This document shows positions 1 to 64,000 of a DNA stretch of 64,000 nt, piece after piece (the stretch's first letter is position 1; each line of letters starts with the position of its first letter). The notes beneath the pieces were generated by a model, which had not been told where the DNA came from, searched no databases, and saw nothing but the letters and a program-made list of their open reading frames with translations. This stretch comes from Minisyncoccota bacterium. Its GTDB lineage: Bacteria > Patescibacteriota > Minisyncoccia > Phycocordibacterales > JAGLOS01. The stretch spans positions 1,067 through 65,066 of the forward strand of contig JAGLOS010000001.1 in NCBI GenBank assembly GCA_023137615.1, given 5' to 3'. The position numbers were made by a program, and so were the translations under genes.

Positions 1-86
1 TTATATCTTTCAAGAGATCTAGATATTGATATTCCGGATGTTTTTTGTTTTTATCCATACAAAATGAAAATTTATTTACTAACTAT

Positions 87-641
87 TTACTTTTCTTGTC
101 CTTTTTTCTTAGGAGTAAAATTATTCCAATTGTCTCCATTGTACCTCCCCGTTTTTTTATAGTCGCGCTTCACAGGTGAAGCAAGTTTGGAAAACAAAAG
201 CTGAGCAATCTCCATTTTTGGACGCAGAACAATGGGCACATTATTTAAATTACACAATTCCAACGTGATATTAAGATAGTGTCCGGGATTTATAATACCC
301 GCCGTGTTGTGCACCAAAAGCCCGATCCGTGCCAATGATGACTTTCCGGAAAGCTGTATCAAATAATCTTTTGAACCAAAATAATCCCAAGACACACCAA
401 GAATACTTACTCCGGGATGAAGCACGAATTCCTCACTGTCAGCAATCTCGACTTCTCTTGTTTTGGGGAAGATCTTTTTTACCGGATCAATGTATTGACT
501 TTGATGCGACTCAGTTAGGATAAATTTATTGCCAAGTAAAATATCATAACTTGCCGGCTGAACTCTCTCTTTGTCAAAATCATCAATGCAAATTTTTCCA
601 TTCTCAACTTCTTTTTTAATATCTTCGTCAGAAAGAAACAT
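87..641 (-). CDS. dcd: dCTP deaminase
   Basis: 184 aa. Has ASYDILLG-like motif and overall dCTP deaminase/dUTPase-fold signature with an acidic catalytic region. Confidence 0.75.
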   Translation of the reverse strand: MFLSDEDIKKEVENGKICIDDFDKERVQPASYDILLGNKFILTESHQSQYIDPVKKIFPKTREVEIADSEEFVLHPGVSILGVSWDYFGSKDYLIQLSGKSSLARIGLLVHNTAGIINPGHYLNITLELCNLNNVPIVLRPKMEIAQLLFSKLASPVKRDYKKTGRYNGDNWNNFTPKKKGQEK

Positions 642-654
642 AATTCATTAAATA

Positions 655-1329
655 TTACTCGATAACAAAAATTTTGTCGGTGCCATAATAATCCGGCCAG
701 TTCTCATTATAATGCGCAAACATCCTCTCCAGACGATCCTGCTGTAGTTCCTCAACTTCCAATTTTTGCATAATATCCCGAAGAGATCTTTTTATCTCTT
801 CAACTTCATTTGTGTCCTCAACTACTTTTTCAAATTCAGCCAAATACCCATAACCGGCGTTTTTGTCAATACAAATATTCATGCCGTTGCTTTCATATTC
901 TTCCCTCTGTCGTGACCATTTCGCCTGATATGAAAAATCGCAGTCCAGAAGAATTTTGTCCAATTCGTCCAGCGACATATCAACTTCCGATTCAAATTCC
1001 ATTCGCGATATTCCATTTGAACTTGTTGTGTCGTCAATTGACGCCTTTACCACTAAAATTACAGTGTCATTGAGCTGGCGAGTACGAATAGAATGATCTT
1101 CACCCTCGGTTAATATTTTTTTGAATTTTTCACGTGACCTTTTGGAGACATGCTTTGTCATTTTTTGATACAACAGATCCGTATCGCCATCAATAAAATA
1201 ATGATTGAGTTGTTTATTTTGCGATTTTAATTTTAGGTCCGGATCAAGTTTCTTTAGGTCTTTCTTTAGTTTATCAGCGTTTTCTTTACTGCCAAGCAAA
1301 CTTTTTATCTCTATTTCAAACTGGGACAT
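655..1329 (-). CDS. CYTH-domain protein (class IV adenylyl cyclase / triphosphatase-like)
   Basis: 224 aa. N-terminal EIEIK-type strand and alternating acidic residues typical of the CYTH triphosphate tunnel. Weak call. Confidence 0.4.
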   Translation of the reverse strand: MSQFEIEIKSLLGSKENADKLKKDLKKLDPDLKLKSQNKQLNHYFIDGDTDLLYQKMTKHVSKRSREKFKKILTEGEDHSIRTRQLNDTVILVVKASIDDTTSSNGISRMEFESEVDMSLDELDKILLDCDFSYQAKWSRQREEYESNGMNICIDKNAGYGYLAEFEKVVEDTNEVEEIKRSLRDIMQKLEVEELQQDRLERMFAHYNENWPDYYGTDKIFVIE

Positions 1330-1507
1330 AAATTTGATATCATTAATGCTTATAATCAGCTTTTCTTAAGTATAATACATACACAAGCACTGGAACAAAC
1401 AGTATATCTGTGGCATAACACACAAAAAGAACCGCTCTATAAAGCGGTTCTTTTTGTCCTGTGTCACAAGCATAGCAACCTGTGGACAGTCGTTCGATCG
1501 ATACCGG

Positions 1508-2053
1508 CTATTCACTCATCACTTTATCAATTGCCCCAAAGAGTTCTTCAATAGACCCATCGTTTTTAATGACAATATCGGCATGCACTTCGAGTTCGTG
1601 TATTTCTATTTCTGCTTCCTGTTCTTGTTCTTTTTGGAATATTTCAAATGTTTTTCCTTTATCATCAACATTTTGTGTACGCTTTGTAATACGATCGTAT
1701 CTTGATTCAAGTGATCCTTTTATATACAACAGCTTAAATTCCGGAAGCTCATGTAAAGATCTGATGTCGCCCAGACGACGAACACCATCAACAACGATAA
1801 CATCATGCGGATCTCTGGAAACTTCTTGCGACACTACTTTAGCAAAAAGATCTTCTCCGTACGTTTTTCTTAGTATCGTTGAAAGCTCTCCTAAATTTTT
1901 TCTACTCTGCTCCAAACGAAGCCGATCGAGAATATCTCGAAGAGGTGTTGAAAATTTATGTGAGACCGCACCGTATTTTTCCGTAAGATATCTTGCAACG
2001 GTACTTTTTCCACTTCCCATTTCACCGGTCAATCCAATAATGTGTTTTTTCAT
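1508..2053 (-). CDS. P-loop nucleotide/nucleoside kinase (dephospho-CoA kinase / dNMP kinase-like)
   Basis: 181 aa. Walker A IGLTGEMGSGKST at the N-terminus, a small kinase fold with DG..R lid region. Confidence 0.5.
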   Translation of the reverse strand: MKKHIIGLTGEMGSGKSTVARYLTEKYGAVSHKFSTPLRDILDRLRLEQSRKNLGELSTILRKTYGEDLFAKVVSQEVSRDPHDVIVVDGVRRLGDIRSLHELPEFKLLYIKGSLESRYDRITKRTQNVDDKGKTFEIFQKEQEQEAEIEIHELEVHADIVIKNDGSIEELFGAIDKVMSE

Positions 2054-2193
2054 GTCCCTTTGTATATTTTAAATACGATCTTAAATTTATAATCGCCTCT
2101 TTATTATTTTATATTCTGCAACACACAACAGTATACTACACACGCCCCTGACAAACAAAAAACTCCGCATATGCGGAGCTTTTTGTTCTTTCT

Positions 2194-2619
2194 TTATACT
2201 TCTACTTCTACACCCATGGAGCGACATGAACCTTCAATGATCTTCGACGCCGCTTCTATGTCATTTGCATTAAGATCCTCCTTTTTTATTTCAGCGATCT
2301 CCCTAATCTGTTGTTTGGTGATCTTTCCAACTTTTTTTGTCGTGTTCTTACCCGATCCTTTCGGAATACCGACTGCTTTCAAAATAAGCGACGAAGCCGG
2401 AGGGCTTTTGAGAATAAAATCGAACGAACGGTCGTCATAGACACTGATCACTGTCGATACGATGTCTCCCATCATCTCTTTGGTTTTATCGTTGAATTGA
2501 TTTACAAACTCACCAATATTGATCCCTGCCTGACCAAGAGCCGGACCCAATGGCGGTGCCGGATTTGCTTTACCTGCCGGAATTTGTAATTTGATCACTT
2601 TCGTTACTTTTTTTGCCAT
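2194..2619 (-). CDS. rplK: 50S ribosomal protein L11
   Basis: 141 aa. Contains the conserved L11 stretch [26 protein letters not shown]. Confidence 0.92.
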
Positions 2620-2675
2620 AATTTTAGTTTTTAGTTTGTAGTAATATATTTCTTTGACCCTTGTGAGAAGCGAAC

Positions 2676-3221
2676 TTATACTTTCTTCACCTGAAGGAAA
2701 TCAAGCTCCACAGGAGTTTCTCTTCCAAACATTGATACCAATATCTTAACTTTTCCGCGTTCTTCGTCAACCTCTGACACTTTTCCTTCAAGTTCTTTAA
2801 ACGGACCGTCTACGATAGTTACCGAATCATCTATATTCAGATCGATCTTATGTTTTATCGTTTCTGAATTCATTCGACTAAAGAGGGCGTCTACTTCTGT
2901 TTTATCCAAAGGAACAGGTGTTACGCCCGAACCAACAAACCCGGTTACCCGCGGAGTATTACGTACCACATACCATGAATCATCGGTTACGATCATATCC
3001 ACCATTACATAACCCGGATATATCTTTTCTTCAACTTCAACGCGCTTACCTCCTTTGATCTTGATCTTTTTCTCCATCGGCACTGTCACGCTAAAGATCT
3101 TGTCTTCCATACTCAGTGACTCAATACGTTGTTTAAGATTACGACATACGGCATTCTCATACCCCACATAAGTATGGATCGCGTACCAATTTCGTTCTGC
3201 TTTTATCTCTTGTTTTGCCAT
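2676..3221 (-). CDS. nusG: transcription termination/antitermination factor NusG
   Basis: 181 aa. N-terminal NGN domain ([11 protein letters not shown]) and C-terminal KOW domain ([14 protein letters not shown]). Sits between secE and rplK. Confidence 0.9.
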
Positions 3222-3227
3222 ATAAAT

Positions 3228-3413
3228 TTATTTAAGTTCCATTACAAACTGCAGTATCCTTGAAAAACCAAGATCTGCTACTCCTAAAAAGACTGCCGTG
3301 ATGATAGAAATAATAATTACCACGATCGTAAAGTAAGTTATCTGCTTTTGTGTCGGCCAACTAACGTGTTTTAGCTCTGCCTGTGTTTCTTTTAGATATT
3401 GTCCTAATCCCAT
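3228..3413 (-). CDS. secE: preprotein translocase subunit SecE
   Basis: 61 aa with a single TM helix, immediately upstream of nusG in the conserved order. Confidence 0.75.
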   Translation of the reverse strand: MGLGQYLKETQAELKHVSWPTQKQITYFTIVVIIISIITAVFLGVADLGFSRILQFVMELK

Positions 3414-3619
3414 AATAATTTTCTTATTATTAGTCGTATATTAAAAACCGCCCCTATCGGGCTTGTTCTTTATATTACCCACATTCACAAAAAAGTCAAT
3501 ACCATGACAATGTCTAAATACCCACCTTTTGGTTATCTTACAAATGGTTTTATGTTCATTTTTTGTGTATTATATATATTGTAAAGTAGTTTTTATAAAT
3601 TTAAGTATTAAATATCAAT

Positions 3620-4069
3620 ATGGATGAACAACCAACAACACAACAAAATGGAGAAGTTCCTTTTGAACAGTCTTCTGGCAATACACCCACACCGGCACCA
3701 ACACAAAAAAATGCCGAAGGGTGGTCATGGGGAGGTTTTATGTTTGAGCCAATACTCATTATCGCTACCAAAAAATATGTTTATCTGCTCTTCTTTTTTT
3801 TATATTTGATCCCGCTTATCAACTTCATCGCGATTATCGGAATAAAGATCTTCTTTGGTCTCAAGGGACGCGAAATTGTAATGCAAAGCCCCGCTTTCAG
3901 CAACAGTGACGAAGCACGGGGATTCATGAAAGGTCTCGACCATGCGGGATTTATAAGTTTTATTTTCACGGTCGTTATGTTTGCACTATCTTTCCTCTTT
4001 CTAGGCGCGTTGTTCAGCGGTTTGCTTAGTGGCGGAATGGAAATATCTCCGGATATCTACGGATATTAA
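3620..4069 (+). CDS. hypothetical membrane protein
   Basis: 149 aa. Low-complexity N-terminus followed by three predicted TM helices. No recognisable domain. Confidence 0.45.
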   Translation: MDEQPTTQQNGEVPFEQSSGNTPTPAPTQKNAEGWSWGGFMFEPILIIATKKYVYLLFFFLYLIPLINFIAIIGIKIFFGLKGREIVMQSPAFSNSDEARGFMKGLDHAGFISFIFTVVMFALSFLFLGALFSGLLSGGMEISPDIYGY

Positions 4070-4088
4070 ACTCAACCTCCAAAAAACA

Positions 4089-4112
4089 AAAAGCTCCGAA
4101 TTCGGAGCTTTT
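4089..4112. terminator. bidirectional rho-independent terminator hairpin
   Basis: aaagctccgaattcggagcttt stem-loop flanked by A-run and T-run, between convergent genes. Confidence 0.6.
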
Positions 4113-4131
4113 TGTTTTTATGCAAAGATCC

Positions 4132-5466
4132 CTACAAATTTTGCTCTTGATGTGTGAGGTTGTGTACACATTTCTTGAACAAATCACCTTTTTCTTCAAA
4201 ATTTTTATACAAACTATAGCTCGGTGACGCCGTTGAAAGTAAGCTCATTTTACCTTTTGGTGTATTAGCCGTGCAATATTGCACGGCTTCTTCCATATTA
4301 TCAGTAGAAAGAACTTTTGGAGAATATTCTTTTTCAGTATTTATAAGTTCCCCAATCTTTTTTCCTGTGTCCGGAAGAAGGACAATGGTCGATACCGAAT
4401 ATTCTTTCAATTTTCGCACAAGTCCACTAAACTCATAGCCCCGATCCTCTCCACCCAAGATAATAGATCCAAGTTTTTCCTTAAAAACTTCAATACCCGC
4501 GATTGTTGATTCCGGTGTTGTTGAAATAGCATCATCATAAAAATGAACACCTTTGACATTATCAACATATTCCAATCGATGAGGCAGTCCATAAAATTGT
4601 GAGATCGATCTTTCAATAACATTATTCTCAACCCCTAATAAATGTGTCGCGGAAATAACAGCAAGAACATTATCTTTATTATGATCACCGGGTATTTTTA
4701 CTGCGCCAACGGGAAATATCTTATTTCCACCTTCATAAAACCATTTTTCGTCATACCACACATTATCTTGTTCACCATATATTATTTTTTTTGCTTTGGT
4801 TTCTAACTCTGTCAATTTTTCATATTGTTTGTTTACAATAAGAAGATCTTCTTCGGATTGACCGCGCGTAATATTTTTTTTTGCGTTGAAATAATTATCA
4901 AATCCTCCGTGGTAGGTAAGATGATCCGGGAATAAGCTTGTAATAATTGCGATATGCGGATGAATATGCGTGCCTTCAAGTTGATAGCTGGAAAGCTCAC
5001 AAACAAAAGTAGTATTTTTACACTCAACGTATTTGAGAGCGGGAACACCTATATTTCCGATAAGTTCTGTTTGCCTGCCATCCTCTTTGAGTACCTCAAA
5101 AAGCATGGATACAACCGTACTCTTGCCCTTAGAGCCGGTAACACCAACAACAGTATTAGACGAATCTATAGAATCAAAAAATATTTGAGTCGCTGATGTT
5201 ATTTTTTCAGCAAGTGGTTTAAGCTCGGGCGACATAGAGATCCCCGGTGTTTTTATAATAACGTCAAAATCTCCAAGACTATCTTGATAATTTTCCCCTT
5301 TTAAAAGGCTCACATTTTTATCTGAGCAAGATAAATTTTCATTCTGGTCTGCTATAGCAAAATGTTTATCCGGAAAATATTTTCTGAGCACACGAAGAGT
5401 TTCCACACCTTCCCTGCCAAACCCAAGTAAAACTATTTTTTTATTTCCAAGAGTGCTGATATTCAT
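4132..5466 (-). CDS. murD: UDP-N-acetylmuramoyl-L-alanine--glutamate ligase (MurD family)
   Basis: 444 aa. N-terminal Rossmann LLGFGREG and Mur ligase P-loop GVTGSKGKST, plus C-terminal Mur ligase domain. Confidence 0.85.
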   Translation of the reverse strand: MNISTLGNKKIVLLGFGREGVETLRVLRKYFPDKHFAIADQNENLSCSDKNVSLLKGENYQDSLGDFDVIIKTPGISMSPELKPLAEKITSATQIFFDSIDSSNTVVGVTGSKGKSTVVSMLFEVLKEDGRQTELIGNIGVPALKYVECKNTTFVCELSSYQLEGTHIHPHIAIITSLFPDHLTYHGGFDNYFNAKKNITRGQSEEDLLIVNKQYEKLTELETKAKKIIYGEQDNVWYDEKWFYEGGNKIFPVGAVKIPGDHNKDNVLAVISATHLLGVENNVIERSISQFYGLPHRLEYVDNVKGVHFYDDAISTTPESTIAGIEVFKEKLGSIILGGEDRGYEFSGLVRKLKEYSVSTIVLLPDTGKKIGELINTEKEYSPKVLSTDNMEEAVQYCTANTPKGKMSLLSTASPSYSLYKNFEEKGDLFKKCVHNLTHQEQNL

Positions 5467-6866
5467 AATTTTTTGATAATATTTCTAAACTCCTGCGGAA
5501 CAGTATCTACAGAGCTTACGGTAAGAGCTTCTTTTATAAGTCTATCCGGATCTTCAACGTTTCCAAGAATGTTGTCGTCAAAATATTTCATAATAAAGTC
5601 ATTTGCATATTCCCCTTTTCTACTTGCTAATATAAATGCTGCCATACTTTCCTCCAGTGTTCCTACACACTCAAAAGGCTTGAACTTATGTTTACCAATA
5701 AGAGAAAGAAAAAGGGGCTGAAGTTTTTCGTCCGCAAAAAGATTTTTACCAAATATTTTTACAACCTCTTCTTTAGGAAGAAAGGCAGATAAAGCCAAGA
5801 AAATAAAAGCACACTTAGGACAAAAGCCGCACCATTTCCCCTTAGGTTTTTCTTTTGTTATTGTCCAATTCGCGTTACAACTCGCAAAAAGTGGAAAATA
5901 ATCTTTGTATTGTGAAAATATTTTTATTATCTTAAGCTCGCAAAGAGGTCGCAGTAGACTGAAAACTTCAATACTGGGAGTAATATACTTATGTAGATAT
6001 TCTGAGAAAGCTTTTTCAAACGTTAGACTTTTGCTGTACTGATGATTTATGACTTCACCAAGGTACTCTACATTTCCCTCGTCCGCACTTTTTTCAATTG
6101 AATGAACAACATGTTTATAGCCAAACAATATACAAAACACCACAGAAAGAAAGTTGATATACGCTGTAATGGGAATATGTCCATTATACGCACCCTCTTC
6201 GTTGAGACGGAAAAGCTCCGGCGATAATTCTCTTTTAATATATAGAGTTCCCTTTCCGGCTTTTTCCGCTATCTTCCGGATCGTCTCATTCTCCCCGTAT
6301 CTTAAAAGATCAAAATCTATTTCTTCGTGCTTCATTAATTCTGTCGCCACAATGGAATCTTTGCCTCCGCCTAAGAGCACCAGTGTACGCGAAGGAAGTT
6401 TCACCTCGGAAGCAGAGCTATGAACATCTTTCTCAAAGGGAAAATTAACAAGACCCCTAAAATCAATATTATTCTTGAAAAAGAATTCGCCAAGACCCTT
6501 GGTGTAAATATCATTCCAAAAAACAGCTTGTTCTTTTGAGAGATTGCCCGAGGAAATTTTTATCTCAGGAGGACAATATATTTTATAATAACTTACCCCC
6601 GCTATTAAATGGAGGTTAAATAATGCTTTATCTAATAATTCTTTATCAAATTCAAAATAATCATTGTCCGGTAGTTTTATTTTTTCACAGAAAAAAACGT
6701 TACTATCAAGAGAATAAAAAAGTTTAATTTCTCTCTTTTCTTTATTGAATTCATACGATTCAAATATAAAAGTCTTGTACTTACCCATGTAGGAATAATA
6801 CAATGTTATTTGTAATTTATAAACCGGTTTAACTCTCGTTGAAAGTGGTTTTACCCTAAATATCAT
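5463..6866 (-). CDS. PP-loop ATP pyrophosphatase-superfamily protein; candidate MurL-type UDP-MurNAc-L-Ala-L-Glu epimerase
   Basis: 467 aa. PP-loop LVLLGGGKDS and Cys cluster WCGFCPKC. Its stop overlaps the murD start by 4 bp, suggesting translational coupling. The MurL assignment is inference only. Confidence 0.5.
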   Translation of the reverse strand: MIFRVKPLSTRVKPVYKLQITLYYSYMGKYKTFIFESYEFNKEKREIKLFYSLDSNVFFCEKIKLPDNDYFEFDKELLDKALFNLHLIAGVSYYKIYCPPEIKISSGNLSKEQAVFWNDIYTKGLGEFFFKNNIDFRGLVNFPFEKDVHSSASEVKLPSRTLVLLGGGKDSIVATELMKHEEIDFDLLRYGENETIRKIAEKAGKGTLYIKRELSPELFRLNEEGAYNGHIPITAYINFLSVVFCILFGYKHVVHSIEKSADEGNVEYLGEVINHQYSKSLTFEKAFSEYLHKYITPSIEVFSLLRPLCELKIIKIFSQYKDYFPLFASCNANWTITKEKPKGKWCGFCPKCAFIFLALSAFLPKEEVVKIFGKNLFADEKLQPLFLSLIGKHKFKPFECVGTLEESMAAFILASRKGEYANDFIMKYFDDNILGNVEDPDRLIKEALTVSSVDTVPQEFRNIIKKL

Positions 6867-7078
6867 CTACAACAATGAATCGCCCCCCCAGCAAAGCTAC
6901 GGGGTATCAGTGGTTACTCCATACTCTCAAACAAATTCGATCGTACTTGGTAAACTGCTTGTAAGGAGAGATCCCTTATACTTTGTTACACCTCATACAT
7001 TAACCCACGCAGTAGAACTGCGAAGAATTCTTTTTGATTAAAAGTGTTTTGGGGTCATTTATATACTATATGTTATTC

Positions 7079-7459
7079 CTATGAGGATCCGAGGATGTCT
7101 TCTATTCGTGCAATGATCCCATCAAGACTGTAATCCGACTTTACCACATATCCTTTTACTCCAAGTTCAAGCCCCTCACTTATCTTTTCATTATCAGAAA
7201 AATTTGAACTTATGAGTACAGGTGTCTGTGATTCACCGTTTTTCTCTTTAAGAGCACGTAAAAATTCAAGTCCATCCATTTTGGGCATTTTTATATCAAG
7301 AACAATAAGATCAGGATGTTCTTCTCCTACTTTCAAGAGTCCTTCTTCCCCATCTTCCGCAGAAACAACTTCATATTTGTCCGCATAAGATTTACTAAAT
7401 GTGTCTCGAAATATCTTCAAAAAGATCTTGTCGTCATCTATAATAAGTATTTTTTTCAT
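7079..7459 (-). CDS. response regulator, stand-alone receiver domain
   Basis: 126 aa CheY-like. DDD acidic pocket, phospho-acceptor Asp in LDIKMP, conserved Thr and Lys. Confidence 0.8.
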   Translation of the reverse strand: MKKILIIDDDKIFLKIFRDTFSKSYADKYEVVSAEDGEEGLLKVGEEHPDLIVLDIKMPKMDGLEFLRALKEKNGESQTPVLISSNFSDNEKISEGLELGVKGYVVKSDYSLDGIIARIEDILGSS

Positions 7460-7474
7460 ATTGCTTTCACTATA

Positions 7475-9247
7475 TTAAATATTTATCGTAAAGTAAAAAG
7501 TACTTCCTTTCCCCTCTTGTGACGCAACACCGACAAACCCTCCGTGGGCCTCTATTACGCCTTTTACCACAACAAGTCCCAGTCCCAAGCTTGTTCTGCT
7601 TTCTCCTTTCCTTGTAACAATATTGTCTTTGTCAAATTTGGTAAACAACGCCCCAATTTTCGATCGTGGAATACCGACACCGGAATCAGTGATTCCAATA
7701 ATAACACAATCCTGTCTTTCTCGAAACGTCACATCCTCCTTTTCTTCTACAAACCACTCAACGCCGGCGGTTTTCGCTTCTCTACTGAGAATTTCTTCTT
7801 TTTTATGACGAAATATATCCACCGAAATAGTCCCGCCGAGTTCGGTATATTTTATTGCATTGGAAAGAAGGTTGTTTAATACCTGTTCGATCCGTATTGA
7901 GTCCATTTCAAGCTCGACCGGCACATTTTCCGAATAATTCATCTCCATTGTTATATTTCTGTCTTTTGCGGCAATGTCGAAGAAATGAAATCTCCCTTGT
8001 ATAACTTGCTTCAATTTAGTTACCCGTGTTGAAAGAATCAATTTTTCATTCTCAATGTTTGAAACATCCAAAAGATCATTTACCAATTCAAGCATTTGAG
8101 ATGACCCTTTGAATATCATTTTTATATATTCATCATATGTCTTCTTGTCTGTCCGTACTGTATCATCATGCATTACTTCACTCACTTTCTTAATACCATC
8201 AAGCGGTCCTCGAAGCTCATGTATCATAAGTGATGTAAATTCTTCCTTGAGCTTCTCTGCCTCTTTCTCCTTTGTCACGTCGTGCAGAACCACTACCCCA
8301 CCGAGGATCTGATCCTTCACAATATCTGCAAAACCTTTGACCGGAGACACGGAAAGCTGAAAAAAATTATCTTCCACTTTTACCTCAGGTGTAATAATGA
8401 TCTTATTCAAAGTAATACTTTCCTTGAGAGTTTCCCGTATATCAAAAGAGTCCCCTAGCCCATTAATAAGATCAAAAATATCAATACTGGAGTTATCTTT
8501 CAACCCAAGGTATCTCTTAGCGGCAGGATTTACCGCCATCACCTTATATTCACGATCAGTCATTACCACACCATCGGTCAAGCTCTCCACCACAGCACTA
8601 AGTTTTGCTTGTTCGGTCTTCACCACTTGCTCAAGTTTTGTAACCGCCTGTGATGCTTGTGCCACTATTTTGTAAAGGATCATAACATCCTGTTCTTTGT
8701 ATTGCTCCTTTCTTGTATGAGCCACTGTAAGTAATCCAACAACCCGCCCACCAATAACAAGTGGGATATTAAAAAAAGACTCGATCTTTTCCGGTGAACC
8801 ATCCAAGACAAGGGCTCCGGAGAGACTTTCTTTGATATCTTTTGTACGAACCTCCTTTTCAAGAAGAGCGGTAAGAGAATCTTCCATCTTTTTTTTAACT
8901 CCATCAACAAATTTTCGGCAAACAGACTCTTTTAGATCGATCTTAAAGGAAACCGGGTTATTTTCTTTTTGATCTACAAGCATGTATGACACCGTGGTAT
9001 ATTCGATGAATTGTCTGAGAGATCCTGTGATCATCTCGACCACCTTTTCGACATCAAGAGAATACCCCATTCCCTCACCCAATTTCTCAAGAACAGCAAG
9101 TTCGTACACCTTACGACGTACCTCGATCTCACAAGCATGTGCTCGTATACGAAACGACCTCTCTCTCCAACAGAGAACACAACCGGCTATCAGCACAATA
9201 ATTCCAATAATTCCAATAAGGGTATTTTCCATACACTCTAAAAACAC
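7475..9247 (-). CDS. sensor histidine kinase (TM-GAF-PAS-HisKA-HATPase)
   Basis: 590 aa. N-terminal TM helix, H-box HELRGPL, N/G boxes (LLSNAIKYT, GLGLVVVKGVIEAHGG). Adjacent to the response regulator. Confidence 0.85.
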   Translation of the reverse strand: MFLECMENTLIGIIGIIVLIAGCVLCWRERSFRIRAHACEIEVRRKVYELAVLEKLGEGMGYSLDVEKVVEMITGSLRQFIEYTTVSYMLVDQKENNPVSFKIDLKESVCRKFVDGVKKKMEDSLTALLEKEVRTKDIKESLSGALVLDGSPEKIESFFNIPLVIGGRVVGLLTVAHTRKEQYKEQDVMILYKIVAQASQAVTKLEQVVKTEQAKLSAVVESLTDGVVMTDREYKVMAVNPAAKRYLGLKDNSSIDIFDLINGLGDSFDIRETLKESITLNKIIITPEVKVEDNFFQLSVSPVKGFADIVKDQILGGVVVLHDVTKEKEAEKLKEEFTSLMIHELRGPLDGIKKVSEVMHDDTVRTDKKTYDEYIKMIFKGSSQMLELVNDLLDVSNIENEKLILSTRVTKLKQVIQGRFHFFDIAAKDRNITMEMNYSENVPVELEMDSIRIEQVLNNLLSNAIKYTELGGTISVDIFRHKKEEILSREAKTAGVEWFVEEKEDVTFRERQDCVIIGITDSGVGIPRSKIGALFTKFDKDNIVTRKGESRTSLGLGLVVVKGVIEAHGGFVGVASQEGKGSTFYFTINI

Positions 9248-9253
9248 ATCCTT

Positions 9254-9526
9254 TTAGCTGTTCTCTTTTTCAACCGCAGGATATTTTTTAAAGATCGATC
9301 CAAGTGTTGCTTTCACTATCTGTCCAGAGAGTTCCACATACTGATCGATCAAATGTTGCAGTGTTTCTTTTGGATCATTCTCTATGGTTATTACCTGCCC
9401 CTCATCTGTTATTGTCAATCCTTTTACGCCACGTGCACGCATGATCGCAATCTCCGGACCCAAGATCACCGCTTGTTTTGAGATGATTTCCGTCATAAGA
9501 CGTTTATATTCTTCTTTGCTTTCCAT
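9254..9526 (-). CDS. hypothetical protein
   Basis: 90 aa, no recognisable motif. Lies immediately upstream of the histidine kinase on the same strand. Confidence 0.4.
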   Translation of the reverse strand: MESKEEYKRLMTEIISKQAVILGPEIAIMRARGVKGLTITDEGQVITIENDPKETLQHLIDQYVELSGQIVKATLGSIFKKYPAVEKENS

Positions 9527-9554
9527 ATAACTAGTAATTTAATGTGATAAATTA

Positions 9555-9944
9555 TTAACGACCCTCTATCGCACGAGCCATTTTGGTTGCGGCGATAGCC
9601 ATCAATATATACCCAATAATAAAAAGTGCGTTATCTACCGTCGAAACATCTTCTATCGGAATAAGTGAAGGATATTCACCAATAGTATACCCTATAAGAA
9701 CCACTGTCATTCCCACACCAAAATAATTCAGGACTTTACCAAAAACACCTCCTCTCATTTTTCTTGCGTTGCGAAAAACAATAATGCTGGTTGCCGCAGC
9801 AATAATAAGTGCACTTCCCAAAGCATAAGTTTTCAATATGCCCGACATTGCAGTAATCTCCTCCAGTGAGAATAAATACTCGGCATGTGCAATGTTCACA
9901 AAAGTAAAAAGGAAGAGGGATATGCTAATAATTATTTTTTTCAT
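9555..9944 (-). CDS. hypothetical membrane protein with signal peptide
   Basis: 129 aa. Signal peptide plus three TM helices. Confidence 0.4.
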   Translation of the reverse strand: MKKIIISISLFLFTFVNIAHAEYLFSLEEITAMSGILKTYALGSALIIAAATSIIVFRNARKMRGGVFGKVLNYFGVGMTVVLIGYTIGEYPSLIPIEDVSTVDNALFIIGYILMAIAATKMARAIEGR

Positions 9945-10127
9945 ATATATAAAAATTTATTACTTGGTAAAATAAGCATACTGGAAAAATCCTCGGTACT
10001 TTAATAATACCATACGAACCCACTTTTAAAGTCAGTGCTTATCCACAAAAATTACTCGTCCTGAAAATTCGTCTACCTCTAAAAATCGAAGAATATACCT
10101 CATATTTCAACTACTAAAGGAACGCTA

Positions 10128-11474
10128 TCACTGATGAGCTCTTAAAAATGCCTGTGTTTCTTTTTTATAATACTCGACACTCGGTTGATCAAAAGCGTTG
10201 ATATTCATTAAATGTGCCATATACATCGTTTCCATCATCTTATATTGAAGATACTGACCAAGAGTAAAAGCTGACAATTCCGGAAATTCCACAACAATGA
10301 ACGGAAGCTTTAATTTTTTGTACGTTGTATGCACGCCGGAAATGATCGCTCTCATAAGATCAACAGCGCTTTTTCCGTTCATATTCTCCACCAGTCTCTC
10401 AAAAACCGTTGCCTCCGGCACCGTATGGACACCCATCATGTCCTGCACAGTTATTATCGTCGTGAACTTATCACGCGGACCTCCAAAATATAACTGCGCC
10501 ATTGAATGAAGGTCCGTCGAACCGATCGAGATGATCGGTGTTATGCCCGCATGCACTTTATTTCCATCAATATCCTCCTCTTTCCCAAGACTTTCTCCCA
10601 CCAGTTGTCGACACCATTTGCCGACCGATTCCATCTGCGGAGAAAAGAAAAAACTATTATGAATAAAATTACCATGACTATTTGCCTCGTATAATGCAAG
10701 TGCAGATACAAGCGCCGGATTTCCCCACCAATCGGAAGACAGACATTCTTCGCGCATCACGCAAGCTCCTTCGAGAAGTTCACGAATAGGCACACCTGCC
10801 AAACCAAGCGGGAACAACCCGACCGGAGAAAAAACAGAATACCGACCCCCCACTCTTTTTTGTATTGGAAGTCGCTTATACCCAAGGTCGTGTGCTTGAT
10901 CCCAAAGCAACGATCCCTCCTCTGTTGTTACCACTATCCTGTCTGAAATATCTCCAAAATATTTTGAAAGTTCATTGTGCAATATCTCAAAGTTGGCTAT
11001 CGTTTCTGTTGTGTGACCCGATTTACTAATGACATTAATAACAAACTCCCTATCGTCTTGTGCTTCGTCTATAAGTAATTCACGTATTGTTGTTAATCTT
11101 TCTTCATTTATCGTGTTGAGAAAAAGTAATTTGGGAAAACGATCTCTCTTATACGTATCGTACACACCGAACAACGCTTCAGAAACCGCTTGCGCACCCA
11201 AACTTGATCCACCGATACCGACAACCACTACATATTTTAGCTCCGGTTTTTTGTATACCGCGATCGCATCTTCAACCGTCTGCAAAGACAACGTGTCTGA
11301 CGGACAGTTAAGTGACGCCTCCGGTGCCGCAAAGTCACCCTCCTCTACCACCTTTTGCATATAAATACGGTATGCTTCAAGTTTTTTTGAGCCGTTTTCA
11401 AAAGAACTTTCATCAAGTCCGCTTTCTTTAAAATCAAATTGTATATTTTTCATGTATTTAAAAATACTGTTCAA
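10128..11474 (-). CDS. pgi: glucose-6-phosphate isomerase
   Basis: 448 aa. Phosphate-binding VVVGIGGSSLGAQAV and SIS-domain architecture. Confidence 0.85.
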   Translation of the reverse strand: MNSIFKYMKNIQFDFKESGLDESSFENGSKKLEAYRIYMQKVVEEGDFAAPEASLNCPSDTLSLQTVEDAIAVYKKPELKYVVVVGIGGSSLGAQAVSEALFGVYDTYKRDRFPKLLFLNTINEERLTTIRELLIDEAQDDREFVINVISKSGHTTETIANFEILHNELSKYFGDISDRIVVTTEEGSLLWDQAHDLGYKRLPIQKRVGGRYSVFSPVGLFPLGLAGVPIRELLEGACVMREECLSSDWWGNPALVSALALYEANSHGNFIHNSFFFSPQMESVGKWCRQLVGESLGKEEDIDGNKVHAGITPIISIGSTDLHSMAQLYFGGPRDKFTTIITVQDMMGVHTVPEATVFERLVENMNGKSAVDLMRAIISGVHTTYKKLKLPFIVVEFPELSAFTLGQYLQYKMMETMYMAHLMNINAFDQPSVEYYKKETQAFLRAHQ

Positions 11475-11633
11475 ACCACCAAGTCCGCAATTTTATAATA
11501 CCATAGATGATAAACGCTACCCATCTATATATAAGTGTGGTATTGTGCTAAAATTATCATTACACAACATATACCCGTTTTTGTAACGTTTTGATAAAAA
11601 CTTGCATATAATAGGTAGTAAAAACATGATGCA

Positions 11634-12179
11634 TTGAGCTTACCAAAGGAAAAAACGTTGGAAAACCTTGTTATTTCAAGTGTAAAGGGCGATGAACGGG
11701 CTTTTCGTTTTCTTTATGAGCGGCTCAATGACCCGTTGTTTAAATATATTCTCTCTCGAACAAAAGACAGAGATGACGCGACCGACATTCTTCAAGATGT
11801 CTTTGTTGATCTTTGGAGAGCATTAGATACGTTTACTTATACATCAGATGGTCAGTTTTACGGATTTGTATTTACTATCACCAAACGCAAGCTTGGAAAA
11901 CATTATAAAAACAAAAAAGTTTTCCGCGAGATCGATGAGAATCTTCTTGAAAATAGTTATAAAATGGACGTGGAGTTCGCCGATGATGCACGAATCCTCA
12001 TGAAGGCGATCGAGGAATTAAAAGAAAAATACCGCACCGTCATTAAACTTCGTTATTGGTCGGGGCTCACCTTCCCCGAAATGGGAAAACTTCTAGGAGA
12101 TAAAGAAACAACCGTAAAGGTGCGACACCATAGAGCGTTAAAGCTATTGGAAGACATTTTAAAAACATATGAACAATAA
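11634..12179 (+). CDS. RNA polymerase sigma-70 factor, ECF subfamily
   Basis: 181 aa. Region 2 (ILQDVFVDLWRALDTF) and region 4 HTH (GLTFPEMGKLLGDKETTVKVRHHRALKLL). Confidence 0.8.
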   Translation: MSLPKEKTLENLVISSVKGDERAFRFLYERLNDPLFKYILSRTKDRDDATDILQDVFVDLWRALDTFTYTSDGQFYGFVFTITKRKLGKHYKNKKVFREIDENLLENSYKMDVEFADDARILMKAIEELKEKYRTVIKLRYWSGLTFPEMGKLLGDKETTVKVRHHRALKLLEDILKTYEQ

Positions 12180-13785
12180 AAAGATACAGAAAATTTTAAA
12201 AAACATTCATGTAAAACCGCTTACTTTGCGCGAGCAAGATTTGGTATGGGAGAGAATCCGTTTTGACATGACACAAACCCCAATACAGAAAGCTGTACAC
12301 TCTCGAGCTATTTCTCCTTTTAAAAAGTCTATTGCCATTACCCTTATTTTCGGACTTACCGCGGGAACAGCTTTTGCGGCAGACAGCGCCAAACCAGGTG
12401 ACCGGCTTTTTGTAATTGATCGTGCCTTGGAAGGTATTCAAATGTCTGTTGCATCTGAAGAAAAGAAAGACGACCTTCGTGTTAAATTTGCGCTTGAACG
12501 CGTCAAGGAGGTAAAAGAAATATTTAAGGAGATCGATGTACACTCAACAAATACTTCGATAAAGGTTGCCCCAGTTACCCCAGAGGAAGACGATCAACCC
12601 ATAGAAACCCCTGCGGAAGAAAGTGACGACACTCCCCCAGAAACAGACAACACAGATTTAGAGATCGAAGTTACGGATGATGTTGAGGTTGAAGAAATAA
12701 CAGATCTCGACATAGAGACAGTCGATGAGCCGGAAGAAATTGAAGATAGGCCAGTGGTAACGGAAGACATTGAGGTCAATCCTATTGAGTCGGAAGAAGG
12801 TGCTTTGGAAGAAACCGCAACTGAAGATCAGGACACTAAAACCGAACCGGAGTCCCCTTCTGACACCACAAAAGATATTCTTTCTTCTGATGAGACACCG
12901 GAACCTGTTGGCATTGGAGAAAACCCCGCAGACACAACAGACGATCCTGCCAATATGTCCGATATCGAACATATTGAAGACCAATTGGAACAGGTTGGCG
13001 CTGATGCTTCACTCTCAGACGGAGACAAAAAACGTATTGAGCTTGCGCTCGGCACAGCCCTTTCGTTCTTGGGAGATGTTAAAGGCGAGCTTATCGAACA
13101 AGAAAATACTGACGCTGTCTCATATATCGACCTAATGCTTGAACAACTTAACAATGAGATCGCTTCACTTCCGGAAAATGTAGTATTTGAGATCAACCTT
13201 TCTGCAAAAAAAGAAACGGTAAAATTTGAAATAACATCACAAGACGACAAACCAAAAGTGCAGATCGAAGTGCAAGAGAAAGACAATGTTGCCCAAGAAA
13301 TAGAAACCGAACCAATACAGAAAGAAAAAACAGAACCTGCCAAATCAACTCTTGAGATCAAAGAAGGCGGTCTTAAAATAACGTCTCAGGAAGAGGTGGT
13401 AGAAGATATTGAAAAAGACGTAGAAGAAGGTGAAAGCGTAGATATCGTAGATATTGATATTGATGAAACAAAAGACGGAGATGGCGCAGAAAAAAAAGAA
13501 AATGAAGACGGGACGCTTCTGGATGTAGAGGTTGTTATAGAAAAAGCCGAAGGAGAAGAAAATGAAGAAGGTACTACTGAGGACGAAAGTCTAAAAGAAG
13601 AATTGCCGGAAGAAGAGTCAACAGACACCACAGAAGTAGAACCACAAGAAAAAGATGACGGTACTACCACAGTAAAAATGATCATTGAACAATGGGAAGG
13701 CGATCTTGAGATATCAGTAACCGATCAAGGTGCGGGTCTTCACGATATTATTGAAGAATATACTGACGAAAAAGGAGATGTTTAG
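12169..13785 (+). CDS. putative membrane-anchored anti-sigma factor (DUF5667-like) with long D/E-rich tail
   Basis: 538 aa. Start overlaps the sigma stop by 11 bp. One TM helix, then a PGDRLFVIDRALEGIQ...KFALERVKEVKE segment resembling DUF5667, then about 400 aa very acidic low-complexity repetitive sequence. Confidence 0.6.
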   Translation: MNNKKIQKILKNIHVKPLTLREQDLVWERIRFDMTQTPIQKAVHSRAISPFKKSIAITLIFGLTAGTAFAADSAKPGDRLFVIDRALEGIQMSVASEEKKDDLRVKFALERVKEVKEIFKEIDVHSTNTSIKVAPVTPEEDDQPIETPAEESDDTPPETDNTDLEIEVTDDVEVEEITDLDIETVDEPEEIEDRPVVTEDIEVNPIESEEGALEETATEDQDTKTEPESPSDTTKDILSSDETPEPVGIGENPADTTDDPANMSDIEHIEDQLEQVGADASLSDGDKKRIELALGTALSFLGDVKGELIEQENTDAVSYIDLMLEQLNNEIASLPENVVFEINLSAKKETVKFEITSQDDKPKVQIEVQEKDNVAQEIETEPIQKEKTEPAKSTLEIKEGGLKITSQEEVVEDIEKDVEEGESVDIVDIDIDETKDGDGAEKKENEDGTLLDVEVVIEKAEGEENEEGTTEDESLKEELPEEESTDTTEVEPQEKDDGTTTVKMIIEQWEGDLEISVTDQGAGLHDIIEEYTDEKGDV

Positions 13786-13939
13786 AGTTTGAGAGCGACC
13801 AAAACTTTTTTTGACAATATATTTACTTCTGATCATAATTAAATTATTAAAAATTAACTTTAAAAATTATGAAAGTACTATTTGATATAACCTATTAAAA
13901 TCATGAAGGCACTTGATAGAACAATGTAGTTCTCTAAGA

Positions 13940-13978
13940 CAAAAACCACCAGACCTTTTAAAAGGTTCGGTGGTTTTT
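13940..13978. terminator. bidirectional terminator hairpin
   Basis: aaccaccagaccttttaaaaggttcggtggtt between convergent anti-sigma and maf genes. Confidence 0.5.
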
Positions 13979-13997
13979 GTTTGAGTGTTTGTATCTT

Positions 13998-14567
13998 CTA
14001 AACTCCAAATCTCTTAAGAGCTTTTTTCAACGCATCCATGGGTAGACCGATAATACTGTTTGTGTCACCTTCAATATTGTCAACAAATGCTTTCGCTCCC
14101 CCCTGTATTGCATATGACCCCGCTTTATCAAGCGGTTCCCCGGATGCTACATATTCATCGATCTGTTTTTGAGAAAGTTCTTTAAAAAAGAGAGTACATT
14201 CAACCGCTTCGGAATATATTTCTTTGGTTTTTGTGTCGAGTATCGTAAAACCGGTTATCACTGAATGTCTATTGCCGCTTAGTCGCGAGAGCGTACTTTT
14301 GGCATCTTCTTTTGAAACCGGCTTCCCTATAACTTTGCCCTTAAACACAACAAAAGTGTCTGCGGCAATAACAAGCGCGGGTTCGAGCACACTCTGCGCC
14401 ACTTCTTGCGCTTTCCCTCTTGAGAGATGTTTTGCCAACTCCGGAGGATCCATCGGCAGAGTCATGTCTTCGCGATAATTACTTTTAATTATTTCGAATT
14501 CAAAACCCGCATCTTTAAGCAATTCCCTGCGGCGCGGCGACCCCGAAGCCAGTATTATTTTTTTCAT
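13998..14567 (-). CDS. maf: Maf-like nucleoside triphosphate pyrophosphatase
   Basis: 189 aa. N-terminal ILASGSPRRRELL signature. Confidence 0.85.
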   Translation of the reverse strand: MKKIILASGSPRRRELLKDAGFEFEIIKSNYREDMTLPMDPPELAKHLSRGKAQEVAQSVLEPALVIAADTFVVFKGKVIGKPVSKEDAKSTLSRLSGNRHSVITGFTILDTKTKEIYSEAVECTLFFKELSQKQIDEYVASGEPLDKAGSYAIQGGAKAFVDNIEGDTNSIIGLPMDALKKALKRFGV

Positions 14568-15041
14568 TATTTTAAGTTTACCTTTCTTTGAGGCAAAACA
14601 AAAGCCAGCAGAAGCTGGCTTTTAAAAACTATCCCACGCTTTCGCGCAGCATAAATTCTATATGTTCCGGAACCTTTGGTGGTCTCCCTCGAGAATTGGT
14701 CTTTAAATACAAAACAATTCTGCTTATTAATATCTTGTCTTGTTGGGATAACCTTTCACGCTTTTCTAGGTCAGAACAAATGAAATTTATGTATCCTGGA
14801 AAAAAATTGATAATTTTTCTTAAAATATTTTCGCTCATAATAATATTATACAGAGCAACCTTTTTTGTGCGCTGGAGACGCACAGACAAAAGGTCTATAC
14901 GCTCCTTAAAATTGATAAAGATAAAGGCGGGAAGTCAAAAAAAGTTAATTATAAAAGGACTCCTTACCTGTCTTTAGTCATACATAATATGATCCAAAGA
15001 GTCAAGGGCTCGTAATGGTTCAATATCTTTAGAACTTTTGA

Positions 15042-15797
15042 TCAACCTGCGTTGACCTTCCCCTGCTGCTCCACTTCTTTAATAACTTTTTCTATTTCTC
15101 CAGAATCTCCCAGATAATATGACCTGATAACATTAAGATCGTCGTCGAATTCATACACAAGCGGCACTGTGTAAGGAATATTGAGCTTCACAACTTCCTC
15201 CGGCGGCATCTTGTCAAGAAAAGTTTTAAAGGCACGTAGACCGCTTCCGTGTCCTGAGATCAAAATTTTCTTTCCTGCTTTCAGTTCAGGCACAATGTTA
15301 TTTTCCCAATATGGCACAACTCGCTCAATCGTATCTTTAAGAGATTCTGCGAAAGGTAAATATTTCTCGTCAACATCTTTATATAATTCATCGTTCCCGG
15401 ACCATCGCGGGTCATCTTTCGTGATCTCCGGCGGACGAATATCAAAACTTCTTCGCCATATCAATACTTGATCTTCCCCTTCTTTTTCGGCTGTTTCTCT
15501 TTTATTGAGCCCTTGCAAAGCTCCATAATTGCGCTCGTTAAGACGCCAAGATCTATGAACCGGAATGTCGTCAGTTTGTCCTAACTCTTCAAGAATTATA
15601 TCCAGCGTTCGCGTCGCGCGTTTGAGCACAGAAGTAAACGCAACATCAAAAAAATACCCTTCTTCTTTTAGTAATTTTCCAGCTTCGCTCGCTTCTTTAA
15701 TGCCACGTTCCGACAGATCAACATCTGTCCAACCGGTAAATTTGTTCTCTTTGTTCCACTGGCTTTCCCCGTGCCGCAAAAATACTAATTTTTTCAT
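15042..15797 (-). CDS. gpmA: 2,3-bisphosphoglycerate-dependent phosphoglycerate mutase
   Basis: 251 aa. LVFLRHGESQWNKENKFTGW catalytic His motif. Confidence 0.9.
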   Translation of the reverse strand: MKKLVFLRHGESQWNKENKFTGWTDVDLSERGIKEASEAGKLLKEEGYFFDVAFTSVLKRATRTLDIILEELGQTDDIPVHRSWRLNERNYGALQGLNKRETAEKEGEDQVLIWRRSFDIRPPEITKDDPRWSGNDELYKDVDEKYLPFAESLKDTIERVVPYWENNIVPELKAGKKILISGHGSGLRAFKTFLDKMPPEEVVKLNIPYTVPLVYEFDDDLNVIRSYYLGDSGEIEKVIKEVEQQGKVNAG

Positions 15798-16290
15798 AAT
15801 GTATCCATTTTAGCATGGGATCATATAAATTTATATATTAATTCCGTATTGCTAAAAATTTTTAAGTTTAACCCATCAACCGTAACATATTTATTCCCCA
15901 AAAAACCGCCCCTGAGGATTGAGAGGATTGGAGAGACTTGGTGTTTCTCCACTTGGTAACCATGTTACCAAATAATTTTTAAAACTTAAAACTTCTTATA
16001 CGTTCCTTCATTTCGTCTGCTTATCATAACCAGAATTATATCTTCTCCTTTTTTCTGATATATTATCCACAGTTTTCCTTTACGCGCGCGATAATGCCTG
16101 CCTTACTTCTGTTAGTAGCACGCCTCCCTTTTTTATCTTGGTAAAATCAATGGTCGTTTCCCACACATCCTCTTGAGCACTGTGCTCGTCAAGATTTTGA
16201 CGAAGTTCTTTTGCTCTGACAAGATTATCTTGTGTGTCTTTTGTTTTCATATTTCTTAAATTAACTTTTAGGTTAATACCCTTCTTTCCC

Positions 16291-17385
16291 TTATTGCACA
16301 ACATCTTCCAAAATAGGTCTTTCGAACACTTCTTCGATCACAAAATCATATCGCCCCAAAAGCTGCCCACGCGGTGTCATAACATCAACCCGCCAACGCC
16401 CCGGAAATATATTTTCTTTTAAAGAATATCCACGATATCCCCCATCGCGACCGCCGACAATATCATAAGATATATTAGACGATTCTACCCACTCTTTGTT
16501 TGCCTCATTATAATACGCCCATCTGTGTACTATTTTTGTGTCGAGATCGGTGGGAGAAAAAACGGAACTGAAAAAATAGACAGGTTCGTTTTGAAAACGG
16601 TGATATGTTGGTTTGTACTTTTTATAAAATTGATACCATTCAACCCGCTCTTGTCGTACAACATAACCGTTATCTATCCTTTCCACAAGATGATAGATCC
16701 CTGCGTTTTTAAGAGAAAGCGGTATCGGAGGTATTACGTTGGTAAAATACATTGCGTTTATCGCTATATATGCACCCCCTATTATTACAACAAGCTGCTT
16801 TGCTCCTTGTTGTACACGCCACGGGATGATCTTGTAAATAAAATACAAAAAAGCACCCATCAAACCAATACTCACCAAACCACTCAATAGAAATACCCAT
16901 ACACCAATAGAACCGACAAGTATCGGAATGTAGAATATCGTAAATGAAAATAGCGCAATATAAAAAATAGCTATTTGAAATCCAAAACGAAGATAGCGTG
17001 TTTTGAATAATTCATTACCGACAAGCAATACGCCGAGAAAAATAATAAATATCCAACTCCCTGCAAGAGAAGCGCTTCTGGAGTAAAAAATAAAGTACCC
17101 TGAAAAGAGTCCCCCGAAAGCAAATTGAATAACAAGAGGCAGTAACGGCATCAATTTTTCGACAACCCGCCCCCGTATCCTACCGCTTTCGTACAAATTC
17201 ACCGACACAATACCCAGTCCGGCGACACCCAAATAGCTGAACAAAACGAGATTCTCAAACCAAAGATCGATACGTTGCAGAGTAAAATTATCGACAACAA
17301 AACCAACCAAAAGTGCAAGCGAGCTCAGATGACGCTCGTGACTTGTATAAAAATTCTTTATCTTTTCACCCCGCTCAAACCACAT
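16291..17385 (-). CDS. polytopic membrane protein with C-terminal soluble domain (DUF2914-like)
   Basis: About 365 aa from the internal Met MWFERGEK. The longer ORF would overlap the upstream gene. Six to eight TM helices followed by a W/Y-rich C-terminal domain. Confidence 0.5.
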   Translation of the reverse strand: MWFERGEKIKNFYTSHERHLSSLALLVGFVVDNFTLQRIDLWFENLVLFSYLGVAGLGIVSVNLYESGRIRGRVVEKLMPLLPLVIQFAFGGLFSGYFIFYSRSASLAGSWIFIIFLGVLLVGNELFKTRYLRFGFQIAIFYIALFSFTIFYIPILVGSIGVWVFLLSGLVSIGLMGAFLYFIYKIIPWRVQQGAKQLVVIIGGAYIAINAMYFTNVIPPIPLSLKNAGIYHLVERIDNGYVVRQERVEWYQFYKKYKPTYHRFQNEPVYFFSSVFSPTDLDTKIVHRWAYYNEANKEWVESSNISYDIVGGRDGGYRGYSLKENIFPGRWRVDVMTPRGQLLGRYDFVIEEVFERPILEDVVQ

Positions 17386-17395
17386 CTTAAAATAT

Positions 17396-17602
17396 CTACT
17401 CGATCTTATTCTTATCCTCCACCATACTCTTAACATCTTTTGCCTGTTCAAGCAGATCAGTATGTTGCTCAAATACAGACTTCGTCTCATCAAAACCCTC
17501 AACCTTTACATCCTCCGCGGGTTTTGCATAAATGGACACAAAGACAATAGCCACAACAGCTACACTCATCAACACGATCAAAAGCCCTGATCCCTTTTTA
17601 TT
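17396..17602 (-). CDS. small membrane protein
   Basis: About 69 aa from MNKKGSG. One TM helix then acidic tail. The longer start would overlap the HIT gene. Confidence 0.3.
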   Translation of the reverse strand, partial: NKKGSGLLIVLMSVAVVAIVFVSIYAKPAEDVKVEGFDETKSVFEQHTDLLEQAKDVKSMVEDKNKIE

Positions 17603-17628
17603 CATAGCAATAAGTATAACATGAGATA

Positions 17629-17988
17629 CTATAGCCCTTCGCGTATCCACATATCCAATCCATCATCCTTTCGACGGGGGATAATATGCACGTGAAGATG
17701 AAATATAGATTGTTGAGCATCTTTCCCGGACGCATTTAAGATATTTACAGCTGTCACACCGTCTTTCCCAACCTTTTTTTGACTCAAGGTCTGTACAACA
17801 CTCATAACTTCTTTAAAAATATCCGGATCAACATCAAGGACACTTTCAAAATGTCGCTTGGGAATTACAAGCGTATGCCCGGAAGTTACCCCCGGCGCAG
17901 CTTCAAACGCTATTACCGAATCGCTCTCAAACACAACAGATGCCGGAGCTTGACCCCTTGCTATTTTGCAAAAAATACAATCCTTCAT
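17629..17988 (-). CDS. HIT-family nucleotide hydrolase
   Basis: 119 aa. Histidine triad HLHVHIIPR. Confidence 0.85.
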   Translation of the reverse strand: MKDCIFCKIARGQAPASVVFESDSVIAFEAAPGVTSGHTLVIPKRHFESVLDVDPDIFKEVMSVVQTLSQKKVGKDGVTAVNILNASGKDAQQSIFHLHVHIIPRRKDDGLDMWIREGL

Positions 17989-17992
17989 GAGA

Positions 17993-18379
17993 CTACTTGC
18001 TTATCTTTCCGTCAAAATGCTCCTCCTGCTCATCTGATTTTGTGGGGTGTATCGTGCCATCTTTGTGCTCGGGCGGTGAATAGATACTATAGAGTTTTAG
18101 GTCCATATCTCCGGTGTTTATTACATTATGATCAGTACCTGCCGGAATCACAACCGCCCAATCATCTTCAGCGCTGTGTTCTTCCCCATCCAAGATCACT
18201 TTTGCTTTCCCTTTTTCAATACGAATGAATTGATCGAGTTCGTGTACCTCCATACCGATCTCATCGCCCGGCTTTATATTCATAAGTACCAATTGACTAT
18301 TTTTCGCAGTATAAAGAACACGACGATAATCTTCATTTTCTAATGTTGCTTTTTCAATGTTTGTTAGATATCCTTTCAT
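17993..18379 (-). CDS. cupin-domain protein
   Basis: 128 aa. Two cupin motifs with metal-binding His residues (EVHELDQF, AGTDHNVIN). Confidence 0.65.
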   Translation of the reverse strand: MKGYLTNIEKATLENEDYRRVLYTAKNSQLVLMNIKPGDEIGMEVHELDQFIRIEKGKAKVILDGEEHSAEDDWAVVIPAGTDHNVINTGDMDLKLYSIYSPPEHKDGTIHPTKSDEQEEHFDGKISK

Positions 18380-18398
18380 AATATTTTTAAATTATACT

Positions 18399-18574
18399 AA
18401 TAACAGGTATTAAACTCCAGAGCAAGCTCTGGACTCAATTTTGAGTTCGCTTCGCTCACACTGACCCGCGGCAAGCCGACGGGGTATTTACCTGATATTA
18501 GCTCCTCGGCTCGGGAATGTAAAAGTTACGCTTCGCTCCACTTTTACATTCCGCTCGCTCTACGTCGCTAATAA
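18399..18574 (+). repeat. MITE-like intergenic repeat, family R1, copy A
   Basis: 176 bp between divergent cupin and U32 genes. Termini are taataacaggtattaaactccagag ... cgctcgctctacgtcgctaataa. Contains internal inverted repeat gaatgtaaaagt/acttttacattc. An inverted, longer copy lies at 52081-52370. Confidence 0.7.
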
Positions 18575-18683
18575 CAAACCCTAACTGCCATTATACTACA
18601 CTCCCATACATACACCATTAAGCTAACCGATCTGCTCTTTTTTTGCTTGGTGCTTTTCGTATCGACATACTTCTGCTATTCTA

Positions 18684-19958
18684 ATGGTCAACAAACATCA
18701 CAATATAAAACATATGAAAAAACCTGAAATATTATCCCCCATACAAGACTTCACATCGCTCAGCGCCGCTATCGAGGCAGGAGCTGACGCAATATATTTT
18801 GGTGTACATGGATACAATATGCGCGTTACTGCAAAAAACTTCACAAAAGACGACATCGTCAAGATCACAACGATCACACATGATGCCGGAGTAAAAGCAT
18901 ACATGGCTCTAAATACGATCATCTACGAAGAAGAACTTGATAAAATGTATACAATATTACAGAGTGCATATAATGCAAATGTAGACGCGGTCATATGTTG
19001 GGACCCGGCAGTAATACAGGCGGCACGAAAGATCGGGCTTGAAGTACATTTAAGCACACAGGCAAGTGTTGCCAATTCACAAGCCGCATTATTTTTCAAA
19101 AACCTTGGAGTTGCTCGTATTGTACTCGCCCGAGAGTGCTCTCTGGAACAAATAAAAAAGATCAAAAAGGAAACGAATATCGAGATCGAAACTTTTATAC
19201 ATGGAGCCATGTGTGTATCAATATCCGGCAGATGTTTTTTGTCACAATTCACAACAGGTCAATCAGCAAACCGCGGAGCGTGCCGTCAGCCATGCCGGCG
19301 GAACTATATAATAAAAGACACCGAGGGAGAATTTGAATATGAGGTTGGTCCAAACTACGTTTTGAGCCCCAAAGACCTCTGCACTCTCCCCTTTTTTGAA
19401 AAACTTGTTTTCTCGGGTATCGACTGCTTCAAGATCGAAGGAAGAAACAAAAGCCCGGAATACGTACACGACACAACGGCTGTCTATCGAGAGTTATTGG
19501 ATCTTATATGGAACAACAAAGACCACCCGGCAGACAAAGATTTTAAAAAAGAACTCGCTGAGCTTAAAAAGAAGCTACTGCCAAAGCTGAAAAGAGTATT
19601 CAATCGAGAGTTCTCGAGTGGCTTTTATCTGGGAAAACCAATGGACGAATGGACGGACGCTTCCGGAAACGCTGGGACTGAGAAAAAAATATACATCGGC
19701 AAGGTTACAAAATTTTATGGGAAACTAAGTGTCGCAGAGATCATATTACATGCAAATGAAACGCTTGCCGTAGGAGATGAGATACTAATACAAGGAAATG
19801 CTACGGGGAGTGTCCGTACAAAGATCGAATCTATGGAAATAGATCATAAAAAGATCAAGCAAGCGACACAAAGTGATATTGTTGCAATAAAAGTTGATAC
19901 GAAAGTCCGCACCAATGACACTGTTGGACGCATTGATCGGGTTGATCATACTGAATAG
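18684..19958 (+). CDS. peptidase U32 family protein (RlhA/TrhP-like RNA hydroxylation factor family)
   Basis: 424 aa. U32 signature region and Cys cluster ISGRCFLS...ACRQPCRR. TIM-barrel N-terminal domain. Confidence 0.8.
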   Translation: MVNKHHNIKHMKKPEILSPIQDFTSLSAAIEAGADAIYFGVHGYNMRVTAKNFTKDDIVKITTITHDAGVKAYMALNTIIYEEELDKMYTILQSAYNANVDAVICWDPAVIQAARKIGLEVHLSTQASVANSQAALFFKNLGVARIVLARECSLEQIKKIKKETNIEIETFIHGAMCVSISGRCFLSQFTTGQSANRGACRQPCRRNYIIKDTEGEFEYEVGPNYVLSPKDLCTLPFFEKLVFSGIDCFKIEGRNKSPEYVHDTTAVYRELLDLIWNNKDHPADKDFKKELAELKKKLLPKLKRVFNREFSSGFYLGKPMDEWTDASGNAGTEKKIYIGKVTKFYGKLSVAEIILHANETLAVGDEILIQGNATGSVRTKIESMEIDHKKIKQATQSDIVAIKVDTKVRTNDTVGRIDRVDHTE

Positions 19959-20002
19959 ATCTCTGCTCAATTACAAAAGTTGCTATTCAGAGTTTATGTC
20001 CG

Positions 20003-20206
20003 TTATTTCTCCCAATCCTCTACGATAAGCTTTTTGCCTACCTTACGAACGGTGAGTTTTTGTCTTTCTTTCCACCCGAGTTCTCGAATGTACCCTATCG
20101 GTAATGTTATGCCGTAACTTGAGCCACCGGCAAACTTGGTGAGCTTGCGAATGTTCTCTTCCCCTATTTTTCGCCGTGTTTTCATATACCCCATTATACC
20201 AAACAT
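20003..20206 (-). CDS. AbrB/MazE/SpoVT-family swapped-hairpin DNA-binding protein
   Basis: 50-67 aa depending on start. GGSSYGITLPIGYIRELGWKERQKLTV matches the AbrB/MazE fold motif. No adjacent toxin gene. Confidence 0.6.
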   Translation of the reverse strand: MFGIMGYMKTRRKIGEENIRKLTKFAGGSSYGITLPIGYIRELGWKERQKLTVRKVGKKLIVEDWEK

Positions 20207-20229
20207 CTACGTAGATATCTACGTAGATG
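20204..20229. promoter_or_regulatory. perfect 26-bp palindrome, candidate operator
   Basis: catctacgtagat|atctacgtagatg is two tandem self-complementary 12-mers atctacgtagat. It overlaps the 5' end of the AbrB-like gene and sits next to a TATAAT on the minus strand. Confidence 0.55.
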
Positions 20230-20369
20230 TTTGAGGTTAAAATAGATGAGTTCTGACCCTCCCCTCCTGATTTTTTTTGTTTCCTTTTTATTCTTTATGT
20301 TAAACTGGTATTAATTAGTGGTAATAATTACATTACGCAGAATTTGGATAAATTTCGATAAACAAAAAT

Positions 20370-21893
20370 ATGAAAAAGGTAATAATAATATTTTTATTTA
20401 TAATAATAATTTTTGCAGCCTACGCATTTTACGAAAACGAGCGGCAGAATAGTAAATATTTTATTTACACAAATGATTATAAGCCGAGTCTTAGTAGTAA
20501 AACCGCTGAATACGACAAGCTTGATTGCTCAAACGATGGAACCAAAGATTGCATAATACTAGCTGAAGAGATCAAAAATGTTTCCGAAAAAATTGCAAAT
20601 TTATTAACAAAAGAAGATAATTTTTATGATCAAATTAAAAATTATGAATATGAAGAAATTAACAGTCAAGATGCCAACCTGTTAAAAAAAGAAAGCAATA
20701 GTAATTTTGTTGATAGTACCTTAGAAAAATATAAAGAAATGGGTTTTGATATAGAATACTTCAAACATGGCAAAATTGAAGCTATTTTAGATGACGGGGG
20801 TATATTATTTACCGACAATACTGATGAAGATCTATATTTTTATGACACCGGATACATATTCAAGGCACCATGTGATAATGATGTAAAAAAGGCAAAAGCG
20901 GTTTTGAATAAAGATGGTTTTATAGATGGGATATACCAAATTGATAATAATTGTGAAACTTATTATTACATTGGTCGTAAAAAATTTTACGATAGAATAA
21001 TAAAATCATATACGGGAAGGGAAAAACTTTTAGGATATGATTATGCAAACAGATTAACACTTAATGACGATAAAACAGCTTTTGCTTTTTTTTATTCATA
21101 CCCCCATGAAGCAAGTTTATTAAGCGCAAAAGACAGAAGCCGTAGTAATTTTTTAGCATATCAAGATATTTCAGAGATAAGAACAACCATGAATATTCTT
21201 GATACCTTAACGGATAAAGGTCTGGAAGTATCAGAAAAAATTCTTGAAATAAATGAAAAATTTGAAAAAAGTATCGTTACAAACACTTTAAACACTCTTT
21301 TACCAAAAAAAATAACAAATAGTGGAATTGAGCCCGAAGAAATGTACGATATTGTCATAGGAAATGAAACTAATATTTATAACAAACTAATGGGAAAGAA
21401 AACTCTCGATGATAGCGAGAATAGCGAGGAGGAAGAGATGAATACTAATAGTTATACTTTTGAAACAATAACTATGTATGACAAAGATGGCAAAAGATAC
21501 CCGACCGGCAGTGCAATACCGGAGATCTATAAAATGTGCTGGATTGGAAATGATCTATATTTTAGAGCTGACATTAACCCTAGGACCAAAGTGGTTGCAG
21601 ATATCTATACGATCAATTTTGAAAAAGTAGATTCTCGTAAAGAACCAAAATTAATACTAACAAATGACCCCGATGACCGTTCAAAATATTATTATCTTAC
21701 CGGGTGTTCTTCAAAGTTCGATCGTTTATATGTTGAATCATCCGGGGCTGAAAAATTTGGATATCTTGATCTAGACACCAAGGATATAACTTATCTTTTT
21801 GATACTAATGATATTACAGATTTACGAATCAATAATGAACTCATGAGCTTCGTTGATGAGTTTGGAAATAACTATATATTGGAATTAAATTAA
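20370..21893 (+). CDS. hypothetical secreted/membrane-anchored protein, N/K/D/Y-rich
   Basis: 507 aa. N-terminal hydrophobic anchor. Very AT-rich codon usage unlike neighbours. No recognisable domain. Confidence 0.5.
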   Translation: MKKVIIIFLFIIIIFAAYAFYENERQNSKYFIYTNDYKPSLSSKTAEYDKLDCSNDGTKDCIILAEEIKNVSEKIANLLTKEDNFYDQIKNYEYEEINSQDANLLKKESNSNFVDSTLEKYKEMGFDIEYFKHGKIEAILDDGGILFTDNTDEDLYFYDTGYIFKAPCDNDVKKAKAVLNKDGFIDGIYQIDNNCETYYYIGRKKFYDRIIKSYTGREKLLGYDYANRLTLNDDKTAFAFFYSYPHEASLLSAKDRSRSNFLAYQDISEIRTTMNILDTLTDKGLEVSEKILEINEKFEKSIVTNTLNTLLPKKITNSGIEPEEMYDIVIGNETNIYNKLMGKKTLDDSENSEEEEMNTNSYTFETITMYDKDGKRYPTGSAIPEIYKMCWIGNDLYFRADINPRTKVVADIYTINFEKVDSRKEPKLILTNDPDDRSKYYYLTGCSSKFDRLYVESSGAEKFGYLDLDTKDITYLFDTNDITDLRINNELMSFVDEFGNNYILELN

Positions 21894-22108
21894 CTCCTAT
21901 TTTCAAGCAAGGTCAGACCTTGCTAGGAATTTGCTATCCGGCTCTGAAACTCTTTAGTAAAAAGAAAGGGGAACAATAAGAAATGCTACACCATATCTTT
22001 TGTTATTAAACCGTGGTTCTATTTACACAGAGCAGAGATTTATGCCTATTTAGTTGGATAATTTTTTGGTAAAATAAGGAAGAAATTAAGAGCTAATGAT
22101 TTAAATAT

Positions 22109-22723
22109 ATGAAAAACAATTCTTCTAAAAAATGCGTTCTGATTGCAGTTATTATCGTTCTCGGGATCATCGCTATACTCTTTTATTTATTTAACCCACC
22201 AACCAAAAATTATTTTCTTAATTCCGGTAATACTCATTCAGTCGTTTCAGACGAATATCACAAGACTGGAACTGTAGACGCTTGGGTTTATCATTTTGGA
22301 GAATGGACTCCGAATAAAGCAGAAACCTATGGTTCTTTAATAAAATTTAATATTCTGGAATTAGAGAATGAAAAAACAGCGATGCTCCATCTTAATATCC
22401 AGGCTTTTGATAATAAAACGATCAAGGGTCAGCGTTGTTCTGAATCTAAAAAATTTAATGTTAAGAAAATTCTTTCTTCTTGGGATTACAAAACCGTAGG
22501 TTATTCTGGGATAGAGAATTTGCAAAACAACGGTGAGGTAATTGCTAATTTTACCGTTGACCCGGACGACAGTTTCGTAGAAGTGGAACTGCCGGTTAGC
22601 GAGCTCGCTGCTAATGGTTTTACCATTAGCCAAGCAGACGGAGTTTTATGTAGAGTTTCTTTTTATTCCCATTCAGACGATAATAATTCTGAAAAACATC
22701 CTTATTTTATTGTGAATAATTAG
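22109..22723 (+). CDS. hypothetical secreted protein
   Basis: 204 aa. N-terminal TM/signal anchor. Followed by the same aaggtcRgaccttgctRgg hairpin motif as the previous gene. Confidence 0.5.
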   Translation: MKNNSSKKCVLIAVIIVLGIIAILFYLFNPPTKNYFLNSGNTHSVVSDEYHKTGTVDAWVYHFGEWTPNKAETYGSLIKFNILELENEKTAMLHLNIQAFDNKTIKGQRCSESKKFNVKKILSSWDYKTVGYSGIENLQNNGEVIANFTVDPDDSFVEVELPVSELAANGFTISQADGVLCRVSFYSHSDDNNSEKHPYFIVNN

Positions 22724-23421
22724 TTTTTTAAGAAGGTTTAACTCTCTGTAAGGTCGGACCTTGCTGGGAACACCTTTTATAATTAACCCCTCCCATTAAC
22801 TCGCAGAGTTTGATTTTGACTCTTATTAAAAGTATAGTATATATATTATTATGTCTATATTTGGATTCCTAAAAAAGAATAAAAAAGACTTTAAAGCTGT
22901 TGCGGAAAGACAGCTGATTGAGAATGCATCAGTGCTTAAATCTTTGCGAGATCATGATGAAGGGAAAAAAGAAATTTCAACCACTGACGTCAAAAAACGT
23001 TTGCCAAATATACAAACTACTTCATAGTAGAGGTCTTGTTTCGTTTCCAATCACCCAAGATGCAAAAAATTCACAGCTTCTTTGTCATTGGAAATTATTT
23101 GCGAATTAAATGATCTGGAACCAAATTATTATGATTTCTCTCTTGACCAACTGGCTGTTTTTGTGGAACAAGTAAAAACACAAAAACATCAGCAATTTAT
23201 ACGCTTGTTAGCAAGCACTTTATTCGTGAGCAAGTAATAATAATTTCTAACCTTAACTTGCCTGTCCGCATTGCAAACAAGGCAGCATTTGCCGCCTTGC
23301 TCTAAAATTTTTTAGTAAAAAGAAAAAAACTTACCCACTTTTTTTAATGGGTAAATGAATCTTATAATGGTAAAATATCAGGTAATAAGAATCTCCGGTA
23401 TTTAGCGATAATCAAAACTTT

Positions 23422-24516
23422 ATGTCAAAAAAAGAACTAACGAAAAAGATTAGTTGCTCCTTGATCTTTCTATACCTTTTTCTTCTAAGCATGAAGCTTA
23501 TGTCCTCTTCGTTCAAAATGTTCGGGGAGGATTTTTCAGATCAGCTGATCTCTCTAACCTCTGATCCGTTCGTTGCTTTGTTCGTCGGAATTTTGGTTAC
23601 GAGTGTTGTACAGAGTTCTTCTTTTACGACATCTCTAACAGTGGGACTGGTTGCCAGCGGATGTCTAACGCTCGGCGGGGCAATACCGATCGTACTGGGT
23701 GCGAATATCGGGACGACCATTACCAACACTATCGTTTCAATTTCGCACATCCGCAAAAAAGGTGAATTCAAAAAAGCGTTTGAAGCAGCGATCCTCCACG
23801 ACATTCATAATGTGCTCGCGGTAATTATCTTTTTTCCGCTTGAATTAAAATTTCATCTTCTGGAAAGATCATCACTAGCAGTGACAAATTTTATTTTTAA
23901 CTGCGGCTCTGCCTCTGACGCTATTGCCAAAAGTTCGTTTACAAGCCCCCTTAGTTACATTCTTAATCCTCCTGTAAACCTTTTTAAAAGCGCGTTGAGC
24001 GACCATGCTTTTATTCTCGCAATAATATCTTTGGCAATGCTTTTCTTTTCACTTTCGTCTTTTGTAAAAATTCTCAAACCTCTTGCCAAAACAGAGCTCA
24101 AAGAGATCATTCATCATTCAATTTTCAAAAACCCGCGAAGAAGTTTTGTTTTTGGAATATTGCTTACCGCGTTTGTGCAAAGCAGCTCAGTAACCACATC
24201 AATGATCATTCCTTTTGCCGGTTTGGGTATCTTAGAGCTGGAAGCGATCTACCCTTATGTTCTGGGAGCAAACGTCGGCACCACAATAACGGCTCTTTTG
24301 GTCGCTTTTACTCTGGGAAGTTATGCTGCGGTTACTGTTGCCATGGCGCACTGTTTGTTCAATTTGTTCGGCGGTCTTCTTATTTATCCTTTTAAATTTA
24401 TTCCAATAGGTATTTCCAGAAAGATCGGGAATACTGCTTTAACTTCCAGAGCAATCCCTCTGATCTATATCGCGGTTGTGTTTTTCTTGGTTCCCTTTTT
24501 GATCGTGTTTTTGTAG
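23422..24516 (+). CDS. Na+/phosphate cotransporter family protein (NptA-like)
   Basis: 364 aa. Duplicated VQSSSxTTSL and GANIGTTIT motifs of the Na/Pi-cotransporter II-related family. Confidence 0.8.
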   Translation: MSKKELTKKISCSLIFLYLFLLSMKLMSSSFKMFGEDFSDQLISLTSDPFVALFVGILVTSVVQSSSFTTSLTVGLVASGCLTLGGAIPIVLGANIGTTITNTIVSISHIRKKGEFKKAFEAAILHDIHNVLAVIIFFPLELKFHLLERSSLAVTNFIFNCGSASDAIAKSSFTSPLSYILNPPVNLFKSALSDHAFILAIISLAMLFFSLSSFVKILKPLAKTELKEIIHHSIFKNPRRSFVFGILLTAFVQSSSVTTSMIIPFAGLGILELEAIYPYVLGANVGTTITALLVAFTLGSYAAVTVAMAHCLFNLFGGLLIYPFKFIPIGISRKIGNTALTSRAIPLIYIAVVFFLVPFLIVFL

Positions 24517-24580
24517 TTTTGGCGGTTATGTCACTAAAACTACTCTATACAAGGAGTCTTTACTACTTATTTGTCATGGG

Positions 24581-24678
24581 GTGCACTGCTCGCTCCACTT
24601 CGTTACGCTCCCAGCACTGTCCTTTGACAAAGCGACATAAAAACCGATGCTTTCGCATCGGTTTTTATGTCGGTCAAA
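24581..24678 (+). repeat. tRNA-flanking repeat, family R3, copy 1
   Basis: gtgcactgctcgctccacttcgttacgctcccagcac ... aaaaccgatgctttcgcatcggttttt. A related copy lies at 30490-30576. Both abut a minus-oriented tRNA 3' end. Confidence 0.6.
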
Positions 24679-24864
24679 GGGTGCCTACCCGGAATATTCA
24701 CTGCTCACTCCTTTCAGTCGTTGCGCTTTCGGAACCCACGGTTCCGAATGACCTCCTCCACGGGGGCGTTCCGCTGCCCCCGACCCCCTACGGGTTCAAA
24801 TCCGGGTAGACAACTTCTGATAACAAATAAACGACTAGCAAAAAGCTAGCCGTTTATTTGTTAT

Positions 24865-24939
24865 GGGGTGCCTACCCGGATTTGAACCGGGACTGGGGGC
24901 TCCACAAACCCCCGTGCTAACCATTACACCATAGGCACC
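24865..24939 (-). tRNA. tRNA-His(GTG)
   Basis: Cloverleaf with extra G-1 and C73 discriminator. Anticodon loop TTGTGGA. T-arm CCGGGTTCAAATCCGGG. Confidence 0.8.
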
Positions 24940-25203
24940 ATGGTTTTTTAAAAGCGGCATATGCCGCTTGTGTTATATTTTTACCACATGACAGTACTTA
25001 CCGCAAGAGTTCCTTTACATATTTTCCCAGTTGTTTTTGGCTTTATTACAAGATATAATAAAAAAAAGAAACATAAGTAACAACACCAAAAAGAACCAAA
25101 GCGACTCCGCTTAATACAACAATTAAAGCAGTGCTTTTTCATATTGTCGGTTTTTTTATTAATTATATTGCACAACATTTTTTAAATTTTGTGACAAATA
25201 TCT

Positions 25204-26184
25204 TTACATATCCCAAGTGAAACCGTTCCCAAAATGACCATATTGCGCGGTTTGGTAAAATTGCGGTTTGCGCAGATCAAGAAATTCAATAATAGCTTGC
25301 GGACGAAGATCATAACCTTTTACTTTTTCTTCTCTTCCGTCAACAAACGCAGTTGCCGCAAGCGGCTCGGGGTGTCCAATAGCGTATGCGATCTTCACCA
25401 CAGCTTCTTTCGCTCCCGCTTTTACATGATCCACGGCAATCTTGCGCGCCATGTATGCGGCGCTTCTATCTACTTTTGTTGCATCTTTTCCGGAAAAAGC
25501 GCCTCCCCCAACCGCAACACGCGGACCATACGCGTCCACTACGATCTTTCTGCCTGTGAGTCCCGCATCCGCGGCAAACCCACCTATTCTCCATTTACCG
25601 TTTGGATTTTTCATCCATGTTTTTTTAATATCGCCGTCAATATATGAGGCTATTTCTTTTTCAAAAACTTCATTCAAAACGACATCGCTTAAATCCCCAC
25701 TTTCACATAATGAAGTTATCACGTTAATGATCCTGCCCTCTTTTACTGTAACTTGCGCTTTGCCGTCGTGCCGCCCCATTGATCTTATCAATTTCCGAGC
25801 AAGTGACATCTCAAGCGGCATGAATTCCGGCGTCTCGTCGGTGGCATATCCAACCATGATACCTTGATCCCCCGCACCTTCATTGTCAACTCCTTTTTTA
25901 ATTTCATTACTTTGTCCGGAAACATAAACGGATATATCAACGTCATCTGTATATCCATTGTCTTTATATACTTGTTTAGCAATACTCTTGTAAACATTTT
26001 CTTCAATTGGCGCGTTTGTGGTGATCTCTCCTGTAAGCACAATATTGCCGTGCCCGCCAAGTGTCTCTATCGCCACTCGCGAATACGAGTCATGCTCCAA
26101 ACAAAAATCTAAAATAGCATCTGAGATTTGATCGCACACTTTGTCGGGGTGCGCCCGAGATACTGCTTCTGCTGTTTGAATCAT
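25204..26184 (-). CDS. metK: S-adenosylmethionine synthetase (short form)
   Basis: 326 aa. GHPDKVCDQISDA, GAGDQG and GGGAFSGKD motifs. Confidence 0.85.
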   Translation of the reverse strand: MIQTAEAVSRAHPDKVCDQISDAILDFCLEHDSYSRVAIETLGGHGNIVLTGEITTNAPIEENVYKSIAKQVYKDNGYTDDVDISVYVSGQSNEIKKGVDNEGAGDQGIMVGYATDETPEFMPLEMSLARKLIRSMGRHDGKAQVTVKEGRIINVITSLCESGDLSDVVLNEVFEKEIASYIDGDIKKTWMKNPNGKWRIGGFAADAGLTGRKIVVDAYGPRVAVGGGAFSGKDATKVDRSAAYMARKIAVDHVKAGAKEAVVKIAYAIGHPEPLAATAFVDGREEKVKGYDLRPQAIIEFLDLRKPQFYQTAQYGHFGNGFTWDM

Positions 26185-26210
26185 ATTTGTAACGTAATTA
26201 TTTAATAAAC

Positions 26211-26278
26211 AAAAAACTTTCCTCGTGAGGGAAAGATACGTTTAAGTCTGCTAGACAATAGTATCTTTCCCAAAAGGG
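26211..26278 (-). promoter_or_regulatory. metK leader terminator/antiterminator (attenuator-type expression platform)
   Basis: On the metK strand: gggaaagatac (21 nt) gtatctttccc tcac gaggaaag tttttt. The 11-bp antiterminator stem and the ctttcc/ggaaag terminator stem share ctttccc. The T-run ends about 26 nt before the ATG. Confidence 0.5.
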
Positions 26279-26385
26279 TACGAATGGAGCACCTTCCAAT
26301 TTGTGTCACCAAAAAGTGGTTGCTGGACGGATCATAGAGTCGTATCTCTTCCCGCCGCTCGTGATATTTTTCTATATTCGATTAT

Positions 26386-26410
26386 AAATACATACTATCA
26401 GTATGTATTT
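26386..26410. promoter_or_regulatory. 11-3-11 palindrome adjacent to putative metK -10 box
   Basis: aaatacatact atc agtatgtattt lies immediately next to TATAAT (minus strand) about 200 nt upstream of the metK start. Confidence 0.4.
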
Positions 26411-26567
26411 AGGATAACAAGATTGACAAGAAAGTAGTTACAAAAAAATACGCTTGACATATTTTGTGCTGAGCTAGTAGGGAGTTAGTCGCGAACACTT
26501 AGTTTTTTGAATATTTCATTTCGTTTCACTCATAAAATATTCTTAAAAGGTCTTGCGGAATGGGTCC

Positions 26568-26692
26568 CAGCCCCTTCTCCTCCACTTCGTTACAGAGCGG
26601 GGACCCGCTGCTCCGTCTTTCAACTCCCGCTCTGGGCTACATAATACAGCAACCCCGAAGCGCTGCTTCAGGGTTGGTATTTTGTGCTGAGT
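26568..26692 (+). repeat. 121-bp direct repeat unit B, copy 1
   Basis: Identical to the 26776-26895 copy. Contains an inverted copy of the tRNA-Leu 3' end (tcaactcccgctctgggc) and the ctccacttcgttac motif shared with family R3. Confidence 0.75.
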
Positions 26693-26775
26693 TGGTAGGG
26701 AGCTGGTCACGAATCACTAAGCTTTTTGTTCGTCTTTCAGACTCCAAAAAACTAAGTGTTCGCGACCCCGACTCG

Positions 26776-26895
26776 CAGCCCCTTCTCCTCCACTTCGTTA
26801 CAGAGCGGGGACCCGCTGCTCCGTCTTTCAACTCCCGCTCTGGGCTACATAATACAGCAACCCCGAAGCGCTGCTTCAGGGTTGGTATTTTGTGC
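26776..26895 (+). repeat. 121-bp direct repeat unit B, copy 2
   Basis: 100 percent identical to copy 1. Runs directly into the 3' end of tRNA-Leu. Confidence 0.75.
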
Positions 26896-26977
26896 CCAGA
26901 GCGGGAGTTGAACCCGCACGGTCGCAATGACCACTAGCCCCTCAAGCTAGCGTGTATACCAGTTTCACCACCTGGGC
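26893..26977 (-). tRNA. tRNA-Leu(GAG)
   Basis: 85 nt with long variable arm. Anticodon loop TTGAGGG. T-arm GCGGGTTCAACTCCCGC. Confidence 0.8.
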
Positions 26978-27047
26978 AATATTAGGATTCTACCAAAAAT
27001 ATGCAAAAAAGAAAGAGCCGGTATTACCGGCTCTTTCTTTTTTAAAA

Positions 27048-27587
27048 TTATTTTTCTTCTTTTTTCTCTTCCTTTGGTTTTTCCTCAATTTTTTCTTCGG
27101 TCTTTTCTTCCTTTTCTCTTTTGTCCGCAGGAGCTTCGGTGATAGACGTTGCTTCAGATATTGTATCACCTTCTGTTTGTTTTTCCTCCTCTTTGGACTC
27201 TTCTACTGAAATTTCTTCTACGACAGGAGCCGACATGATCTTTCGCATCTTTCGACGAATCTCACGAGCAACCTTCTCGCGAATATAATAAAGCTTTGCC
27301 CGTCGAACTTTTGAGCGTTTTACTATTTCAACTTTATCAATGGAAGGAGAATAAATTGGGAATATCTTCTCAACCCCCACTCCGCTCATAACCTTTCGTA
27401 CCGTGAAAGTCCCACCTGTTTCTTTTCCATGTTTTACCGCAAGTACCACGCCCTCAAATTTTTGAATACGTATCTTGCCCTTTTCCTGAATTTTCAAATG
27501 AACCCGAACAGTGTCTCCTGACCGGATGTCTAATTTCTTTCGCTCCTCAATATTTACCGGCGACAATGTGATTGTTGTATTTTCCAT
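27048..27587 (-). CDS. rplS: 50S ribosomal protein L19 with K/E-rich C-terminal extension
   Basis: 179 aa. L19 core ([32 protein letters not shown]...RRAKLYYIR) plus about 60 aa of EEK repeats. Confidence 0.85.
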
Positions 27588-27656
27588 ATAATCATTAAAA
27601 AATGTGAGTATTTACAATACCCACTAAAATAAGTACTTAGTAATCTACCACACAAA

Positions 27657-28376
27657 TTATAACTGTGCAATGGCTTTTTCAAAATCTTGAGGAAATGGAG
27701 CTTCGACAGTAATATCTTCTCCTTCTCGTGTGGAAAAACTAACAGATCTGGCATGGAGAGCAAGGCGTTCAAATTCAAGCAAACACTCACGTTTTGGGGC
27801 GTAGAGACTATCACAAACAATAGGATGATGTATTGCCTTAAGATGTACTCGTAATTGATGAGTCCGTCCTGTTTTCAGATGTAACTCTAAATACGCAACG
27901 TTTTCGCCACGTGCTAATACTTTATACTCAGTTACCGCTTCCCTTTTTAGCCCACGACTACCCGGCTGCGCGCTCCACTGTCGAAAATCCTTTTTGCTTT
28001 TCCCGATCGGTTTATCAATGACGCCCTCTTTTTCTTTTATATTTCCATACACAAAGGCATTATATATTTTTTTTATCCTCCTTTTCTGAAATTGTTCTTT
28101 AAGATATAGATATGTCTCTTGATCTTTTGCAATCACAAGCGCACCTGATGTGTCTCGATCGAGTCGATGCACGATGCCGGGGCGATAGATCACTTTCCCC
28201 TTCTGGCTTTCCCAAGGTTCCCCAACCTCTTTCATGTCCGGATACTTCTCAACAAGAATATCCGCAAGCGTCCTCTCATTTGACCGTCCGTCGCCATGTA
28301 CCATTAAACCGGTCGGTTTATTCACCGCCAGTATGTGCTCGTCTTCATACACAATGTTGAGTTGTTCAATAAACAT
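27657..28376 (-). CDS. RluA-family 23S rRNA/tRNA pseudouridine synthase
   Basis: 239 aa. Catalytic HRLDRDTSGALVIAKD motif. Confidence 0.85.
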   Translation of the reverse strand: MFIEQLNIVYEDEHILAVNKPTGLMVHGDGRSNERTLADILVEKYPDMKEVGEPWESQKGKVIYRPGIVHRLDRDTSGALVIAKDQETYLYLKEQFQKRRIKKIYNAFVYGNIKEKEGVIDKPIGKSKKDFRQWSAQPGSRGLKREAVTEYKVLARGENVAYLELHLKTGRTHQLRVHLKAIHHPIVCDSLYAPKRECLLEFERLALHARSVSFSTREGEDITVEAPFPQDFEKAIAQL

Positions 28377-28411
28377 AAATCAAAACACGTCTCCTGTAGA
28401 CTTGTTTTACT

Positions 28412-28717
28412 CTATCTCATTTCCTTACTCTTTTCCACTCTTTGTGTTTCTTGTTCAACAAGACCCTGTTCAAACGAGAGTACTTTTTGCCAAGTGTCTG
28501 AATTGTTTTGTATCAACGCCTCCTTACGCTGTTCAAGCAATCGTGCAACAAGTACCAAATTACTCTCGTCCTCCTTACACAAATTCAAAATTTCAGAGAC
28601 CTCTTCGTCGCTCAGACCGGAAAAAAATATGTGCAAATCCTCTTTTACTTCTTCCGGCAGATTCGCATTTGTTGTTAAAATATGAAGTTGTTCTAATTCT
28701 TCGCTCATATGATTCAT
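28412..28717 (-). CDS. hypothetical acidic protein
   Basis: 101 aa, helical and acidic, no motif. Confidence 0.35.
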   Translation of the reverse strand: MNHMSEELEQLHILTTNANLPEEVKEDLHIFFSGLSDEEVSEILNLCKEDESNLVLVARLLEQRKEALIQNNSDTWQKVLSFEQGLVEQETQRVEKSKEMR

Positions 28718-28811
28718 TTTTCTTTTCTCTTACCCCCGTATTCTCCAATAATAACTTTAAATTACTCCTCAGTAAACGCGGTTTTCCACACAAATGTTTG
28801 TCGAATAAAAT

Positions 28812-29525
28812 TTATCCCCCTTTTCTCCTTTTACGCTCCTTATACTTTTCAACGATCTCCATAAATTCTTTTTTTGTAAATGAAGGCCAGCATACTTTCG
28901 GAAAAAAGAGCTCACTATAAACCGCCTGCCAAGACAAAAAGTTAGAAAGCCTTTTTTCGCCGCTCGTACGGATAATAAGATCTGGGTCAGGCATGTCTTT
29001 TGTCCACAGATATTTAGAAAAATCTTGTTCTTTCATGGATTCAATTTCTTCGGGTGTTTTTTCACGAGAGATCTTCTTTACCGCGGAGAGTATCTCTGCT
29101 CGACCACCATATGAGACGGCAACATATAATGTGCATAAACCTTCTTCTGTTTCTTTTTCAAGCTTTTTGATCCCTTTTTGCATATCAGAAGCAAGGCGTT
29201 CTATTTGTCCAACAAATTTTATTCTCATATTTTCTTCTTTAAGCCAACTCATTTCTTTAAAAACAAGATTTCGAAAAAGATCCATCAGATAATCTATTTC
29301 TTTTTCGCTTCTATTCCAATTTTCCGTAGAAAAAGCGTAAACAATAATGTGATGAACGTCTATTTTTTTACACCACAAAGAGATCTCCTTGAGTTTTCTG
29401 TACCCTTTTCTGTGTCCTTCAAGAGTTGGGAGTCCGCGCTTTTTAGCCCAACGCCTATTACCATCCATGATTATTCCCACACACTGAGGAATATTTGCTT
29501 TCTCCGGCTGATCATTTTTTACCAT
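28812..29525 (-). CDS. uppS: undecaprenyl-diphosphate synthase (cis-prenyltransferase)
   Basis: 237 aa. HIGIIMDGNRRWAKKRGL and ENWNR, RTSGE motifs. Confidence 0.9.
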   Translation of the reverse strand: MVKNDQPEKANIPQCVGIIMDGNRRWAKKRGLPTLEGHRKGYRKLKEISLWCKKIDVHHIIVYAFSTENWNRSEKEIDYLMDLFRNLVFKEMSWLKEENMRIKFVGQIERLASDMQKGIKKLEKETEEGLCTLYVAVSYGGRAEILSAVKKISREKTPEEIESMKEQDFSKYLWTKDMPDPDLIIRTSGEKRLSNFLSWQAVYSELFFPKVCWPSFTKKEFMEIVEKYKERKRRKGG

Positions 29526-29568
29526 AAACTATTTTGAGTTACTATAAATAAAAGCACTTCGTCTTATG

Positions 29569-29644
29569 TTATCTCCTCGGCTCGGAAGTAAAAAGTTTCG
29601 TTTTACTTCACTTTTTACTTCTCTCGCTCTACGTCGCTAATAAT
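29569..29644 (+). repeat. family R1 partial copy C
   Basis: ctcctcggctcggaagtaaaaagtttcgttttacttcactttttacttctctcgctctacgtcgctaataa. Overlaps the last codons and stop of acyP. Confidence 0.65.
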
Positions 29645-29914
29645 ATTAAACTCTGAAAACTCGCCCGTTGCTTCTTCCCAAAAACTTTCCACATTATCAA
29701 CACGAGAGAGTAAGGGTCCTTTTTTTAGAAGAACTAAAAGCTGTTTCAATTTTTCTTCTTCACCTTCAGCTATCACTTCTACTGAACCGTCCTTTATATT
29801 TTGCACCCTACCAACCAGACCAAGCCGACGAGCTTTTCTCGTCGTAAAATCACGAAACATAACCAACTGCACTCGACCCGCTATCCGGCATTTTAATCTC
29901 TTTGTCATTGCCAT
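29615..29914 (-). CDS. acyP: acylphosphatase
   Basis: 99 aa. VQLVMFRDFT (VxGxVQGVxFR-type) and acylphosphatase fold. The C-terminal codons lie inside repeat R1-C. Confidence 0.8.
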   Translation of the reverse strand: MAMTKRLKCRIAGRVQLVMFRDFTTRKARRLGLVGRVQNIKDGSVEVIAEGEEEKLKQLLVLLKKGPLLSRVDNVESFWEEATGEFSEFNIISDVEREK

Positions 29915-30088
29915 TTATTATATAACATAATAAGAATATGCAACGTTACAGATATCCAGAGTGCTTGAAAAAAGTCAAAAAGTGCGGTATTCTAGAAAAA
30001 CAAATGGGACAAAGTGTTCTTGATTATAAGTTTAATAAAATAAAAATATGGGTAGAGTAGGACCATAATGTAATTAATAAAACATGAT

Positions 30089-30162
30089 GGGCGATTAGCT
30101 CAGTTGGCTAGAGCAACCCGTTTACACCGGGTAGGTCGGGGGTTCAAATCCCTCATCGCCCA
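30089..30162 (+). tRNA. tRNA-Val(TAC)
   Basis: 74-nt cloverleaf. Anticodon loop TTTACAC. T-arm GGGGGTTCAAATCCCTC. Confidence 0.85.
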
Positions 30163-30164
30163 CA

Positions 30165-30207
30165 CGCAAAATTAAAATCACCCTTTTGGGGTGATTTTAA
30201 TTTTGCG
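30165..30207 (+). terminator. terminator hairpin after tRNA-Val
   Basis: cgcaaaattaaaatcaccccttttggggtgattttaattttgcg is a perfect long inverted repeat. Confidence 0.6.
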
Positions 30208-30399
30208 CTGTGACGATAGGAAGTGAACTGCTTCACTTCCGTGGGGATTTGAACGGCGGAGTATGTTGGTAAACACCGAGCAAAGCTTGGCGTTTACCAA
30301 CAGCGAGCCGCGTCCAGCGATACTTATTAGATTTCGATTCGTCTTTGACGAAAAAGAAATATAATTAGTAATCGTGGGACGAATCCCTCATCGCCCACA
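30208..30399 (+). repeat. tRNA-linked repeat family R2, copy 1 (ends in a duplicate of the tRNA-Val 3' end)
   Basis: Shares ggatttgaacggcggag, gcgagccgcgtccagcgaYacttaYtagatttcga and aaatataRttagtRatYgtgggac with 55470-55695. Its last 18 bp (aatccctcatcgcccaca) are a direct repeat of the tRNA-Val 3' end 220 bp upstream. Confidence 0.7.
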
Positions 30400-30489
30400 G
30401 CCGCCAAAACAGCACTTATCAGTGCTGTTTTGTTTTGCAACTTAGTAACAGCAACGAAAAAAAGATGCTTCGCAATCTATTTAAGTATA

Positions 30490-30576
30490 AGTGCACTGCT
30501 CACTCCTCTTCGTCCCATTCCCAGCACGACTTACGTAACAACAAAAAAACCGATGCTTTCGCATCGGTTTTTTGTT
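30490..30576 (+). repeat. family R3 copy 2, abutting tRNA-Arg 3' end
   Basis: gtgcactgctcactcctcttcgtcccattcccagcac ... aaaaaccgatgctttcgcatcggttttt. Confidence 0.6.
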
Positions 30577-30648
30577 GGTTACTAAGTGCCCCCGGCAGGA
30601 ATCGAACCTGCAATAAGAGCTTAGAAGGCTCTCGTTATATCCATTTAA
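30577..30648 (-). tRNA. tRNA-Arg(TCT)
   Basis: 72 nt. Anticodon loop CTTCTAA. T-arm GCAGGTTCGATTCCTGC. Acceptor GCCCCTG/CGGGGGC. Confidence 0.8.
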
Positions 30649-30791
30649 CTACAGGGGCATATTTACTCTATCATATTATCAAAAGACCGTTCACTCGTCA
30701 CAAAACTTATTACAATGCGTCTGATAATCAAACACTCTGTTTGTCCGCTGTCAGCTTGTATCATTCCGAGAGTGACGGGCTTCATGGTTCT

Positions 30792-30816
30792 GCGTTATAT
30801 CCATTTAACTACAGGG
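30792..30816 (-). repeat. 25-bp direct duplicate of tRNA-Arg(TCT) 5' half
   Basis: cgttatatccatttaactacagggg repeats positions 30623-30647 of the gene 143 bp away. Confidence 0.7.
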
Positions 30817-30870
30817 GATAGTACTCAAACCACACAAGCCTCTTCATGGTCGTTCAAAAATATAGCAGTA

Positions 30871-31353
30871 TTACTTAAGAAGGTCAACAAACAACGCTTT
30901 CCATACCGATGCTTCATTCGACATTCTTGTCACAACCTTTTCTATATATTGAATCGCGTTTACACTTATTTCATCGGAAGAAAGTTCTTCCGATGGGACC
31001 ATGCTACTGCTTTCCGTAGTTGTCGACAGTATGCTTTCGAATGTTCTTTTTTCTTTTAAAAGTTCCGCGTGTTCCTGTTCTTTTTTCTCAAAATACACCA
31101 CGGTCTCTGCTAATTTACTCTGTAACGCCTTTACCTCTAACACCTCTTGCGTCTGCCCTTCTGACACCACCTGATCGGCGCCATGAATATAATATTTATT
31201 GAAAGCATGATATCCAAACACAGATACTCCGACAAGAGACACAAACACTCCGATAAGAATAACTGTCCATTCTCTGTATGGAGTTATGTATAATTTTGAT
31301 CTGTCTCGATGACAACAATATTTTATTTTTTTCTTTAAAAGCAGAATGTCCAT
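30871..31353 (-). CDS. hypothetical membrane protein in pilMNO operon
   Basis: About 160 aa. One TM helix then coiled-coil. Last gene of the pilM-N-O operon, possibly PilP-like. Confidence 0.4.
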   Translation of the reverse strand: MDILLLKKKIKYCCHRDRSKLYITPYREWTVILIGVFVSLVGVSVFGYHAFNKYYIHGADQVVSEGQTQEVLEVKALQSKLAETVVYFEKKEQEHAELLKEKRTFESILSTTTESSSMVPSEELSSDEISVNAIQYIEKVVTRMSNEASVWKALFVDLLK

Positions 31354-31365
31354 AATATAGATCAC

Positions 31366-31884
31366 TTAATTATTTCCACCGGAGCCCGGTAGAGAGAAAC
31401 TCACACCACCTCTCCATAAATCATCCTCTGTAGAGATTTTCTCAACATAAACACTGTCAACAGACATATTATACGGAAGACTCTCAATAAGCGCCACATA
31501 ATACATGACATTATCAAATGCACCCTCATATGTGGTAGTAAATCTCAGAGACCCCTCTGTCGTATTCCCCTTTACGCTCGCGGTAACCCCTGCCAAACCG
31601 GAAAGACCTTCTAAATAGTCCAAAAAGTCTATATAATTATCTCTTCCAATAAAATACTGTTCTATCTTTTCCCTACCCGGCTCTATCTCCTTTAACACTG
31701 TTGCAAGTTGATGGGCGCCGCTGCCTTCGGCACTAAGAGACGCTACCTCTTTTTGACGAATAGCAACTTCAGCAGAAAGTGTCTCTATTTTATTTAAAGC
31801 AAAAGCAAAAACCCCCGCAAGTGCAATGTTTACAATAACAACCGCGCCGAAGATTATTTGTAATATATTTGTTTTTTTCTGCAT
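31366..31884 (-). CDS. pilO: type IV pilus assembly protein PilO-like
   Basis: 172 aa. N-terminal TM, coiled-coil, periplasmic domain. Position after pilN. Confidence 0.5.
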   Translation of the reverse strand: MQKKTNILQIIFGAVVIVNIALAGVFAFALNKIETLSAEVAIRQKEVASLSAEGSGAHQLATVLKEIEPGREKIEQYFIGRDNYIDFLDYLEGLSGLAGVTASVKGNTTEGSLRFTTTYEGAFDNVMYYVALIESLPYNMSVDSVYVEKISTEDDLWRGGVSFSLPGSGGNN

Positions 31885-31886
31885 TT

Positions 31887-32426
31887 TTATTGTTGTTCTC
31901 TTAATTGGATACTAAAATCAAAAGGCACATCCTTTTTTACACTAAGATTCTCATAAGGATAACTTTCCAAAGGAACAAACATGTCCTCTTGACCAATTCT
32001 TTTGATAAAACGATCAAGCTCTTTTCTTGTGTCTGCACTTCCTTTTACCATGAGCTTATTTGATGCCCTTGCGTATGATATTTTTGATAATGTGATCGTA
32101 TCCGGTTTGATCTCGAATAACCGCGCCATTATCTCGTACGGTATTTTTTTTGTATCGGTATCTTGTTGTACTACAGCCAAACGAGCTTCTATCCTGCTTA
32201 TACTTGTTTTATAGTCTTCATCGGTGTCCTTTTGTTCGTCAGTATCTGATCGATATGCGATGTTCAACCCTTCAAGTTTGCTGTCCAATAACACATATGT
32301 CGGAACAAGAAGAACAGAAGCAACAACGCCAACAGAAGCAACAGCGATAAGCGCAATTATCATAGCCCGTAGGGTGTATTCCCGGTAGACTTTCTTTTTT
32401 GTGTTTTGTGGAAGTAAATTTGCCAT
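31887..32426 (-). CDS. pilN: type IV pilus assembly protein PilN-like
   Basis: 179 aa. Short cytoplasmic N-terminus, one TM, coiled-coil. Immediately follows pilM. Confidence 0.55.
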   Translation of the reverse strand: MANLLPQNTKKKVYREYTLRAMIIALIAVASVGVVASVLLVPTYVLLDSKLEGLNIAYRSDTDEQKDTDEDYKTSISRIEARLAVVQQDTDTKKIPYEIMARLFEIKPDTITLSKISYARASNKLMVKGSADTRKELDRFIKRIGQEDMFVPLESYPYENLSVKKDVPFDFSIQLREQQ

Positions 32427-32429
32427 AAA

Positions 32430-33521
32430 CTAACGACTGGATGACAATGCTAACCCTATTGACGTGGCATACTGTAATGATTTTTCAAATGAAATACTTG
32501 GAATATAATTTTCAAATGAATTTATGTTTCCAAAAATATTTGCAACACGAACGTTGGTATGAATATTAGACGCCAGATACTCGGGAAGTCCTTTAAAATT
32601 AGCAAGTCCTCCGCACAACAGTAATGTATCTATCTTTTGTCGTTTCTTACCAAAAACATCATCGTGATTATTCCAGTATTGATAATGCTTTCCAACCTCA
32701 TCTTTAAGTGCCGAAACAGTCGGCATAAGGGCAAGAAGCATATTTTCATCTCCTTCACCTACCAAGAAACCTTTTTCTGTCTTTAGACGTTCAGCTTCTT
32801 CAAAACTTATTGAAAAATTCCTTGCCACAGCACGAGTGATCATGTCCCCTCCAATACCGATAGTGGAAGTAAATTGAACTACGCCGTTATTCACGATCGT
32901 GATACCTGTTCGTGTCTTTCCAAAATCAAGAACCATGAATGTTCCATCATCATCCTCTGGCACCACCGTCCGCGACACAGCATGAGACTCAACTTCAAAA
33001 CGAAGAGGCACCAGACCTGTCCCAAGAAAAACATCCATATATTCTTCTACGATCTCTCGTGGATATACGGTCACGTTCAATTCAATAAAAGCAAGGTCAT
33101 CATTGGGATCACCTCCTCGAATAATATCATAAGCAAACGTCGCTTCATTTACGGGAATTGGGACATGTTCTTCTATCTGAAGCTCCAGATTGTTATATAT
33201 TTCATCCGGTTGGACTTTTGGTATACGTACAACAACAACATATCCATGTTGCTCCGGTAATGATACGTTTACAAAATGGAGGTTATGGTCTCTTCTTAAT
33301 TTAGTGAAAAACGCTTTTATTTTTTTTGCATCTTTAATATACCCGTCTTCAATAAGACCTTTTGGAATGAGTCTTTTGTCAAACTTCTTTATTTTTTTTC
33401 CTTCCGGTGTATTTTCCAATTCTGCAATATGTACTGACTCGTCAGAAATATCAACCCCCGTTATGGGCATTCTCAAAAATTTTGGTGGAGGAAAAAATCT
33501 ATATAACAGACTCTGCTTCAT
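32430..33521 (-). CDS. pilM: type IV pilus assembly ATPase-like protein PilM
   Basis: 363 aa actin/HSP70-fold (VDISDESVHIAEL, LDFGKTRTGITIV). Confidence 0.75.
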   Translation of the reverse strand: MKQSLLYRFFPPPKFLRMPITGVDISDESVHIAELENTPEGKKIKKFDKRLIPKGLIEDGYIKDAKKIKAFFTKLRRDHNLHFVNVSLPEQHGYVVVVRIPKVQPDEIYNNLELQIEEHVPIPVNEATFAYDIIRGGDPNDDLAFIELNVTVYPREIVEEYMDVFLGTGLVPLRFEVESHAVSRTVVPEDDDGTFMVLDFGKTRTGITIVNNGVVQFTSTIGIGGDMITRAVARNFSISFEEAERLKTEKGFLVGEGDENMLLALMPTVSALKDEVGKHYQYWNNHDDVFGKKRQKIDTLLLCGGLANFKGLPEYLASNIHTNVRVANIFGNINSFENYIPSISFEKSLQYATSIGLALSSSR

Positions 33522-33548
33522 TAGGTTTATTATACGGCAAAAACAACC

Positions 33549-34148
33549 TTATAACAAAACATTTATGAGGATAATGCCAAAAATAAAAATCGCAATAATG
33601 AGAGAAAAGATATTAAAATATTTATAGACCAATGAACCGATTTGACTTCCGTAGCGACGCAATATATAACCTATGGCAAAAAATCGAGTACCCCTCCCAA
33701 AAAGAGCCGCTAAAACAAAAACTAAAAAATTTACATTAAATAATCCCGCCGATATCGTAAATACCTTAAAAGGTATCGGTGTAAATGCCGCTAAAAAGAC
33801 CGCAACAAACGCATTGTCAGAAAACATGTCGCCAACCGTCATCATCTCACTTTCCAGATGATAAAAATTCACCAACGGCCCCCCAACTGTTTGAAAAAGA
33901 AAGAAACCGATAATATATCCAAAGATCGCACCAAGCACAGAGAAGGTAGTGGTCCAAGATGCTTGGAATATCCAATGCCGGCTACTGGTAAGCAGCATTG
34001 CTATAAGCAAAATATCCGGTGGTATCGGAAAGAACGACGCTTCAGAAAAAGCCACCCCGGCAAGCCATGCTTGTGCGTGTTTGCCGTTGGCGTGTTTTAC
34101 CGTCCAACTACGAGTTCTTTCTTTTATTCTTGTTAAAAAATTGTCCAT
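33549..34148 (-). CDS. DedA/YqaA-family (VTT domain) membrane protein
   Basis: About 200 aa from MDNFLTRIKE. FFPIPPDILLIAML motif typical of DedA/SNARE-associated proteins. Confidence 0.65.
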   Translation of the reverse strand: MDNFLTRIKERTRSWTVKHANGKHAQAWLAGVAFSEASFFPIPPDILLIAMLLTSSRHWIFQASWTTTFSVLGAIFGYIIGFFLFQTVGGPLVNFYHLESEMMTVGDMFSDNAFVAVFLAAFTPIPFKVFTISAGLFNVNFLVFVLAALFGRGTRFFAIGYILRRYGSQIGSLVYKYFNIFSLIIAIFIFGIILINVLL

Positions 34149-34149
34149 T

Positions 34150-34476
34150 TTAACCCACAGAACTTCCTGAAGAAACTTCTTTAAGAGGAGACAACGCAAC
34201 AAACCCGACTTCTCCCACAATACCTAATATCATACCATTGCTTTCTACACCACATATAGTTCGCGGTTCAAGATTGTATACAAAGGGACACTGTTTTCCA
34301 ATTATCTCTTCCGGTTGATAATACTGCGCAATACCTGAAACGATCTGTCTCACTTCATCACCAAATTCAACCTCAAGCCGTAACAGTTTGTCAGTGTTCT
34401 CTACTTTTTCAGCTATTTTTATAGTTCCGATACGAATATCCGCTTTCTTAAATTCGTCAAATGATATTTTGTCCAT
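34150..34476 (-). CDS. tRNA-binding protein (CsaA/Trbp111, EMAP-like OB fold)
   Basis: 108 aa. DIRIGTIKIAEKVENTDKLLRLEVEFGDEVRQIVSGIAQYY matches the MetRS C-terminal-like tRNA-binding domain. Confidence 0.7.
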   Translation of the reverse strand: MDKISFDEFKKADIRIGTIKIAEKVENTDKLLRLEVEFGDEVRQIVSGIAQYYQPEEIIGKQCPFVYNLEPRTICGVESNGMILGIVGEVGFVALSPLKEVSSGSSVG

Positions 34477-34524
34477 AATAAGATTAGTTTTTATCCTGCC
34501 TGCCGGCAGGTAGATTAATAATTT

Positions 34525-34929
34525 TTAGTTTGTGGCCTGCGACTCTTTATATTGTTTTTTATCCAAGTAACTTTGTAGAATGATCGCAGCCGCGGACGCA
34601 TCAAGCATGTCGTTCTTTCCTTGAATTTTTTGCGCCTGATGCGAAGTGAAAAACTCGGGCTCAAAATAAAGAGGTACATCTATTTCTTTCTTCGTCTGTT
34701 CCATAAAAGTATCAATGTTTTTCATTAGAGGATTTGGGGTGCCATCCAAATTCCTCGACTCGCCAACAACAACTCCGACAATATTCTCCTCAACACAGAT
34801 CTCTTTGATCTCTTTGATCAAGCTATTTGTATTTTTCAAAACATTTTTTGGAAACGCCAGTCGACCATCTTCGTCAGACGTTGCGATCCCCACTCTTTTT
34901 GTACCATAGTCAACGCCGAGAAATTTCAT
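34525..34929 (-). CDS. ruvX: Holliday junction resolvase-like RNase RuvX/YqgF
   Basis: 134 aa. FLGVDYGTKRVGIATSD RNase H-fold motif. Confidence 0.85.
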   Translation of the reverse strand: MKFLGVDYGTKRVGIATSDEDGRLAFPKNVLKNTNSLIKEIKEICVEENIVGVVVGESRNLDGTPNPLMKNIDTFMEQTKKEIDVPLYFEPEFFTSHQAQKIQGKNDMLDASAAAIILQSYLDKKQYKESQATN

Positions 34930-34951
34930 ATACCTTGAATTACTAAAACTA

Positions 34952-36310
34952 CTAAAACATCAGTATGCCAGGAGCGAACAAAAGAAGACCTCCCAGTAAG
35001 ATCATTAGTATTCCGCCGACCAGTATAGAGAGTTTGGAGTATTTTTCACTGGCATGCAACTTATCAAAGCCATAAAGAGCAAATCCGAATACAACAAAAT
35101 CATCAACCATATACGCAAAGATATAGATCATCAGATACCATTGCTGTGCCCAAAATTCAAGAGCGTTTATCTCTAATATCTTGGTGAAGGCCTGCGGAAT
35201 GCCGATAGAACACGCAAATTCAATAACATTTACGGAAAGAGCCACCCCTAATATTCCAATAACCGTTGCCAAAGTCATGGGAGAAGACACGAGTTTGTGA
35301 ATTTTGTTTTGTATCTTGGATTGTTTTTCTATGCTTGTTACATCACATGTGAACTTATTTTTTGTTTTATTATATTTATATAAAAAGTATATTCCGCAAC
35401 CTATGGCAAATACTCCAACTAACGGCGTTACAATATTATCAAGCCCGACAAAATCCCATGTTTTATACCAAATATTCAAAATGAGATAATACATGATCGA
35501 CTCGGCAAAAATAAAAAGTCCCGCCACATAGAACATTTTTTTTCTGTTTCCTATTTGCATCAATATCAAAAGAAACGCCATAAGTACCCACAATGCACAT
35601 GGGTTAAACCCGTCAACCAAACCAAGGATCACGGAAAGCGAAAAAAGCGACACGCCTTCAATATCAATAACACCAAAAACCGGCAACCTAAGCTCAAAAC
35701 CATTAACATCATAAAGCACTCCTTCGCTGGAAGTCGCCTGCTGGGTACTATCAAAATTATTCTTCGCAATATTTTCGAAGTTCAAGTAATCCTCAATATC
35801 GTAATCGTGCCCATCTTTGGCATATTCAATTGCCTCTTTGATCTGTTTTCCTGTTGTTTCTTCCCCACCAAAACCTTTTATGATCTCTCCCCCGACAAAA
35901 GTATACGGGGTTACACGAGGCAGATCATTTGCTTGCGTTAATCGCCCAAAAAGTAACCCGTGTTCTTCATTTTCAGCGACATTATAATATATCAAACGCA
36001 CATTCGGTTCAGAAATTAAATATTCTTCAATAAATTCTTTTTCCTCTCGGCAATAACCGCATTTGTCCTGCCCAAAAAAATGAACAGAAACTACCGGCTC
36101 GCTTTCACTGGAGACAAGCTTATTTTGAACGTCTTTTTGGACAACAACAAGTTTGTTGCTTTCATTTTCTCCGGCAGTAATTGGAGCAGTGTCAGGTATA
36201 AACATATACGCCGAAGCCATACCAACTAATGTCCACGGCGCTAAAAGAAAGAATGCTATAATTTTTGTATTTTTAGATATCTTTTTCTTTTTTATACTTT
36301 TTATCTGCAT
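34952..36310 (-). CDS. thioredoxin/glutaredoxin-fold domain fused to CcdA/DsbD-like transmembrane thiol-disulfide transporter
   Basis: 452 aa. Signal anchor, CGYC redox motif (GQDKCGYCREEK), C-terminal multi-TM domain with paired cysteines. Confidence 0.55.
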   Translation of the reverse strand: MQIKSIKKKKISKNTKIIAFFLLAPWTLVGMASAYMFIPDTAPITAGENESNKLVVVQKDVQNKLVSSESEPVVSVHFFGQDKCGYCREEKEFIEEYLISEPNVRLIYYNVAENEEHGLLFGRLTQANDLPRVTPYTFVGGEIIKGFGGEETTGKQIKEAIEYAKDGHDYDIEDYLNFENIAKNNFDSTQQATSSEGVLYDVNGFELRLPVFGVIDIEGVSLFSLSVILGLVDGFNPCALWVLMAFLLILMQIGNRKKMFYVAGLFIFAESIMYYLILNIWYKTWDFVGLDNIVTPLVGVFAIGCGIYFLYKYNKTKNKFTCDVTSIEKQSKIQNKIHKLVSSPMTLATVIGILGVALSVNVIEFACSIGIPQAFTKILEINALEFWAQQWYLMIYIFAYMVDDFVVFGFALYGFDKLHASEKYSKLSILVGGILMILLGGLLLFAPGILMF

Positions 36311-36344
36311 AATATATTTTTAGAATCTTATATATTCTCTTCAA

Positions 36345-38039
36345 CTACACATCTAGCAACTGCAGCACTTTTCCTTTATCTTCCACCGCCCATAAAAAAG
36401 TTGCCAATCTCGGACCGGCGTTTTTCCCGATGAGTAAATTATATACCATCTGAAAAAACCGTTTTTGCCTTTTTATGTTTTCTTTCATGTCTAGCTCTTC
36501 TTTTTTGACAATACCATAAACCAGTTCGTTTAATTCAGGTATTGTTCTGTTTGGATTATCTTTTAATTCGCTTTTTAACTTTCTAACATGCCCTAATTCT
36601 TCCTCAGATAATGTTTCTATATATTCAGTATTTTTCTCTTTTTCTAATTTTATTATCTCCTCGCGATTATAAGTTTCTAACCAATTTTTAGCTTTTACGA
36701 GACGTTCTTTTATACTTTTTTCATCATAATCTTCTTCTTGCGCTTTCAATAACTCAATCATTTTATCTTTATCCCATTGAACAATTTGCCCAAAACCAAC
36801 CGCCTGTCTAAACGGAAGAGGTTTTTTGTATTCACCTTCCCTAGAAACACCACTAATTTTCAATGACTGTATATCAAAATCACTCAGGGGTTCTTCTCCT
36901 GTTTTCATTTCTTCAACTTTTCTGTCAAATTCTGCGTACTGTCTGTAAACTTCACTATCAAAAGCCAGCGAAAAAGTCTTGTTGGGCTCGGTTCTGAAAT
37001 AAAGCCACTTCAAAAGTTCCGGGGAATATATTTCCAACAATTTTCCGGGTGAAACACTGTTTCCTTTTGAACCGGACATTTTGTCTCCAAGTCCCCTAAT
37101 CCCTACGAAATCATATCCTTGATAGACAGGTGGCTCAACACAAAAAACCTCTTTTGCAATAACAGTAGAAGTATCGTAACTTCCTCCTGGAGTAGAGTGA
37201 TCTTTCCCGCCAGGTTCAAAACTGACATCTTCCGCCCCCCACCTCATTGCCCAATCAACTTTCCATGCCAATTTTACAATTCTGACCTTAGTAATATCAA
37301 TTGTTTCAGTTTTCCCGGAATCAAAACATTTGTAAGTTATTTTTTTATCTCCATCATAATCAATAACTTTAGTATTATCTTTTCCGGAAAAGCGAGAATA
37401 GACAGCAATTGGATAATAGTTTTTTATATATTCATCATCAACGATATTTTTATTCTCCTTTCCTTTGTCTGTCATGAAAGAAAGCAAAATTTTTGCTATT
37501 TTCTCTCTATTTTTTAGGGCTTCTATTATTTTTTCATCATATCTTCCAGATTTATGCTCGTTGGTTTGGTATATGTATTCTATCTCTATGTCCAAATCAG
37601 TCATTGCTTTCTCAAATTCTTCTTCTTGATATTTGGCATAAGACTTGTCTGTGCCATCTGGTGAAGGTATTCCTGTTAGAGGAAATCCAATATATTTTTC
37701 AAAACTTGGGTCTATACCCTGCGGAACTTTCCTAAACCTATCAAAATCATCCCAAGAAAAGATCATTCTGGCTTTCTTTCCTCTCTTTTTTAATTCTTCA
37801 AAAACCGCATAAGAGGTAACAATATCTCTAAAATTTCCAAAGTGGATAGTGCCCGATGGACTTATTCCCGAAGCGCACACATACTCATCTTTGTCTGGAA
37901 ATTTCTCCAACACTTTATCGGTATAAGCACTAGCCCAATGAAGTTTGTTTTCTAAACTTTCATCCTCATTTTTAACCCTTTCTTCTTTTTCTGAATTATC
38001 AGTTTTAAATTTTTTCATATTATCTCCAAGTTTTTGCAT
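36345..38039 (-). CDS. lysK: lysyl-tRNA synthetase, class I
   Basis: 564 aa. HIGH-type HFGNFRD and KMSKS-type DKMSGSKG motifs of class I LysRS. Confidence 0.85.
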   Translation of the reverse strand: MQKLGDNMKKFKTDNSEKEERVKNEDESLENKLHWASAYTDKVLEKFPDKDEYVCASGISPSGTIHFGNFRDIVTSYAVFEELKKRGKKARMIFSWDDFDRFRKVPQGIDPSFEKYIGFPLTGIPSPDGTDKSYAKYQEEEFEKAMTDLDIEIEYIYQTNEHKSGRYDEKIIEALKNREKIAKILLSFMTDKGKENKNIVDDEYIKNYYPIAVYSRFSGKDNTKVIDYDGDKKITYKCFDSGKTETIDITKVRIVKLAWKVDWAMRWGAEDVSFEPGGKDHSTPGGSYDTSTVIAKEVFCVEPPVYQGYDFVGIRGLGDKMSGSKGNSVSPGKLLEIYSPELLKWLYFRTEPNKTFSLAFDSEVYRQYAEFDRKVEEMKTGEEPLSDFDIQSLKISGVSREGEYKKPLPFRQAVGFGQIVQWDKDKMIELLKAQEEDYDEKSIKERLVKAKNWLETYNREEIIKLEKEKNTEYIETLSEEELGHVRKLKSELKDNPNRTIPELNELVYGIVKKEELDMKENIKRQKRFFQMVYNLLIGKNAGPRLATFLWAVEDKGKVLQLLDV

Positions 38040-38248
38040 CAGTTTGACTCCTTTTTATATCTAAAGACGTCAACCCTTAAGCATTGTATCATCCTATCGT
38101 ACTATCGCTCAATAGTAAATTATAATACAAGCGTGTTTAAAAAAATCTCAAAACATGAAAGTAACCTTCCAGCGCCAAAAAATTACTGTCCAAAGCAAAA
38201 ACGTTGCAAACATAACAGTTTTTGGTACTATGATGGGTACTGTAATGA

Positions 38249-38265
38249 TGGAGAGATGGCTGAGT
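38249..38265 (+). repeat. duplicate of tRNA-Ser 5' end
   Basis: ggagagatggctgagtg 114 bp upstream of the intact gene. A degenerate 3'-end-like fragment lies at 38652-38677. Confidence 0.6.
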
Positions 38266-38378
38266 GTTCAATGAGATCCTGCGAGAGGTGGTAACATCGA
38301 GTAGTTGATCGAATTAATGATTGATACTCGAAGCTACTCAAGAATAAATAAAGTTCTTACAATAAATCAATATAACAT

Positions 38379-38465
38379 GGAGAGATGGCTGAGTGGTCGA
38401 AGGCGACGGTCTTGAAAACCGTTGAGGGTTTACGCCCTCCGTGGGTTCGAATCCCACTCTCTCCG
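38379..38465 (+). tRNA. tRNA-Ser(TGA)
   Basis: 87 nt. Anticodon loop CTTGAAA. Long variable arm. T-arm GTGGGTTCGAATCCCAC. Confidence 0.85.
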
Positions 38466-39162
38466 CATAAAACGTTCAACCCTAATGCGACACAGCATTG
38501 GGGTTGTTACGTTTTACCAGAAGGAGTGGGGTTCGAAAAAAGTCTCGTGCGAAGCCTAACGTAACGAAGTGAAGTCAGAACGAGACGGCGAGGTCACGAG
38601 TTCTTAGAGAAAACAAGTCCGCAGGACGTAGTTTGAACTTAGAACTGGGGACCGAATCCCAATCTCTCCGCAAACAGTAACTTCACGTTCCATACTCAAA
38701 TACCCAAAAAGTCTTTGTGGCAACAATAGACGACTGGTCGATAAACTTAAATAGTCTATCTACATCATAAGTGTAAACAACAGTCCCTGGAGAGGAACCC
38801 GTTGTTGCTGTGTATGGGGTTCCTTCACAATTAGCTTCTAAGTAAAATATTTGATATTAAAACGATTGTTAGTAAGCTCGGAAAACTTGTAAAAGGAAAA
38901 TAAGACTCTTAGCGCGTACTATTACCTATGATACGAGCACAAACAAAATACTCTTGGTAAAAAATACAGAAGCAAAATTTTGGTAAGCCCTTGGTGGTGG
39001 GTGGGAGTATGAGAAAGTTAAAGTATATAATTTATATTATCCCCGTTTATTTAAGTTTTTTACTGGTGTTTATATATTTTACATTTATACTTATAAATAA
39101 GACAAAACTGGGGATTTGTTGATTATTAGTTTTTATCAGTTTTAATAATCAATAACTTTAAT

Positions 39163-39957
39163 ATGAAAAATAAAAAAACATTTTCTTTACTAGCTGTTGT
39201 TTCGCTTGGAACTATCGCAACTGTAGCATTTGCAACAGGAGGATATATTCCTCAAAATCCGGTAATAATTACCATAGGAGGAGGGCATACAAACGGGATT
39301 TCTCCAGCAAACACTCCCTTTTCATCTCCAGATCATTCCGCAGCTCTTTATGGTTCTTCTTACGAAGCCCTTGGAGATACATTGGAACAAGTATATGGAG
39401 AAGTTGCTGTAGTAAATACTGCTCAAGCAGCTTCAATGTCTTATCCTGTATTTATTCCAGATGAATCCGGAGCTCTACAACCTACTGGCTGGAAAGGTGC
39501 TCAGTGGCAATTTGAAGAAGGACTTTCACAAAGTGGTTGGTCAGACGGTCTTCATGTTACAGGTCTCTATGTTGCTTTTTTTGGTGATTGCGGTATGTCA
39601 CCATGCACTCCAGAAGCACTTGTACAATACCACTCAACAATGACCGGTGTTGTACAACAAGCACAAGCTATGGGTATTTCAGTTTTGGTGGAAGAATATC
39701 CAGATTATGAAGATATTGATTTTAATCTTCTTAGTGAATTTGCTTTTGGTGGACACGGATATATTGTTCCGGAAGAAGACTACAACCAACTTAAAAATAG
39801 CTGGAAAAATCTATGGGATAATATGGGGGTGCCAACCGTTCATGTTTGGGAAGATTTTGAAACTATAGACGGTTTTCATCCTACACACAAATCAAGCTTG
39901 AAGGGCGCTCGACGTGTTGAGAATGCTTTTAAGAAAAACTATAGCATAGGGTTGTAG
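39163..39957 (+). CDS. hypothetical secreted protein
   Basis: 264 aa. Signal peptide (LLAVVSLGTIATVAFA). No confident domain; GGGHTNG is only vaguely hydrolase-like. Confidence 0.5.
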   Translation: MKNKKTFSLLAVVSLGTIATVAFATGGYIPQNPVIITIGGGHTNGISPANTPFSSPDHSAALYGSSYEALGDTLEQVYGEVAVVNTAQAASMSYPVFIPDESGALQPTGWKGAQWQFEEGLSQSGWSDGLHVTGLYVAFFGDCGMSPCTPEALVQYHSTMTGVVQQAQAMGISVLVEEYPDYEDIDFNLLSEFAFGGHGYIVPEEDYNQLKNSWKNLWDNMGVPTVHVWEDFETIDGFHPTHKSSLKGARRVENAFKKNYSIGL

Positions 39958-39982
39958 TATTAAAGTATTAACTTTATTTTCT

Positions 39983-40018
39983 AAAAAAAACGGCTCCCAT
40001 TAATGGGAGCCGTTTTTG
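39983..40018 (+). terminator. rho-independent terminator
   Basis: aaaaaaaacggctcccattaatgggagccgtttttg. Confidence 0.65.
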
Positions 40019-40764
40019 ATTGTTAACGAGTTTTATTAAACAACTTACCCAGCAGGCAAGAGCTTTCGTAGACTTTTGTAAATAGGGACAAAAACAATTG
40101 CAATAACAAACCTTCTGGTTCCGATAAATGAATTGATAACATGGGGAAAAACGGACTTGTCCCCATTTAACCATTTAATATTTAATCCAAAAGTAATTAA
40201 TAAGTAACATTATGAGGTTGATAATTATTAGAAATGAAAAGACAGTTGAAAATGTGAACAAAATTTTTCAAAGTCAAACAAATGGCAGATTGTCAAAAAA
40301 GGGGGCTTTGGTCAAGAGAATTATGTCTCAAAGAAGATCTAGAGCAAAAGATAGTAATACTTGGTGAAACCGAAGCTTCAAATTTGATTGACGTACTGCT
40401 TCGAAACATTCATTATATATTTTTATGGTATCTGATTTGTCAATATATTGTGTTGCGGTTGATAAGAGATGAGTATGCTCACATAAGTTTACACAAAAAA
40501 CCTTAATACCAGAATCTGATCTCAATAAACTACAAACCCTATCACCCCGTTCAATTGAATCTTTTGCTCAAAATCTGCTCAAACTTCGTTCAGGAAACTC
40601 CGCAAATTGAAACTCCCTACACCATAGACACAACTCAGGTTTCTTTTTTTTGTTTAAAAGACAGCGCTTGTGTTTATTCGAATAATATGATAGACAGAGG
40701 GTTAAATTCCGTTTCTTAAAAAACGAGAAACGGATATAGTCCTTTAAAATCAAGGGTGATTTAA

Positions 40765-40944
40765 ATGGAAAAACTAGACAAAGTTGTTGATGATATCGGT
40801 ATTGAAGAAGCTGCGGCGCAAATAGACGCATTCTTCGTTCACCGAGATACACAACAAAAAGAAAGAGCACTACAGCAACACGAGAAGACACTAGCCGAAC
40901 AAAAAGAGTTGAGGAGTAGATGGAAAAACCATCGAAACACATAA
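40765..40944 (+). CDS. possible small protein (59 aa)
   Basis: ATG preceded by aagggtga spacer. Helical and charged. Not in the supplied track because it is under 60 aa. Sits in a 1.2-kb otherwise non-coding AT-rich stretch. Confidence 0.25.
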   Translation: MEKLDKVVDDIGIEEAAAQIDAFFVHRDTQQKERALQQHEKTLAEQKELRSRWKNHRNT

Positions 40945-41178
40945 AGTAAAATATGGGCGGACAATCAAATGTCTCGCCCTATTTTTTTAATATTACTGAA
41001 TAGTAAAAATAGTATTGTGTAAGAGTTGCGAGCAAACTGCTATTTTTACATCATAGAGAAAAAGACAATCCTACAGACAAGACACCTCATAATAACTTCC
41101 ATTTTGCTTGTCTCAAAAAACTATGTTATTATTTTGTATGATAAAGTATGATGAATTTCTAATCCCCTTTTTATAACC

Positions 41179-41979
41179 ATGAACCGCGCCAGAATTACAA
41201 TCACCTTAAAAAAAGAATTGCTTAAACACGTTGATGGACTCATCGACGGAACCAAAATAAAAAATCGCTCCCACGCTATTGAGTCTTTGCTGTCCAAGAA
41301 TTTTGCCGAACGAAAAATAAAAAAGGCGGTTATTTTAGCTGGCGGGAAAGGAGCAAAATTTGAAGGAGAAACAAAAAACGTTTCTCGAGTTTTAACCCCT
41401 TATAAAAACAAACTTTTTATTGAACATATCTTTGACCGACTGGAGAAAGAAGGGATTGAAGAAGTCATTGTTTCCGCCGGCAGTCTGGGAAAAGAGATCA
41501 AGGAAAAGATCGGCAATGGGACTAAATATGGTTTAGCGGTTTCTTATTTAGCAAAAGACGCAGGCACGGCAAGCGTTTTAAAATACCTGGCCAGTATAAT
41601 TGACGAAACATTTTTAATGATCAACGGTAACGTTTTAGCTGACGTCGATTTGAATGAAATGTTTAACTTTCATAAAAAGACTGGCGGGGTTTGCACTATC
41701 GGTATGATCTCCATCAAAGAACCCTCCGCCTTTGGAACAATTAAACTAAAAGGAAATCAAATTATTGACTTTATTGAAAAACCAAAAGCGGGAAAAGAGG
41801 AATCTTACTTAATTAACGCCGGAATTTACATTATGGAACCGGAAATTTGCCAGATCACCACTGCAAATTGTCTGAGTTTGGAAAAAGACCTCTTTCCTTC
41901 TCTGGCAAAAAAAGATAACCTTTTCGGATATTATTTGCAGGGAAAATGGTTTCACTTAGACAGTCTTAATAAATTTTAA
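41179..41979 (+). CDS. ribbon-helix-helix (CopG/Arc-like) domain fused to sugar-phosphate nucleotidyltransferase
   Basis: 266 aa. Residues about 5-45 (RITITLKKELLKHVDGLIDGTKIKNRSHAIESLL) match the RHH beta-alpha-alpha pattern. The rest is an NTP_transferase fold (AVILAGGKGAKF) with a divergent G-loop lacking the usual Arg. Confidence 0.65.
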   Translation: MNRARITITLKKELLKHVDGLIDGTKIKNRSHAIESLLSKNFAERKIKKAVILAGGKGAKFEGETKNVSRVLTPYKNKLFIEHIFDRLEKEGIEEVIVSAGSLGKEIKEKIGNGTKYGLAVSYLAKDAGTASVLKYLASIIDETFLMINGNVLADVDLNEMFNFHKKTGGVCTIGMISIKEPSAFGTIKLKGNQIIDFIEKPKAGKEESYLINAGIYIMEPEICQITTANCLSLEKDLFPSLAKKDNLFGYYLQGKWFHLDSLNKF

Positions 41980-41991
41980 CTTTACGCTTGG

Positions 41992-43077
41992 ATGAAATTC
42001 CTAATTATGGCAGGTGGTAAAGGAACACGGCTTTGGCCGGTTTCCAGAACCAAAAAACCGAAACAATTCCAAAAGTTGATCAGCGACAAAACTATGTTGC
42101 AAGAAACCGTCAATCGTCTATTGCCTGATTTTTCTTTGAAAGATATCTATATCGCCACCAATGGATCTTATGCCAAAGAGGTTAAAAAAGAGCTGCCCAA
42201 ATTGCCGGCAGGCAATATCATCAAGGAGCCGTCATTTAGAGAAAGAGCTTCTTGCGTCGCTTTGGCGGCAGCCATTTTTAGCAAAGATGATCCTAATGAG
42301 ACAATGGTTGTTTTTCCTTCCGATCATTTTATTAAAGACAAGAAAAAGCTTCAGCATATTTTAATTGAAGGAGAAAAATTTCTCAATGAAAATCCTGACC
42401 ACTTAATTACTGTCGGGGTTAAACCAACAGGCCCTGAGACTGGTTACGGCTACATTCAACATCAAATAGACCCTTTTAAAAGCACAAATCCAAAAAACGA
42501 TCTGGATTTTTTTCAAGTTAAAAAGTTTATTGAAAAACCGGATCTAAAAACAGCTAAAAAATATTGTGGGCAAGAAAATTTTTTGTGGAATACCAGTATC
42601 TATTTATGGAAAACTTCGGCGATCATTGATAGATTCAAGAAATTTATTCCCGATACTTATGAGCGCCTCTGCAGAATTAAAAAAACGGTCGGTACTCCCC
42701 TCTTTCAAAAAATGCTCAGCGAAGAATATCCTTTAATGGATATGGTCTCCATGGAATATGGAATATTGGAAAATGACACCAAAACAGTCGCTATCTCAAC
42801 AGATCTGGAGTGGTCCGATATTGGCAGTTGGTCAGTATTGAAAGACTCTTTAAACAATTCAGGACATGAGCATCTTGTCAAAGGCGAACATTTGGATATC
42901 GGTTCTAAAAATTTACTTGTTTACGGTTCAAAAAAATTAATCGCCACTGTCGGACTAAAAGATCTGATCATTATTGATACCGATGATGTCATCTTGGTTT
43001 GCGGCAAAGATGACAGTCAACTTGTTAAAGTTATTGTAGATAAACTGGAAAAAAATAAAAATATAAAATTATTGTAA
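41992..43077 (+). CDS. manC: mannose-1-phosphate guanylyltransferase
   Basis: 361 aa. LIMAGGKGTRLWPVSR G-loop. ManC-type architecture without a PMI domain. Confidence 0.8.
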   Translation: MKFLIMAGGKGTRLWPVSRTKKPKQFQKLISDKTMLQETVNRLLPDFSLKDIYIATNGSYAKEVKKELPKLPAGNIIKEPSFRERASCVALAAAIFSKDDPNETMVVFPSDHFIKDKKKLQHILIEGEKFLNENPDHLITVGVKPTGPETGYGYIQHQIDPFKSTNPKNDLDFFQVKKFIEKPDLKTAKKYCGQENFLWNTSIYLWKTSAIIDRFKKFIPDTYERLCRIKKTVGTPLFQKMLSEEYPLMDMVSMEYGILENDTKTVAISTDLEWSDIGSWSVLKDSLNNSGHEHLVKGEHLDIGSKNLLVYGSKKLIATVGLKDLIIIDTDDVILVCGKDDSQLVKVIVDKLEKNKNIKLL

Positions 43078-43103
43078 TTTAATAATCTATCATTGAGACA
43101 ATT

Positions 43104-44015
43104 ATGAAATATTTAGTTACGGGCGGAGCCGGATTTATCGGTTCAAATATGGTTCACGATTTGGTTGGCGAGGGGCACGAAATTATTGTAGTTGATAATC
43201 TCTCAACCGGAAGCTTGGGAAATCTTGCGGAAGTAAAAAATAAAATAAAATTTATTGAAGCGCCGTGCATGGATGTTTTGGAGTTGGATGAACTTGATGG
43301 TCTGGATGGAATTTATCATTATGGTATCCCTTCCACAACAAAACTCTACCACGATAACCGTCTGCTAATCGGCGAAGCAATTAATGAATTCACTAAAATT
43401 TTAGAACTAACAAAAAGGGAAAATTGTAAATTGATCTATGCTTCATCTTCCTCTGTTTATAACGGCAATAAATCACCGTTTAAAGAAAATATGCCAGTGT
43501 TAGTCAAAGACTTCTATACCGAAGCTCGCTATCTGATGGAGCGGATGGCAAAACTTTATTATGATCTTTATAAAGTCAGATCTATCGGCTTTAGATTTTT
43601 CAGTGTTTATGGACCACGTGAAGAAGCTAAAAAAACATTTGCCAATTTGGTTTCACAATTTTTGTGGGATCTAAAAGCAGAAAAACAGCCGCTTATTTAC
43701 GGCGACGGTTCGCAAACCCGCGATTTCACTTATGTAGATGACATCAATCGAGGTTTTAGATTGGGAATGAGATCTGAATATGATCTTGATATTTTTAATC
43801 TCGGCACGGGAAAATGTTACAGCTTAAATGAATTGGTCAACACACTCAACAAAATTCTCGGCACAGACATTGAACCAACTTATCAAAAAAATCTTCTCCA
43901 AAATTACGTCCAAGGAACATTGGCTGACACTTCCAAAGCAAAAGAAAAACTTTGTTTCAAAACAGAGGTTTCTCTTAAAAAAGGAATCGAAAAAGTCCTT
44001 AATTGTTCTGAATGA
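43104..44015 (+). CDS. NAD-dependent sugar-nucleotide epimerase/dehydratase (SDR)
   Basis: 303 aa. VTGGAGFIGSN Rossmann motif and YASSSSVYN...K catalytic region. Confidence 0.85.
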   Translation: MKYLVTGGAGFIGSNMVHDLVGEGHEIIVVDNLSTGSLGNLAEVKNKIKFIEAPCMDVLELDELDGLDGIYHYGIPSTTKLYHDNRLLIGEAINEFTKILELTKRENCKLIYASSSSVYNGNKSPFKENMPVLVKDFYTEARYLMERMAKLYYDLYKVRSIGFRFFSVYGPREEAKKTFANLVSQFLWDLKAEKQPLIYGDGSQTRDFTYVDDINRGFRLGMRSEYDLDIFNLGTGKCYSLNELVNTLNKILGTDIEPTYQKNLLQNYVQGTLADTSKAKEKLCFKTEVSLKKGIEKVLNCSE

Positions 44016-44061
44016 TCCGTCTCTTTTTTTTGTAATACGTTTTTCTAACTAAAATTCATAT

Positions 44062-45306
44062 CTACACCAACACCCCATATAACACATCGTTGCTCTTAAC
44101 ATGTTTATAGTGTATATCGAGTTTGTTCATGCGAGTTAGAAGTGGCTGTAGATCGCTTTTTTTAGAAAGCTCGATACCCACGAGCGCGGGACCTTTTTCT
44201 TTGTTCGTTTTTTTGATGTACTCGAAGCGTACAATATCATCTGTGGAACCAAGGGCTTTGTTTAGAAATGTTTTTAATTCGCCCGGTTTTTGGAAAAATT
44301 CGACAATAAAATAATGCTTGAGCCCTTGATACACTAAACTTTTTTCAACGATCTCAGGATATCGAGAAATATCATTATTCCCTCCCGAAAGCACACACAC
44401 CACCATCTTCCCTTTAATGAGATCTTTATACCACTCGAGCGCCGTGATCGAAAGAGCTCCCGCCGGCTCTGCAATAATACCGTCCTTTTGATATAACTCG
44501 ATCATCGTCATACACACTTGTCCTTCCGGTACTGTCACAATATCATCAAGTACCTGCTTTGCAATTTTGAATGTCTTCGCGCCCACCTTTCTCACCGCCG
44601 CCCCATCAACGAACGTATCAAGTTTTTCAAGCTCGGTTACTTTACCTTTATTCAAAGAACACACCATACCGGCCGCCCCCTCCGGCTCCACACCCAACAT
44701 TTTTGTCGAGGGACTCTCCGACTTAAAATAGGTTCCCACACCTGAAACAAGTCCGCCGCCGCCAATTGGCAACACCACATATTCAACCTTGGGCAACTCT
44801 TCCAATATTTCTATCCCGATCGTACCTTGTCCAGCCATTGTACGATAATCATCGAATGGATGTACATACACTGCTTTTTTCTTTTTGGCATATGTAAGTG
44901 CCTCTATATTACTCTCATCGAAAGTCTTGCCAACAAGCATGATCTTTACATATCCACCACCAAAACTTTGGACTTTGTCGACCTTCTGTCTCGGCGTTGT
45001 CTCCGGCATAAAAACTACGCCTTTTATCTTTAATTTGCAGCAACTAAAAGCTACCCCTTGTCCGTGATTCCCCGCGCTTGCGCAAACTACGCCGCGTTTA
45101 CATTCCTCTTTGCCTAGAGAACTCAAAAAATTATACGCACCGCGTATCTTGTATGATCGCACCGGCTGTAAATCTTCACGTTTGATATATATATTTGCTT
45201 TGTACTGTTTTGAAAGTCGCTGTGAATATTCAAGTGGCGTACGCTTCACAACTCCTTCAATCCTCTCTTTTGCATGAAGTATGTCTTTCGTTTTTAAAGG
45301 GTTCAT
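44062..45306 (-). CDS. ilvA: threonine ammonia-lyase (threonine dehydratase) with C-terminal regulatory domain
   Basis: 414 aa. PLP-fold type II (KREDLQPVRSYKIRGA) and about 90-aa ACT-like C-terminus. Confidence 0.8.
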   Translation of the reverse strand: MNPLKTKDILHAKERIEGVVKRTPLEYSQRLSKQYKANIYIKREDLQPVRSYKIRGAYNFLSSLGKEECKRGVVCASAGNHGQGVAFSCCKLKIKGVVFMPETTPRQKVDKVQSFGGGYVKIMLVGKTFDESNIEALTYAKKKKAVYVHPFDDYRTMAGQGTIGIEILEELPKVEYVVLPIGGGGLVSGVGTYFKSESPSTKMLGVEPEGAAGMVCSLNKGKVTELEKLDTFVDGAAVRKVGAKTFKIAKQVLDDIVTVPEGQVCMTMIELYQKDGIIAEPAGALSITALEWYKDLIKGKMVVCVLSGGNNDISRYPEIVEKSLVYQGLKHYFIVEFFQKPGELKTFLNKALGSTDDIVRFEYIKKTNKEKGPALVGIELSKKSDLQPLLTRMNKLDIHYKHVKSNDVLYGVLV

Positions 45307-45339
45307 AGTTATTGGTTATTATCTTATAAAGGTTAAGTT

Positions 45340-45726
45340 TTAGGAAATATGTGCAATACACGAAATTTCGATCAAAGCACCCTTGGGAAGTGCCGACACT
45401 TCGATCGTTTGTCGTACCGGTTTTACCTCCGCTTCACCAAGCCATGTCTCATAAATTTTATTTACCAAACTGAATTGACCGATGTTTGTCATAAAAATAT
45501 CAACTCGAACAACATCATCCACTGTCACGCCTGCGACCTCAAGTACTTGTGAGAGATTTTCAAACACCTGTTTCACCTCTTCTTCAAGTGATCCATTATT
45601 AAGTTCCCCTGTTTTTGGGTCAAGCGCGATCTGCCCGGAGAGATATAGTACATCCTCTACTTTTACCGCCTGCGAGTACGGCCCTACCGGCTCCGGCGCG
45701 TTTTTTGTATAAATTTCTTCTTTCAT
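45340..45726 (-). CDS. ridA: RidA/YjgF-family reactive enamine/imine deaminase
   Basis: 128 aa. APEPVGPYSQAV and YjgF signature. Immediately upstream of ilvA. Confidence 0.85.
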   Translation of the reverse strand: MKEEIYTKNAPEPVGPYSQAVKVEDVLYLSGQIALDPKTGELNNGSLEEEVKQVFENLSQVLEVAGVTVDDVVRVDIFMTNIGQFSLVNKIYETWLGEAEVKPVRQTIEVSALPKGALIEISCIAHIS

Positions 45727-46002
45727 GTTATTTAATATTAATTATTAATAACGTACGTCAAACAAAAACCCGGCTGTTAGCCGAGTTATTTGAACGTCTC
45801 ATTTTTGCAACACTCAATCATACCCGGCACCTTCCAAGTCCCATAATAATAGTAATGATAATGTTGTTGCCCTGTAATTTCATATTACTTTTTGATAATA
45901 CTCTTATTACACTTAACGTGCAAGAGTAAAATTTTGTACACTTTTAGCGTGTATATTACCGAAAGAGATGTTAAAATATAAACACTCAACTATATATATT
46001 CC

Positions 46003-47784
46003 ATGAGCTTCTTAAAACAAACACAGGAAAAAGGTAGCGCGATCATTCTTGTCGTCGTACTGGTTCTTTCGATCTCTACCATTATGGTTGTTAATGTGGG
46101 TAACAGCACTGCAACAGAAACACGTATCGTGCGTGAAGTTATAAACTCTCGCGCAAGTTATTATTTGGCAGAGAGCGGTATTGAGGATATTTTTATCCAG
46201 ATCAAAAATGGCATATCAGTATCTGATGGAACCCATAGCACCCTTCTTAACGGCACAACAGCAGAAACAACCGTTACCTCAGCAGGAAACAACAAAACAC
46301 TCACTTCGGAAGGCGTGACTGATGATCTTTACAGGAAAGCAACCCTCAGTATCGACACCTCCGTCAGTAGTGGAGCAACGATCGCCTATTCTTTAGCGTC
46401 ACAGAACGGAAGTATGTCTGTGGGTACGGGAGGAGACATTACCGGAGATATTTACACAAAAGATGATCTTGTCTTCTCGACCGATGTCACTATAAATGGA
46501 GACGTGTTTACTGAAGGCGCCTTTTCCGGCGGATGTAGTTCTGATGTTTTTGGGAATGTGCATGCGATCGGCGATGCCGGTTTTTCAACAGCAACGACCG
46601 TGCATGGCGACATGCATACCGGCGGAAAAATGACTCTGGGGACAGGAGGACAAATAAACGGCGATGTGTATGCTCAATCTCTTTCTGATCTTAGCACTGC
46701 TGCAGATGTAACAGGTAACATTTATGTACAAACAGGCGGTTTAACTCTCGGCAGCGGTACTGTTGTACAACAAGGTATTTATGTAGGAGGCGATACTATC
46801 TTAAATACTGATGTACAGATAGGAACTGAAATATACGCAGACGGTACTCTCACTACAGGAACAGGAGCAAAGATAACAGGTGATATATACGCAACACAAG
46901 ACATTGTTATCGGAACAGGTAATGATATATCAGGCACAATAAAAGGAGAAACGACACTCGACATAGGGACTGGGAGTATAATAAATGGTGACGTACATAT
47001 AAACGGAAATATCTCGCTTGGCACATCAGCAATTATAGATGGCGATGTTTATACCGACGGAACTATAACAATAGGGCTTGGTAGCAACATTACCGGTAAC
47101 ACATATCCTGCAGGATCCATTACCCCGCCGATCACATCTATCCCGGCACCGGAAACTACTTTTAGTGTTCCGGCTGACCCTTTTGCAAGTGAGATCGCAA
47201 CATGGAAATCAGAAGCGGAAGCCGGCGGAATAGCAACGTGTAGTTTTGGAAAATACCAAATTGATCTATTCTCGGGTCCACAAACCATTGGTCCGCTTAA
47301 GATTCCTTGCGATCTTGAAGTATTCGGATCATCCAACGATCTTACTCTCAAGGGTCCTGTTTGGGTTACGGGAGAGGTCGATCTCGAAACTTCTGTAAAA
47401 ACACATATTTCACCGTCTCTTGGCAACAAAAGCGCCCCGATCATAAGTGGCGGACAAATTAAAGTCGGCACCGGGGCAAACTTTACCGGCTCAGGTGATT
47501 CAAGTTCTTTTGTTATTCTCGCGACAGAATCTGGCGGCGCGTCGCCAGCAGACATTTCCCTTCTTACTTCCGTTACAGGTGATGTAATCCTTTATGCGCC
47601 AAATGGGAAAATACAAGCCGGCACCGGTTTAGATATTCATGGAACAACATATGGCAATACCGACATCGTCGCAGGGACAGCTGCTATCATCAAGGCAATA
47701 CCGGCAGACTTGCAAAATATAATAACAACGACAACGGGTGGAGGTACCACTATCGTTTCTCAAACGTGGAAAGAGACTGAGTAA
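46003..47784 (+). CDS. PilX-N-like pilus-associated protein with long beta-helical G-D-[IV]-Y repeat region
   Basis: 593 aa. N-terminal EKGSAIILVVVLVLSISTIM (PilX N-terminal type). About 20 tandem degenerate repeats of ..GTG..ITGDIY.. suggest a parallel beta-helix. Confidence 0.55.
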   Translation: MSFLKQTQEKGSAIILVVVLVLSISTIMVVNVGNSTATETRIVREVINSRASYYLAESGIEDIFIQIKNGISVSDGTHSTLLNGTTAETTVTSAGNNKTLTSEGVTDDLYRKATLSIDTSVSSGATIAYSLASQNGSMSVGTGGDITGDIYTKDDLVFSTDVTINGDVFTEGAFSGGCSSDVFGNVHAIGDAGFSTATTVHGDMHTGGKMTLGTGGQINGDVYAQSLSDLSTAADVTGNIYVQTGGLTLGSGTVVQQGIYVGGDTILNTDVQIGTEIYADGTLTTGTGAKITGDIYATQDIVIGTGNDISGTIKGETTLDIGTGSIINGDVHINGNISLGTSAIIDGDVYTDGTITIGLGSNITGNTYPAGSITPPITSIPAPETTFSVPADPFASEIATWKSEAEAGGIATCSFGKYQIDLFSGPQTIGPLKIPCDLEVFGSSNDLTLKGPVWVTGEVDLETSVKTHISPSLGNKSAPIISGGQIKVGTGANFTGSGDSSSFVILATESGGASPADISLLTSVTGDVILYAPNGKIQAGTGLDIHGTTYGNTDIVAGTAAIIKAIPADLQNIITTTTGGGTTIVSQTWKETE

Positions 47785-47801
47785 TATATTACATTTGCCA
47801 T

Positions 47802-48275
47802 ATGAACACTCTTACATCTCATATCTCATATAAAAAAGGTTTTACGTTGGTTGAGCTTCTTGTTACTATCACCATTGTTCTTGTTCTTTTAGCTATTTCC
47901 GTATCAGCATTCATAAACACGCGCGAAGTGCGAGCCCTTGAAAAAGAAGTTGATACTGTCGCTCATTTACTCGAAGAAACTCGCTCTCTCACTCTTGCAT
48001 CCAAAAACGATACCTACTATGGTGTCAATATCGATACGACAAATAATACTGTCACAATTATCATCGCGGGAGATACAAACAATATCTATAGAGAAGTAGT
48101 ATTGGATAACTACGTAACAATATCTGAGATCAATAGCGCTTCGCCCACCACAAATTTCGAGCGTCTCACTGGAAAAGTAAGCGTCTCCGGTGATATTATT
48201 ATCAGTCTTACATCCGACCCAACACAAACAAAAACTATTATTCTTCATCCAACGGGACTTGTTGATGTACAATAA
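47802..48275 (+). CDS. prepilin-type N-terminal cleavage/methylation domain protein (pilin/pseudopilin)
   Basis: 157 aa. KGFTLVELLVTITIVLVLL class III signal. Confidence 0.7.
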   Translation: MNTLTSHISYKKGFTLVELLVTITIVLVLLAISVSAFINTREVRALEKEVDTVAHLLEETRSLTLASKNDTYYGVNIDTTNNTVTIIIAGDTNNIYREVVLDNYVTISEINSASPTTNFERLTGKVSVSGDIIISLTSDPTQTKTIILHPTGLVDVQ

Positions 48276-48286
48276 AAAAACAATGT

Positions 48287-48802
48287 ATGAAATATAAAAA
48301 TACTCAACAAGGTTTTTCGATCGTAGAGGCAATGGTAGGAATTTCTGTCTTGGCATTTTTCCTCATTACTATTATCGGATCTTTTATTCTTTTTATAAAG
48401 ACAACCGCAGATAATACGCAACGAATACAGGCAGTGTATCTTTTGGAAGAAGGCATGGAGAGTATCCGCTTTGAGCGTGATGAAAATTGGAATAATATTA
48501 GCTTACTCAATACTGCGAATACCTACGTCCTTAATATCACTTCAAGCAACATAACACTACCCATACAAGGCGGTGTGAATACGGGAGAAATAATACTTGA
48601 TGATACGGTCTTTACCAGAAAATTCACAGTAGAGGATGTATGCCGTCACAATGGAACCAATGAGATCATGGATGTATGCTCCTTCCCAACCTATACTGAT
48701 TCGAACATACGAAGAATACATATGAGTGTTGAATGGACACCCAGAGATGGCATCGGAGTATATACACAGACACTTGAAGGATACATTGCAAATATTTTTT
48801 AA
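48287..48802 (+). CDS. prepilin-type minor pilin
   Basis: 171 aa. QQGFSIVEAMVGISVLAFFL N-terminal pilin signal. Confidence 0.65.
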   Translation: MKYKNTQQGFSIVEAMVGISVLAFFLITIIGSFILFIKTTADNTQRIQAVYLLEEGMESIRFERDENWNNISLLNTANTYVLNITSSNITLPIQGGVNTGEIILDDTVFTRKFTVEDVCRHNGTNEIMDVCSFPTYTDSNIRRIHMSVEWTPRDGIGVYTQTLEGYIANIF

Positions 48803-48808
48803 AAAATC

Positions 48809-49306
48809 ATGACTTCTAGAAAAAACACAAAACAACGCGGCATGACATTGGTTGAAGTTATCACCTACTCCGCCCTTTTGATCATTATCACATCTGCAGT
48901 GGTGGGTATTGTACTCAACTTTGCGTCGGTATATGAATCAATACACGCATCAAATAAACTCCGAACATCGGCAGTGAGTGCGGCGGACCGTATTGTTTTT
49001 GAAATACGCAATGCACAGGATATTACTTCGGTAAGTAGTAACGATATTACTCTCACCAATATTTCCGGTGACACAATTGACTTTGCCCTCACCTCAGGCA
49101 AGATCACTATAGAAGAGAACGGCGGCGGCACACAAAACCTTACCGGGAGTGATGTCACCGCAACGACGCTCAATTTCGAACACCTTGGGTCCTCCGGCTC
49201 ATCAAACCAAGCGGTAACTGTTGTATTTACACTCGAAACCCCTTACAAAGACACCGTAAAACAAACATCGTTCCAAGACACAATTGTTCTAAGAGGCGCA
49301 TATTAA
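48809..49306 (+). CDS. prepilin-type minor pilin
   Basis: 165 aa. QRGMTLVEVITYSALLIIITSAV N-terminal pilin signal. Confidence 0.65.
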   Translation: MTSRKNTKQRGMTLVEVITYSALLIIITSAVVGIVLNFASVYESIHASNKLRTSAVSAADRIVFEIRNAQDITSVSSNDITLTNISGDTIDFALTSGKITIEENGGGTQNLTGSDVTATTLNFEHLGSSGSSNQAVTVVFTLETPYKDTVKQTSFQDTIVLRGAY

Positions 49307-49394
49307 AATTGTTTTGATACTCCTTTCCCCCAAAGACAAATTTCTTTCCCCAATAATTCTCTACTTCTTTCTGTATGTTTGATACAATACATAT

Positions 49395-49892
49395 ATGGAA
49401 GAGATTAGAGAAAAAAGCCGTGAGGAACATGAGGGAGAAAAGCCGGTGCAATGGCAAACGCCAGAGTTCATATATTATACAAAACATCCTTTTTGGTATT
49501 GGATAGCAGGACTCATTACACTACTTGGCTCATTGAACGCTTATCTTTTAGACAATATTATGCTCTCGACGATCATATTGATCGGGGGAATATCAATGAT
49601 CGGTTTTGCCGACAAAAAACCAAAAATTCTTTCCTGTGAAATTAACTGGAAAGGTGTAACGATAGACGACACTACACACCGTTTTCATGAATTTGTTTCA
49701 TTTTGGATAGTAGAGAAAAAAGATGAAAATCTTCTTTTGCTTACTCCTCAAAAAACAATAGCCCAACAAACTGTTGTTCCTCTCGGCGACGCTGACCTAT
49801 ATACTGTACACTCTATTTTGTCCAAACATCTTCCGGAAGAACAAAGCTCCGAACCTTTCGCTCATAAGCTCACGGATCACTTGGGTTTTTAA
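49395..49892 (+). CDS. hypothetical membrane protein
   Basis: 165 aa, two TM helices, no motif. Confidence 0.4.
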   Translation: MEEIREKSREEHEGEKPVQWQTPEFIYYTKHPFWYWIAGLITLLGSLNAYLLDNIMLSTIILIGGISMIGFADKKPKILSCEINWKGVTIDDTTHRFHEFVSFWIVEKKDENLLLLTPQKTIAQQTVVPLGDADLYTVHSILSKHLPEEQSSEPFAHKLTDHLGF

Positions 49893-50014
49893 TTGTTTTG
49901 TGGTACCTTTCTAAAATATGAATGCGACACATTCTCGTTGTACCTGCCTATCGGCAGACAGGATGTGGTAATGAGAAATAAAAAACATTTACAACAGATC
50001 TTCGAGTACAATAT

Positions 50015-50086
50015 CCTCTCGTCGTTCAACGGATAGGACATAGCTTTGCGGAAGCTAAAATGTAGGTTCGATTCCTGCCGAGAGGA
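50015..50086 (+). tRNA. candidate tRNA-Arg(GCG)
   Basis: 72 nt. Acceptor CCTCTCG/CGAGAGG (7 bp perfect). D-arm GTTC-AACGGATA-GGAC. Anticodon arm TAGCT-TTGCGGA-AGCTA. T-arm GTAGG-TTCGATT-CCTGC. Discriminator A. Unusual C1-G72. Confidence 0.55.
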
Positions 50087-50112
50087 CAACTGAAGAAAGT
50101 GAGGGGGGGGAA

Positions 50113-50131
50113 ATTCCTGCCGAGAGGACAA
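50113..50131 (+). repeat. 19-bp direct duplicate of the candidate tRNA-Arg(GCG) 3' end
   Basis: attcctgccgagaggacaa repeats 50071-50089 after a 23-bp spacer. Confidence 0.65.
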
Positions 50132-50256
50132 ACAGAGACTTCCCGCGCTGTCAGCGCGGAGCGATCGGAGAACAACGAATGCGATCCGACACTTTCAACG
50201 ATTGAAAAAGGTGCAAAAGCGCTTAGTGTTGGCGTTGAGGATTTGATGGAATAATT

Positions 50257-51447
50257 ATGTCGCAAATTTCAAAACAAAAGATCAAAGCAAATATTTGGAA
50301 AACTCAAGTATTCAAAATTGTGCAAAATCTTGCATTTTTCACACCTGTCGCTGTCTTATTTTGGCAGGAAAACGGACTGTCTCTTACCGAAATAATGATT
50401 TTGCAATCACTGTTTTCTGTTGCGCTTGTGTTGCTTGAGATTCCGTCAGGATATTTTGCTGACGTGTTCGGTCGCAGACCGTCACTCATTCTTGCTTCTG
50501 TATTTTATCTTGTCGCCGCAATTGGATACAGCTTGGGACACGACTTTGGCACATTCCTTATTGCTGAGTTGCTTTGGGCTGTTGCATGTGCATTTATTTC
50601 CGGCGCGGACTCCGCACTTGTTTATGACTCTTTGCAAAATGTTGGGGAAGAAAAAAATTATAAACGAATTTGGGGCAGTATTTCGTTTTGGGCCTTTTTG
50701 GCAGTTGCGTTTGGTGGAATAGTTGGCGGTTGGATTGGCAGTATAAACTTGCGATGGACATGGTACGCAATGATCCCAACTTTTGCTCTTTTAATTCCTA
50801 TCGCCTTGAGTTTGCAAGAGCCACACAGACACAGGCGCGTTGTCAAAAAGGGTTACATGTTGGAATTGCTAAAAACGATCAAGAGTATTTTTACCAACAA
50901 CCTAAAATTACGTTGGATCATAATTTACAGCGCAGTGATTCTCACTTTCAATCAAGCGGCTTTATGGCTCTATCAACCGTACATGAAAGAAACCGGGCTT
51001 GATATTGTATATTTTGGAATCGCATTTGCTTCATTCAACGTTGTCGCTGCTATCGGATCAAAATACGCCCACTTGTTTGAGAAACTTTTGGGAATGAAAA
51101 GGGTGCTCATTGCATTACCGATTTTTATATCAACGGCATATTTTTTGATGGGTAACTTCGCAATTGTTCTCGGATTTACTTTTGCATTTCTACAACAATT
51201 CGTACGTGGTGTAAAAGGACCAATCATTACCGATCACATAAATAAACTTACTCCTTCCGATATGCGCGCAACGATATTATCCGCCGAGGGATTTGTTGGT
51301 CGACTTGGTTACGCCGCTGTTATTCCGATTGCCGGCTGGGTTGCGGATGTTTACACACTTCAACAAGCATTCAATATCTTAGGGGTCACAACATTGGTTG
51401 TAAGCGGATTTGTTTTGCTTGTTTTACACAGACAGAAGATAATTTAA
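50257..51447 (+). CDS. MFS transporter
   Basis: 396 aa, 12 TM. D-R/K-x-G-R-like motif in loop 2-3 (ADVFGRRPS). Confidence 0.8.
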   Translation: MSQISKQKIKANIWKTQVFKIVQNLAFFTPVAVLFWQENGLSLTEIMILQSLFSVALVLLEIPSGYFADVFGRRPSLILASVFYLVAAIGYSLGHDFGTFLIAELLWAVACAFISGADSALVYDSLQNVGEEKNYKRIWGSISFWAFLAVAFGGIVGGWIGSINLRWTWYAMIPTFALLIPIALSLQEPHRHRRVVKKGYMLELLKTIKSIFTNNLKLRWIIIYSAVILTFNQAALWLYQPYMKETGLDIVYFGIAFASFNVVAAIGSKYAHLFEKLLGMKRVLIALPIFISTAYFLMGNFAIVLGFTFAFLQQFVRGVKGPIITDHINKLTPSDMRATILSAEGFVGRLGYAAVIPIAGWVADVYTLQQAFNILGVTTLVVSGFVLLVLHRQKII

Positions 51448-51604
51448 TTATCAACAAAAAAGCAAATACTACTACTTAAAACAAGAGAGGTAACTACTGT
51501 CGTGTATAAGCGGTGGGTAAAACCTGTTGTGTGATAATTGACAAATATCCTGTATCAATTAGAACTAATGTAATTATAAGTACCTTAAAATAAATTATAT
51601 AAAT

Positions 51605-52054
51605 ATGAAAAAACATAAAAAAGTTATTTTTCTGGATATTGATGGAGTTCTCAATACTGGAGGATCAAACCATATCCATGGTCACGGGACTGCTATGGAT
51701 AAAAAGTGCGTTGAGGTGTTGAGAAAAATTGTGGAAGAATTTAATGCTGTGATCGTTATATCATCAGCGTGGAGAATCGGTCCCGGAATTCTAAGAATAA
51801 AAAAGGGGTTAAGTTGGGTTGGTTGGGATAATCCGCCCATCATTGGAAAAACTCCCAACCTTAATCTTTTGAAAGAAAGACGAGGAAAAGAGATCCAACA
51901 TTGGCTCTCCCATAATCCTACAGAATCATATATAATAATCGAGGATGAGCCTTGCGACTTATTGAAAGAACAATTCCCTTTTCTTGTACAACCAAGTTCT
52001 ACTGATGGTTTACAAGAAAAGCATCTTCAGCAAATACGCAATATGTGGAAATAA
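51605..52054 (+). CDS. HAD-superfamily phosphatase-like protein
   Basis: 149 aa. N-terminal FLDIDGVL motif I. Small cap-less HAD, polynucleotide 3'-phosphatase-like. Confidence 0.55.
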   Translation: MKKHKKVIFLDIDGVLNTGGSNHIHGHGTAMDKKCVEVLRKIVEEFNAVIVISSAWRIGPGILRIKKGLSWVGWDNPPIIGKTPNLNLLKERRGKEIQHWLSHNPTESYIIIEDEPCDLLKEQFPFLVQPSSTDGLQEKHLQQIRNMWK

Positions 52055-52080
52055 CAAAAAACCGCCTTTCGGCGGTTTTT

Positions 52081-52370
52081 TTATTAGCGACGTAGAGCGA
52101 GCGGAATGTAAAAGTGGAGCGAAACGCAACTTTTACATTTCCAAGCCGAGGATCTAATATCGGATAAACCCGTCTGCCGGCAGGCGGGTACTCCGTCGGC
52201 TTGCTGCGGGAAAATGTGAGCAAAACGAATTCAAAATTGAGTCCAGAGTGAGAAGCGAATACTTGGAGCTTCGCAAGACTCATTGAGAGCTTTTATGAGC
52301 AAAGCGAAATAAAAGATCCAATGAGTGGACAGAACCTGTAAGGTTTGCTCTGGGGTTTAATACCTGTTAT
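52081..52370 (-). repeat. MITE-like repeat family R1, copy B (inverted, extended)
   Basis: Reverse complement of copy A, with the same termini (ttattagcgacgtagagcgagcgg ... tttaatacctgttatt). Carries two internal insertions of about 25 and about 100 bp relative to copy A. Confidence 0.7.
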
Positions 52371-52387
52371 TTTTCAGTTTCTAAAAA

Positions 52388-52657
52388 TTATTTTGCAACC
52401 ACTTTCCGAATCGATCTTACCAGTCGGGATTTTTTTCGAGCTGCATTATTTTTCTTGATGACCCCGCCTTTTACGGCTTTATCGATCGCTTTATATGTTT
52501 TTGAAAGCAACTCTTCCGCGCTCTTTGAGTCCTTCTTCTTTACAAGATCTTTTACTTCCTTTATCGTGTTTTTCATTACTCGTTTTCGACGTTCGTTAAA
52601 AACTCTCTTTCGAAGAGATGCCTCGTGTGCTTTCTTTGCTCCTTTTGTAATTGCCAT
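52388..52657 (-). CDS. rpsT: 30S ribosomal protein S20
   Basis: 89 aa, basic and helical. AITKGAKKAHEASLRKRVFNERRK. Confidence 0.85.
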   Translation of the reverse strand: MAITKGAKKAHEASLRKRVFNERRKRVMKNTIKEVKDLVKKKDSKSAEELLSKTYKAIDKAVKGGVIKKNNAARKKSRLVRSIRKVVAK

Positions 52658-52732
52658 GATTTCAAGAGTATACCGTATATTATGAAAAAAGCAAGAGTTT
52701 CAGAACTCGCTAATATCTTGTATTATTAACTT

Positions 52733-53314
52733 ATGATAGGATATCTCACGGGAAAGATCATCTATAATGATGAAAAACATATCATCTTGGATGTAAATGA
52801 TGTCGGATACAAAATATACGTGTCTATGGACACATTAAGCTGTCTTTCGACAGAAAAAGAGATCTCTCTTTGGATACATACCGTAGTACGTGAAGATACG
52901 CTGGATCTTTACGGCTTCAACACAGGACAAGAACTTTCGTTCTTCAAACTGGTTATTGGAGTATCGGGTATTGGACCAAAGGGGGCTCTTGGTGTCATGG
53001 ATATTGCACCGGTAGAAACACTCACTTCTGCAATTGCAGCAGGTGACACGTCGTACCTTACCAAAGTGTCCGGGGTTGGTAAAAAGATCGCTGAGAAGAT
53101 CGTGCTTGAGCTCAGAGACAAGGTTGACACAACAGGAACGGCTACGGAAGAAACGGGCGTAATACGCCATGAAGACCTCGATGTTCTCGAAGCCCTTAAG
53201 TCTCTCGGTTATCGTGAACACGAAGCAAGGGAAGCGGTCAAAAACCTCTCAAAAAACGTCGCCGGCACCAGTCAAAAAATAACCGAGGCACTAAAACTAT
53301 TAAGCAATGATTAG
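52733..53314 (+). CDS. ruvA: Holliday junction branch-migration protein RuvA
   Basis: 193 aa. N-terminal OB (MIGYLTGKI), HhH motifs (GVSGIGPKGAL..), C-terminal domain III. Confidence 0.85.
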   Translation: MIGYLTGKIIYNDEKHIILDVNDVGYKIYVSMDTLSCLSTEKEISLWIHTVVREDTLDLYGFNTGQELSFFKLVIGVSGIGPKGALGVMDIAPVETLTSAIAAGDTSYLTKVSGVGKKIAEKIVLELRDKVDTTGTATEETGVIRHEDLDVLEALKSLGYREHEAREAVKNLSKNVAGTSQKITEALKLLSND

Positions 53315-54581
53315 CATGGAATTCATTTTGCGAATAACAAAAAAGTTAATTCCGAATTTTATTTTTTCGGCATTACAACCGGTATATCATTATCTTTTTG
53401 CATTCTGCAGCGCTGTTCGCTTCGGTTCCCCCTCCCGAAAGATCTTTGTAGTAGGAGTGACCGGTACCAAAGGCAAATCAAGCACCACCGAGATCATCAA
53501 CGCACTGCTTGAAGGTGCGGGATACAAAACTGCGATGGTAAATGGTATTCGTTTTAAGGTTGGTAACGATTCCATACCAAACAAACTCAAGATGACTATG
53601 CCAGGACGAATGCTTATTCAGCAATATATTAAAAAAGCCGTTGCCGCTAAATGCGATTATTTTATTTTGGAAATGACTTCAGAGGGAGCGAAGCAGTTTC
53701 GCCATAAATTTTTAAATCTTGACACTCTTATTTTCACAAACATATCACCGGAGCATATAGAATCCCACGGCTCGTATGAAAAATATCTACAGGCAAAACT
53801 CTCTATCGCGCAAGAGCTAAAAAACTCTTGCAAAAGAAAAACTACTGTCATTGCAAACATCGATGATAAAGAGGGTGAAAAATTTCTTGCGGCAGGCATG
53901 GGTAAAAAAATATCTTTTTCTTTAAATGATCTTATCTCTTTCAAATTAAAAGATAACGGTATTGATCTCGTTTACATGGGTGAAAAATATTCTTCTCCGC
54001 TTTTGGGAAAATTCAATCTTTATAATATTCTCGCCGCAATGACTTTTGCAAAAAGTATCGACGTTTCAAACAAAGAAACAAGAGAATCTCTGAAAAATTT
54101 TCCCGGTATTCGAGGACGTGTTGAAAAAGTAAAGGCAGGGCAAGATTTTGACGTAGTAGTTGACTATGCTCACACCGCTGATTCACTCCGGCAATTTTAC
54201 GGCGCTTTCGAAGGGAAAAGAAAGATTTGTGTTCTAGGCTCATGCGGAGGTGGACGCGACAACTGGAAACGTCCTGATATGGGCGCGGTGGCTGACACTT
54301 TTTGTGACACGATAATCCTCGCCAACGAAGACCCTTACGATGAAGACCCGATGCAAATAATAAACGATGTCGCCGGTGGAATTAAAAACCATAAGCCAAT
54401 TATTACTTTAGACCGACGCAAAGCTATCGCGCGCGCTCTTGGAGAAGCCCGCGTCGGGGATGCGGTCCTCATCACCGGCAAAGGCACTGACCCATATATA
54501 ATGGAAGCAAACGGTAAAAAGATTCAATGGGACGATGCGACTGTAGCAAGAGAGGAGTTGGGGAAGTTCTTAAATTTCTAA
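53307..54581 (+). CDS. murE: Mur ligase family protein, MurE-like (lacks N-terminal domain)
   Basis: 424 aa. P-loop VVGVTGTKGKSST, GKFNLYNILAAM and DYAHTADSL motifs of MurE-type ligases. Overlaps ruvA by 8 bp. Confidence 0.65.
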   Translation: MISMEFILRITKKLIPNFIFSALQPVYHYLFAFCSAVRFGSPSRKIFVVGVTGTKGKSSTTEIINALLEGAGYKTAMVNGIRFKVGNDSIPNKLKMTMPGRMLIQQYIKKAVAAKCDYFILEMTSEGAKQFRHKFLNLDTLIFTNISPEHIESHGSYEKYLQAKLSIAQELKNSCKRKTTVIANIDDKEGEKFLAAGMGKKISFSLNDLISFKLKDNGIDLVYMGEKYSSPLLGKFNLYNILAAMTFAKSIDVSNKETRESLKNFPGIRGRVEKVKAGQDFDVVVDYAHTADSLRQFYGAFEGKRKICVLGSCGGGRDNWKRPDMGAVADTFCDTIILANEDPYDEDPMQIINDVAGGIKNHKPIITLDRRKAIARALGEARVGDAVLITGKGTDPYIMEANGKKIQWDDATVAREELGKFLNF

Positions 54582-55045
54582 CTATCTAAAATTCTAAACA
54601 ATGCGATCCCCGCTGTCACTGAAACATTCAACGATTCCTTTTCCCCTTTCATCGGTACCTCCGCGATGATGTCACATTTATCTAAAACTTCCTTTTCAAT
54701 ACCATCGGGTTCATTTCCAAAAACAAAAGCTATCTTTCCTTCTACCTTGATCTCTTTATAATCTACAGAATTTTCATTCTGCTCTATAGCAACCACTTTA
54801 AACCCCTCTTTCTGAAGTTTTGGTATTAAATTTTTTATATCTTCTACATATTCCCAATTTACTGACTTCTCTGCACCAAGTGCCACCTTCGCAAGGTCCG
54901 ACCTTGCAATATTAAAACGATCTACCGGCTGTGGAGTATACCCGCACAAAACTATTTCATCTATCCCCGCCGCATCACACGTGCGGAAGATCGAGCCGAC
55001 ATTATAGACACTTCGAACATTATAAAGAATTACTTTTGTTTGCAT
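54578..55045 (-). CDS. SpoU/TrmH-family RNA 2'-O-methyltransferase (TrmL-like)
   Basis: 155 aa SPOUT fold. NVGSIFRTCDAAG and FVFGNEPDGI motifs. Confidence 0.8.
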   Translation of the reverse strand: MQTKVILYNVRSVYNVGSIFRTCDAAGIDEIVLCGYTPQPVDRFNIARSDLAKVALGAEKSVNWEYVEDIKNLIPKLQKEGFKVVAIEQNENSVDYKEIKVEGKIAFVFGNEPDGIEKEVLDKCDIIAEVPMKGEKESLNVSVTAGIALFRILDS

Positions 55046-55166
55046 ATTTCACAACAATATCAGCAAACAACACACTCCACAACCTCTTGTTTTTTCACTC
55101 TTTTGTGGTATTATCGTTATGTTAAACAACTCCCGAAAGGGATTTTTTAACATTAGCTTTTAATAT

Positions 55167-55239
55167 CCGCCCATAGCTCAGTTGGTAGAGCAGTTGCCTT
55201 TTAAGCAAACGGTCGTAGGTTCAAGTCCTACTGGGCGGA
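55167..55239 (+). tRNA. tRNA-Lys(TTT)
   Basis: 73 nt. Acceptor CCGCCCA/TGGGCGG. Anticodon loop CTTTTAA. T-arm GTAGGTTCAAGTCCTAC. Confidence 0.8.
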
Positions 55240-55242
55240 CAA

Positions 55243-55285
55243 GCGCAAAACAAAAGCACCCGTTTAGGGTGCTTTTGTTTTAGCA
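55243..55285 (+). terminator. terminator hairpin after tRNA-Lys
   Basis: gcgcaaaacaaaagcacccgtttagggtgcttttgttttagc. Confidence 0.6.
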
Positions 55286-55469
55286 AGCAAACTGCTTTGC
55301 TTGCGACGCTTGTCCGAGGCGGAACCATAATTTTTCTGTAATGAAATGGAAGAAAAATAGGTGAGCCGGGGTCGCGAGCACTTAGCAGATTTGAATCTGA
55401 GTTTACGAAGATGCGACATTGTTTTCTTATGAGTGAAACGAATTAGAAAACAAGAAGTGCCCTTGTGGT

Positions 55470-55695
55470 GAAAAATATGCTTAGTGACTTGTGACGACAA
55501 TGGATCTGAACGGCGGAGCATGGGTCCCTGCCTGAAACGAAGTGTAAGGTAGGGCTGCGAGCCGCGTCCAGCGACACTTACTAGATTTCGAGTGAAGCGG
55601 AGAAATATAGTTAGTGATTGTGGGACAAGTCCTGTGTTTATCTTTAAATTCGAGCCTTGCGAGAACAAAAAATATGCTTAGTGACTTGTGACGAC
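55470..55695 (+). repeat. tRNA-linked repeat family R2, copy 2, flanked by 27-bp direct repeats
   Basis: The core shares three blocks with 30208-30399. It is flanked by aaaaatatgcttagtgacttgtgacgac at 55472-55498 and again at 55668-55694. Confidence 0.7.
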
Positions 55696-55834
55696 TGTAA
55701 ATCAGTAAACCGGAGGTTTTCCTTGTTTTCCCAACAGAACTTGTGACAAAGTTCTATAAATATTTCTGTCTCTTATAAATTTAAACGTTTTTGCAAAACC
55801 AACACAAGCTATTATTTTCTGTTATCATATACCC

Positions 55835-56077
55835 ATGTCTAAAAAGAAAAAAGACAATACTAATATCGAACATATCGTCTCCGAAATACAATCACTTCAT
55901 GCCAACCTTGATGAATTTCGTAAGGGAATTGAAAAAATAGAAAATTACCCAAAAGAAAAAGATGCTGAAGCGGTCGGCTATCATCATGAAAATCTTGTTT
56001 TGGACCTTAAGCAAATTGCCGACAAAATAGAAAAACTTCCTGAAAAATGGGAGAAAGAAAATACTAAGGACAATTAA
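55835..56077 (+). CDS. hypothetical small protein
   Basis: 80 aa, charged and helical. Plausible RBS. No motif. Confidence 0.35.
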   Translation: MSKKKKDNTNIEHIVSEIQSLHANLDEFRKGIEKIENYPKEKDAEAVGYHHENLVLDLKQIADKIEKLPEKWEKENTKDN

Positions 56078-56784
56078 CTCTTTTGGATAACATCCCAGAC
56101 CGGAACCCCCAGAAAAATAGAGAGTTTTTGTGCATCTTTTCGTATTTTATTTAGGTTGCCATGATCTATCACATTCACCCTTTTGGAATTTTGTAATACT
56201 AAATTGAGTTCATAACTATAATATGAACCGTTTTTGCCAGATATACGCTCCTTTATTATTTGAAGGGCATGGATCTCTCTAAACGGGATCACTTTATTTT
56301 TTTGTCGCTCATCATGTGCCAAAACCGGCTCCTTATATCCCTTCCAAAAAAATCCTCTGCTTTTGTCAAAAACAATAGGTTTTGAAAAAGTTCTTAACAT
56401 AAAAACACCCGCAATAACAAAAATAAGAGGGACTAACAAAAAAGTTATTGGAAAAAGACCTTCCGAAAAAGAACTGTTAAAAAAAGAAACAGCTGTACAA
56501 CCCACACCGACAGCAATAGCTATAAAAAGGAGAGGAAATAGACGAGCCATGGCTGTCGGTTTAAATTCATATCTGGATCGAGACACTTCAACCAACTTAC
56601 GTGTTGCAAAACTCGCGCCCCCACCTTTGAGATGTTTCCAGTTTGTTTTCAATGCTATCGAGTCGTTTATCTTTCTATCAGTAAAAGCTCCGTGGATCTT
56701 TTCTTTTCTTGATCGTTTTTTATTTTTATTGAATACATAAATAAAAATAATTATATACAAACCAAATATGAGAGTATTGAACAT
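56074..56784 (-). CDS. hypothetical membrane protein
   Basis: 236 aa. Three TM helices plus soluble C-terminal domain. Confidence 0.4.
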   Translation of the reverse strand: MFNTLIFGLYIIIFIYVFNKNKKRSRKEKIHGAFTDRKINDSIALKTNWKHLKGGGASFATRKLVEVSRSRYEFKPTAMARLFPLLFIAIAVGVGCTAVSFFNSSFSEGLFPITFLLVPLIFVIAGVFMLRTFSKPIVFDKSRGFFWKGYKEPVLAHDERQKNKVIPFREIHALQIIKERISGKNGSYYSYELNLVLQNSKRVNVIDHGNLNKIRKDAQKLSIFLGVPVWDVIQKS

Positions 56785-56788
56785 ATGT

Positions 56789-57520
56789 CTATAAGTTTAA
56801 CACGAACTTTTCTAACGCAACACCAAGCTCGTCCCCTCCTCCCCGCGCATTGTGGTAGGCATGCAGCAGTGTACGAGAATGATTCTCGAGTTCGTTCTCT
56901 TCAAAATTTTTAGTGAACCCTTTCGTTTTGGTGACCACAAAAGGATGGAGCCCAAGTTTACCGATATTAACCCCCTCTTTCTCTGCGCGTTTCAAAAGTG
57001 CCATATTTTTTATCTGTGTAAAAAGTGTTCCGTGTATTTGCTCCGGAACAACGCCTGCACGAAGAGCTTGAACATAAAGTATCCATAATTGTTTTTTATC
57101 TTTTTTGCCAAGAGCATCGCTGAGTGCAAAAATATTAAATTCCTGTTTTTTCTTTTCAATCCTCTTTGTATCAAAAATCTCTGCTTTTATCGCAACTTTT
57201 TCAATCTTGGTAAATGTCGGCTTGGCAAGTTTATTCTCACTTATCACAAACGCATTCTCCGATTCGGCAAGCTCATCGAGGTGTTTTAAAACAAACTCTC
57301 GCGCGTCTTTGTTTTCCATCACACGATGCAGATGTACAATAAATTTTTTATCAAAAAGCCCCTGACTGAATATCAATTCTTCAAACTGTGCTTCGTCAAA
57401 ACTCTCGTCATCCATCTTAAAAAAACCGGCATCCGGACGTTTTATTTTCAATCCCTCAAGGCGCTTTTTCGCCTGAGTCAAAACTTTATCTATTTCTTGT
57501 CCATATATGAAAACGATCAT
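56789..57520 (-). CDS. holA: DNA polymerase III delta subunit-like protein
   Basis: About 243 aa from MIVFIYGQE, the typical HolA N-terminal pattern. AAA+-like lid. Downstream of polA. Confidence 0.5.
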   Translation of the reverse strand: MIVFIYGQEIDKVLTQAKKRLEGLKIKRPDAGFFKMDDESFDEAQFEELIFSQGLFDKKFIVHLHRVMENKDAREFVLKHLDELAESENAFVISENKLAKPTFTKIEKVAIKAEIFDTKRIEKKKQEFNIFALSDALGKKDKKQLWILYVQALRAGVVPEQIHGTLFTQIKNMALLKRAEKEGVNIGKLGLHPFVVTKTKGFTKNFEENELENHSRTLLHAYHNARGGGDELGVALEKFVLNL

Positions 57521-57606
57521 AAAACTAGTATATAGTATAAAGTATCTAGTATCTAGCAAACACAAAAACGCACGGGCTTCGCCCACATGTTTTTACTTTA
57601 TACTAT

Positions 57607-60009
57607 TTACTTGCTACTTAATACTCGTTTACTCATCTCACCCAAATTCTTCCCGACTTCAACCGTCACCTCAAGTGGTACGGCAAAGTCAACAGCCTTC
57701 TCCATGGACTCTTTTAAAATTTTTATCACCTCGTCTATCTTTTTATCCCTTACTTCATATACCAATTCATCATGTATCTGTAATACTATCTTTGCATCAA
57801 CTTCGAGTTTTTCTTTCTCAACCCGCTTCTCTGCTTTTTGCATCGCAATCTTAACAATATCCGCCGCTGTCCCTTGGATAGGCGCATTCATTGCCATTCG
57901 TTCTGCCGCCGCGCGAATATATGGGATAGAAGATCTCATCCCACTAAAATATCGACGTCTACCAAAAAAAGTTTCCGAGTAACCGCTTTTTCGCGCCTGT
58001 GCTTTTACTTTTTCAAAATAGTTTGAAATGGTTGGAAATTTGTCAAAATAGTTGTTGTAAAACTCCTGCGCTTCCTTTCTGCCAGTGCCCAAGTTCTCTT
58101 TAAGAGCATTCACCCCCATTCCGTAAATAATGCCGAAGTTGATCACTTTTGCTTTGCGTCGCATGTCTTTGGTCACTTCGTTCTCTTTTACACCAAAAAC
58201 ATGTGTTGCAACAGCCGTATGCACATCTTCGCCTTTCTTAAAAATACTCGTCAGTTTTTCATCACCAGAGAGAACCGCAAGTACGCGCATTTCAATTTGT
58301 GAATAATCAAGTGCCACAAATGAATATCCCTTCTTGGCAACAAATCCTTTACGGATCGCTTTACCTAGATCACCGGTATTTGGAATATTTTGCATATTTG
58401 GATCACTCGACGAAAATCGCCCTGTGGTTGTACCCGCTTGATGTAGTTTTGCATGCACACGTCCATCTTGACCTACCATATTAGGGATCGTATCAATATA
58501 TGTTGAAAGCATTTTTTGCAATTCCCGATATGAAAGTATCTCATCGATGATCTTATGTTCACCGTGTAATTTTACAAGTTCAGACTCCCGAGTTGAACGT
58601 GCTCCTCCCGCTGTCTTCTTGAGCCCTTTGGTAGAAAGATTTATTTTGTCGAACAAAATTTCTCCCAATTGTTTTGGTGAATTGATATTAAATTCCTCGC
58701 CGGCAAGATCCCATATTTTCTGCTCAAAAATAGTAAGCTTTTTATGGTATTTTATTGAAAGTTTTTTAAAATACGGCACGTCTATCAAAATACCGTTCTT
58801 GTGTGCTCTCTTGAGAATGTTGATAAGTGGCAATTCGATATCGTAATATACTTTATCAAGTTTTCGTTTTTTAAGTTCTTCGATAAGGATCGGTGCTGAT
58901 CCTTTAAATGTTTTTTTGTGAGTAAATGTCAAAATATCTTCGAGCGTAGGATTAGTGAGATCGGAATTTATGATCCACAGTGCCAAATTAGCGCGAAGTA
59001 ATTCCGCTTCGTCTATCTCTTCTTGTTTTTCTTCCGGCAACATACTTTCTGTTACACCTATACCCAACACTGTATTAAGACGTGCAATCATACGACGAAA
59101 TTCCAATTCTTCAAAAAGTTTTTCAACTTTATCGATATCAATGGACTCTGACCACGTTTTCTTTGGTAATTCAAACTCGATCGGTGCATCGCGCCTGATC
59201 GTGGCAAGGGTCTTTGAAAAGAGAGCTTCTTCCTCTCCTTCTTTTAAAAGGTTCACTATACGCGGCTTGATCCCCACTTTTTCAAATTTTGATTCGTCCT
59301 TTTTAAGAATTTTATATATATCCTCAAGTGGACCAAACGATGTAATAAGAGTGGTTGCGGTCTTCTCACCAATCCCTTTTATGCCAATGATATTATCGGA
59401 AGGATCGCCACGAAGTCCTTTATAATCCACAAGCAACGCCGGCTCGAAACCAAATCGATCAAACACCGCTTTTTCATCATATAAAATAGTGTCGTTGATC
59501 CCTTTTTTTAAAGTATAGACAAGTACTTTTTTATTATCAACCAACTGCAGTGTATCCATATCACCGGAAGCAATGATCGTTTTCAGGTCTTTTTGCTTTT
59601 TGGTCTTTTCGACGATCGTTCCGAGAATGTCATCTGCCTCAAACCCTACAGCGTCATACATGGGAATATGGAACGCCTCAAAAATATCCCGCGAACGCTT
59701 TATCTGCTCTATGAGATCATCCTCGGCTTTTGCTCTTCCTCGCTTATAGTCATCATAAACTTCATGACGGAATGTCGGCTCCGGAAGATCATAACACGCT
59801 ATAATATGATCCGGTTTCAATTCATCAACGATCTTGATCACCATCGCAGACACTCCATAGAGCGCGCCGGTAGGCACTCCTTTACTCGATACAAAGTTTG
59901 GCAATGCATGATAAGCGCGGTGCAAGATGGCATGCACATCCAAAAGTACCAGTGTTTTTTGTTTTTTCTTTTCTGTCATACTACCAATCAATATCCCTGA
60001 CCGTCTCAT
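57607..60009 (-). CDS. polA: DNA polymerase I (5'-3' exonuclease + polymerase domains)
   Basis: 800 aa. N-terminal 5' nuclease (LVLLDVHAILHRAYHA) and family A polymerase motifs (DYSQIEMRVLA, RRKAKVINFGIIYG, QIHDELV). No room for a full 3'-5' exonuclease domain. Confidence 0.9.
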   Translation of the reverse strand: MRRSGILIGSMTEKKKQKTLVLLDVHAILHRAYHALPNFVSSKGVPTGALYGVSAMVIKIVDELKPDHIIACYDLPEPTFRHEVYDDYKRGRAKAEDDLIEQIKRSRDIFEAFHIPMYDAVGFEADDILGTIVEKTKKQKDLKTIIASGDMDTLQLVDNKKVLVYTLKKGINDTILYDEKAVFDRFGFEPALLVDYKGLRGDPSDNIIGIKGIGEKTATTLITSFGPLEDIYKILKKDESKFEKVGIKPRIVNLLKEGEEEALFSKTLATIRRDAPIEFELPKKTWSESIDIDKVEKLFEELEFRRMIARLNTVLGIGVTESMLPEEKQEEIDEAELLRANLALWIINSDLTNPTLEDILTFTHKKTFKGSAPILIEELKKRKLDKVYYDIELPLINILKRAHKNGILIDVPYFKKLSIKYHKKLTIFEQKIWDLAGEEFNINSPKQLGEILFDKINLSTKGLKKTAGGARSTRESELVKLHGEHKIIDEILSYRELQKMLSTYIDTIPNMVGQDGRVHAKLHQAGTTTGRFSSSDPNMQNIPNTGDLGKAIRKGFVAKKGYSFVALDYSQIEMRVLAVLSGDEKLTSIFKKGEDVHTAVATHVFGVKENEVTKDMRRKAKVINFGIIYGMGVNALKENLGTGRKEAQEFYNNYFDKFPTISNYFEKVKAQARKSGYSETFFGRRRYFSGMRSSIPYIRAAAERMAMNAPIQGTAADIVKIAMQKAEKRVEKEKLEVDAKIVLQIHDELVYEVRDKKIDEVIKILKESMEKAVDFAVPLEVTVEVGKNLGEMSKRVLSSK

Positions 60010-60424
60010 CTACATGTTTTAGTGTCACCCAAAGTGTATTGTCCGGCAGACATTGCCGTACATTTTTCGGCCATTCAATAAATATCAAATTTTGCGGATC
60101 ATTCACAATTCTGTGCCATCCAAGCACGTCAAGCTCGTCGCTTCCTTCAAGCCGATATGCATCAATATGTACAAAACGCGAAAACCGACTCTTTCCTTTT
60201 TTTGGCAGACCATATATCTTCTCTATAACAAACGTCGGGCTCGTGATCGCGCCTTTAACCCCAAGAACATGTGCCACTTCTCTGGTGAAAGTTGTTTTCC
60301 CCGCACCCAGATCTCCTTGAAGTGCCACAACAGTTGCCCAATCTGAATGATATCTTTCGCAATCCGCAACAAGTTTTTTCGCAACAGTCTTTAAGTCTTT
60401 TTGTGTTACTCTCTGCTTTGTCAT
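59981..60424 (-). CDS. tsaE: tRNA t6A37 threonylcarbamoyladenosine biosynthesis protein TsaE
   Basis: 147 aa. P-loop ALQGDLGAGKTTFTR and FVHIDAYRL motif. Confidence 0.8.
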   Translation of the reverse strand: MTKQRVTQKDLKTVAKKLVADCERYHSDWATVVALQGDLGAGKTTFTREVAHVLGVKGAITSPTFVIEKIYGLPKKGKSRFSRFVHIDAYRLEGSDELDVLGWHRIVNDPQNLIFIEWPKNVRQCLPDNTLWVTLKHVDETVRDIDW

Positions 60425-60571
60425 AAGTCCATTCTATCATCATGCTTTGAATTATGAAACAAAAAGAAAAACGCCTTTCGAAAGGCGTTTTTCTTTTTGT
60501 TTGGAGCTTTAGGCACTCAAATTTGGAATAATGTTTTTTGTTTATTCCAAATTTGAGGGCCTATGATCATT

Positions 60572-61843
60572 TTATGCAGGTTGACTGCTTTTCTCTTGTG
60601 TAAAACACACTTCCTGATGTTGTTTCATCTCTTCCATCTCTTCCTCGCGATTTTCTCTCTCTTCTTGTTTTCTTTTCTTTGAAACAAAATGGTAATGAGC
60701 TCTTGAAATGACAACATATATGATCACCAGCCATAGTATCCATTCAACAAATGAATCCGGGAGAATACCTCCCGTGGAAAAAGTATTCGTAAGATATGAT
60801 GTTTTTGATCTTGACGTATCAAATCCAAACGAATCCTTTGGTTTACTTATATTTCCATATTCATCCATCACAAAAAGCTGTTCCCGAATAGTACTGCCCC
60901 ATCCAAGCGCCCTGATGATCTCTTTTTGTTCAGATTGCACACCATTGCTTTTGGGAAACAATTCCGTATCGCCGTTCAACTGCATGTCACCTGATATGTC
61001 ACTCGCCGTAATTCCACAAAACGAAACTCCCCCGGAAGCCGCAGTATCATTGTTTATGCTAGGTTTCGAATCCCCGCTTTTCTTTGTGGTAAACCCAACT
61101 ACCGGACCTTCGGTTACACCCGCATCGGTTGAAACAACTGTTCGGTAGTAGTAGGTAAGGTTCGGAGAAAGACCTTTGATCGTATCGTTTATTTCAACAA
61201 GAGAGCGGCTTGCGGGAACATTTTGTTTCTCTGTCTTATTCCCAAGGTATTTAGACACCCCCCATTCAAACCACCCTTGTGCGGGCAGACCACCGGTAAC
61301 AATAGAACCACGAAGTACTGCGGAAGTATCGGTAGACAAAACAATATTTCCGGCGGAAGTTACAACCGGTTTAATGGTCTCCGACCCTACCGCAGCCCCG
61401 CTTGACGAATTCGAAATTGATGAGCCGCCGGCAACCCACTCATTTATAGTAAATCGTTTTATTTCACCATATATAGTCCGGTTTGTCTGTTTATGTCGAG
61501 CAACAGCACGATACACATACTCAACATTCATATCAAGGTAATACACACTGTCTCGAAAATCATCACTTCCTTTAATTGTTTTTTTACCGGTACTTTGTTC
61601 AAAAACACCATTTTTTCCATATTCAAACCATGCAACAGCACTCTCATTTTCATTATTACCCACAAAACCGGAAAAGACCGACCGGTAATCATCGAGTTTA
61701 ATGGGCGGCTGTGTTACAACTTGGAATGTCGCAGCAAAAGCTCCTTCTGATGAGAACAGACTAAGACTAATACCAACCGAAACGACCAATGCTCCACGAA
61801 GAAGATATCCTGCTATTGAATTTTGTAATTGTGTGAAAGTCAT
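60572..61843 (-). CDS. cell-surface protein with tandem Fn3/Ig-like repeats and C-terminal membrane anchor
   Basis: 423 aa. Signal peptide. Two repeats each with W.EYG...YYYR pattern. C-terminal TM helix followed by K/R/E-rich tail. Confidence 0.5.
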   Translation of the reverse strand: MTFTQLQNSIAGYLLRGALVVSVGISLSLFSSEGAFAATFQVVTQPPIKLDDYRSVFSGFVGNNENESAVAWFEYGKNGVFEQSTGKKTIKGSDDFRDSVYYLDMNVEYVYRAVARHKQTNRTIYGEIKRFTINEWVAGGSSISNSSSGAAVGSETIKPVVTSAGNIVLSTDTSAVLRGSIVTGGLPAQGWFEWGVSKYLGNKTEKQNVPASRSLVEINDTIKGLSPNLTYYYRTVVSTDAGVTEGPVVGFTTKKSGDSKPSINNDTAASGGVSFCGITASDISGDMQLNGDTELFPKSNGVQSEQKEIIRALGWGSTIREQLFVMDEYGNISKPKDSFGFDTSRSKTSYLTNTFSTGGILPDSFVEWILWLVIIYVVISRAHYHFVSKKRKQEERENREEEMEEMKQHQEVCFTQEKSSQPA

Positions 61844-61983
61844 AAGAAATCCTTTAACTTTGAGATATTAGCACAAATTTGTGTTTTTGTCAACCTCAAG
61901 GGTGGAGGTACTTTCTTGCTCAAACGTTGTCTTTGTTATTTCGACCAGCATGCAAGTAGGCGGGCGTTAGAAAGAATAACAAA

Positions 61984-63765
61984 GTGGTAAAAAATAAATC
62001 ATCTCGCAGTAGAATCAACGGGGGTAATCCATTTGTTTTTTCATTCGAAAAACGATATTATTTAGTAACAATGATAAAATTTGACGACAACGATCAAAAT
62101 CTTCGGGTTGACGCTCTTCACAAACAAGAAGAGGAACGTCTTATCGAAATGTTATCTAAAAAATATGATCTCCCTTATATAAAGATCGTTCCTCAAATGG
62201 TCAACATTGAGGCGGTATCACTTATCCCTGAAAAGGTTGCTCGAGAATCATTCATCGCTTCATACGACATACCCTCAAAAAATCAAATTGCTCTAGCTGT
62301 TTTTTCCCCCAACAACCCAAAAACACAGAAAGTCATAGATTCTTTAAACCAAAAAGGCCTTTCCACAACCGTATCGATGGCATCGAGAGATAGCTTGAAC
62401 ATTGTGTGGGAAAGGTACAAAGAAATATCTTTGGCAAAAAAATCTGAGGTCGGGGTTCTTGATGTCACTAGCGATGATATTAGTGTCCTTATGGAAGGGG
62501 TCTCTAATATAAACGAACTTACTACAAAGATAACTGAACTGCTCAACTCAAAATCCACAAACAGACTTTCACGAATATTTGAATTCATCCTTTCCGGTGC
62601 TTTTGTGATCAAATCATCAGACATACATATGGAACCACAAGAGAACGGGGTTCGTGTTCGCTACAGAATAGATGGTGTTCTTCAAGATGTGATAAATATT
62701 GATCATGAAATATACAAAAGGATCAGCACACGAGTTAAGCTCCTCTCCGGTCTAAAATTAAACGTACAAAGAGACACACAAGACGGACGTTTTAGTATTC
62801 GATTTAAAAATACAGACATTGAAATACGCACATCAGTCCTTCCGGGGCAACATGGAGAATCAATTGTTTTACGTATTCTTGATCCTGAATCCATTTCCGT
62901 ATCCCTTGAGGGGCTTGGGATCAATAACCAACTCCTCACAATCTTAAAAAAAGAGATAACTAAACCAACAGGAATGATCCTCACCACAGGACCAACAGGA
63001 GCCGGAAAGACCACCACTCTCTACGCTTTTTTGAAAAAAGTACTTAATCCTGATATTAAAATAATTACTATTGAAGATCCGGTAGAGTACCATATCAACA
63101 ACATTGTTCAAACGCAGGTCAATCGTTCAACCAACTACACGTTCTTGAGTGGACTCCGTGCAGCATTGAGACAAGATCCGGACATTATTATGATAGGTGA
63201 GATTCGAGACGGTGAAACAGCAAAGATCGCCGTTAACGCCTCACTCACAGGACATTTGGTGCTCTCAACCCTGCATACAAATTCAGCGGCAGGAACGATC
63301 CCTCGATTGATCGATCTGGGAATCAACCCAAAAGTGCTTGCAACAGCAATGAGTGTCTCAATGGCCCAGCGTCTTGTCCGCAAACTGTGTAATGATTGTA
63401 AAGTTGCAAGTACACCCAAGGCAGGTGAATTGACGATCTTAAAACATATTGTTAAAAAAATAAACATCAAACATCCCGACTCTCAAGTTACGGTACCACA
63501 AACAATATATAATGCCCGCGAGGGTGGTTGTGAAAAATGTAATGGTGTTGGATATATTGGACGAATCGGAGTGTATGAAGCAATCCTTATGGATGAAACA
63601 ATAGAAGAACTCCTTGATAAAAACCCAAGTGAAAAAGAGATCGTCACCGCCGCGATCCCGCAAGGGATATTCAATATGCAAGAAGACGGTATTATGAAAG
63701 TCATTGAAGGAACCACTTCACTTCATGAACTTGGACGAGTGCTTGATATTGAGATAGATACATAA
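61984..63765 (+). CDS. pilB: type IV pilus assembly / type II secretion ATPase (PilB/GspE family)
   Basis: 593 aa. Walker A TGPTGAGKTTTLYA, Asp and His boxes (IMIGEIRD, LVLSTLHTNSA), tetracysteine CNDC...CEKC. Confidence 0.85.
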   Translation: MVKNKSSRSRINGGNPFVFSFEKRYYLVTMIKFDDNDQNLRVDALHKQEEERLIEMLSKKYDLPYIKIVPQMVNIEAVSLIPEKVARESFIASYDIPSKNQIALAVFSPNNPKTQKVIDSLNQKGLSTTVSMASRDSLNIVWERYKEISLAKKSEVGVLDVTSDDISVLMEGVSNINELTTKITELLNSKSTNRLSRIFEFILSGAFVIKSSDIHMEPQENGVRVRYRIDGVLQDVINIDHEIYKRISTRVKLLSGLKLNVQRDTQDGRFSIRFKNTDIEIRTSVLPGQHGESIVLRILDPESISVSLEGLGINNQLLTILKKEITKPTGMILTTGPTGAGKTTTLYAFLKKVLNPDIKIITIEDPVEYHINNIVQTQVNRSTNYTFLSGLRAALRQDPDIIMIGEIRDGETAKIAVNASLTGHLVLSTLHTNSAAGTIPRLIDLGINPKVLATAMSVSMAQRLVRKLCNDCKVASTPKAGELTILKHIVKKINIKHPDSQVTVPQTIYNAREGGCEKCNGVGYIGRIGVYEAILMDETIEELLDKNPSEKEIVTAAIPQGIFNMQEDGIMKVIEGTTSLHELGRVLDIEIDT

Positions 63766-63767
63766 AA

Positions 63768-63790
63768 AACCGCGACACGCGCGGTTAATG
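63768..63790 (+). terminator. terminator hairpin after pilB
   Basis: aaaaaccgcgacacgcgcggtt. Confidence 0.5.
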
Positions 63791-64000
63791 ATCATATTCT
63801 CTATTCTTCACAACAACACTCTTACGCCTTGGACGCAAGATTAATCCAATAAACTAAGGAGTATTGCAGTAATCATTTGTTGTAAAACAAAGATAAAAAA
63901 AGAGATCATGCTCTTTCCACCACAAAGTCCTCGTCTACTAAACGTGAACGCATTTGGTAAAATGCGTGGTAAAATGCGCGGCTACTGTGAAGAGTGGAAA

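What the first reader, a model, noticed from the sequence alone, without database searches (positions are those of the whole stretch)
30089..30830. tRNA-Val / tRNA-Arg locus with att-like duplications on both genes
Between tRNA-Val (+) and tRNA-Arg(TCT) (-) lies a 217-bp R2 element that ends in a perfect 18-bp copy of the tRNA-Val 3' end. Then comes an R3 element abutting the tRNA-Arg 3' end. On the far side a 25-bp copy of the tRNA-Arg 5' half sits 143 bp from the gene. This 750-bp segment concentrates four repeat units and two direct tRNA-end duplications with no protein-coding capacity.
Basis: seen in the sequence. Interest (0 to 1): 0.6.

Follow-up and report, generated by a model that had tools for sequence, protein, structure and literature searches.

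The report
Structured non-coding cassettes behind tRNA genes
The duplicated tRNA ends are real and belong to a widespread, apparently undescribed family of small, tightly folded non-coding cassettes that sit behind tRNA genes in Patescibacteria, each carrying both an antisense and a sense copy of its neighbouring tRNA's 3' end.

Summary
Both duplications are exact and non-random: the 18-mer at 30147-30164 and 30382-30399, and the 25-mer at 30633-30657 and 30793-30817. They are not local oddities. In the window, five of seven tRNAs (Val, Lys x2, Leu, Ser) are followed on the same strand by an R2-type element. A covariance model finds 46 copies in 29 Patescibacteria loci, behind tRNAs of 12 amino-acid identities, at a median gap of 75 nt.

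Each unit runs: terminator; antisense of the tRNA acceptor 3' strand; hairpin P0; antisense of the T-arm ending in invariant GAAC; conserved three-way-junction core ending in GGGAC; sense copy of the tRNA from the T-loop to N73-CA.

The fold is strongly supported: 93.7% of cells paired, 30 of 35 pairs compensatory, z = -10.5. There is no Rfam or literature match. No recombinase lies in the window or next to the 19 copies checked.

Relatives show an empty tRNA-Val site, different cassette arrays, and the exact pre-insertion junction.

Most likely this is a non-autonomous cassette that enters the T-loop and regenerates the tRNA 3' end. The mechanism is inferred.

The tRNA-Arg 5' duplication is the mirror-image case: a promoter-bearing 160-bp unit, with one extra copy in one sample.

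The parts
30089..30163 (+). tRNA-Val(tac), intact. CCA is not encoded; N73 is followed by CA.
   Evidence: ARAGORN; Rfam tRNA model, 70.6 bits.
30147..30164 (+). S0: the first 18-mer, AATCCCTCATCGCCCACA. It covers the tRNA-Val T-loop 3' half, T-stem 3' strand, acceptor 3' strand, N73 and CA.
30165..30207 (+). Terminator-like perfect palindrome 'termA' (CGCAAAATTAAAATCACCC-TTTT-GGGGTGATTTTAATTTTGCG). It travels with R2: the same hairpin precedes R2 in relative L120.
30207..30217 (+). Anti-acceptor segment (GCTGTGACGAT). It is complementary to ATCG..CCCACAGC of the sense copy and of the tRNA 3' end.
   Evidence: MFE fold; the same segment is seen in 22 other tRNA-element pairs.
30219..30240 (+). 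P0 hairpin (GGAAGTGA-ACTGCT-TCACTTCC). It sits at the position matching the acceptor/T-stem boundary of the tRNA.
30243..30254 (+). Anti-T segment. GGGGATT is the 5' strand of P1. It is followed by TG and the family-invariant GAAC, the complement of the universal GTTC of the T-loop.
30254..30310 (+). P2: a CGGC/GCCG stem, a conserved GGA/GA internal loop, and a variable hairpin.
   Evidence: RNAalifold and pair counts.
30312..30380 (+). P3: GTCC/GGAC, CGAT/ATCG, ACTT/TAGT and a variable hairpin. It ends in the invariant GGGAC.
30382..30399 (+). S1: the second 18-mer, the sense copy of the tRNA-Val 3' end. It forms the 3' strand of P1 and of the acceptor-like closing stem. By comparison with relatives it is probably the displaced original tRNA 3' end.
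30400..30436 (+). 'termB' (GCCGCC AAAACAGCAC-TTATCA-GTGCTGTTTT GTTTT). In relatives L119 and L120 this terminator directly follows tRNA-Val.
30491..30579 (-). R3: an intrinsic terminator (30544-30573), then a 37-nt motif ending GGAGTGAGCAGTGCAC, then a 7-nt copy (GCACTTA) of the extreme tRNA-Arg 3' end with its trailer. A paralogue lies behind tRNA-His. It reads as a short or decayed cassette of a second core type.
30586..30658 (-). tRNA-Arg(tct), intact.
30658..30792 (-). 135-bp insert between the two 25-mers. It carries a promoter-like site (TTGTGA-17-GATAAT, 30703-30675) just upstream of the intact tRNA-Arg. No homologue was found in the fetched loci.
30793..30817 (-). Upstream 25-nt copy of tRNA-Arg positions 2-26. 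It lies 41 nt behind the conserved promoter (30887-30859) and is probably the displaced original 5' part of the gene.
30859..30887 (-). Conserved tRNA-Arg promoter, TTGACC-17-TATATT. It is also present upstream of tRNA-Arg in relatives L119 and L122.
55317..55638 (+). Two tandem R2-type cassettes downstream of tRNA-Lys(ttt): 55317-55496 (weak, 26.6 bits) and 55497-55638 (111 bits).
26693..26840 (-). R2-type cassette of the E1 subfamily downstream of tRNA-Leu(gag). Its 19-nt antisense, GCCCAGAGCGGGAGTTGAA, is an exact complement of the tRNA. That antisense is repeated at 26619-26637 in a second tandem unit.
38524..38672 (+). Diverged R2-type cassette downstream of tRNA-Ser(tga). Its sense copy at 38653-38672 matches the tRNA at 19 of 20 positions.
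24576..24863 (-). Two nested cassettes behind tRNA-His. The first is an R4-type unit (antisense 24794-24809, sense copy 24679-24693). The second is an R3 copy (24581-24674) ending in the 9-nt tRNA end GCACCCCAT (24576-24584).
50113..50131 (+). 19-nt direct copy of the tRNA-Arg(gcg) 3' end, only 23 nt behind the gene. This is a minimal or deleted unit.
38250..38266 (+). 17-nt copy of tRNA-Ser positions 1-17, lying 112 nt upstream of the gene. It is a second example in the window of the 5'-side duplication seen at tRNA-Arg.

Best explanation
R2 is one copy of a family of small (about 130-230 bp), gene-less, highly structured cassettes. They live in the 3' trailer of tRNA genes in Patescibacteria.

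In the tRNA's orientation the unit reads:
- tRNA 3' quarter, from the T-loop to N73-CA;
- terminator, or a short CGAACGAAGTGAG loop;
- antisense of the acceptor 3' strand;
- P0 hairpin;
- antisense of the T-stem and T-loop, ending in GAAC;
- conserved P2/P3 three-way-junction core, ending in GGGAC.
This is followed by a second copy of the tRNA 3' quarter.

My reading is that this unit is a non-autonomous mobile cassette. It recombines into the T-loop (positions 56-58) of a tRNA gene. Its own copy of the 3' quarter plus terminator regenerates a working gene. The old 3' end is pushed downstream and becomes the 'att-like' repeat. New cassettes enter next to the tRNA and push older ones outward, where they decay. 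R3, the short repeat behind tRNA-Arg(gcg) and the truncated copies would be such decayed units.

In the folded single strand (tRNA-sense strand), the antisense segments pair with the sense copy. This rebuilds a duplex image of the target site next to the conserved junction. I take that fold to be the recombination substrate, by analogy with folded integron attC sites or the CTX phage attP hairpin. The enzyme would be supplied in trans.

Shown: the architecture, the fold and its covariation, the strict tRNA linkage, the arrays, insertion/absence differences between relatives, and the absence of a cis-encoded enzyme.

Inferred: that the unit moves as a cassette; that the substrate is single-stranded DNA rather than RNA; the crossover point; the trans-acting recombinase; and how the tRNA-specific segments get retailored for each tRNA.

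The tRNA-Arg 5' duplication is the mirror case. There a 160-bp unit carries a promoter-like site plus tRNA positions 1-26, and sits inside the 5' part of the gene.
For: Linkage to tRNAs. 41 of 46 model hits lie downstream of, and on the same strand as, a tRNA within 700 nt (median gap 75 nt). They follow 37 tRNAs of 12 amino-acid identities. Of the 5 exceptions, 4 lie at the start of a stored sequence chunk and 1 is the third member of a tandem array.

Architecture. The antisense and sense segments matching the neighbouring tRNA are tabulated for 22 pairs. An unbiased scan of 74 tRNAs gave 30 downstream direct copies, mostly starting in the T-loop (C56-A59 in standard numbering) and ending at N73+CA, and 29 downstream inverted copies.

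Structure. 16 of 35 pairs are compensatory in 14 sequences. In 45 sequences 93.7% of cells are paired, against 74% when shuffled and about 37% when slid; 30 of 35 pairs show double changes; 0 of 500 shuffles reach the observed values. The window copy folds at -90.2 kcal/mol, z = -10.5, into exactly the predicted closing stem + P0 + P1/P2/P3. As DNA it folds the same way (z = -10.1).

Strand. In paired columns G.T occurs 65 times and A.C 14 times, which points to the tRNA-sense strand.

Insertion polymorphism. L122 has an empty site. L119 and L120 have the pre-insertion junction CCCACA|GCCGCC. In L120 an E1 cassette sits next to the tRNA, and the termA+R2 unit, truncated and behind a degenerate tRNA-end copy, lies further out. 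This fits a newest-nearest order.

Arrays of 2-3 units occur at window tRNA-Lys and tRNA-Leu and in L140.

In-situ constraint. At the orthologous tRNA-Trp locus, where the neighbouring IF-2 is only 65% identical, the core is unchanged, both variable hairpins and the terminator have been replaced, and the sense copy tracks a tRNA substitution.

A second core type (R3/R4) uses the same GAAC-antisense and sense-copy logic behind tRNA-His.

Hairpin loops are often GCGAAGC or ACGAAGT. GCGAAGC is the known extraordinarily stable DNA mini-hairpin (PMC13037366).

An intrinsic terminator usually separates the tRNA from the element. This fits a 'polite' DNA insertion better than a co-transcribed RNA.
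Against: No excision product, circle or recombinase has been seen, so mobility is inferred only from comparisons between species.

No known mechanism explains how the same core acquires matching antisense and sense segments for 12 different tRNA identities. A classical att/integrase system would not do this.

The P0 hairpin always splits the antisense at the acceptor/T-stem boundary. That looks like design around tRNA architecture and so favours an RNA-level function.

G.U-rich pairing and a conserved junction are equally typical of a functional RNA.

In several copies (L016, L031, L100) there is no terminator between the tRNA and the element, so those copies must be co-transcribed.

A single copy folds almost as well on the opposite strand (-85.8 kcal/mol).

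The loci used to count the tRNA association were retrieved by an R2 motif, so the fraction of tRNAs occupied (37 of 74) is biased upwards.

The alignment used for the pair counts was fitted to the model.
Confidence: 0.4

Rival explanations
1. R2 is a functional tRNA-linked RNA, acting in cis like a riboswitch or acting as a guide. It would be transcribed as part of the tRNA trailer.

Its antisense segment can pair either with the 3' quarter of the real tRNA, blocking folding or processing, or with the downstream sense copy, which forms P1 and the closing stem of the conserved three-way junction. A ligand or protein bound at the junction would decide which pairing wins. This would give each tRNA its own maturation control. 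Alternatively the antisense could guide an enzyme to that tRNA.
For: The sense-antisense-sense order is the classic layout of alternative pairings.

The invariant GAAC complements the universal GTTC, which the cis copy lacks. The antisense therefore pairs more strongly with the real tRNA (mean -30.9 against -23.1 kcal/mol; stronger in 32 of 36 cases).

The conserved core with variable peripheral hairpins, and the many G.U pairs, look like an RNA domain.

P0 sits exactly at the acceptor/T-stem boundary.

Some copies have no terminator before the element.

The core is conserved in situ at an orthologous locus while its surroundings diverged.
Against: Most copies lie behind a strong intrinsic terminator, with no room for a promoter of their own.

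Tandem arrays, truncated copies and decayed sense copies are not expected for a regulator.

Relatives with 64-75% identical UppS lack the element at the same tRNAs.

Strict mismatch counts show the antisense is no better preserved than the sense copy (3.7 against 3.3 mismatches, p = 0.51). The energy advantage is therefore mostly the GAAC:GTTC pairing plus wobble pairs.

A second, unrelated core uses the same flanks.
Confidence: 0.25
2. R2 is an RNA-mediated mobile element, intron-like or retro-element-like. The unit from position 57 of the tRNA to GGGAC would be an RNA whose 5' and 3' ends meet at the three-way junction. GAAC would pair with the GTTC of a target T-loop, like an exon-binding site. 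The RNA would reverse-splice, or be copied into tRNA genes with help from a host reverse transcriptase or ligase.
For: In the permuted view the two ends of the unit abut at the conserved junction, next to an unpaired GAAC.

The insertion point is constant at T-loop positions 56-58.

Group I introns are common in Patescibacteria tRNA genes, so ribozyme-based elements do exist in this phylum (PMC13011429).
Against: There is no Rfam hit to any intron or self-cleaving ribozyme, even at E <= 10.

No interrupted tRNA that would need splicing was found; the upstream tRNA is always intact.

The same paper reports no group II introns in Patescibacteria.

No reverse transcriptase lies in the window or next to the 19 elements checked.
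Confidence: 0.1
3. One reading: these are ordinary att scars. Integrase-carrying islands or prophages once integrated at these tRNAs and later lost everything but their attP-proximal arm and the displaced tRNA fragment.
For: Direct partial-tRNA repeats with a regenerated gene are the hallmark of such integrations (Islander abstract, PMC4383910).

Tandem elements separated by partial tRNAs, with newer ones pushing older ones outward, are described for tycheposons.

Relative L125 has a large serine recombinase and defence genes abutting the same tRNA-Val.
Against: The remnant has the same size and architecture in 46 copies behind tRNAs of 12 amino-acid identities. It has a covarying fold and a core that stays constant while its flanks diverge.

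Random deletion products of different islands would not look like this.

No full-length parent carrying R2 next to an integrase was found among the loci examined.
Confidence: 0.07
4. There is no mobility at all: the pattern is a mutational by-product. Template switching at terminator hairpins extends their palindromes outward, copying the tRNA 3' end first in inverted and then in direct orientation. Unequal crossing-over between the repeats makes arrays. The conserved core would be a resident element.
For: The antisense is contiguous with the right arm of the terminator palindrome. In L008 this gives a 26-bp perfect stem that includes the tRNA end, and in L119 a palindrome of about 45 bp.

L002 shows an exact extra 160-bp unit between 25-bp repeats, as unequal exchange would give.
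Against: It does not explain why the conserved core is found only behind tRNAs, why P0 interrupts the antisense at one fixed position, or why the same core recurs in many genomes.
Confidence: 0.08

Closest known systems
Integrase-borne genomic islands, prophages and tycheposons integrated in tRNA genes (Islander concept; Williams' T-loop sublocation class, the latter from my own knowledge)
   Same: The insertion falls inside the tRNA gene at the T-loop. The element supplies a copy of the 3' part, so the gene stays intact. The displaced partial tRNA marks the far end. Successive insertions stack up, separated by partial tRNAs, with the newest nearest the tRNA. Related genomes differ in presence or absence.
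   Different: There is no integrase, no cargo, and only about 235 bp. One conserved core serves tRNAs of at least 12 amino-acid identities. The element also carries an antisense copy of the tRNA 3' quarter, and the repeated tRNA end is a base-paired part of a covarying structure.
Integron gene cassettes with attC sites, including arrays lacking an integrase (own knowledge)
   Same: Both are non-autonomous cassettes in ordered arrays. The recombination site is defined by a strand-specific imperfect hairpin whose structure is conserved. The newest cassette sits next to the entry site. The enzyme acts in trans.
   Different: The RYYYAAC and GTTRRRY core sites are absent. The cassettes carry no ORF. 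The entry site is a tRNA T-loop rather than attI. Here the central structure is sequence-conserved, whereas in attC it is the variable part. No IntI was seen.
MITEs and REP-like small repeats
   Same: Both are short, non-coding, hairpin-rich and multi-copy, occupy intergenic space, and depend on an enzyme supplied in trans.
   Different: There are no constant terminal inverted repeats, because the paired ends change with each tRNA. There is no fixed-length target-site duplication. The target is strictly the 3' end of tRNA genes, in one orientation.
Group I introns in Patescibacteria tRNA genes (PMC13011429)
   Same: Both are conserved structured RNA elements associated with tRNA genes in the same phylum.
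   Different: Those introns interrupt the anticodon loop at position 35/36 and must be spliced out. R2 lies outside an intact tRNA, matches no Rfam intron model, and is much smaller.
Guide-bearing transposon RNAs (TnpB/IscB omega RNA, IS110 bridge RNA; own knowledge)
   Same: Both have a conserved scaffold joined to a variable segment identical or complementary to the sequence flanking the insertion site.
   Different: There is no adjacent TnpB, IscB or IS110 gene. In R2 the sense and antisense segments cover the same target stretch and pair with each other. R2 does not match the HEARO model or any other Rfam model.

Membership tests
tRNA-integrating genomic island / prophage (integrase-mediated) | The element encodes its own integrase (tyrosine or serine recombinase) | tested here: not met
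   The 235-bp unit has no ORF. No recombinase domain was found in any ORF of at least 150 aa in the 64-kb window, nor in the first ORF downstream of 19 elements in other loci.
tRNA-integrating genomic island / prophage (integrase-mediated) | The tRNA gene is regenerated, and a displaced partial tRNA forms a direct repeat at the distal end | tested here: met
   There is an exact 18-mer at 30147-30164 and 30382-30399 with an intact tRNA-Val. There are 30 such downstream direct copies among 74 tRNAs.
tRNA-integrating genomic island / prophage (integrase-mediated) | An empty site exists in related genomes | tested here: met
   L122 has tRNA-Val plus its own terminator only. L119 and L120 have the junction CCCACA|GCCGCC, which is split by the insert in the window.
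tRNA-integrating genomic island / prophage (integrase-mediated) | One attP/integrase pair targets one specific tRNA | tested here: not met
   The same core (18-24 nt exact, model scores 100-130 bits) lies behind Val, Lys, Leu, Ser, Pro, Thr, Glu, Phe, Tyr, Trp, Arg and Gly tRNAs.
Integron cassette / attC | Conserved inverse core RYYYAAC and core GTTRRRY at the ends of an imperfect hairpin | tested here: not met
   The ends are ...GGATTCGAAC and GGGAC|GAATCC..., and the paired ends vary with the tRNA.
Integron cassette / attC | Strand-specific folded structure, with cassettes in arrays | tested here: met
   G.T occurs 65 times against A.C 14 times in paired columns. Arrays of 2-3 units occur.
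Integron cassette / attC | An IntI integrase is present in the genome | not testable with these tools
   Only 64 kb of the genome is available. None was found in it.
MITE | Constant terminal inverted repeats and a fixed-length target-site duplication | tested here: not met
   The P1 and closing-stem sequences differ at every tRNA. The repeat length ranges from 7 to 21 nt and always ends at the tRNA 3' end.
Any described RNA family (Rfam 15: introns, ribozymes, tmRNA, tRNA-like elements, riboswitches, omega/HEARO RNAs) | Match to the family covariance model | tested here: not met
   At gathering thresholds only the 7 tRNAs match in 64 kb. At E <= 10 over 29900-31000 there is nothing beyond chance-level miRNA or sRNA hits on the terminator hairpins.
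Group I intron in a Patescibacteria tRNA gene | Interrupts the tRNA (anticodon loop) and has a group I core | tested here: not met
   The tRNA upstream of every copy is intact. There is no Intron_gpI hit. The paper describes position 35/36.

The most novel reading that the evidence does not exclude
R2 and its relatives are a new class of protein-less, tRNA-addressed genetic element. A conserved three-way-junction nucleic-acid core carries a rewritable antisense 'address' for the 3' quarter of one tRNA, plus a matching sense copy. The address would either direct the unit's own insertion into that tRNA gene, or let it control or mark that tRNA individually. This would be base-pair-guided targeting of tRNA genes with no cis-encoded enzyme. 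It would also need a built-in way of retailoring the address for each tRNA.
Probability: 0.3. Interest if true: 0.9.

Novelty: new variant of a known kind. Interest (0 to 1): 0.75.

Why it matters
If the cassette reading holds, these streamlined, episymbiotic bacteria carry a mobile element reduced to a folded piece of nucleic acid. It uses the most conserved DNA in the cell, the tRNA T-loop, as a safe landing site and repairs the gene as it lands. That would explain why contigs of these organisms break at tRNA loci. It would give a marker for recent DNA exchange among uncultured Patescibacteria. It would also point to an unidentified trans-acting recombinase with generic T-loop specificity.

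If instead the RNA reading holds, it would be the first per-tRNA cis-regulatory or guide RNA family in bacteria.

Either way, the family is a well-supported structured element that current RNA and mobile-element catalogues searched here do not contain. Its tRNA-specific antisense and sense tailoring makes a concrete, testable question.

Tried and rejected
1. Rfam at gathering thresholds and at E <= 10 gave no family for R2 or R3.

2. Literature searches by topic and by the literal core sequences found nothing describing the element. The closest item, on group I introns in Patescibacteria tRNAs, concerns a different position and structure.

3. A protein-based scan of genome contigs with UppS found no relatives. 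Orthologous loci came instead from the search for homologous proteins plus look-up of encoding contigs.

4. The 18-mer scan of genome contigs gave 111 hits. Ninety-eight are chance matches in high-GC genomes: they show no flanking similarity, and the model finds only L089 as an extra true member. The single viral-contig hit is also chance.

5. Hammerhead, K-turn, sarcin-ricin and attC-core readings of the conserved loops were considered by eye. None fits the consensus, so none is claimed.

6. I thought the antisense was better conserved than the sense copy, from duplex energies. Strict mismatch counts do not support this, so the claim is dropped.

7. I thought R2 had jumped between classes, because some records are labelled Saccharibacteria. 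The CCA-adding enzyme of one such record (L079) is closest to Pacebacteria and Yonathbacteria proteins. The labels are therefore unreliable, and only 'non-coding repeats far more similar than the proteins' is retained.

8. P0 was tested as an anticodon arm and the element as a D-armless tRNA. The loop sequences do not match the tRNA identities.

9. No homologue of the 135-bp tRNA-Arg insert or of R3 was found outside the window.
Full report
**Observation**

The window is a bacterial chromosome segment carrying L19, UppS, RluA, MetK, PilM and similar genes. It is almost identical to contig DAOWAJ010000009 of MAG GCA_030634645.1. The nearest named UppS homologues are from Parcubacteria and Yonathbacteria, so the organism belongs to the Patescibacteria (CPR).

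tRNA-Val(tac) lies at 30089-30163 (+) and tRNA-Arg(tct) at 30586-30658 (-). The 18-mer AATCCCTCATCGCCCACA occurs at 30147-30164 and 30382-30399. The 25-mer, tRNA-Arg positions 2-26, occurs at 30633-30657 and 30793-30817. Each occurs exactly twice in 64 kb, with none expected by chance. The gap at tRNA-Arg is 135 bp rather than 143 bp.

**The pattern is general**

Reading the flanks of the other five tRNAs showed the same thing.
- tRNA-Ser has a 19-of-20 copy of its 3' end at 38653-38672, behind an R2-like element, and a 17-nt copy of its 5' end 112 nt upstream.
- tRNA-Arg(gcg) has a 19-nt copy 23 nt downstream.
- tRNA-His has a 15-nt direct copy, an inverted T-arm copy and a 9-nt end copy.
- tRNA-Leu has two 19-nt inverted copies.
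- tRNA-Lys is followed by two R2 units.

**A family, not a scar**

The R2 18-mer GCGAGCCGCGTCCAGCGA retrieved 12 low-GC Patescibacteria loci from the species-representative genomes. One is from the complete Campbellbacteria genome CP011215. A longer 24-mer retrieved 16 metagenome loci. The remaining hits are chance matches in high-GC genomes, apart from L089.

A covariance model built on 14 copies finds 46 copies in 29 loci. Of these, 41 lie downstream of a tRNA on the same strand, at a median gap of 75 nt. They follow 37 tRNAs of 12 amino-acid identities. The 5 exceptions sit at chunk edges or are third in an array.

The common architecture, in tRNA orientation, is:
- tRNA ending N73-CA(A);
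- a terminator palindrome or a short CGAACGAAGTGAG loop;
- 11-14 nt complementary to the acceptor 3' strand plus trailer;
- a P0 hairpin (GAAAG...CTTTC);
- GT;
- 7-10 nt complementary to the T-stem 3' strand and T-loop, ending in invariant GAAC;
- the P2 and P3 core;
- GGGAC;
- a sense copy of the tRNA from T-loop position 56-58 to N73-CA;
- a terminator.

Some subfamilies (E1, L133) lack P0 and have a contiguous 19-nt antisense.

**Structure**

RNAalifold gives a three-way junction. P1 is specific to each tRNA. P2 has a conserved GGA/GA loop. P3 is the third arm. In this alignment 16 of 35 pairs are compensatory.

On 45 copies, 93.7% of cells pair. This compares with 74% in shuffles and about 37% when partners are slid. 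Thirty of 35 pairs show double changes, and 0 of 500 shuffles reach any observed measure. This alignment was fitted to the model, so it leans towards the structure.

The window copy (30207-30401) folds at -90.2 kcal/mol, z = -10.5. The fold is an acceptor-like closing stem, P0, and P1/P2/P3, so the second 18-mer is fully base-paired. It folds the same way with DNA parameters and nearly as well on the other strand. Across the family, however, G.T occurs 65 times and A.C 14 times in paired columns, which points to the tRNA-sense strand.

Nothing in Rfam 15 matches. Text searches, including the literal sequence, found no description.

**Comparison with relatives at the same locus**

Synteny (pil operon, tRNA-Arg, tRNA-Val, acylphosphatase, UppS) holds in L119, L120, L122 and L125, whose UppS is 83, 84, 75 and 64% identical.
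- L122 has tRNA-Val followed only by its own terminator.
- L125 has a large serine recombinase and defence genes abutting the tRNA.
- L119 and L120 have tRNA-Val joined directly to the GCCGCC terminator, which in the window follows the second 18-mer. After it they carry an E1-type cassette and then an R2 cassette.
- In L120 the R2 unit is preceded by a degenerate tRNA-end copy and by the same termA hairpin as in the window, and it is truncated.

So the window carries a 235-bp unit bounded by the 18-mer. Cassette content differs between relatives, and the outer units are the decayed ones.

At the orthologous tRNA-Trp locus of two genomes whose IF-2 is 65% identical, the core is unchanged. Both variable hairpins and the terminator have been replaced, and the sense copy follows a substitution in the tRNA. 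The core is therefore constrained or renewed in place.

**The tRNA-Arg side**

The conserved promoter TTGACC-17-TATATT lies upstream of the first 25-mer. The 135-bp spacer has its own promoter-like site immediately upstream of the intact gene. Relatives have no such duplication.

The scan of 74 tRNAs found 15 upstream direct copies of 5' parts, starting at position 1 and running to position 16-48. In L069 the copy is a 43-bp repeat that includes the promoter. This is the mirror image of the 3' case.

One sample's contig (L002) has an exact extra 160-bp unit, giving three 25-mers. Several contigs break inside this locus. This is either copy-number variation or an assembly artefact.

R3 is a terminator, a 37-nt motif and the last 7-9 nt of the tRNA. 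It occurs only behind tRNA-Arg and tRNA-His in the window. Behind tRNA-His, its motif also closes a full antisense-core-sense unit built on a different core.

**No enzyme in cis**

All ORFs of at least 150 aa in the window that match a Pfam family are housekeeping genes, and none has a recombinase, transposase or reverse-transcriptase domain. The first ORFs behind 19 elements elsewhere encode RF, aaRS, IF-2, S1, MscS, RNR and the like.

**Interpretation**

The best-supported account is a non-autonomous cassette. It enters the T-loop and regenerates the 3' end and terminator from its own copy. It leaves the old end as the repeat, and it is recognised as a folded single strand in which antisense and sense segments rebuild the target duplex.

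This works like integrase-borne tRNA islands and like integron cassettes. It fails the defining tests of both: no integrase, one core for many tRNAs, and no attC core sites.

The main rival is an RNA that acts on its own tRNA. It explains the sense-antisense-sense layout, the position of P0 and the invariant GAAC. It is weakened by the intervening terminators, the arrays, the decay and the patchy distribution.

How the tRNA-specific segments are retailored for each tRNA is unexplained under every model.

**Caveats**

The association counts come from loci retrieved with an R2 motif, so they are biased. The taxonomic labels of some records are unreliable. An apparent better conservation of the antisense did not survive a strict test.

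Noticed in passing
window 18399-18581; 52074-52371 (-); 29547-29643: This is a second repeat family ('R1'). It is a hairpin GGAATGTAAAAGT...ACTTTTACATTCC with a GCGAAGC-type loop on the opposite strand, and it is not next to tRNAs. One copy is 96.6% identical over 88 bp to L079, a genome whose proteins show almost no nucleotide-level similarity to the window. Copies also occur in L119, L122, L125 and L133.
   Followed up: partly
L119 (rc 5380-6122), L082 677-837 flank, L120: A 20-bp perfect palindrome, CCTGCCTGCCGGCAGGCAGG, is inserted inside some R2 copies or inside their sense copy. It looks like a separate tiny REP- or MITE-like insertion.
   Followed up: no
window 55452-55470; also L119, L120, L079: A module ending AAGAAGTGCCCTTGTGGTG recurs between cassettes. 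In L119 and L120 it is inserted between the antisense segment and the core. It appears to be another mobile or recombining sub-unit.
   Followed up: no
L125 5761-7450: In a relative, a 541-aa large serine recombinase gene ends 10 nt inside the 3' end of the orthologous tRNA-Val. It is preceded by defence-type genes (SLFN/AlbA_2, SocA_Panacea). No second copy of the tRNA end lies within the 16.7-kb locus. An imperfect copy of tRNA-Val positions 1-50 lies 64 nt upstream of the gene.
   Followed up: partly
L002 700-1044 (= window 30633-30817): One metagenome contig from the same population carries an exact extra 160-bp unit, giving three 25-mers. Contigs L001 and L003-L006 all end inside 30143-30817. 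The locus is either polymorphic or hard to assemble.
   Followed up: partly
window tRNA 3' ends (30162-30164, 38465-38467, 50087-50089, 55238-55240): Six of the seven tRNA genes do not encode CCA. In Val, Ser, Arg(gcg) and Lys the discriminator is followed by CA, and the downstream sense copies of Val, Ser and Arg(gcg) include this CA. Only tRNA-His encodes CCA.
   Followed up: no
L089 5611-5950 (-): This is a higher-GC (56%) member of the family. It lies behind a sequence with a perfect tRNA 3' end that ARAGORN does not call as a tRNA. That sequence may be an intron-containing tRNA of the kind described in PMC13011429.
   Followed up: no
window 13486-13664: Three imperfect copies of a 29-nt repeat (GCAGAAAAAAAAGAAAATGAAGACGGGAC) lie inside the 538-aa ORF at 12169-13785, which has no Pfam match. 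They would encode a repetitive stretch within that protein.
   Followed up: no

What the first reader, a model, noticed from the sequence alone, without database searches (positions are those of the whole stretch)
41179..44015. Ribbon-helix-helix DNA-binding domain fused to a sugar nucleotidyltransferase, heading a GDP-sugar module
The first about 45 residues of the 266-aa protein match the RHH (CopG/Arc/MetJ) pattern (RITITLKKELLKHVD...SHAIESLL). The rest is a nucleotidyltransferase whose G-loop (GGKGAKF) lacks the canonical catalytic Arg of GxGTRL. It is followed by a canonical ManC and an NAD-dependent epimerase. This could be a self-regulating or moonlighting enzyme-repressor, or a catalytically impaired paralogue that regulates the adjacent manC.
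Basis: partly seen in the sequence, partly recalled or inferred. Interest (0 to 1): 0.5.

Follow-up and report, generated by a model that had tools for sequence, protein, structure and literature searches.

The report
DNA-binding regulator built from sugar-nucleotide enzyme
This gene encodes a DNA-binding switch fused to a probably inactive copy of a sugar-activating enzyme. It most likely shuts off its own three-gene GDP-sugar operon, and it belongs to a large undescribed family found in hundreds of ultra-small bacteria and archaea that share one DNA target site.

Summary

The fusion is a family. At least 559 species-level genomes of Patescibacteria and DPANN archaea carry it, and none is annotated as RHH.

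An unbiased k-mer search upstream of 84 members found the likely operator, GTATGAY boxes spaced exactly 10 bp apart:
- 53/84 upstream regions carry GTATGAT, against 93/3415 control segments (p 9e-56).
- Tandem boxes occur in 49/84 upstream regions, against 12 hits in the other 778 kb.

In the window the only exact tandem (41136-41152) lies just after a conserved extended -10 element, which implies autorepression.

The window's clade is monophyletic and always has ManC immediately downstream. It has lost the Thr-Arg of the G-loop and one metal-binding Asp, and this protein has also lost a second Asp. The rest of the domain stays conserved. The best reading is a pseudoenzyme sensor-repressor.

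In the archaeal loci the same boxes sit before fructose-bisphosphatase, GAPDH and phosphomannomutase operons.

Nothing here is tested experimentally. I rate it a new variant of a known kind, interest 0.65.

The parts
40948..40985 (+). Hairpin followed by a T-run. It is the likely terminator of the upstream unit and sets the left border of the promoter region.
   Evidence: Inverted repeat I3. The sequence GGGCGGACA...TGTCTCGCCC is followed by TATTTTTTT.
41104..41109 (+). Putative -35 element TTGCTT.
   Evidence: The TTG is invariant in the alignment of 7 related promoters. It lies 17 nt from the -10 element. It was not called by the consensus scan, matching only 3 of 6 positions, so it is inferred.
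41124..41132 (+). Putative extended -10 element TGtTATTAT.
   Evidence: The TG and TA columns are invariant in 7 relatives. Sequence. Inferred, not mapped.
41136..41142 (+). Operator box 1, GTATGAT.
   Evidence: Part of the only exact tandem match in the 64-kb window. GTATGAT is the top-ranked 7-mer upstream of family genes, p 9e-56. The box core (TATGA) is invariant in the footprint alignment; its last base varies T/C/A.
41146..41152 (+). Operator box 2, GTATGAT, 10 bp from box 1.
   Evidence: The 10-bp spacing is the dominant spacing: 45 direct and 25 inverted pairs. Tandem boxes occur in 49/84 upstream regions, against 0.035 in shuffles.
41179..41313 (+). Ribbon-helix-helix DNA-binding domain, residues 1-45. 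Beta-strand R5-I-T7-I-T9, helix 12-21, helix 30-43.
41335..41397 (+). Degenerate G-loop region, residues 53-73: LAGGKGAKFEGETKNVSRVLT. It lacks the Thr-Arg, the Pro-x-Thr and the Pro-Lys of the canonical motif.
   Evidence: It is the least conserved segment in this clade and the most conserved in other members.
41323..41964 (+). Nucleotidyltransferase-like domain, residues 49-262. Predicted ligand sensor and catalytically impaired.
   Evidence: Pfam hit. Closest solved structures are the GDP-mannose pyrophosphorylases VTC1 and GMPPB. N151 replaces VTC1 Asp111 and H259 replaces Asp219 (residue roles from PMC9168903).
41179..41979 (+). Whole gene for the RHH-nucleotidyltransferase fusion, 266 aa.
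   Evidence: It is identical to NCBI hypothetical protein KAR24_00270 from a Candidatus Pacebacteria MAG.
41992..43077 (+). manC, a canonical mannose-1-phosphate guanylyltransferase without a PMI domain. Predicted co-transcribed target.
   Evidence: ManC is immediately downstream in 14 of the 15 members of the degenerate clade; the fifteenth, L004, has an NTP_transferase + Cupin_2 gene there.
43104..44015 (+). SDR epimerase/dehydratase-family gene, the last gene of the predicted operon. It carries YTEAR in place of the YxxxK catalytic motif.

Best explanation
The 266-aa protein is a one-component transcription factor. Its N-terminal RHH domain dimerises and binds GTATGAY boxes. Two dimers occupy the two boxes at 41136-41152, one helical turn apart. 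The boxes lie immediately downstream of the extended -10 element, over the predicted transcription start. Binding there would block RNA polymerase and repress the operon made of its own gene, manC and the SDR gene.

The C-terminal domain descends from a GDP-mannose-pyrophosphorylase-type enzyme. In this clade it has lost catalytic residues while keeping its fold and pocket. It most likely acts as the sensor, binding a sugar nucleotide or precursor such as GDP-mannose, the ManC product. That would tune DNA binding and give end-product feedback.

What is shown: the RHH fold, the family, the conserved tandem boxes and their position, the residue losses, and the strict ManC linkage.

What is inferred: DNA binding itself, the direction of regulation (repression), the identity of the ligand, and the loss of catalysis.
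For: RHH domain:
- Family profile against PDB hits NikR at E 3e-5.
- 21/22 N-termini hit Pfam RHH_1.
- The model has pLDDT 82-95 over the domain.

Operator:
- GTATGAT is the most enriched 7-mer upstream of 84 non-redundant family genes: 53/84 against 93/3415, p 9e-56.
- Box spacing is exactly 10 bp in 70 pairs.
- Tandem boxes give 59 hits in 16.7 kb of upstream DNA, against 12 in 778 kb elsewhere and 0.035 loci in shuffles.
- Upstream regions of other genes lack the boxes unless they share the intergenic region: PMM 0/45, ManC 0/15, SDR 0/17.
- The window has a single exact tandem in 64 kb, 27 nt before the start codon.
- In 7 relatives only the -35 TTG, the TGnTA of the -10 and the two boxes are invariant.
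- The strand residues R-x-T-x-T and the half-site GTATGA equal those of E. coli NikR (alignment; operator from PMC7055735).

Pseudoenzyme:
- The equivalents of Thr12, Arg13 and Asp219 of VTC1 are missing in the clade, and Asp111 is also missing in this protein. Glu195-Lys196 and the EKP motif are retained (residue roles).
- The clade is monophyletic, and 14 of its 15 members have a canonical ManC immediately downstream; L004 has an NTP_transferase + Cupin_2 gene there instead.
- In this clade the G-loop is the least conserved segment (55.8%), while the rest of the domain stays at 67.5%. In other members the G-loop is the most conserved segment (69.9%).
- A roughly 210-aa subfamily keeps the RHH invariants but has an eroded enzyme domain. 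DNA binding therefore appears to be the conserved function.
Against: There is no experimental evidence for any step.

K60 and R70 sit where Arg13 and Lys23 would be. They could partly substitute, so residual or altered catalysis is not excluded.

The promoter hexamers are weak matches, were missed by the consensus scan, and the transcription start is not mapped.

About 30% of family loci show no recognisable tandem box within 200 nt, mostly Altiarchaeota and some Patescibacteria.

No multimer or DNA-complex model could be made. The ligand is a guess based on the neighbouring gene.

In archaeal relatives the boxes lie upstream of the TATA box, a position more typical of activators. The sign of regulation may therefore differ between lineages.
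Confidence: 0.62

Rival explanations
1. It is a bifunctional, still-active enzyme-repressor. The protein makes an NDP-sugar, perhaps different from the ManC product, and also represses its own operon, as PutA, BirA and NadR do.
For: The canonical members of the family carry a full catalytic set, GGKGTR..P.T..PK, NGD, EKP and WxDxG. They are usually followed by phosphomannomutase rather than ManC, so the ancestral protein was probably such a bifunctional enzyme. In the window protein K60 and R70 are basic residues near the lost Arg and Lys positions. EKP and E235-K236 are retained.
Against: Position 60 varies across the clade (K, R, V, L, T, E), so it is not under selection. The equivalent of Asp219 is lost throughout the clade, and Asp111 is lost in this protein. 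A canonical ManC lies downstream in 14 of 15 clade members. The G-loop shows relaxed conservation.
Confidence: 0.22
2. It is an activator, not a repressor. The boxes recruit or stabilise RNA polymerase in this bacterium as well.
For: In the archaeal loci read the boxes sit about 10-13 nt upstream of a TATA-like element, a position usually linked to activation in archaea (from established knowledge of archaeal regulators). The -35 element in the window is a poor match, as is common for activator-dependent promoters.
Against: In the window and its 6 close relatives the boxes lie downstream of the conserved extended -10 and cover the predicted start site. That is a repressor position in bacteria.
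Confidence: 0.1
3. The RHH is only a dimerisation or protein-interaction module, and the upstream repeats are an unrelated promoter feature.
For: RHH domains always dimerise. No DNA-binding assay exists for this family.
Against: The boxes are specific to this gene's upstream region in two domains of life with different promoter types. They are absent from other genes' upstream regions. The DNA-facing strand residues R-x-T-x-T are nearly invariant and match NikR, whose half-site has the same hexamer.
Confidence: 0.04

Closest known systems
NikR (nickel-responsive RHH repressor)
   Different: The C-terminal domain here is a nucleotidyltransferase fold, not the ACT-like nickel-binding domain. The boxes are 10 bp apart in direct or inverted orientation, not two inverted half-sites separated by 16 bp. 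The presumed ligand is a sugar nucleotide, not a metal.
PutA (RHH fused to proline-catabolic enzymes, an autogenous repressor)
   Different: PutA is a large active flavoenzyme that switches by membrane association. Here the enzyme domain is small and unrelated, and in this clade it is probably inactive.
BirA and NadR (enzyme-repressors)
   Same: In both, an enzyme domain that acts on a nucleotide (adenylating biotin in BirA, transferring AMP to NMN in NadR) doubles as the effector-sensing domain of a repressor. This is from established knowledge.
   Different: They use helix-turn-helix domains and unrelated enzyme folds, and they remain catalytically active.
GMPPA, the non-catalytic paralogue of GDP-mannose pyrophosphorylase GMPPB
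   Same: The enzyme family is the same: GMPPB is among the best PDB hits at E 1.5e-52, and GMPPA also matches. GMPPA is an inactive paralogue that binds GDP-mannose and gives feedback on the active enzyme (PMC11228364 abstract).
   Different: GMPPA acts allosterically on the enzyme through protein contacts. The present protein would act on transcription through an added DNA-binding domain, and it lacks the C-terminal beta-helix domain.
TrmB-family sugar regulators of archaea (TrmBL1/Tgr)
   Same: A sugar-sensing regulator with sites before gluconeogenic genes such as fructose-bisphosphatase. This is from established knowledge and is relevant only to the archaeal members.
   Different: The DNA-binding fold, sensor domain and motif are all unrelated.

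Membership tests
Ribbon-helix-helix (CopG/Arc/MetJ) superfamily | Beta-alpha-alpha fold of about 45 residues. | tested here: met
Ribbon-helix-helix (CopG/Arc/MetJ) superfamily | Sequence match to RHH profiles. | tested here: met
   The single sequence is below the Pfam cutoff (15.2 against 20.5 bits). However, 21/22 relatives match RHH_1 and the family profile hits NikR at E 3e-5.
Ribbon-helix-helix (CopG/Arc/MetJ) superfamily | Obligate dimer with a two-stranded sheet inserted in the DNA major groove. | not testable with these tools
   Only monomer prediction is available. In the monomer model the strand is unpaired.
Ribbon-helix-helix (CopG/Arc/MetJ) superfamily | Binds repeated operator sites near its own promoter. 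| tested here: inconclusive
   Conserved tandem GTATGAY boxes lie upstream of family genes. Binding itself is not shown.
NikR family | C-terminal ACT-like tetramerisation and metal-binding domain. | tested here: not met
   The C-terminal part is a PF00483 nucleotidyltransferase.
Sugar-1-phosphate nucleotidyltransferase (PF00483, GDP-mannose pyrophosphorylase type) | Rossmann-like GT-A fold of the catalytic domain. | tested here: met
   Pfam E 9e-27. Foldseek hits VTC1 and GMPPB at E 1e-19 with TM 0.68-0.74.
Sugar-1-phosphate nucleotidyltransferase (PF00483, GDP-mannose pyrophosphorylase type) | G-loop GxGTRxxPxT...PK (VTC1 Thr12, Arg13, Lys23). | tested here: not met
   The loop reads GGKGAKFEGETKNVSRV. 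The Thr-Arg position is Ala-Lys and varies within the clade.
Sugar-1-phosphate nucleotidyltransferase (PF00483, GDP-mannose pyrophosphorylase type) | Two catalytically critical Asp residues (VTC1 Asp111, Asp219). | tested here: not met
   The corresponding residues are N151 and H259 (residue roles from PMC9168903).
Sugar-1-phosphate nucleotidyltransferase (PF00483, GDP-mannose pyrophosphorylase type) | Glu-Lys pair (VTC1 Glu195-Lys196) and the EKP motif. | tested here: met
   E235-K236 and E200-K201-P202 are retained.
Sugar-1-phosphate nucleotidyltransferase (PF00483, GDP-mannose pyrophosphorylase type) | Catalytic activity. | not testable with these tools
   This requires an enzyme assay.
Enzyme-derived repressors (PutA, BirA, NadR type) - a functional class, not a homologous family | A DNA-binding domain fused to an enzyme domain whose ligand controls repression of the cognate pathway. 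| tested here: inconclusive
   The architecture and the operator before its own operon are shown. Ligand control is not tested.

The most novel reading that the evidence does not exclude
This could be a previously unrecognised, enzyme-derived metabolite-sensing transcription factor shared by Patescibacteria and DPANN archaea, using one operator (GTATGAY boxes at 10-bp spacing) in both domains of life.

In the archaea it would couple the sugar-nucleotide pool to upstream carbon flow. Its boxes sit before fructose-1,6-bisphosphatase genes of four Pfam-distinct types (class I, class I fused to a DeoC aldolase, GlpX, and FBPase_3), before GAPDH, GHMP and PfkB kinase genes, and before its own operon with phosphomannomutase.

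The family would also preserve a stepwise series in living lineages: an active enzyme-regulator, then a pseudoenzyme sensor (this window), then a roughly 210-aa pure regulator.
Probability: 0.35. Interest if true: 0.8.

Novelty: new variant of a known kind. Interest (0 to 1): 0.65.

Why it matters
Patescibacteria and DPANN archaea have very small genomes with few recognisable regulators, and almost none of those has a known target site.

This family gives a concrete, testable regulator-operator pair present in at least 559 species-level genomes. It is currently annotated only as 'sugar phosphate nucleotidyltransferase' or 'hypothetical protein'. Only 1 of the 120 best database relatives carries an RHH annotation.

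It links gene control to the supply of activated sugars for the cell surface, which is central to the attached, symbiotic lifestyle proposed for these organisms.

It also offers a clean natural example of an enzyme turning into a ligand sensor. The catalytic loop decays exactly where a separate ManC takes over the chemistry.

The sharing of one operator between bacteria and archaea raises the question of gene transfer between the two groups.

Tried and rejected
1. The 7-bp inverted repeat AGACAAG/CTTGTCT (41075-41113) was considered as the operator. I rejected it because it is not conserved in the 7 related promoters.

3. A metagenome-wide scan for the exact tandem pattern returned 120 rows, which was the cap. 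Only 2-3 lay next to a family gene and one next to an archaeal GAPDH. The 14-base pattern alone is therefore not specific across all metagenomes, and the scan could not define a regulon.

4. The consensus promoter scan did not call the + strand promoter. The promoter rests on the conservation footprint only.

5. A toxin-antitoxin reading (RHH antitoxin plus minimal nucleotidyltransferase) was rejected. The enzyme domain is PF00483 of the sugar-nucleotide type, not a minimal nucleotidyltransferase.

6. Five literature searches for this domain combination found nothing relevant. The library lacks most subscription journals, so absence of prior work is not proven.

7. Altiarchaeota members lack clear boxes. 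I saw possible variant boxes (GTAATAY) but did not establish them.
Full report
**What is there.** The window holds three closely spaced + strand genes:
- 41179-41979, 266 aa.
- 41992-43077, 361 aa.
- 43104-44015, 303 aa.

A hairpin with a T-run lies upstream at 40948-40985. A convergent threonine dehydratase gene lies downstream. Pfam and NCBIfam identify the second protein as a ManC-type mannose-1-phosphate guanylyltransferase without the isomerase domain. The third is an SDR epimerase/dehydratase-family protein.

The first protein has an NTP_transferase domain on residues 49-247 (E 9e-27). It has only a sub-threshold RHH_1 match on residues 5-38 (E 0.021). It is identical to an NCBI 'hypothetical protein' from a Candidatus Pacebacteria MAG.

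**The N-terminus is a ribbon-helix-helix domain.**
- A profile of 22 N-termini from relatives hits the RHH of E. coli NikR at E 3e-5, then P. horikoshii NikR and CopG.
- 21 of those 22 match Pfam RHH_1, best E 1.3e-7.
- AlphaFold2 with an 82-sequence alignment gives mean pLDDT 88.6. Residues 1-11 are extended, with helices at 12-21 and 30-43 and pLDDT of 82-95 there. This is the expected picture for one chain of an RHH dimer.
- Foldseek on the isolated 47-residue model was not significant.

**It is a large, unannotated family.**
- The word-indexed search found 915 relatives at E <= 1e-5. The best 120 nearly all cover 94-100% of the query (two short ones cover 68% and 83%), and only one carries a precomputed RHH annotation.
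- A scan of one genome per species found 559 genomes encoding a relative with the motif I[KR]NRSHA[IV]E. They are Patescibacteria and DPANN archaea: Altiarchaeota, Woesearchaeota, Nanoarchaeota, Parvarchaeota and Aenigmatarchaeota.
- The RHH profile alone finds 688 clusters at 50% identity in 1.84 billion representatives. In the 10 checked, the domain was attached to a nucleotidyltransferase, a fragment of one, or an eroded or unrecognised C-terminal part.
- The RHH is the most invariant part of the protein: R5, T7, T9, D19, D23, G24, N29, R30, S31, H32, A33 and E35.

**The operator.** I took the 200 nt upstream of 84 non-redundant family genes. I compared all 7-mers with 3415 control segments from the same loci.
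- The top word is GTATGAT/ATCATAC: 53/84 against 93/3415, Fisher p 9e-56. Overlapping words follow it in the ranking.
- Boxes with at most 1 mismatch are spaced at exactly 10 bp in 45 same-orientation and 25 opposite-orientation pairs. Other spacings are at background level.
- A tandem pair with at most 1 mismatch in 14 positions occurs 59 times in the 16.7 kb of upstream DNA, in 49 of 84 loci. It occurs 12 times in the remaining 778 kb, and in 0.035 loci on average after shuffling.
- Allowing 2 mismatches, 58 of 84 loci have a tandem pair.
- This is not a general promoter feature. Upstream regions of phosphomannomutase (0/45), ManC (0/15) and SDR genes (0/17) lack it. The 17 of 444 other genes that have it are mostly divergent neighbours sharing the intergenic region.

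In the window the only exact tandem in 64 kb is GTATGATaaaGTATGAT at 41136-41152, 27 nt before the start codon.

I aligned this region with six relatives whose proteins are 50-75% identical. Only four features are conserved: a TTG at the -35 position, the TG-n-TA of an extended -10 (41124-41132), and the two boxes. Within the boxes the TATGA core is invariant. The boxes thus begin 4 nt after the -10 hexamer and cover the expected start site, which is a repressor position. The promoter is inferred from conservation. The consensus scan did not call it.

The DNA-facing strand (R-x-T-x-T) and the NRS.AI helix start equal those of E. coli NikR. NikR's operator half-site is GTATGA (PMC7055735). That Arg3, Thr5 and Thr7 of NikR read the bases is from my memory of the NikR-DNA structure. 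I could not confirm it from a held paper.

**The enzyme domain.** The closest solved structures are GDP-mannose pyrophosphorylases:
- VTC1, GMPPB and the Leishmania enzyme, at Foldseek E about 1e-19.
- With the family profile, E is 1e-50 to 1e-52.

The VTC1 paper names Glu195-Lys196, Asp111 and Asp219 as catalytically critical. It names Thr12, Arg13 and Lys23 as pyrophosphate contacts (PMC9168903).

Most family members keep all of these, reading GGKGTR(L/M)xPxTxExPK, NGD, (L/I)EK and WFDTG. The window protein has:
- A59-K60 for Thr-Arg.
- No Pro-x-Thr.
- S69-R70 for Pro-Lys.
- N151 for Asp111.
- H259 for Asp219.
- E200-K201-P202 and E235-K236 retained.

**Pseudoenzyme clade and ManC linkage.** Fifteen of the 84 loci share these losses plus a 2-residue deletion before GTAS. 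They form one clade in a neighbour-joining tree. Fourteen of the 15 have a canonical ManC immediately downstream, usually followed by an SDR gene; the fifteenth, L004, has an NTP_transferase + Cupin_2 gene in that position. Members with a canonical loop almost never have ManC next to them. Most archaeal ones are followed by phosphomannomutase.

In the window's nine-member Paceibacteria subgroup of this clade the G-loop segment is the least conserved part, at 55.8% mean pairwise identity. The RHH is at 69.0% and the rest of the enzyme domain at 67.5%. In the other members the G-loop is the most conserved part, at 69.9% against about 53%. Selection on catalysis has therefore relaxed, while the fold and the rest of the pocket are still maintained. 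That is what a ligand-sensing pseudoenzyme should look like.

A further roughly 210-aa subfamily keeps every RHH invariant. It has no G-loop, no EKP and a truncated C-terminus. The non-catalytic GMPPA, which binds GDP-mannose and restrains GMPPB, is a precedent within the same enzyme family.

**Mechanism proposed.** Two RHH dimers bind the two boxes on one face of the DNA and block initiation of the three-gene operon. The pseudoenzyme domain binds a pathway metabolite, most simply GDP-mannose made by the adjacent ManC, and modulates binding. The linker between helix 2 (ends at residue 43) and the first strand of the enzyme domain (starts at residue 49) is about five residues. The two domains are therefore tightly coupled. 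DNA binding, the sign of regulation, the ligand and the loss of activity are all inferences.

**Wider context in archaeal relatives.** Of the 12 tandem hits outside the 200-nt upstream zone, five lie a little further upstream of the same gene. Six of the other seven lie before carbohydrate genes:
- Fructose-bisphosphatase fused to a DeoC aldolase (L038), and a homologous FBPase cut off at the locus edge (L044).
- Class V FBPase followed by GAPDH (L083).
- Archaeal GAPDH (L079).
- A PfkB kinase (L069).

Divergent neighbours that share the operator with the family gene are GlpX-type FBPase (4 loci), class I FBPase (3), GHMP kinase (4) and a GAPDH-like gene (1).

Fructose-bisphosphatases of several Pfam-distinct types recur next to the same boxes. 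This argues for a functional link to hexose-phosphate supply. The sample is limited to 10-kb loci, and I could not scan whole genomes. In the archaeal loci read, the boxes lie about 10-13 nt upstream of a TATA-like element (sequences), so the sign of regulation there is open.

**Novelty.** Enzyme-repressors (PutA, BirA, NadR) and RHH regulators with a ligand domain (NikR) are known kinds. This domain combination, its operator, its spread across two domains of life and its decay series were not found in five literature searches. Public annotation misses the RHH. I rate it a new variant of a known kind, with interest 0.65.

Noticed in passing
window 43104-44015: The SDR protein has YTEAR where the family's catalytic YxxxK motif should be, so Lys is replaced by Arg. 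The substitution is conserved in five orthologues at 70-73% identity. The sister clades keep YxxTK. The last enzyme of the operon may therefore also have altered or lost chemistry.
   Followed up: partly
window 14977-14993: A second tandem box with one mismatch, GTCATACataATATGAT. It lies in a 450-nt gap between a phosphoglycerate mutase-like gene (judged by eye from its sequence; no family scan run) and a Maf-like gene, about 90 nt before a possible 86-aa minus-strand ORF. It could be a second target or chance; by my own rough estimate, not computed with a tool, about 0.2-0.7 such hits are expected per 64 kb.
   Followed up: partly
L038, L044, L055, L056, L067, L074, L079, L080, L083: In archaeal relatives the same tandem boxes precede fructose-1,6-bisphosphatase genes of four Pfam-distinct types: class I, class I fused to a DeoC aldolase, GlpX, and FBPase_3. 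They also precede archaeal GAPDH.
   Followed up: partly
P0208, P0238, P0243, P0251, P0255: A roughly 210-aa subfamily keeps all RHH invariants but has lost the G-loop, the EKP motif and the C-terminal part of the enzyme domain. Its genomic context was not examined.
   Followed up: partly
L035, L040, L042, L046, L058-L063, L069, L073, L075, L081, L084: A second Patescibacteria clade has G(L/I/V)K in place of GTR but keeps the rest of the loop (MRPFTYEMPK). It has no ManC next to it and usually no phosphomannomutase (L040 has one just upstream). Whether Lys can replace the Arg is unknown.
   Followed up: no
L013, L017, L019-L021, L024, L026, L031, L068: Altiarchaeota members mostly lack GTATGAY tandem boxes within 200 nt. 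Words such as GTAATAC and GTAATAT are also enriched upstream of family genes and occur 10 bp apart in L025, L039 and L047. This hints at variant boxes.
   Followed up: no
L128 and L162 (metagenome contigs Ga0126342): Long arrays of repeats with a period of about 20 nt contain the same GTATGAT...GTATGAT pattern. They have no family gene nearby and are probably unrelated satellite-like repeats.
   Followed up: no
L033, L041, L051 and one more locus: A GHMP-family kinase is transcribed divergently from the family gene and shares the operator region. It might be a sugar-1-kinase feeding the nucleotidyltransferase.
   Followed up: no

What the first reader, a model, noticed from the sequence alone, without database searches (positions are those of the whole stretch)
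50015..50135. Unpredicted candidate tRNA-Arg(GCG) with C1-G72 acceptor pair and duplicated 3' end
A 72-nt sequence folds into a complete cloverleaf (7-bp perfect acceptor, G18G19, TTCGATT T-loop, 5-bp perfect anticodon stem, loop TTGCGGA). Its 3' 19 nt are repeated 23 bp downstream. A GCG anticodon and a C1 start are uncommon in bacteria. It could be a functional minor tRNA-Arg, a suppressor-like variant, or a tRNA-like element.
Basis: seen in the sequence. Interest (0 to 1): 0.5.

Follow-up and report, generated by a model that had tools for sequence, protein, structure and literature searches.

The report
Ordinary tRNA-Arg with an insertion scar
This is a genuine arginine tRNA gene of the kind that ultra-small Patescibacteria (CPR) bacteria normally use, and the repeated copy of its end is most likely a scar from a small structured DNA element, one of a family that inserts behind many tRNA genes in these bacteria and seems not to have been described.

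Summary
ARAGORN and Rfam both call a tRNA-Arg(GCG) at 50015-50086/7. The 19-nt string ATTCCTGCCGAGAGGACAA occurs exactly twice, 23 nt apart, in three independent assemblies.

The tRNA is not unusual for its lineage. The window is Patescibacteria (CPR). Fifty-three distinct CPR tRNA-Arg(GCG) genes show 99.8% pairing, and the 1-72 pair is either G-C or C-G. Shulgina & Eddy (2021) already reported that CPR lack tRNA-Arg(ACG) and use GCG.

The repeat is the more interesting part. At the same locus (tRNA-Arg then rpsT), relatives are empty, carry a full ~200-nt element ending in a 22-nt copy of the tRNA 3' end, or carry the window's short form.

Among 273 CPR tRNAs, 34 have a direct copy of their 3' end downstream and 31 have an inverted copy. 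Upstream the counts are 0 and 1. His, Val, Leu and Ser tRNAs in this window carry full versions.

One element type has a covarying three-way-junction fold, no Rfam match and no recombinase nearby. I read the window's repeat as a non-functional scar of this family. How the elements insert is unknown.

The parts
50015..50086 (+). tRNA-Arg(GCG) gene, 72 nt to discriminator A73, with no encoded CCA. The anticodon is at 50048-50050.
   Evidence: ARAGORN. Rfam RF00005, 56.6 bits. Cloverleaf MFE. Family covariation.
50071..50089 (+). Repeat copy 1: ATTCCTGCCGAGAGGACAA. It runs from T-loop position 58 to the discriminator plus 3 nt of trailer.
   Evidence: Exact match search.
50090..50112 (+). 23-nt spacer CTGAAGAAAGTGAGGGGGGGGAA, containing a G8 run. 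It is homologous to the spacer of the relative L162 and resembles the last ~25 nt of the His-linked element in this window.
   Evidence: Window vs L162: 1 of 2000 shuffles score as well. Window vs His element end: 20 of 2000. Window vs L160 element end: not significant.
50113..50131 (+). Repeat copy 2, a displaced or duplicated tRNA 3' end (attR-like). It does not form a second tRNA.
   Evidence: The orthologous copy in L162 is split by a 78-nt nested insert.
50143..50159 (+). Hairpin CCGCGCT-GTC-AGCGCGG followed by GAGCGATCGGAG. This is a fragment resembling the hairpin and GCGGAGCGA motifs of the element family. It is not followed by a T run.
   Evidence: Sequence. No terminator-like site in 49850-50300.
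24679..24863 (-). Sister element behind tRNA-His (24864-24938). It consists of a terminator hairpin, an inverted arm CTACCCGGATTTGAACC (24793-24809), a core, and a direct copy TCCGGGTAGGCACCC (24679-24693).
30164..30399 (+). Sister element behind tRNA-Val (30089-30163). It consists of terminator palindrome 30165-30207, arm GGGATTTGAAC (30244-30254), a core, and a direct copy AATCCCTCATCGCCCACA (30382-30399).
26568..26891 (-). Two tandem sister elements behind tRNA-Leu (26892-26977), with a 208-nt period. Arms GCCCAGAGCGGGAGTTGAA lie at 26827-26845 and 26619-26637.
   Evidence: (120 nt 100% identical repeat).
38467..38672 (+). Sister element behind tRNA-Ser (38379-38466), ending in a direct copy CGAATCCCA.TCTCTCCGCA (38653-38672).

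Best explanation
The 72-nt gene is the normal, functional CGU/CGC-decoding tRNA-Arg(GCG) of a Patescibacteria (CPR) bacterium.

The second copy of its last 16 nt plus 3 trailer nt is not part of the tRNA's function. It is the duplicated or displaced 3' end left by a small insertion behind the tRNA. The insertion belongs to a family of 100-230-nt elements that carry no protein gene and sit immediately downstream of many CPR tRNA genes. Each element ends in a direct copy of the tRNA from the T loop to a few nt past the 3' end.

In this genome and its nearest relative only a ~23-30-nt stub lies between the two copies. This is either a short form or an internally deleted element.

Shown: the tRNA, the repeat, the empty/full/short series at the same locus, the family census and the conserved fold of one element type. 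Inferred: that the repeat arose by insertion (site-specific or short-homology recombination in the T loop, catalysed in trans), and that copy 2 is now inert.
For: tRNA:
- Detection and fold.
- Family: 53 distinct CPR tRNA-Arg(GCG) have 99.8% of cells paired and 17 of 21 pairs with compensatory change. The 1-72 pair is G-C in 37 and C-G in 16. GCG, A20 and A73 are invariant.
- Synteny: the order upstream 165-aa ORF, tRNA-Arg(GCG), rpsT, ruvA, mur ligase is conserved across CPR.
- Need: CGT plus CGC are 36% of Arg codons.
- Literature: PMC8629427.

Repeat:
- It is exact, unique and present in 3 assemblies.
- Orthologous loci: L163/L164 are empty, with the tRNA followed by the terminator and then rpsT. 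L160/L161 and L018 carry a full element ending in the 22-nt copy TCCTGCCGAGAGGACAATAAAA, followed by the terminator shared with rpsT. L162 has the window's short spacer plus the copy, but the copy is split by a 78-nt nested insert, so an intact copy is not required.
- Across CPR the tRNA-Arg to rpsT gap is either 0-75 nt with no copy, or 170-800 nt with a copy and one of three different core types.
- Census of 273 non-redundant tRNAs: direct 3'-end copy downstream in 34, inverted copy in 31, both in 14. Upstream controls give 0 and 1. At least nine isotypes are affected.
- Tandem arrays occur in L133 x3, L116 x3, L069 x2 and the window's Leu x2.
- L054 (empty) compared with L116 (filled) shows the original terminator displaced behind the last copy.
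- The downstream copies decay (L069, L143, L136, L051).
Against: - No recombinase, transposase or reverse transcriptase lies in the elements or anywhere in the 64-kb window, so the inserting activity is unidentified.
- The 23-nt spacer is not demonstrably homologous to the end of the full element at the orthologous locus in L160/L018. 'Internal deletion of a full element' is therefore only one possibility.
- The short form is shared with L162 (84% Mur ligase identity), so it has persisted. This could also mean it is tolerated or useful.
- The elements have a conserved fold and an arm complementary to the tRNA 3' end. A pure 'scar' view does not explain these.
- No excision or circular junction was observed. 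Read-level data are not available here.
Confidence: 0.7

Rival explanations
1. The elements, and possibly the short form, are functional cis-acting RNA. On this view they are transcribed by read-through behind the tRNA. The inverted arm can pair either with the tRNA's own 3' third or with the downstream copy. This would give an attenuator-like switch, an RNase III or RNase P/Z processing signal, or a tRNA minihelix mimic that controls tRNA 3' maturation or insulates downstream genes.
For: - The type A core has a conserved three-way junction: 91% of cells paired, 16 of 21 pairs compensatory, 0 of 500 shuffles as good, slid controls 39-53%.
- G-U pairs outnumber A-C 17 to 6 on the tRNA strand.
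- The arm is the exact complement of the T loop, the T-stem 3' strand and the acceptor 3' strand.
- Elements sit behind 4 of the 7 tRNAs in a streamlined genome, and a fifth (Lys) is followed by related cores.
Against: - Presence is patchy at one and the same locus among close relatives, including empty sites.
- Different core types occupy the same site.
- An intrinsic terminator usually separates the tRNA from the element, and there is no promoter in between.
- The downstream copies and the outer arm decay.
- In L162 the copy is interrupted.
- The window's own version lacks the arm and the core altogether.
Confidence: 0.15
2. This is a classical prophage or integrative-element scar. A kilobase-scale element with its own integrase integrated into the tRNA-Arg T loop and was later deleted almost completely, leaving attL and attR 23 nt apart.
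For: - The repeat runs from the T loop to 3 nt past the tRNA end, which is the standard extent of att identity blocks.
- Partial tRNA copies from integration are common in prokaryotes (bioRxiv 10.1101/2022.07.05.498093).
- The tRNA 3' flank is an indel hot spot: L063 has a 520-nt gene insert relative to L144, and the window has MFS plus HAD (about 2 kb) inserted between the tRNA region and rpsT.
Against: - The filled states seen at this locus and at about 50 other tRNAs are all 100-230 nt, with conserved cores. None is a decayed kilobase element.
- There is no integrase in the window.
- The 19-mer and the element cores are absent from 2.9 million viral contigs, except for one CPR-like contig, L150.
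- The MFS/HAD insert lies outside the repeat pair, not between the copies.
Confidence: 0.08
3. This is a local replication error (slippage or template switching) that duplicated 19 nt, unrelated to any element.
For: - The distance is short (42-nt period).
- Perfect long palindromes around tRNA terminators in many loci suggest that template switching operates in these regions.
Against: - It is not a head-to-tail duplication. The sequences before and after the two copies differ.
- The same boundaries, T loop to +3..+8, recur at dozens of tRNAs with elements in between.
- The spacer is conserved in L162 and resembles an element end.
Confidence: 0.05
4. The tRNA is a pseudogene or a decoy, and the real CGY decoder is elsewhere.
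For: No intrinsic terminator follows it in the window. Its score is the second lowest of the 7 tRNAs.
Against: All stems are perfect, the identity elements are present, synteny is conserved, and the family shows strong compensatory evolution. CPR lack the ACG alternative.
Confidence: 0.02

Closest known systems
tRNA-Arg(GCG) of the Candidate Phyla Radiation (Shulgina & Eddy 2021, eLife, PMC8629427) and archaeal tRNA-Arg(GCG)
   Same: G34 decoder of CGU/CGC in lineages that do not use the TadA/inosine route. The anticodon arm, A20 and A73 are the same across CPR.
   Different: Nothing essential differs. This copy has C1-G72 instead of G1-C72, as do about 30% of the CPR family.
attL/attR partial tRNA duplications left by tyrosine-integrase elements that cross over in the T loop (knowledge: Williams 2002 sublocation classes; general statement in bioRxiv 10.1101/2022.07.05.498093). 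This includes integrase-less cis-mobilisable elements (CIMEs) and tandem accretion.
   Same: The direct repeat runs from the T loop to a few nt beyond the tRNA. The tRNA is kept intact and the original terminator is displaced downstream. Tandem arrays occur, and sites are present or absent among relatives.
   Different: The inserts are only 100-230 nt (23 nt here). They carry no gene and have no integrase nearby. They have a conserved folded core and an arm complementary to the target.
Folded single-strand recombination sites: integron attC sites and the CTX-phi attP(+) hairpin used by XerCD (knowledge)
   Same: Structure is conserved more than sequence. An inverted copy pairs with a direct copy, so the fold recreates a duplex that looks like the chromosomal target. 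The elements depend on a recombinase encoded elsewhere.
   Different: The target here is a tRNA gene end, not attI or dif. No IntI or Xer involvement is shown. It is not known whether the folded species is DNA or RNA.
Guide-carrying mobile RNAs: group I/II intron IGS/EBS pairing and IS110 bridge RNA (knowledge)
   Same: The element carries a stretch complementary to the sequence flanking its insertion site, and this stretch differs with the target tRNA.
   Different: There are no intron or bridge-RNA motifs and no Rfam hit. There is no IS110 recombinase, and those systems do not produce 19-22-nt direct repeats.
MITEs / REP-BIME intergenic repeats
   Same: Small, non-coding, structured, multi-copy elements that often sit next to terminators.
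   Different: They have no terminal inverted repeats and no 2-10-bp target duplication. Their location and orientation are strictly tRNA-3'-end specific.

Membership tests
tRNA (Rfam RF00005) | Cloverleaf scoring above the family gathering score | tested here: met
   56.6 bits against 29. ARAGORN call. MFE is the cloverleaf.
tRNA-Arg (ArgRS identity set as known from E. coli: A20, C35, G/U36, A/G73) | Identity nucleotides present | tested here: met
   The D loop AACGGATA gives A20. The anticodon is G34 C35 G36 and the discriminator is A. Charging itself is not testable here.
CPR tRNA-Arg(GCG) CGY decoder | Invariant GCG anticodon, compensatory evolution of all four stems, conserved genomic neighbourhood | tested here: met
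   99.8% paired and 17 of 21 pairs compensatory in 53 sequences. Synteny with rpsT-ruvA-mur. 21 of 21 genome hits are Patescibacteria-type.
CPR tRNA-Arg(GCG) CGY decoder | Absence of tRNA-Arg(ACG)/tadA in the same genome | not testable with these tools
   Only 64 kb is available. No deaminase was found among the window's ORFs. There are 84 GCG against 1 ACG in sampled loci. Literature statement.
Suppressor tRNA | Anticodon complementary to a stop codon or a reassigned codon | tested here: not met
   The anticodon GCG pairs with CGC/CGU.
Integrative-element att scar at a tRNA | Direct repeat made of the tRNA 3' part extending past the gene end | tested here: met
   19 nt, from position 58 to +3. 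22 nt in L160.
Integrative-element att scar at a tRNA | Empty and filled states at orthologous loci | tested here: met
   L163/L164 are empty, L160/L161/L018 are full, and L162 and the window are short. Gap distribution. L054 vs L116.
Integrative-element att scar at a tRNA | Integrase gene and kilobase cargo between or next to the repeats | tested here: not met
   23 nt lies between the repeats. There is no Phage_integrase, transposase or resolvase hit in the 50 ORFs of 80 aa or more that were scanned with Pfam here; the 41-61 kb stretch was also checked against precomputed Pfam families on contig L001.
MITE | Terminal inverted repeats and a short (2-10 bp) target-site duplication | tested here: not met
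   The element ends are a tRNA trailer on one side and a tRNA 3'-end copy on the other. The duplication is 15-24 nt.
Simple tandem duplication | Head-to-tail repeat of the whole unit | tested here: not met
   Only the 19-mer is repeated. The flanks differ.
Any described RNA family (Rfam 15) | Covariance-model match | tested here: not met
   Only tRNA and RNase P were found in 15 loci at E<=1. Small-region scans at E<=10 give only hairpin noise.
Folded-strand recombination site (attC / CTX-phi type) | Structure-conserved hairpin that recreates the target duplex, with a trans recombinase | tested here: inconclusive
   Arm-to-copy pairing and covariation are shown. The recombinase and the nature of the strand (DNA or RNA) are not testable here.

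The most novel reading that the evidence does not exclude
Patescibacteria harbour an undescribed class of 100-230-nt, gene-less, highly structured insertion elements that home to the 3' end of tRNA genes. Each element carries an arm that is the Watson-Crick complement of its target tRNA's T loop, T-stem 3' strand and acceptor 3' strand, so the arm is guide-like and differs per tRNA. Each element supplies a replacement tRNA 3' end, often with its own terminator, and displaces the original 3' end as a 15-24-nt direct repeat. Insertion would depend on base-pairing between the element (as RNA or folded single-stranded DNA) and the tRNA gene, and would be carried out by a host or trans-encoded enzyme. 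The window's 19-nt repeat is a relic of one such event.
Probability: 0.3. Interest if true: 0.8.

Novelty: new variant of a known kind. Interest (0 to 1): 0.45.

Why it matters
The tRNA itself only confirms published knowledge: CPR decode CGY with a G34 tRNA-Arg and do not use inosine.

The repeat matters as a pointer. About one CPR tRNA in five, and four of the seven in this window with a fifth followed by related cores, is followed by a small structured element whose arm is complementary to that tRNA's 3' end and which ends in a copy of it. If these elements are mobile, they would be an extremely small, target-matched insertion system in some of the most streamlined bacterial genomes. If they are functional RNAs, they would be a new layer of tRNA transcript handling in CPR.

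There are practical consequences as well. These copies can be mis-annotated as tRNA fragments, and they break assemblies at tRNA loci: contig L159 ends just before this tRNA.

Tried and rejected
- **Viral origin.** The 19-mer, the type A core and the type C core were scanned against IMG/VR. The results were 0 hits, 1 real hit (L150, a CPR-like contig with tRNA-Ser) and 0 hits.
- **Neighbour gene as synteny anchor.** The MFS transporter next to the tRNA is not syntenic in its 88%, 72% and 64% relatives, so it is itself an insertion. The upstream 165-aa ORF had only one useful relative, and that contig ends before the tRNA. The Mur ligase worked.
- **RNAalifold on the raw MAFFT alignment.** It recovered only one helix. 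A hand-given structure plus a covariance model was needed.
- **Known ribozymes and RNAs.** A by-eye comparison of the junction strands (GAA / GUACUG / A) with the hammerhead core shows the wrong strand order. Twister, pistol, hatchet, group I/II introns, Y-RNA-like, TnpB/IscB guide RNAs and box C/D RNAs are excluded only to the extent that Rfam gives no hit.
- **Arm as a copy of the tRNA 5' strands (a pseudo-tRNA).** Rejected. L013 has CCTCTCG, not its tRNA's CTTCTTG. L018 has GCAGG, not GTAGG.
- **Arm as a primer-binding site for mature tRNA.** Rejected. Where CCA is not encoded, the arm complements the genomic trailer, not CCA.
- **Homology of the 23-nt spacer to the end of the full element in L160/L018.** Not supported.
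- **Literature.** Four searches for such elements found nothing, and a fifth failed on a term-syntax error.
- **TIGR arrays in CPR.** Considered because of two-strand complementarity, but the architecture is different.

Full report
**1. What is at 50015-50135.**

ARAGORN predicts tRNA-Arg(gcg) at 50015-50087. Rfam's tRNA model scores 56.6 bits against a gathering score of 29. The isolated 73 nt fold into the cloverleaf as the minimum-free-energy and centroid structure, and the cloverleaf survives when 120 nt of downstream sequence are added. The gene is therefore predicted by standard tools.

The string ATTCCTGCCGAGAGGACAA lies at 50071-50089 and 50113-50131, and nowhere else in the window even with three mismatches. 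Three contigs assembled from different samples carry the identical arrangement.

**2. The organism and the tRNA.**

The window encodes bacterial housekeeping genes: RuvA, Mur ligases, L11, NusG, L19, type IV pilus parts and a class I LysRS. Its MFS and Mur proteins are labelled 'Candidatus Pacebacteria bacterium' in NCBI.

A scan of one genome per prokaryotic species for this tRNA's anticodon arm plus T loop returned 21 loci. All are Patescibacteria MAGs except one labelled Gammaproteobacteria, which is 84% identical to a Woesebacteria contig. All 21 carry tRNA-Arg(GCG).

Fifty-three distinct CPR tRNA-Arg(GCG) sequences align without gaps. In this alignment 99.8% of stem cells are paired and 17 of 21 pairs show compensatory change. 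The first pair is G-C in 37 sequences and C-G in 16. U8, G18G19, A20, U33, G34C35G36, the T loop and A73 are invariant or nearly so. C1-G72 is also used by the window's tRNA-Lys.

CGT and CGC are 8.4 and 5.3 per thousand codons in the window's ORFs, so a CGY decoder is needed. In loci recovered with an anticodon-blind pattern I counted 84 GCG, 37 CCG, 19 CCT, 15 TCT, 2 TCG and 1 ACG tRNA-Arg.

Shulgina & Eddy (eLife 2021, PMC8629427) state that tRNA-Arg(ACG) appears to be lacking in the CPR, which instead use tRNA-Arg(GCG) for CGU/CGC. The tRNA is therefore real, functional by every sequence criterion, and already known as a lineage trait.

**3. The repeat at the orthologous locus.**

The order upstream 165-aa ORF, tRNA-Arg(GCG), rpsT (convergent), ruvA, mur ligase is conserved across CPR. 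Using the Mur ligase to fetch the closest relatives, I found a graded series:

| Locus (Mur ligase identity) | State behind tRNA-Arg(GCG) |
|---|---|
| L163/L164 (76%) | Empty: tRNA, then a bidirectional terminator, then rpsT |
| L160/L161 (81%) and L018 (79%) | Full ~200-nt element; in L160/L161: own terminator, then the arm GAGGCAGGAATAGAAC (inverted copy of the T loop and T-stem 3' strand), a core, a 22-nt exact copy of the tRNA end (TCCTGCCGAGAGGACAATAAAA), then the terminator shared with rpsT |
| L162 (84%) | The window's short form: spacer AAATTACAAAGCAAGTGAGGGGTAAGA, then ATTCCTGC, a 78-nt nested insert, CGAGAGGACAAAC, terminator, rpsT |

The window has the same spacer family and an uninterrupted copy. 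It then has a ~2-kb MFS plus HAD insertion that relatives lack, and then rpsT.

The window spacer is homologous to that of L162 (1 of 2000 shuffles score as well). It resembles the last ~25 nt of the His-linked element in the same genome (20 of 2000). It is not demonstrably similar to the end of the L160/L018 element. Because L162 tolerates a 78-nt insert inside the copy, an intact copy 2 has no evident function.

**4. The wider phenomenon.**

The T-arm plus acceptor 3' strand of this tRNA is shared by all CPR tRNA-Arg isoacceptors.

Many tRNAs, not only Arg, are followed by two features. At +20 to +85 nt there is an inverted copy of their own T loop and T-stem 3' strand, often extended to the acceptor 3' strand. 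At +100 to +230 nt there is a direct copy running from the T loop to a few nt past the gene.

I ran a strict census of 273 non-redundant tRNAs with other tRNA genes masked. It finds the direct copy downstream in 34, the inverted copy in 31 and both in 14. The same test upstream gives 0 and 1. Arg, His, Val, Leu, Lys, Ser, Pro, Phe, Gly and Met are affected.

In this window, tRNA-His, tRNA-Val, tRNA-Leu (two tandem units) and tRNA-Ser carry full versions. tRNA-Lys is followed by 600 nt of related cores.

At the tRNA-Arg to rpsT junction across CPR, the gap is either 0-75 nt with no copy, or 170-800 nt with a copy and one of three unrelated core types. This argues for repeated independent gain. 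Tandem arrays (L133, L116, L069, window Leu) and an empty/filled ortholog pair in which the original terminator sits behind the last copy (L054 vs L116) point the same way.

**5. Anatomy of the elements.**

The best-sampled type ('A') reads as follows:
- optional terminator
- complement of the acceptor 3' strand
- hairpin
- GCAGGAATC-GAA
- long helix with a tandem G-A internal loop
- GUACUG
- short hairpin with a YGUAR loop
- GAUUCCUGC plus the acceptor 3' strand

A covariance model built from 13 copies found 19. They lie behind tRNA-Arg, Ser, His and Val, and the closing helix changes with the tRNA.

On that alignment, 91% of cells pair and 16 of 21 pairs have compensatory changes. None of 500 shuffles and none of six slid registers comes close. 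The caveat is that the alignment is fitted to the model. G-U pairs outnumber A-C 17 to 6, so the folded strand is the tRNA strand.

The arm is the complement of the tRNA 3' strand, not a copy of its 5' strands. It is CCTCTCG in L013, whose tRNA starts CTTCTTG, and GCAGG in L018, whose T stem starts GTAGG. Where the gene lacks CCA, the arm continues into the genomic trailer, so it matches the gene or the primary transcript, not mature tRNA.

In several loci the palindrome running from the acceptor 3' strand through the trailer and terminator to the arm is perfect over 25-30 bp, although the terminators are unrelated between loci. I cannot explain this.

No Rfam family matches. No recombinase, transposase or reverse transcriptase was found among the window ORFs examined. 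Viral contigs lack the elements, apart from one CPR-like contig.

**6. Mechanism.**

Shown:
- the tRNA
- the exact repeat
- empty, full and short states at one locus
- downstream-only enrichment of direct and inverted 3'-end copies
- tandem arrays
- decay of the downstream copies
- a conserved fold in one core type

Inferred: the elements enter at the T loop by recombination between a tRNA-3'-end-like segment of the element and the gene. The element-borne copy completes the tRNA, and the original 3' end with its terminator is pushed downstream. This is what all tRNA-integrating elements do (for the general case).

The enzyme must act in trans. The complementary arm may recreate the target duplex in a folded strand, as in integron attC sites or the CTX-phi hairpin. 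It may instead act as a guide, or serve an RNA function after read-through. I give the scar reading for the window's repeat 0.7. The rivals are a functional cis-RNA (0.15), a fully deleted classical prophage or ICE (0.08), a local replication error (0.05) and a pseudogene tRNA (0.02).

**7. Comparison and novelty.**

The tRNA is already known biology. Partial tRNA copies as integration scars are known. What I could not find described, in four literature searches that returned results (a fifth failed on a term-syntax error) or in Rfam, is a family of gene-less, 100-230-nt, structure-conserved inserts with a target-complementary arm behind about 19% of CPR tRNAs.

I file the finding as a new variant of a known kind. 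Overall interest is 0.45, because the feature at the given coordinates is a degenerate relic and the tRNA is ordinary. The family it points to deserves a dedicated study.

**8. Limits.**

- Only 64 kb of the genome was available.
- The locus sets are biased towards tRNA-Arg by the search patterns.
- The covariation alignment is model-fitted.
- Core types B and C were defined by eye and by motif only.
- No expression or read-level data could be examined.
- Absence from the literature is limited to the open-access library searched.

Noticed in passing
window 24679-24863 (-), 26568-26891 (-), 30164-30399 (+), 38467-38672 (+): tRNA-His, tRNA-Leu (two tandem 208-nt units, 120 nt of them 100% identical), tRNA-Val and tRNA-Ser are each followed by a structured element. 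Each element has an inverted copy of the tRNA's T loop and T-stem 3' strand and a terminal direct copy of the tRNA 3' end.
   Followed up: partly
window 52081-52371 (+) and 18399-18574 (-); third fragment at 29623-29643: A ~290-nt non-coding repeat, 87-96% identical between copies. The 52-kb copy contains an extra ~95 nt (52249-52343) inserted in the loop of the hairpin CCAGAG/CTCTGG. This insert matches the type A core model (32 bits, E about 6e-7) although no tRNA is involved.
   Followed up: partly
window 30793-30817 vs 30633-30657 (-): A 25-nt exact copy of nucleotides 2-26 of tRNA-Arg(TCT) lies 135 nt upstream of that gene, preceded by a promoter-like context similar to that of other tRNAs. 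Small insertions therefore also occur on the 5' side, with a displaced 5' fragment.
   Followed up: partly
window 55241-55834 (+): About 600 nt of non-coding DNA lies behind tRNA-Lys(TTT), which also has C1-G72. It contains internal repeats (55471-55498 = 55668-55695) and a core 76-94% identical to the Val-linked element (55557-55632 vs 30303-30386). That core ends in AAGTCCT, which matches the Lys T loop and stem.
   Followed up: partly
window 50257-52054 (+): An MFS transporter and a HAD_SAK_2 (RNA-repair-type HAD) gene sit between tRNA-Arg(GCG) and rpsT. Relatives have these two neighbours adjacent, and the closest MFS homologues (88%, 72%, 64%) lie in unrelated contexts. This is a recent ~2-kb insertion just outside the repeat pair.
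   Followed up: partly
L069, L049, L070, L091, L120, L136 (tRNA 3' flanks): Perfect 25-30-bp palindromes run from the acceptor 3' strand through the trailer and an intrinsic terminator into the element arm. The terminator sequences are unrelated between loci. This suggests templated fold-back copying or strong selection for a long hairpin.
   Followed up: no
L116 9256-9500 vs L054; L135; L023 925-975; L162 1040-1125: Pseudo 3' halves of tRNA-Arg carry short hairpin inserts exactly in the anticodon loop, in the T loop, or at the T-stem/acceptor junction (position 65/66). This is the same junction where the hairpin splits the complementary arm of full elements.
   Followed up: no
L063 9845-10389 vs L144 8128-8154; L035 vs L025: Nearly identical genomes (99%) differ by 300-520-nt gene-containing indels placed exactly at a tRNA 3' end, without any repeat. 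The tRNA 3' flank is a general hot spot of variation in CPR.
   Followed up: no
window 36345-38039 (-): The lysyl-tRNA synthetase is of class I (Pfam tRNA-synt_1f), the type usual in archaea and found in only some bacteria.
   Followed up: no
window 49850-50300: No intrinsic terminator follows tRNA-Arg(GCG) in the window. Relatives have one, either directly after the tRNA or after the downstream copy. Here it has been separated from the tRNA by the MFS/HAD insertion.
   Followed up: partly
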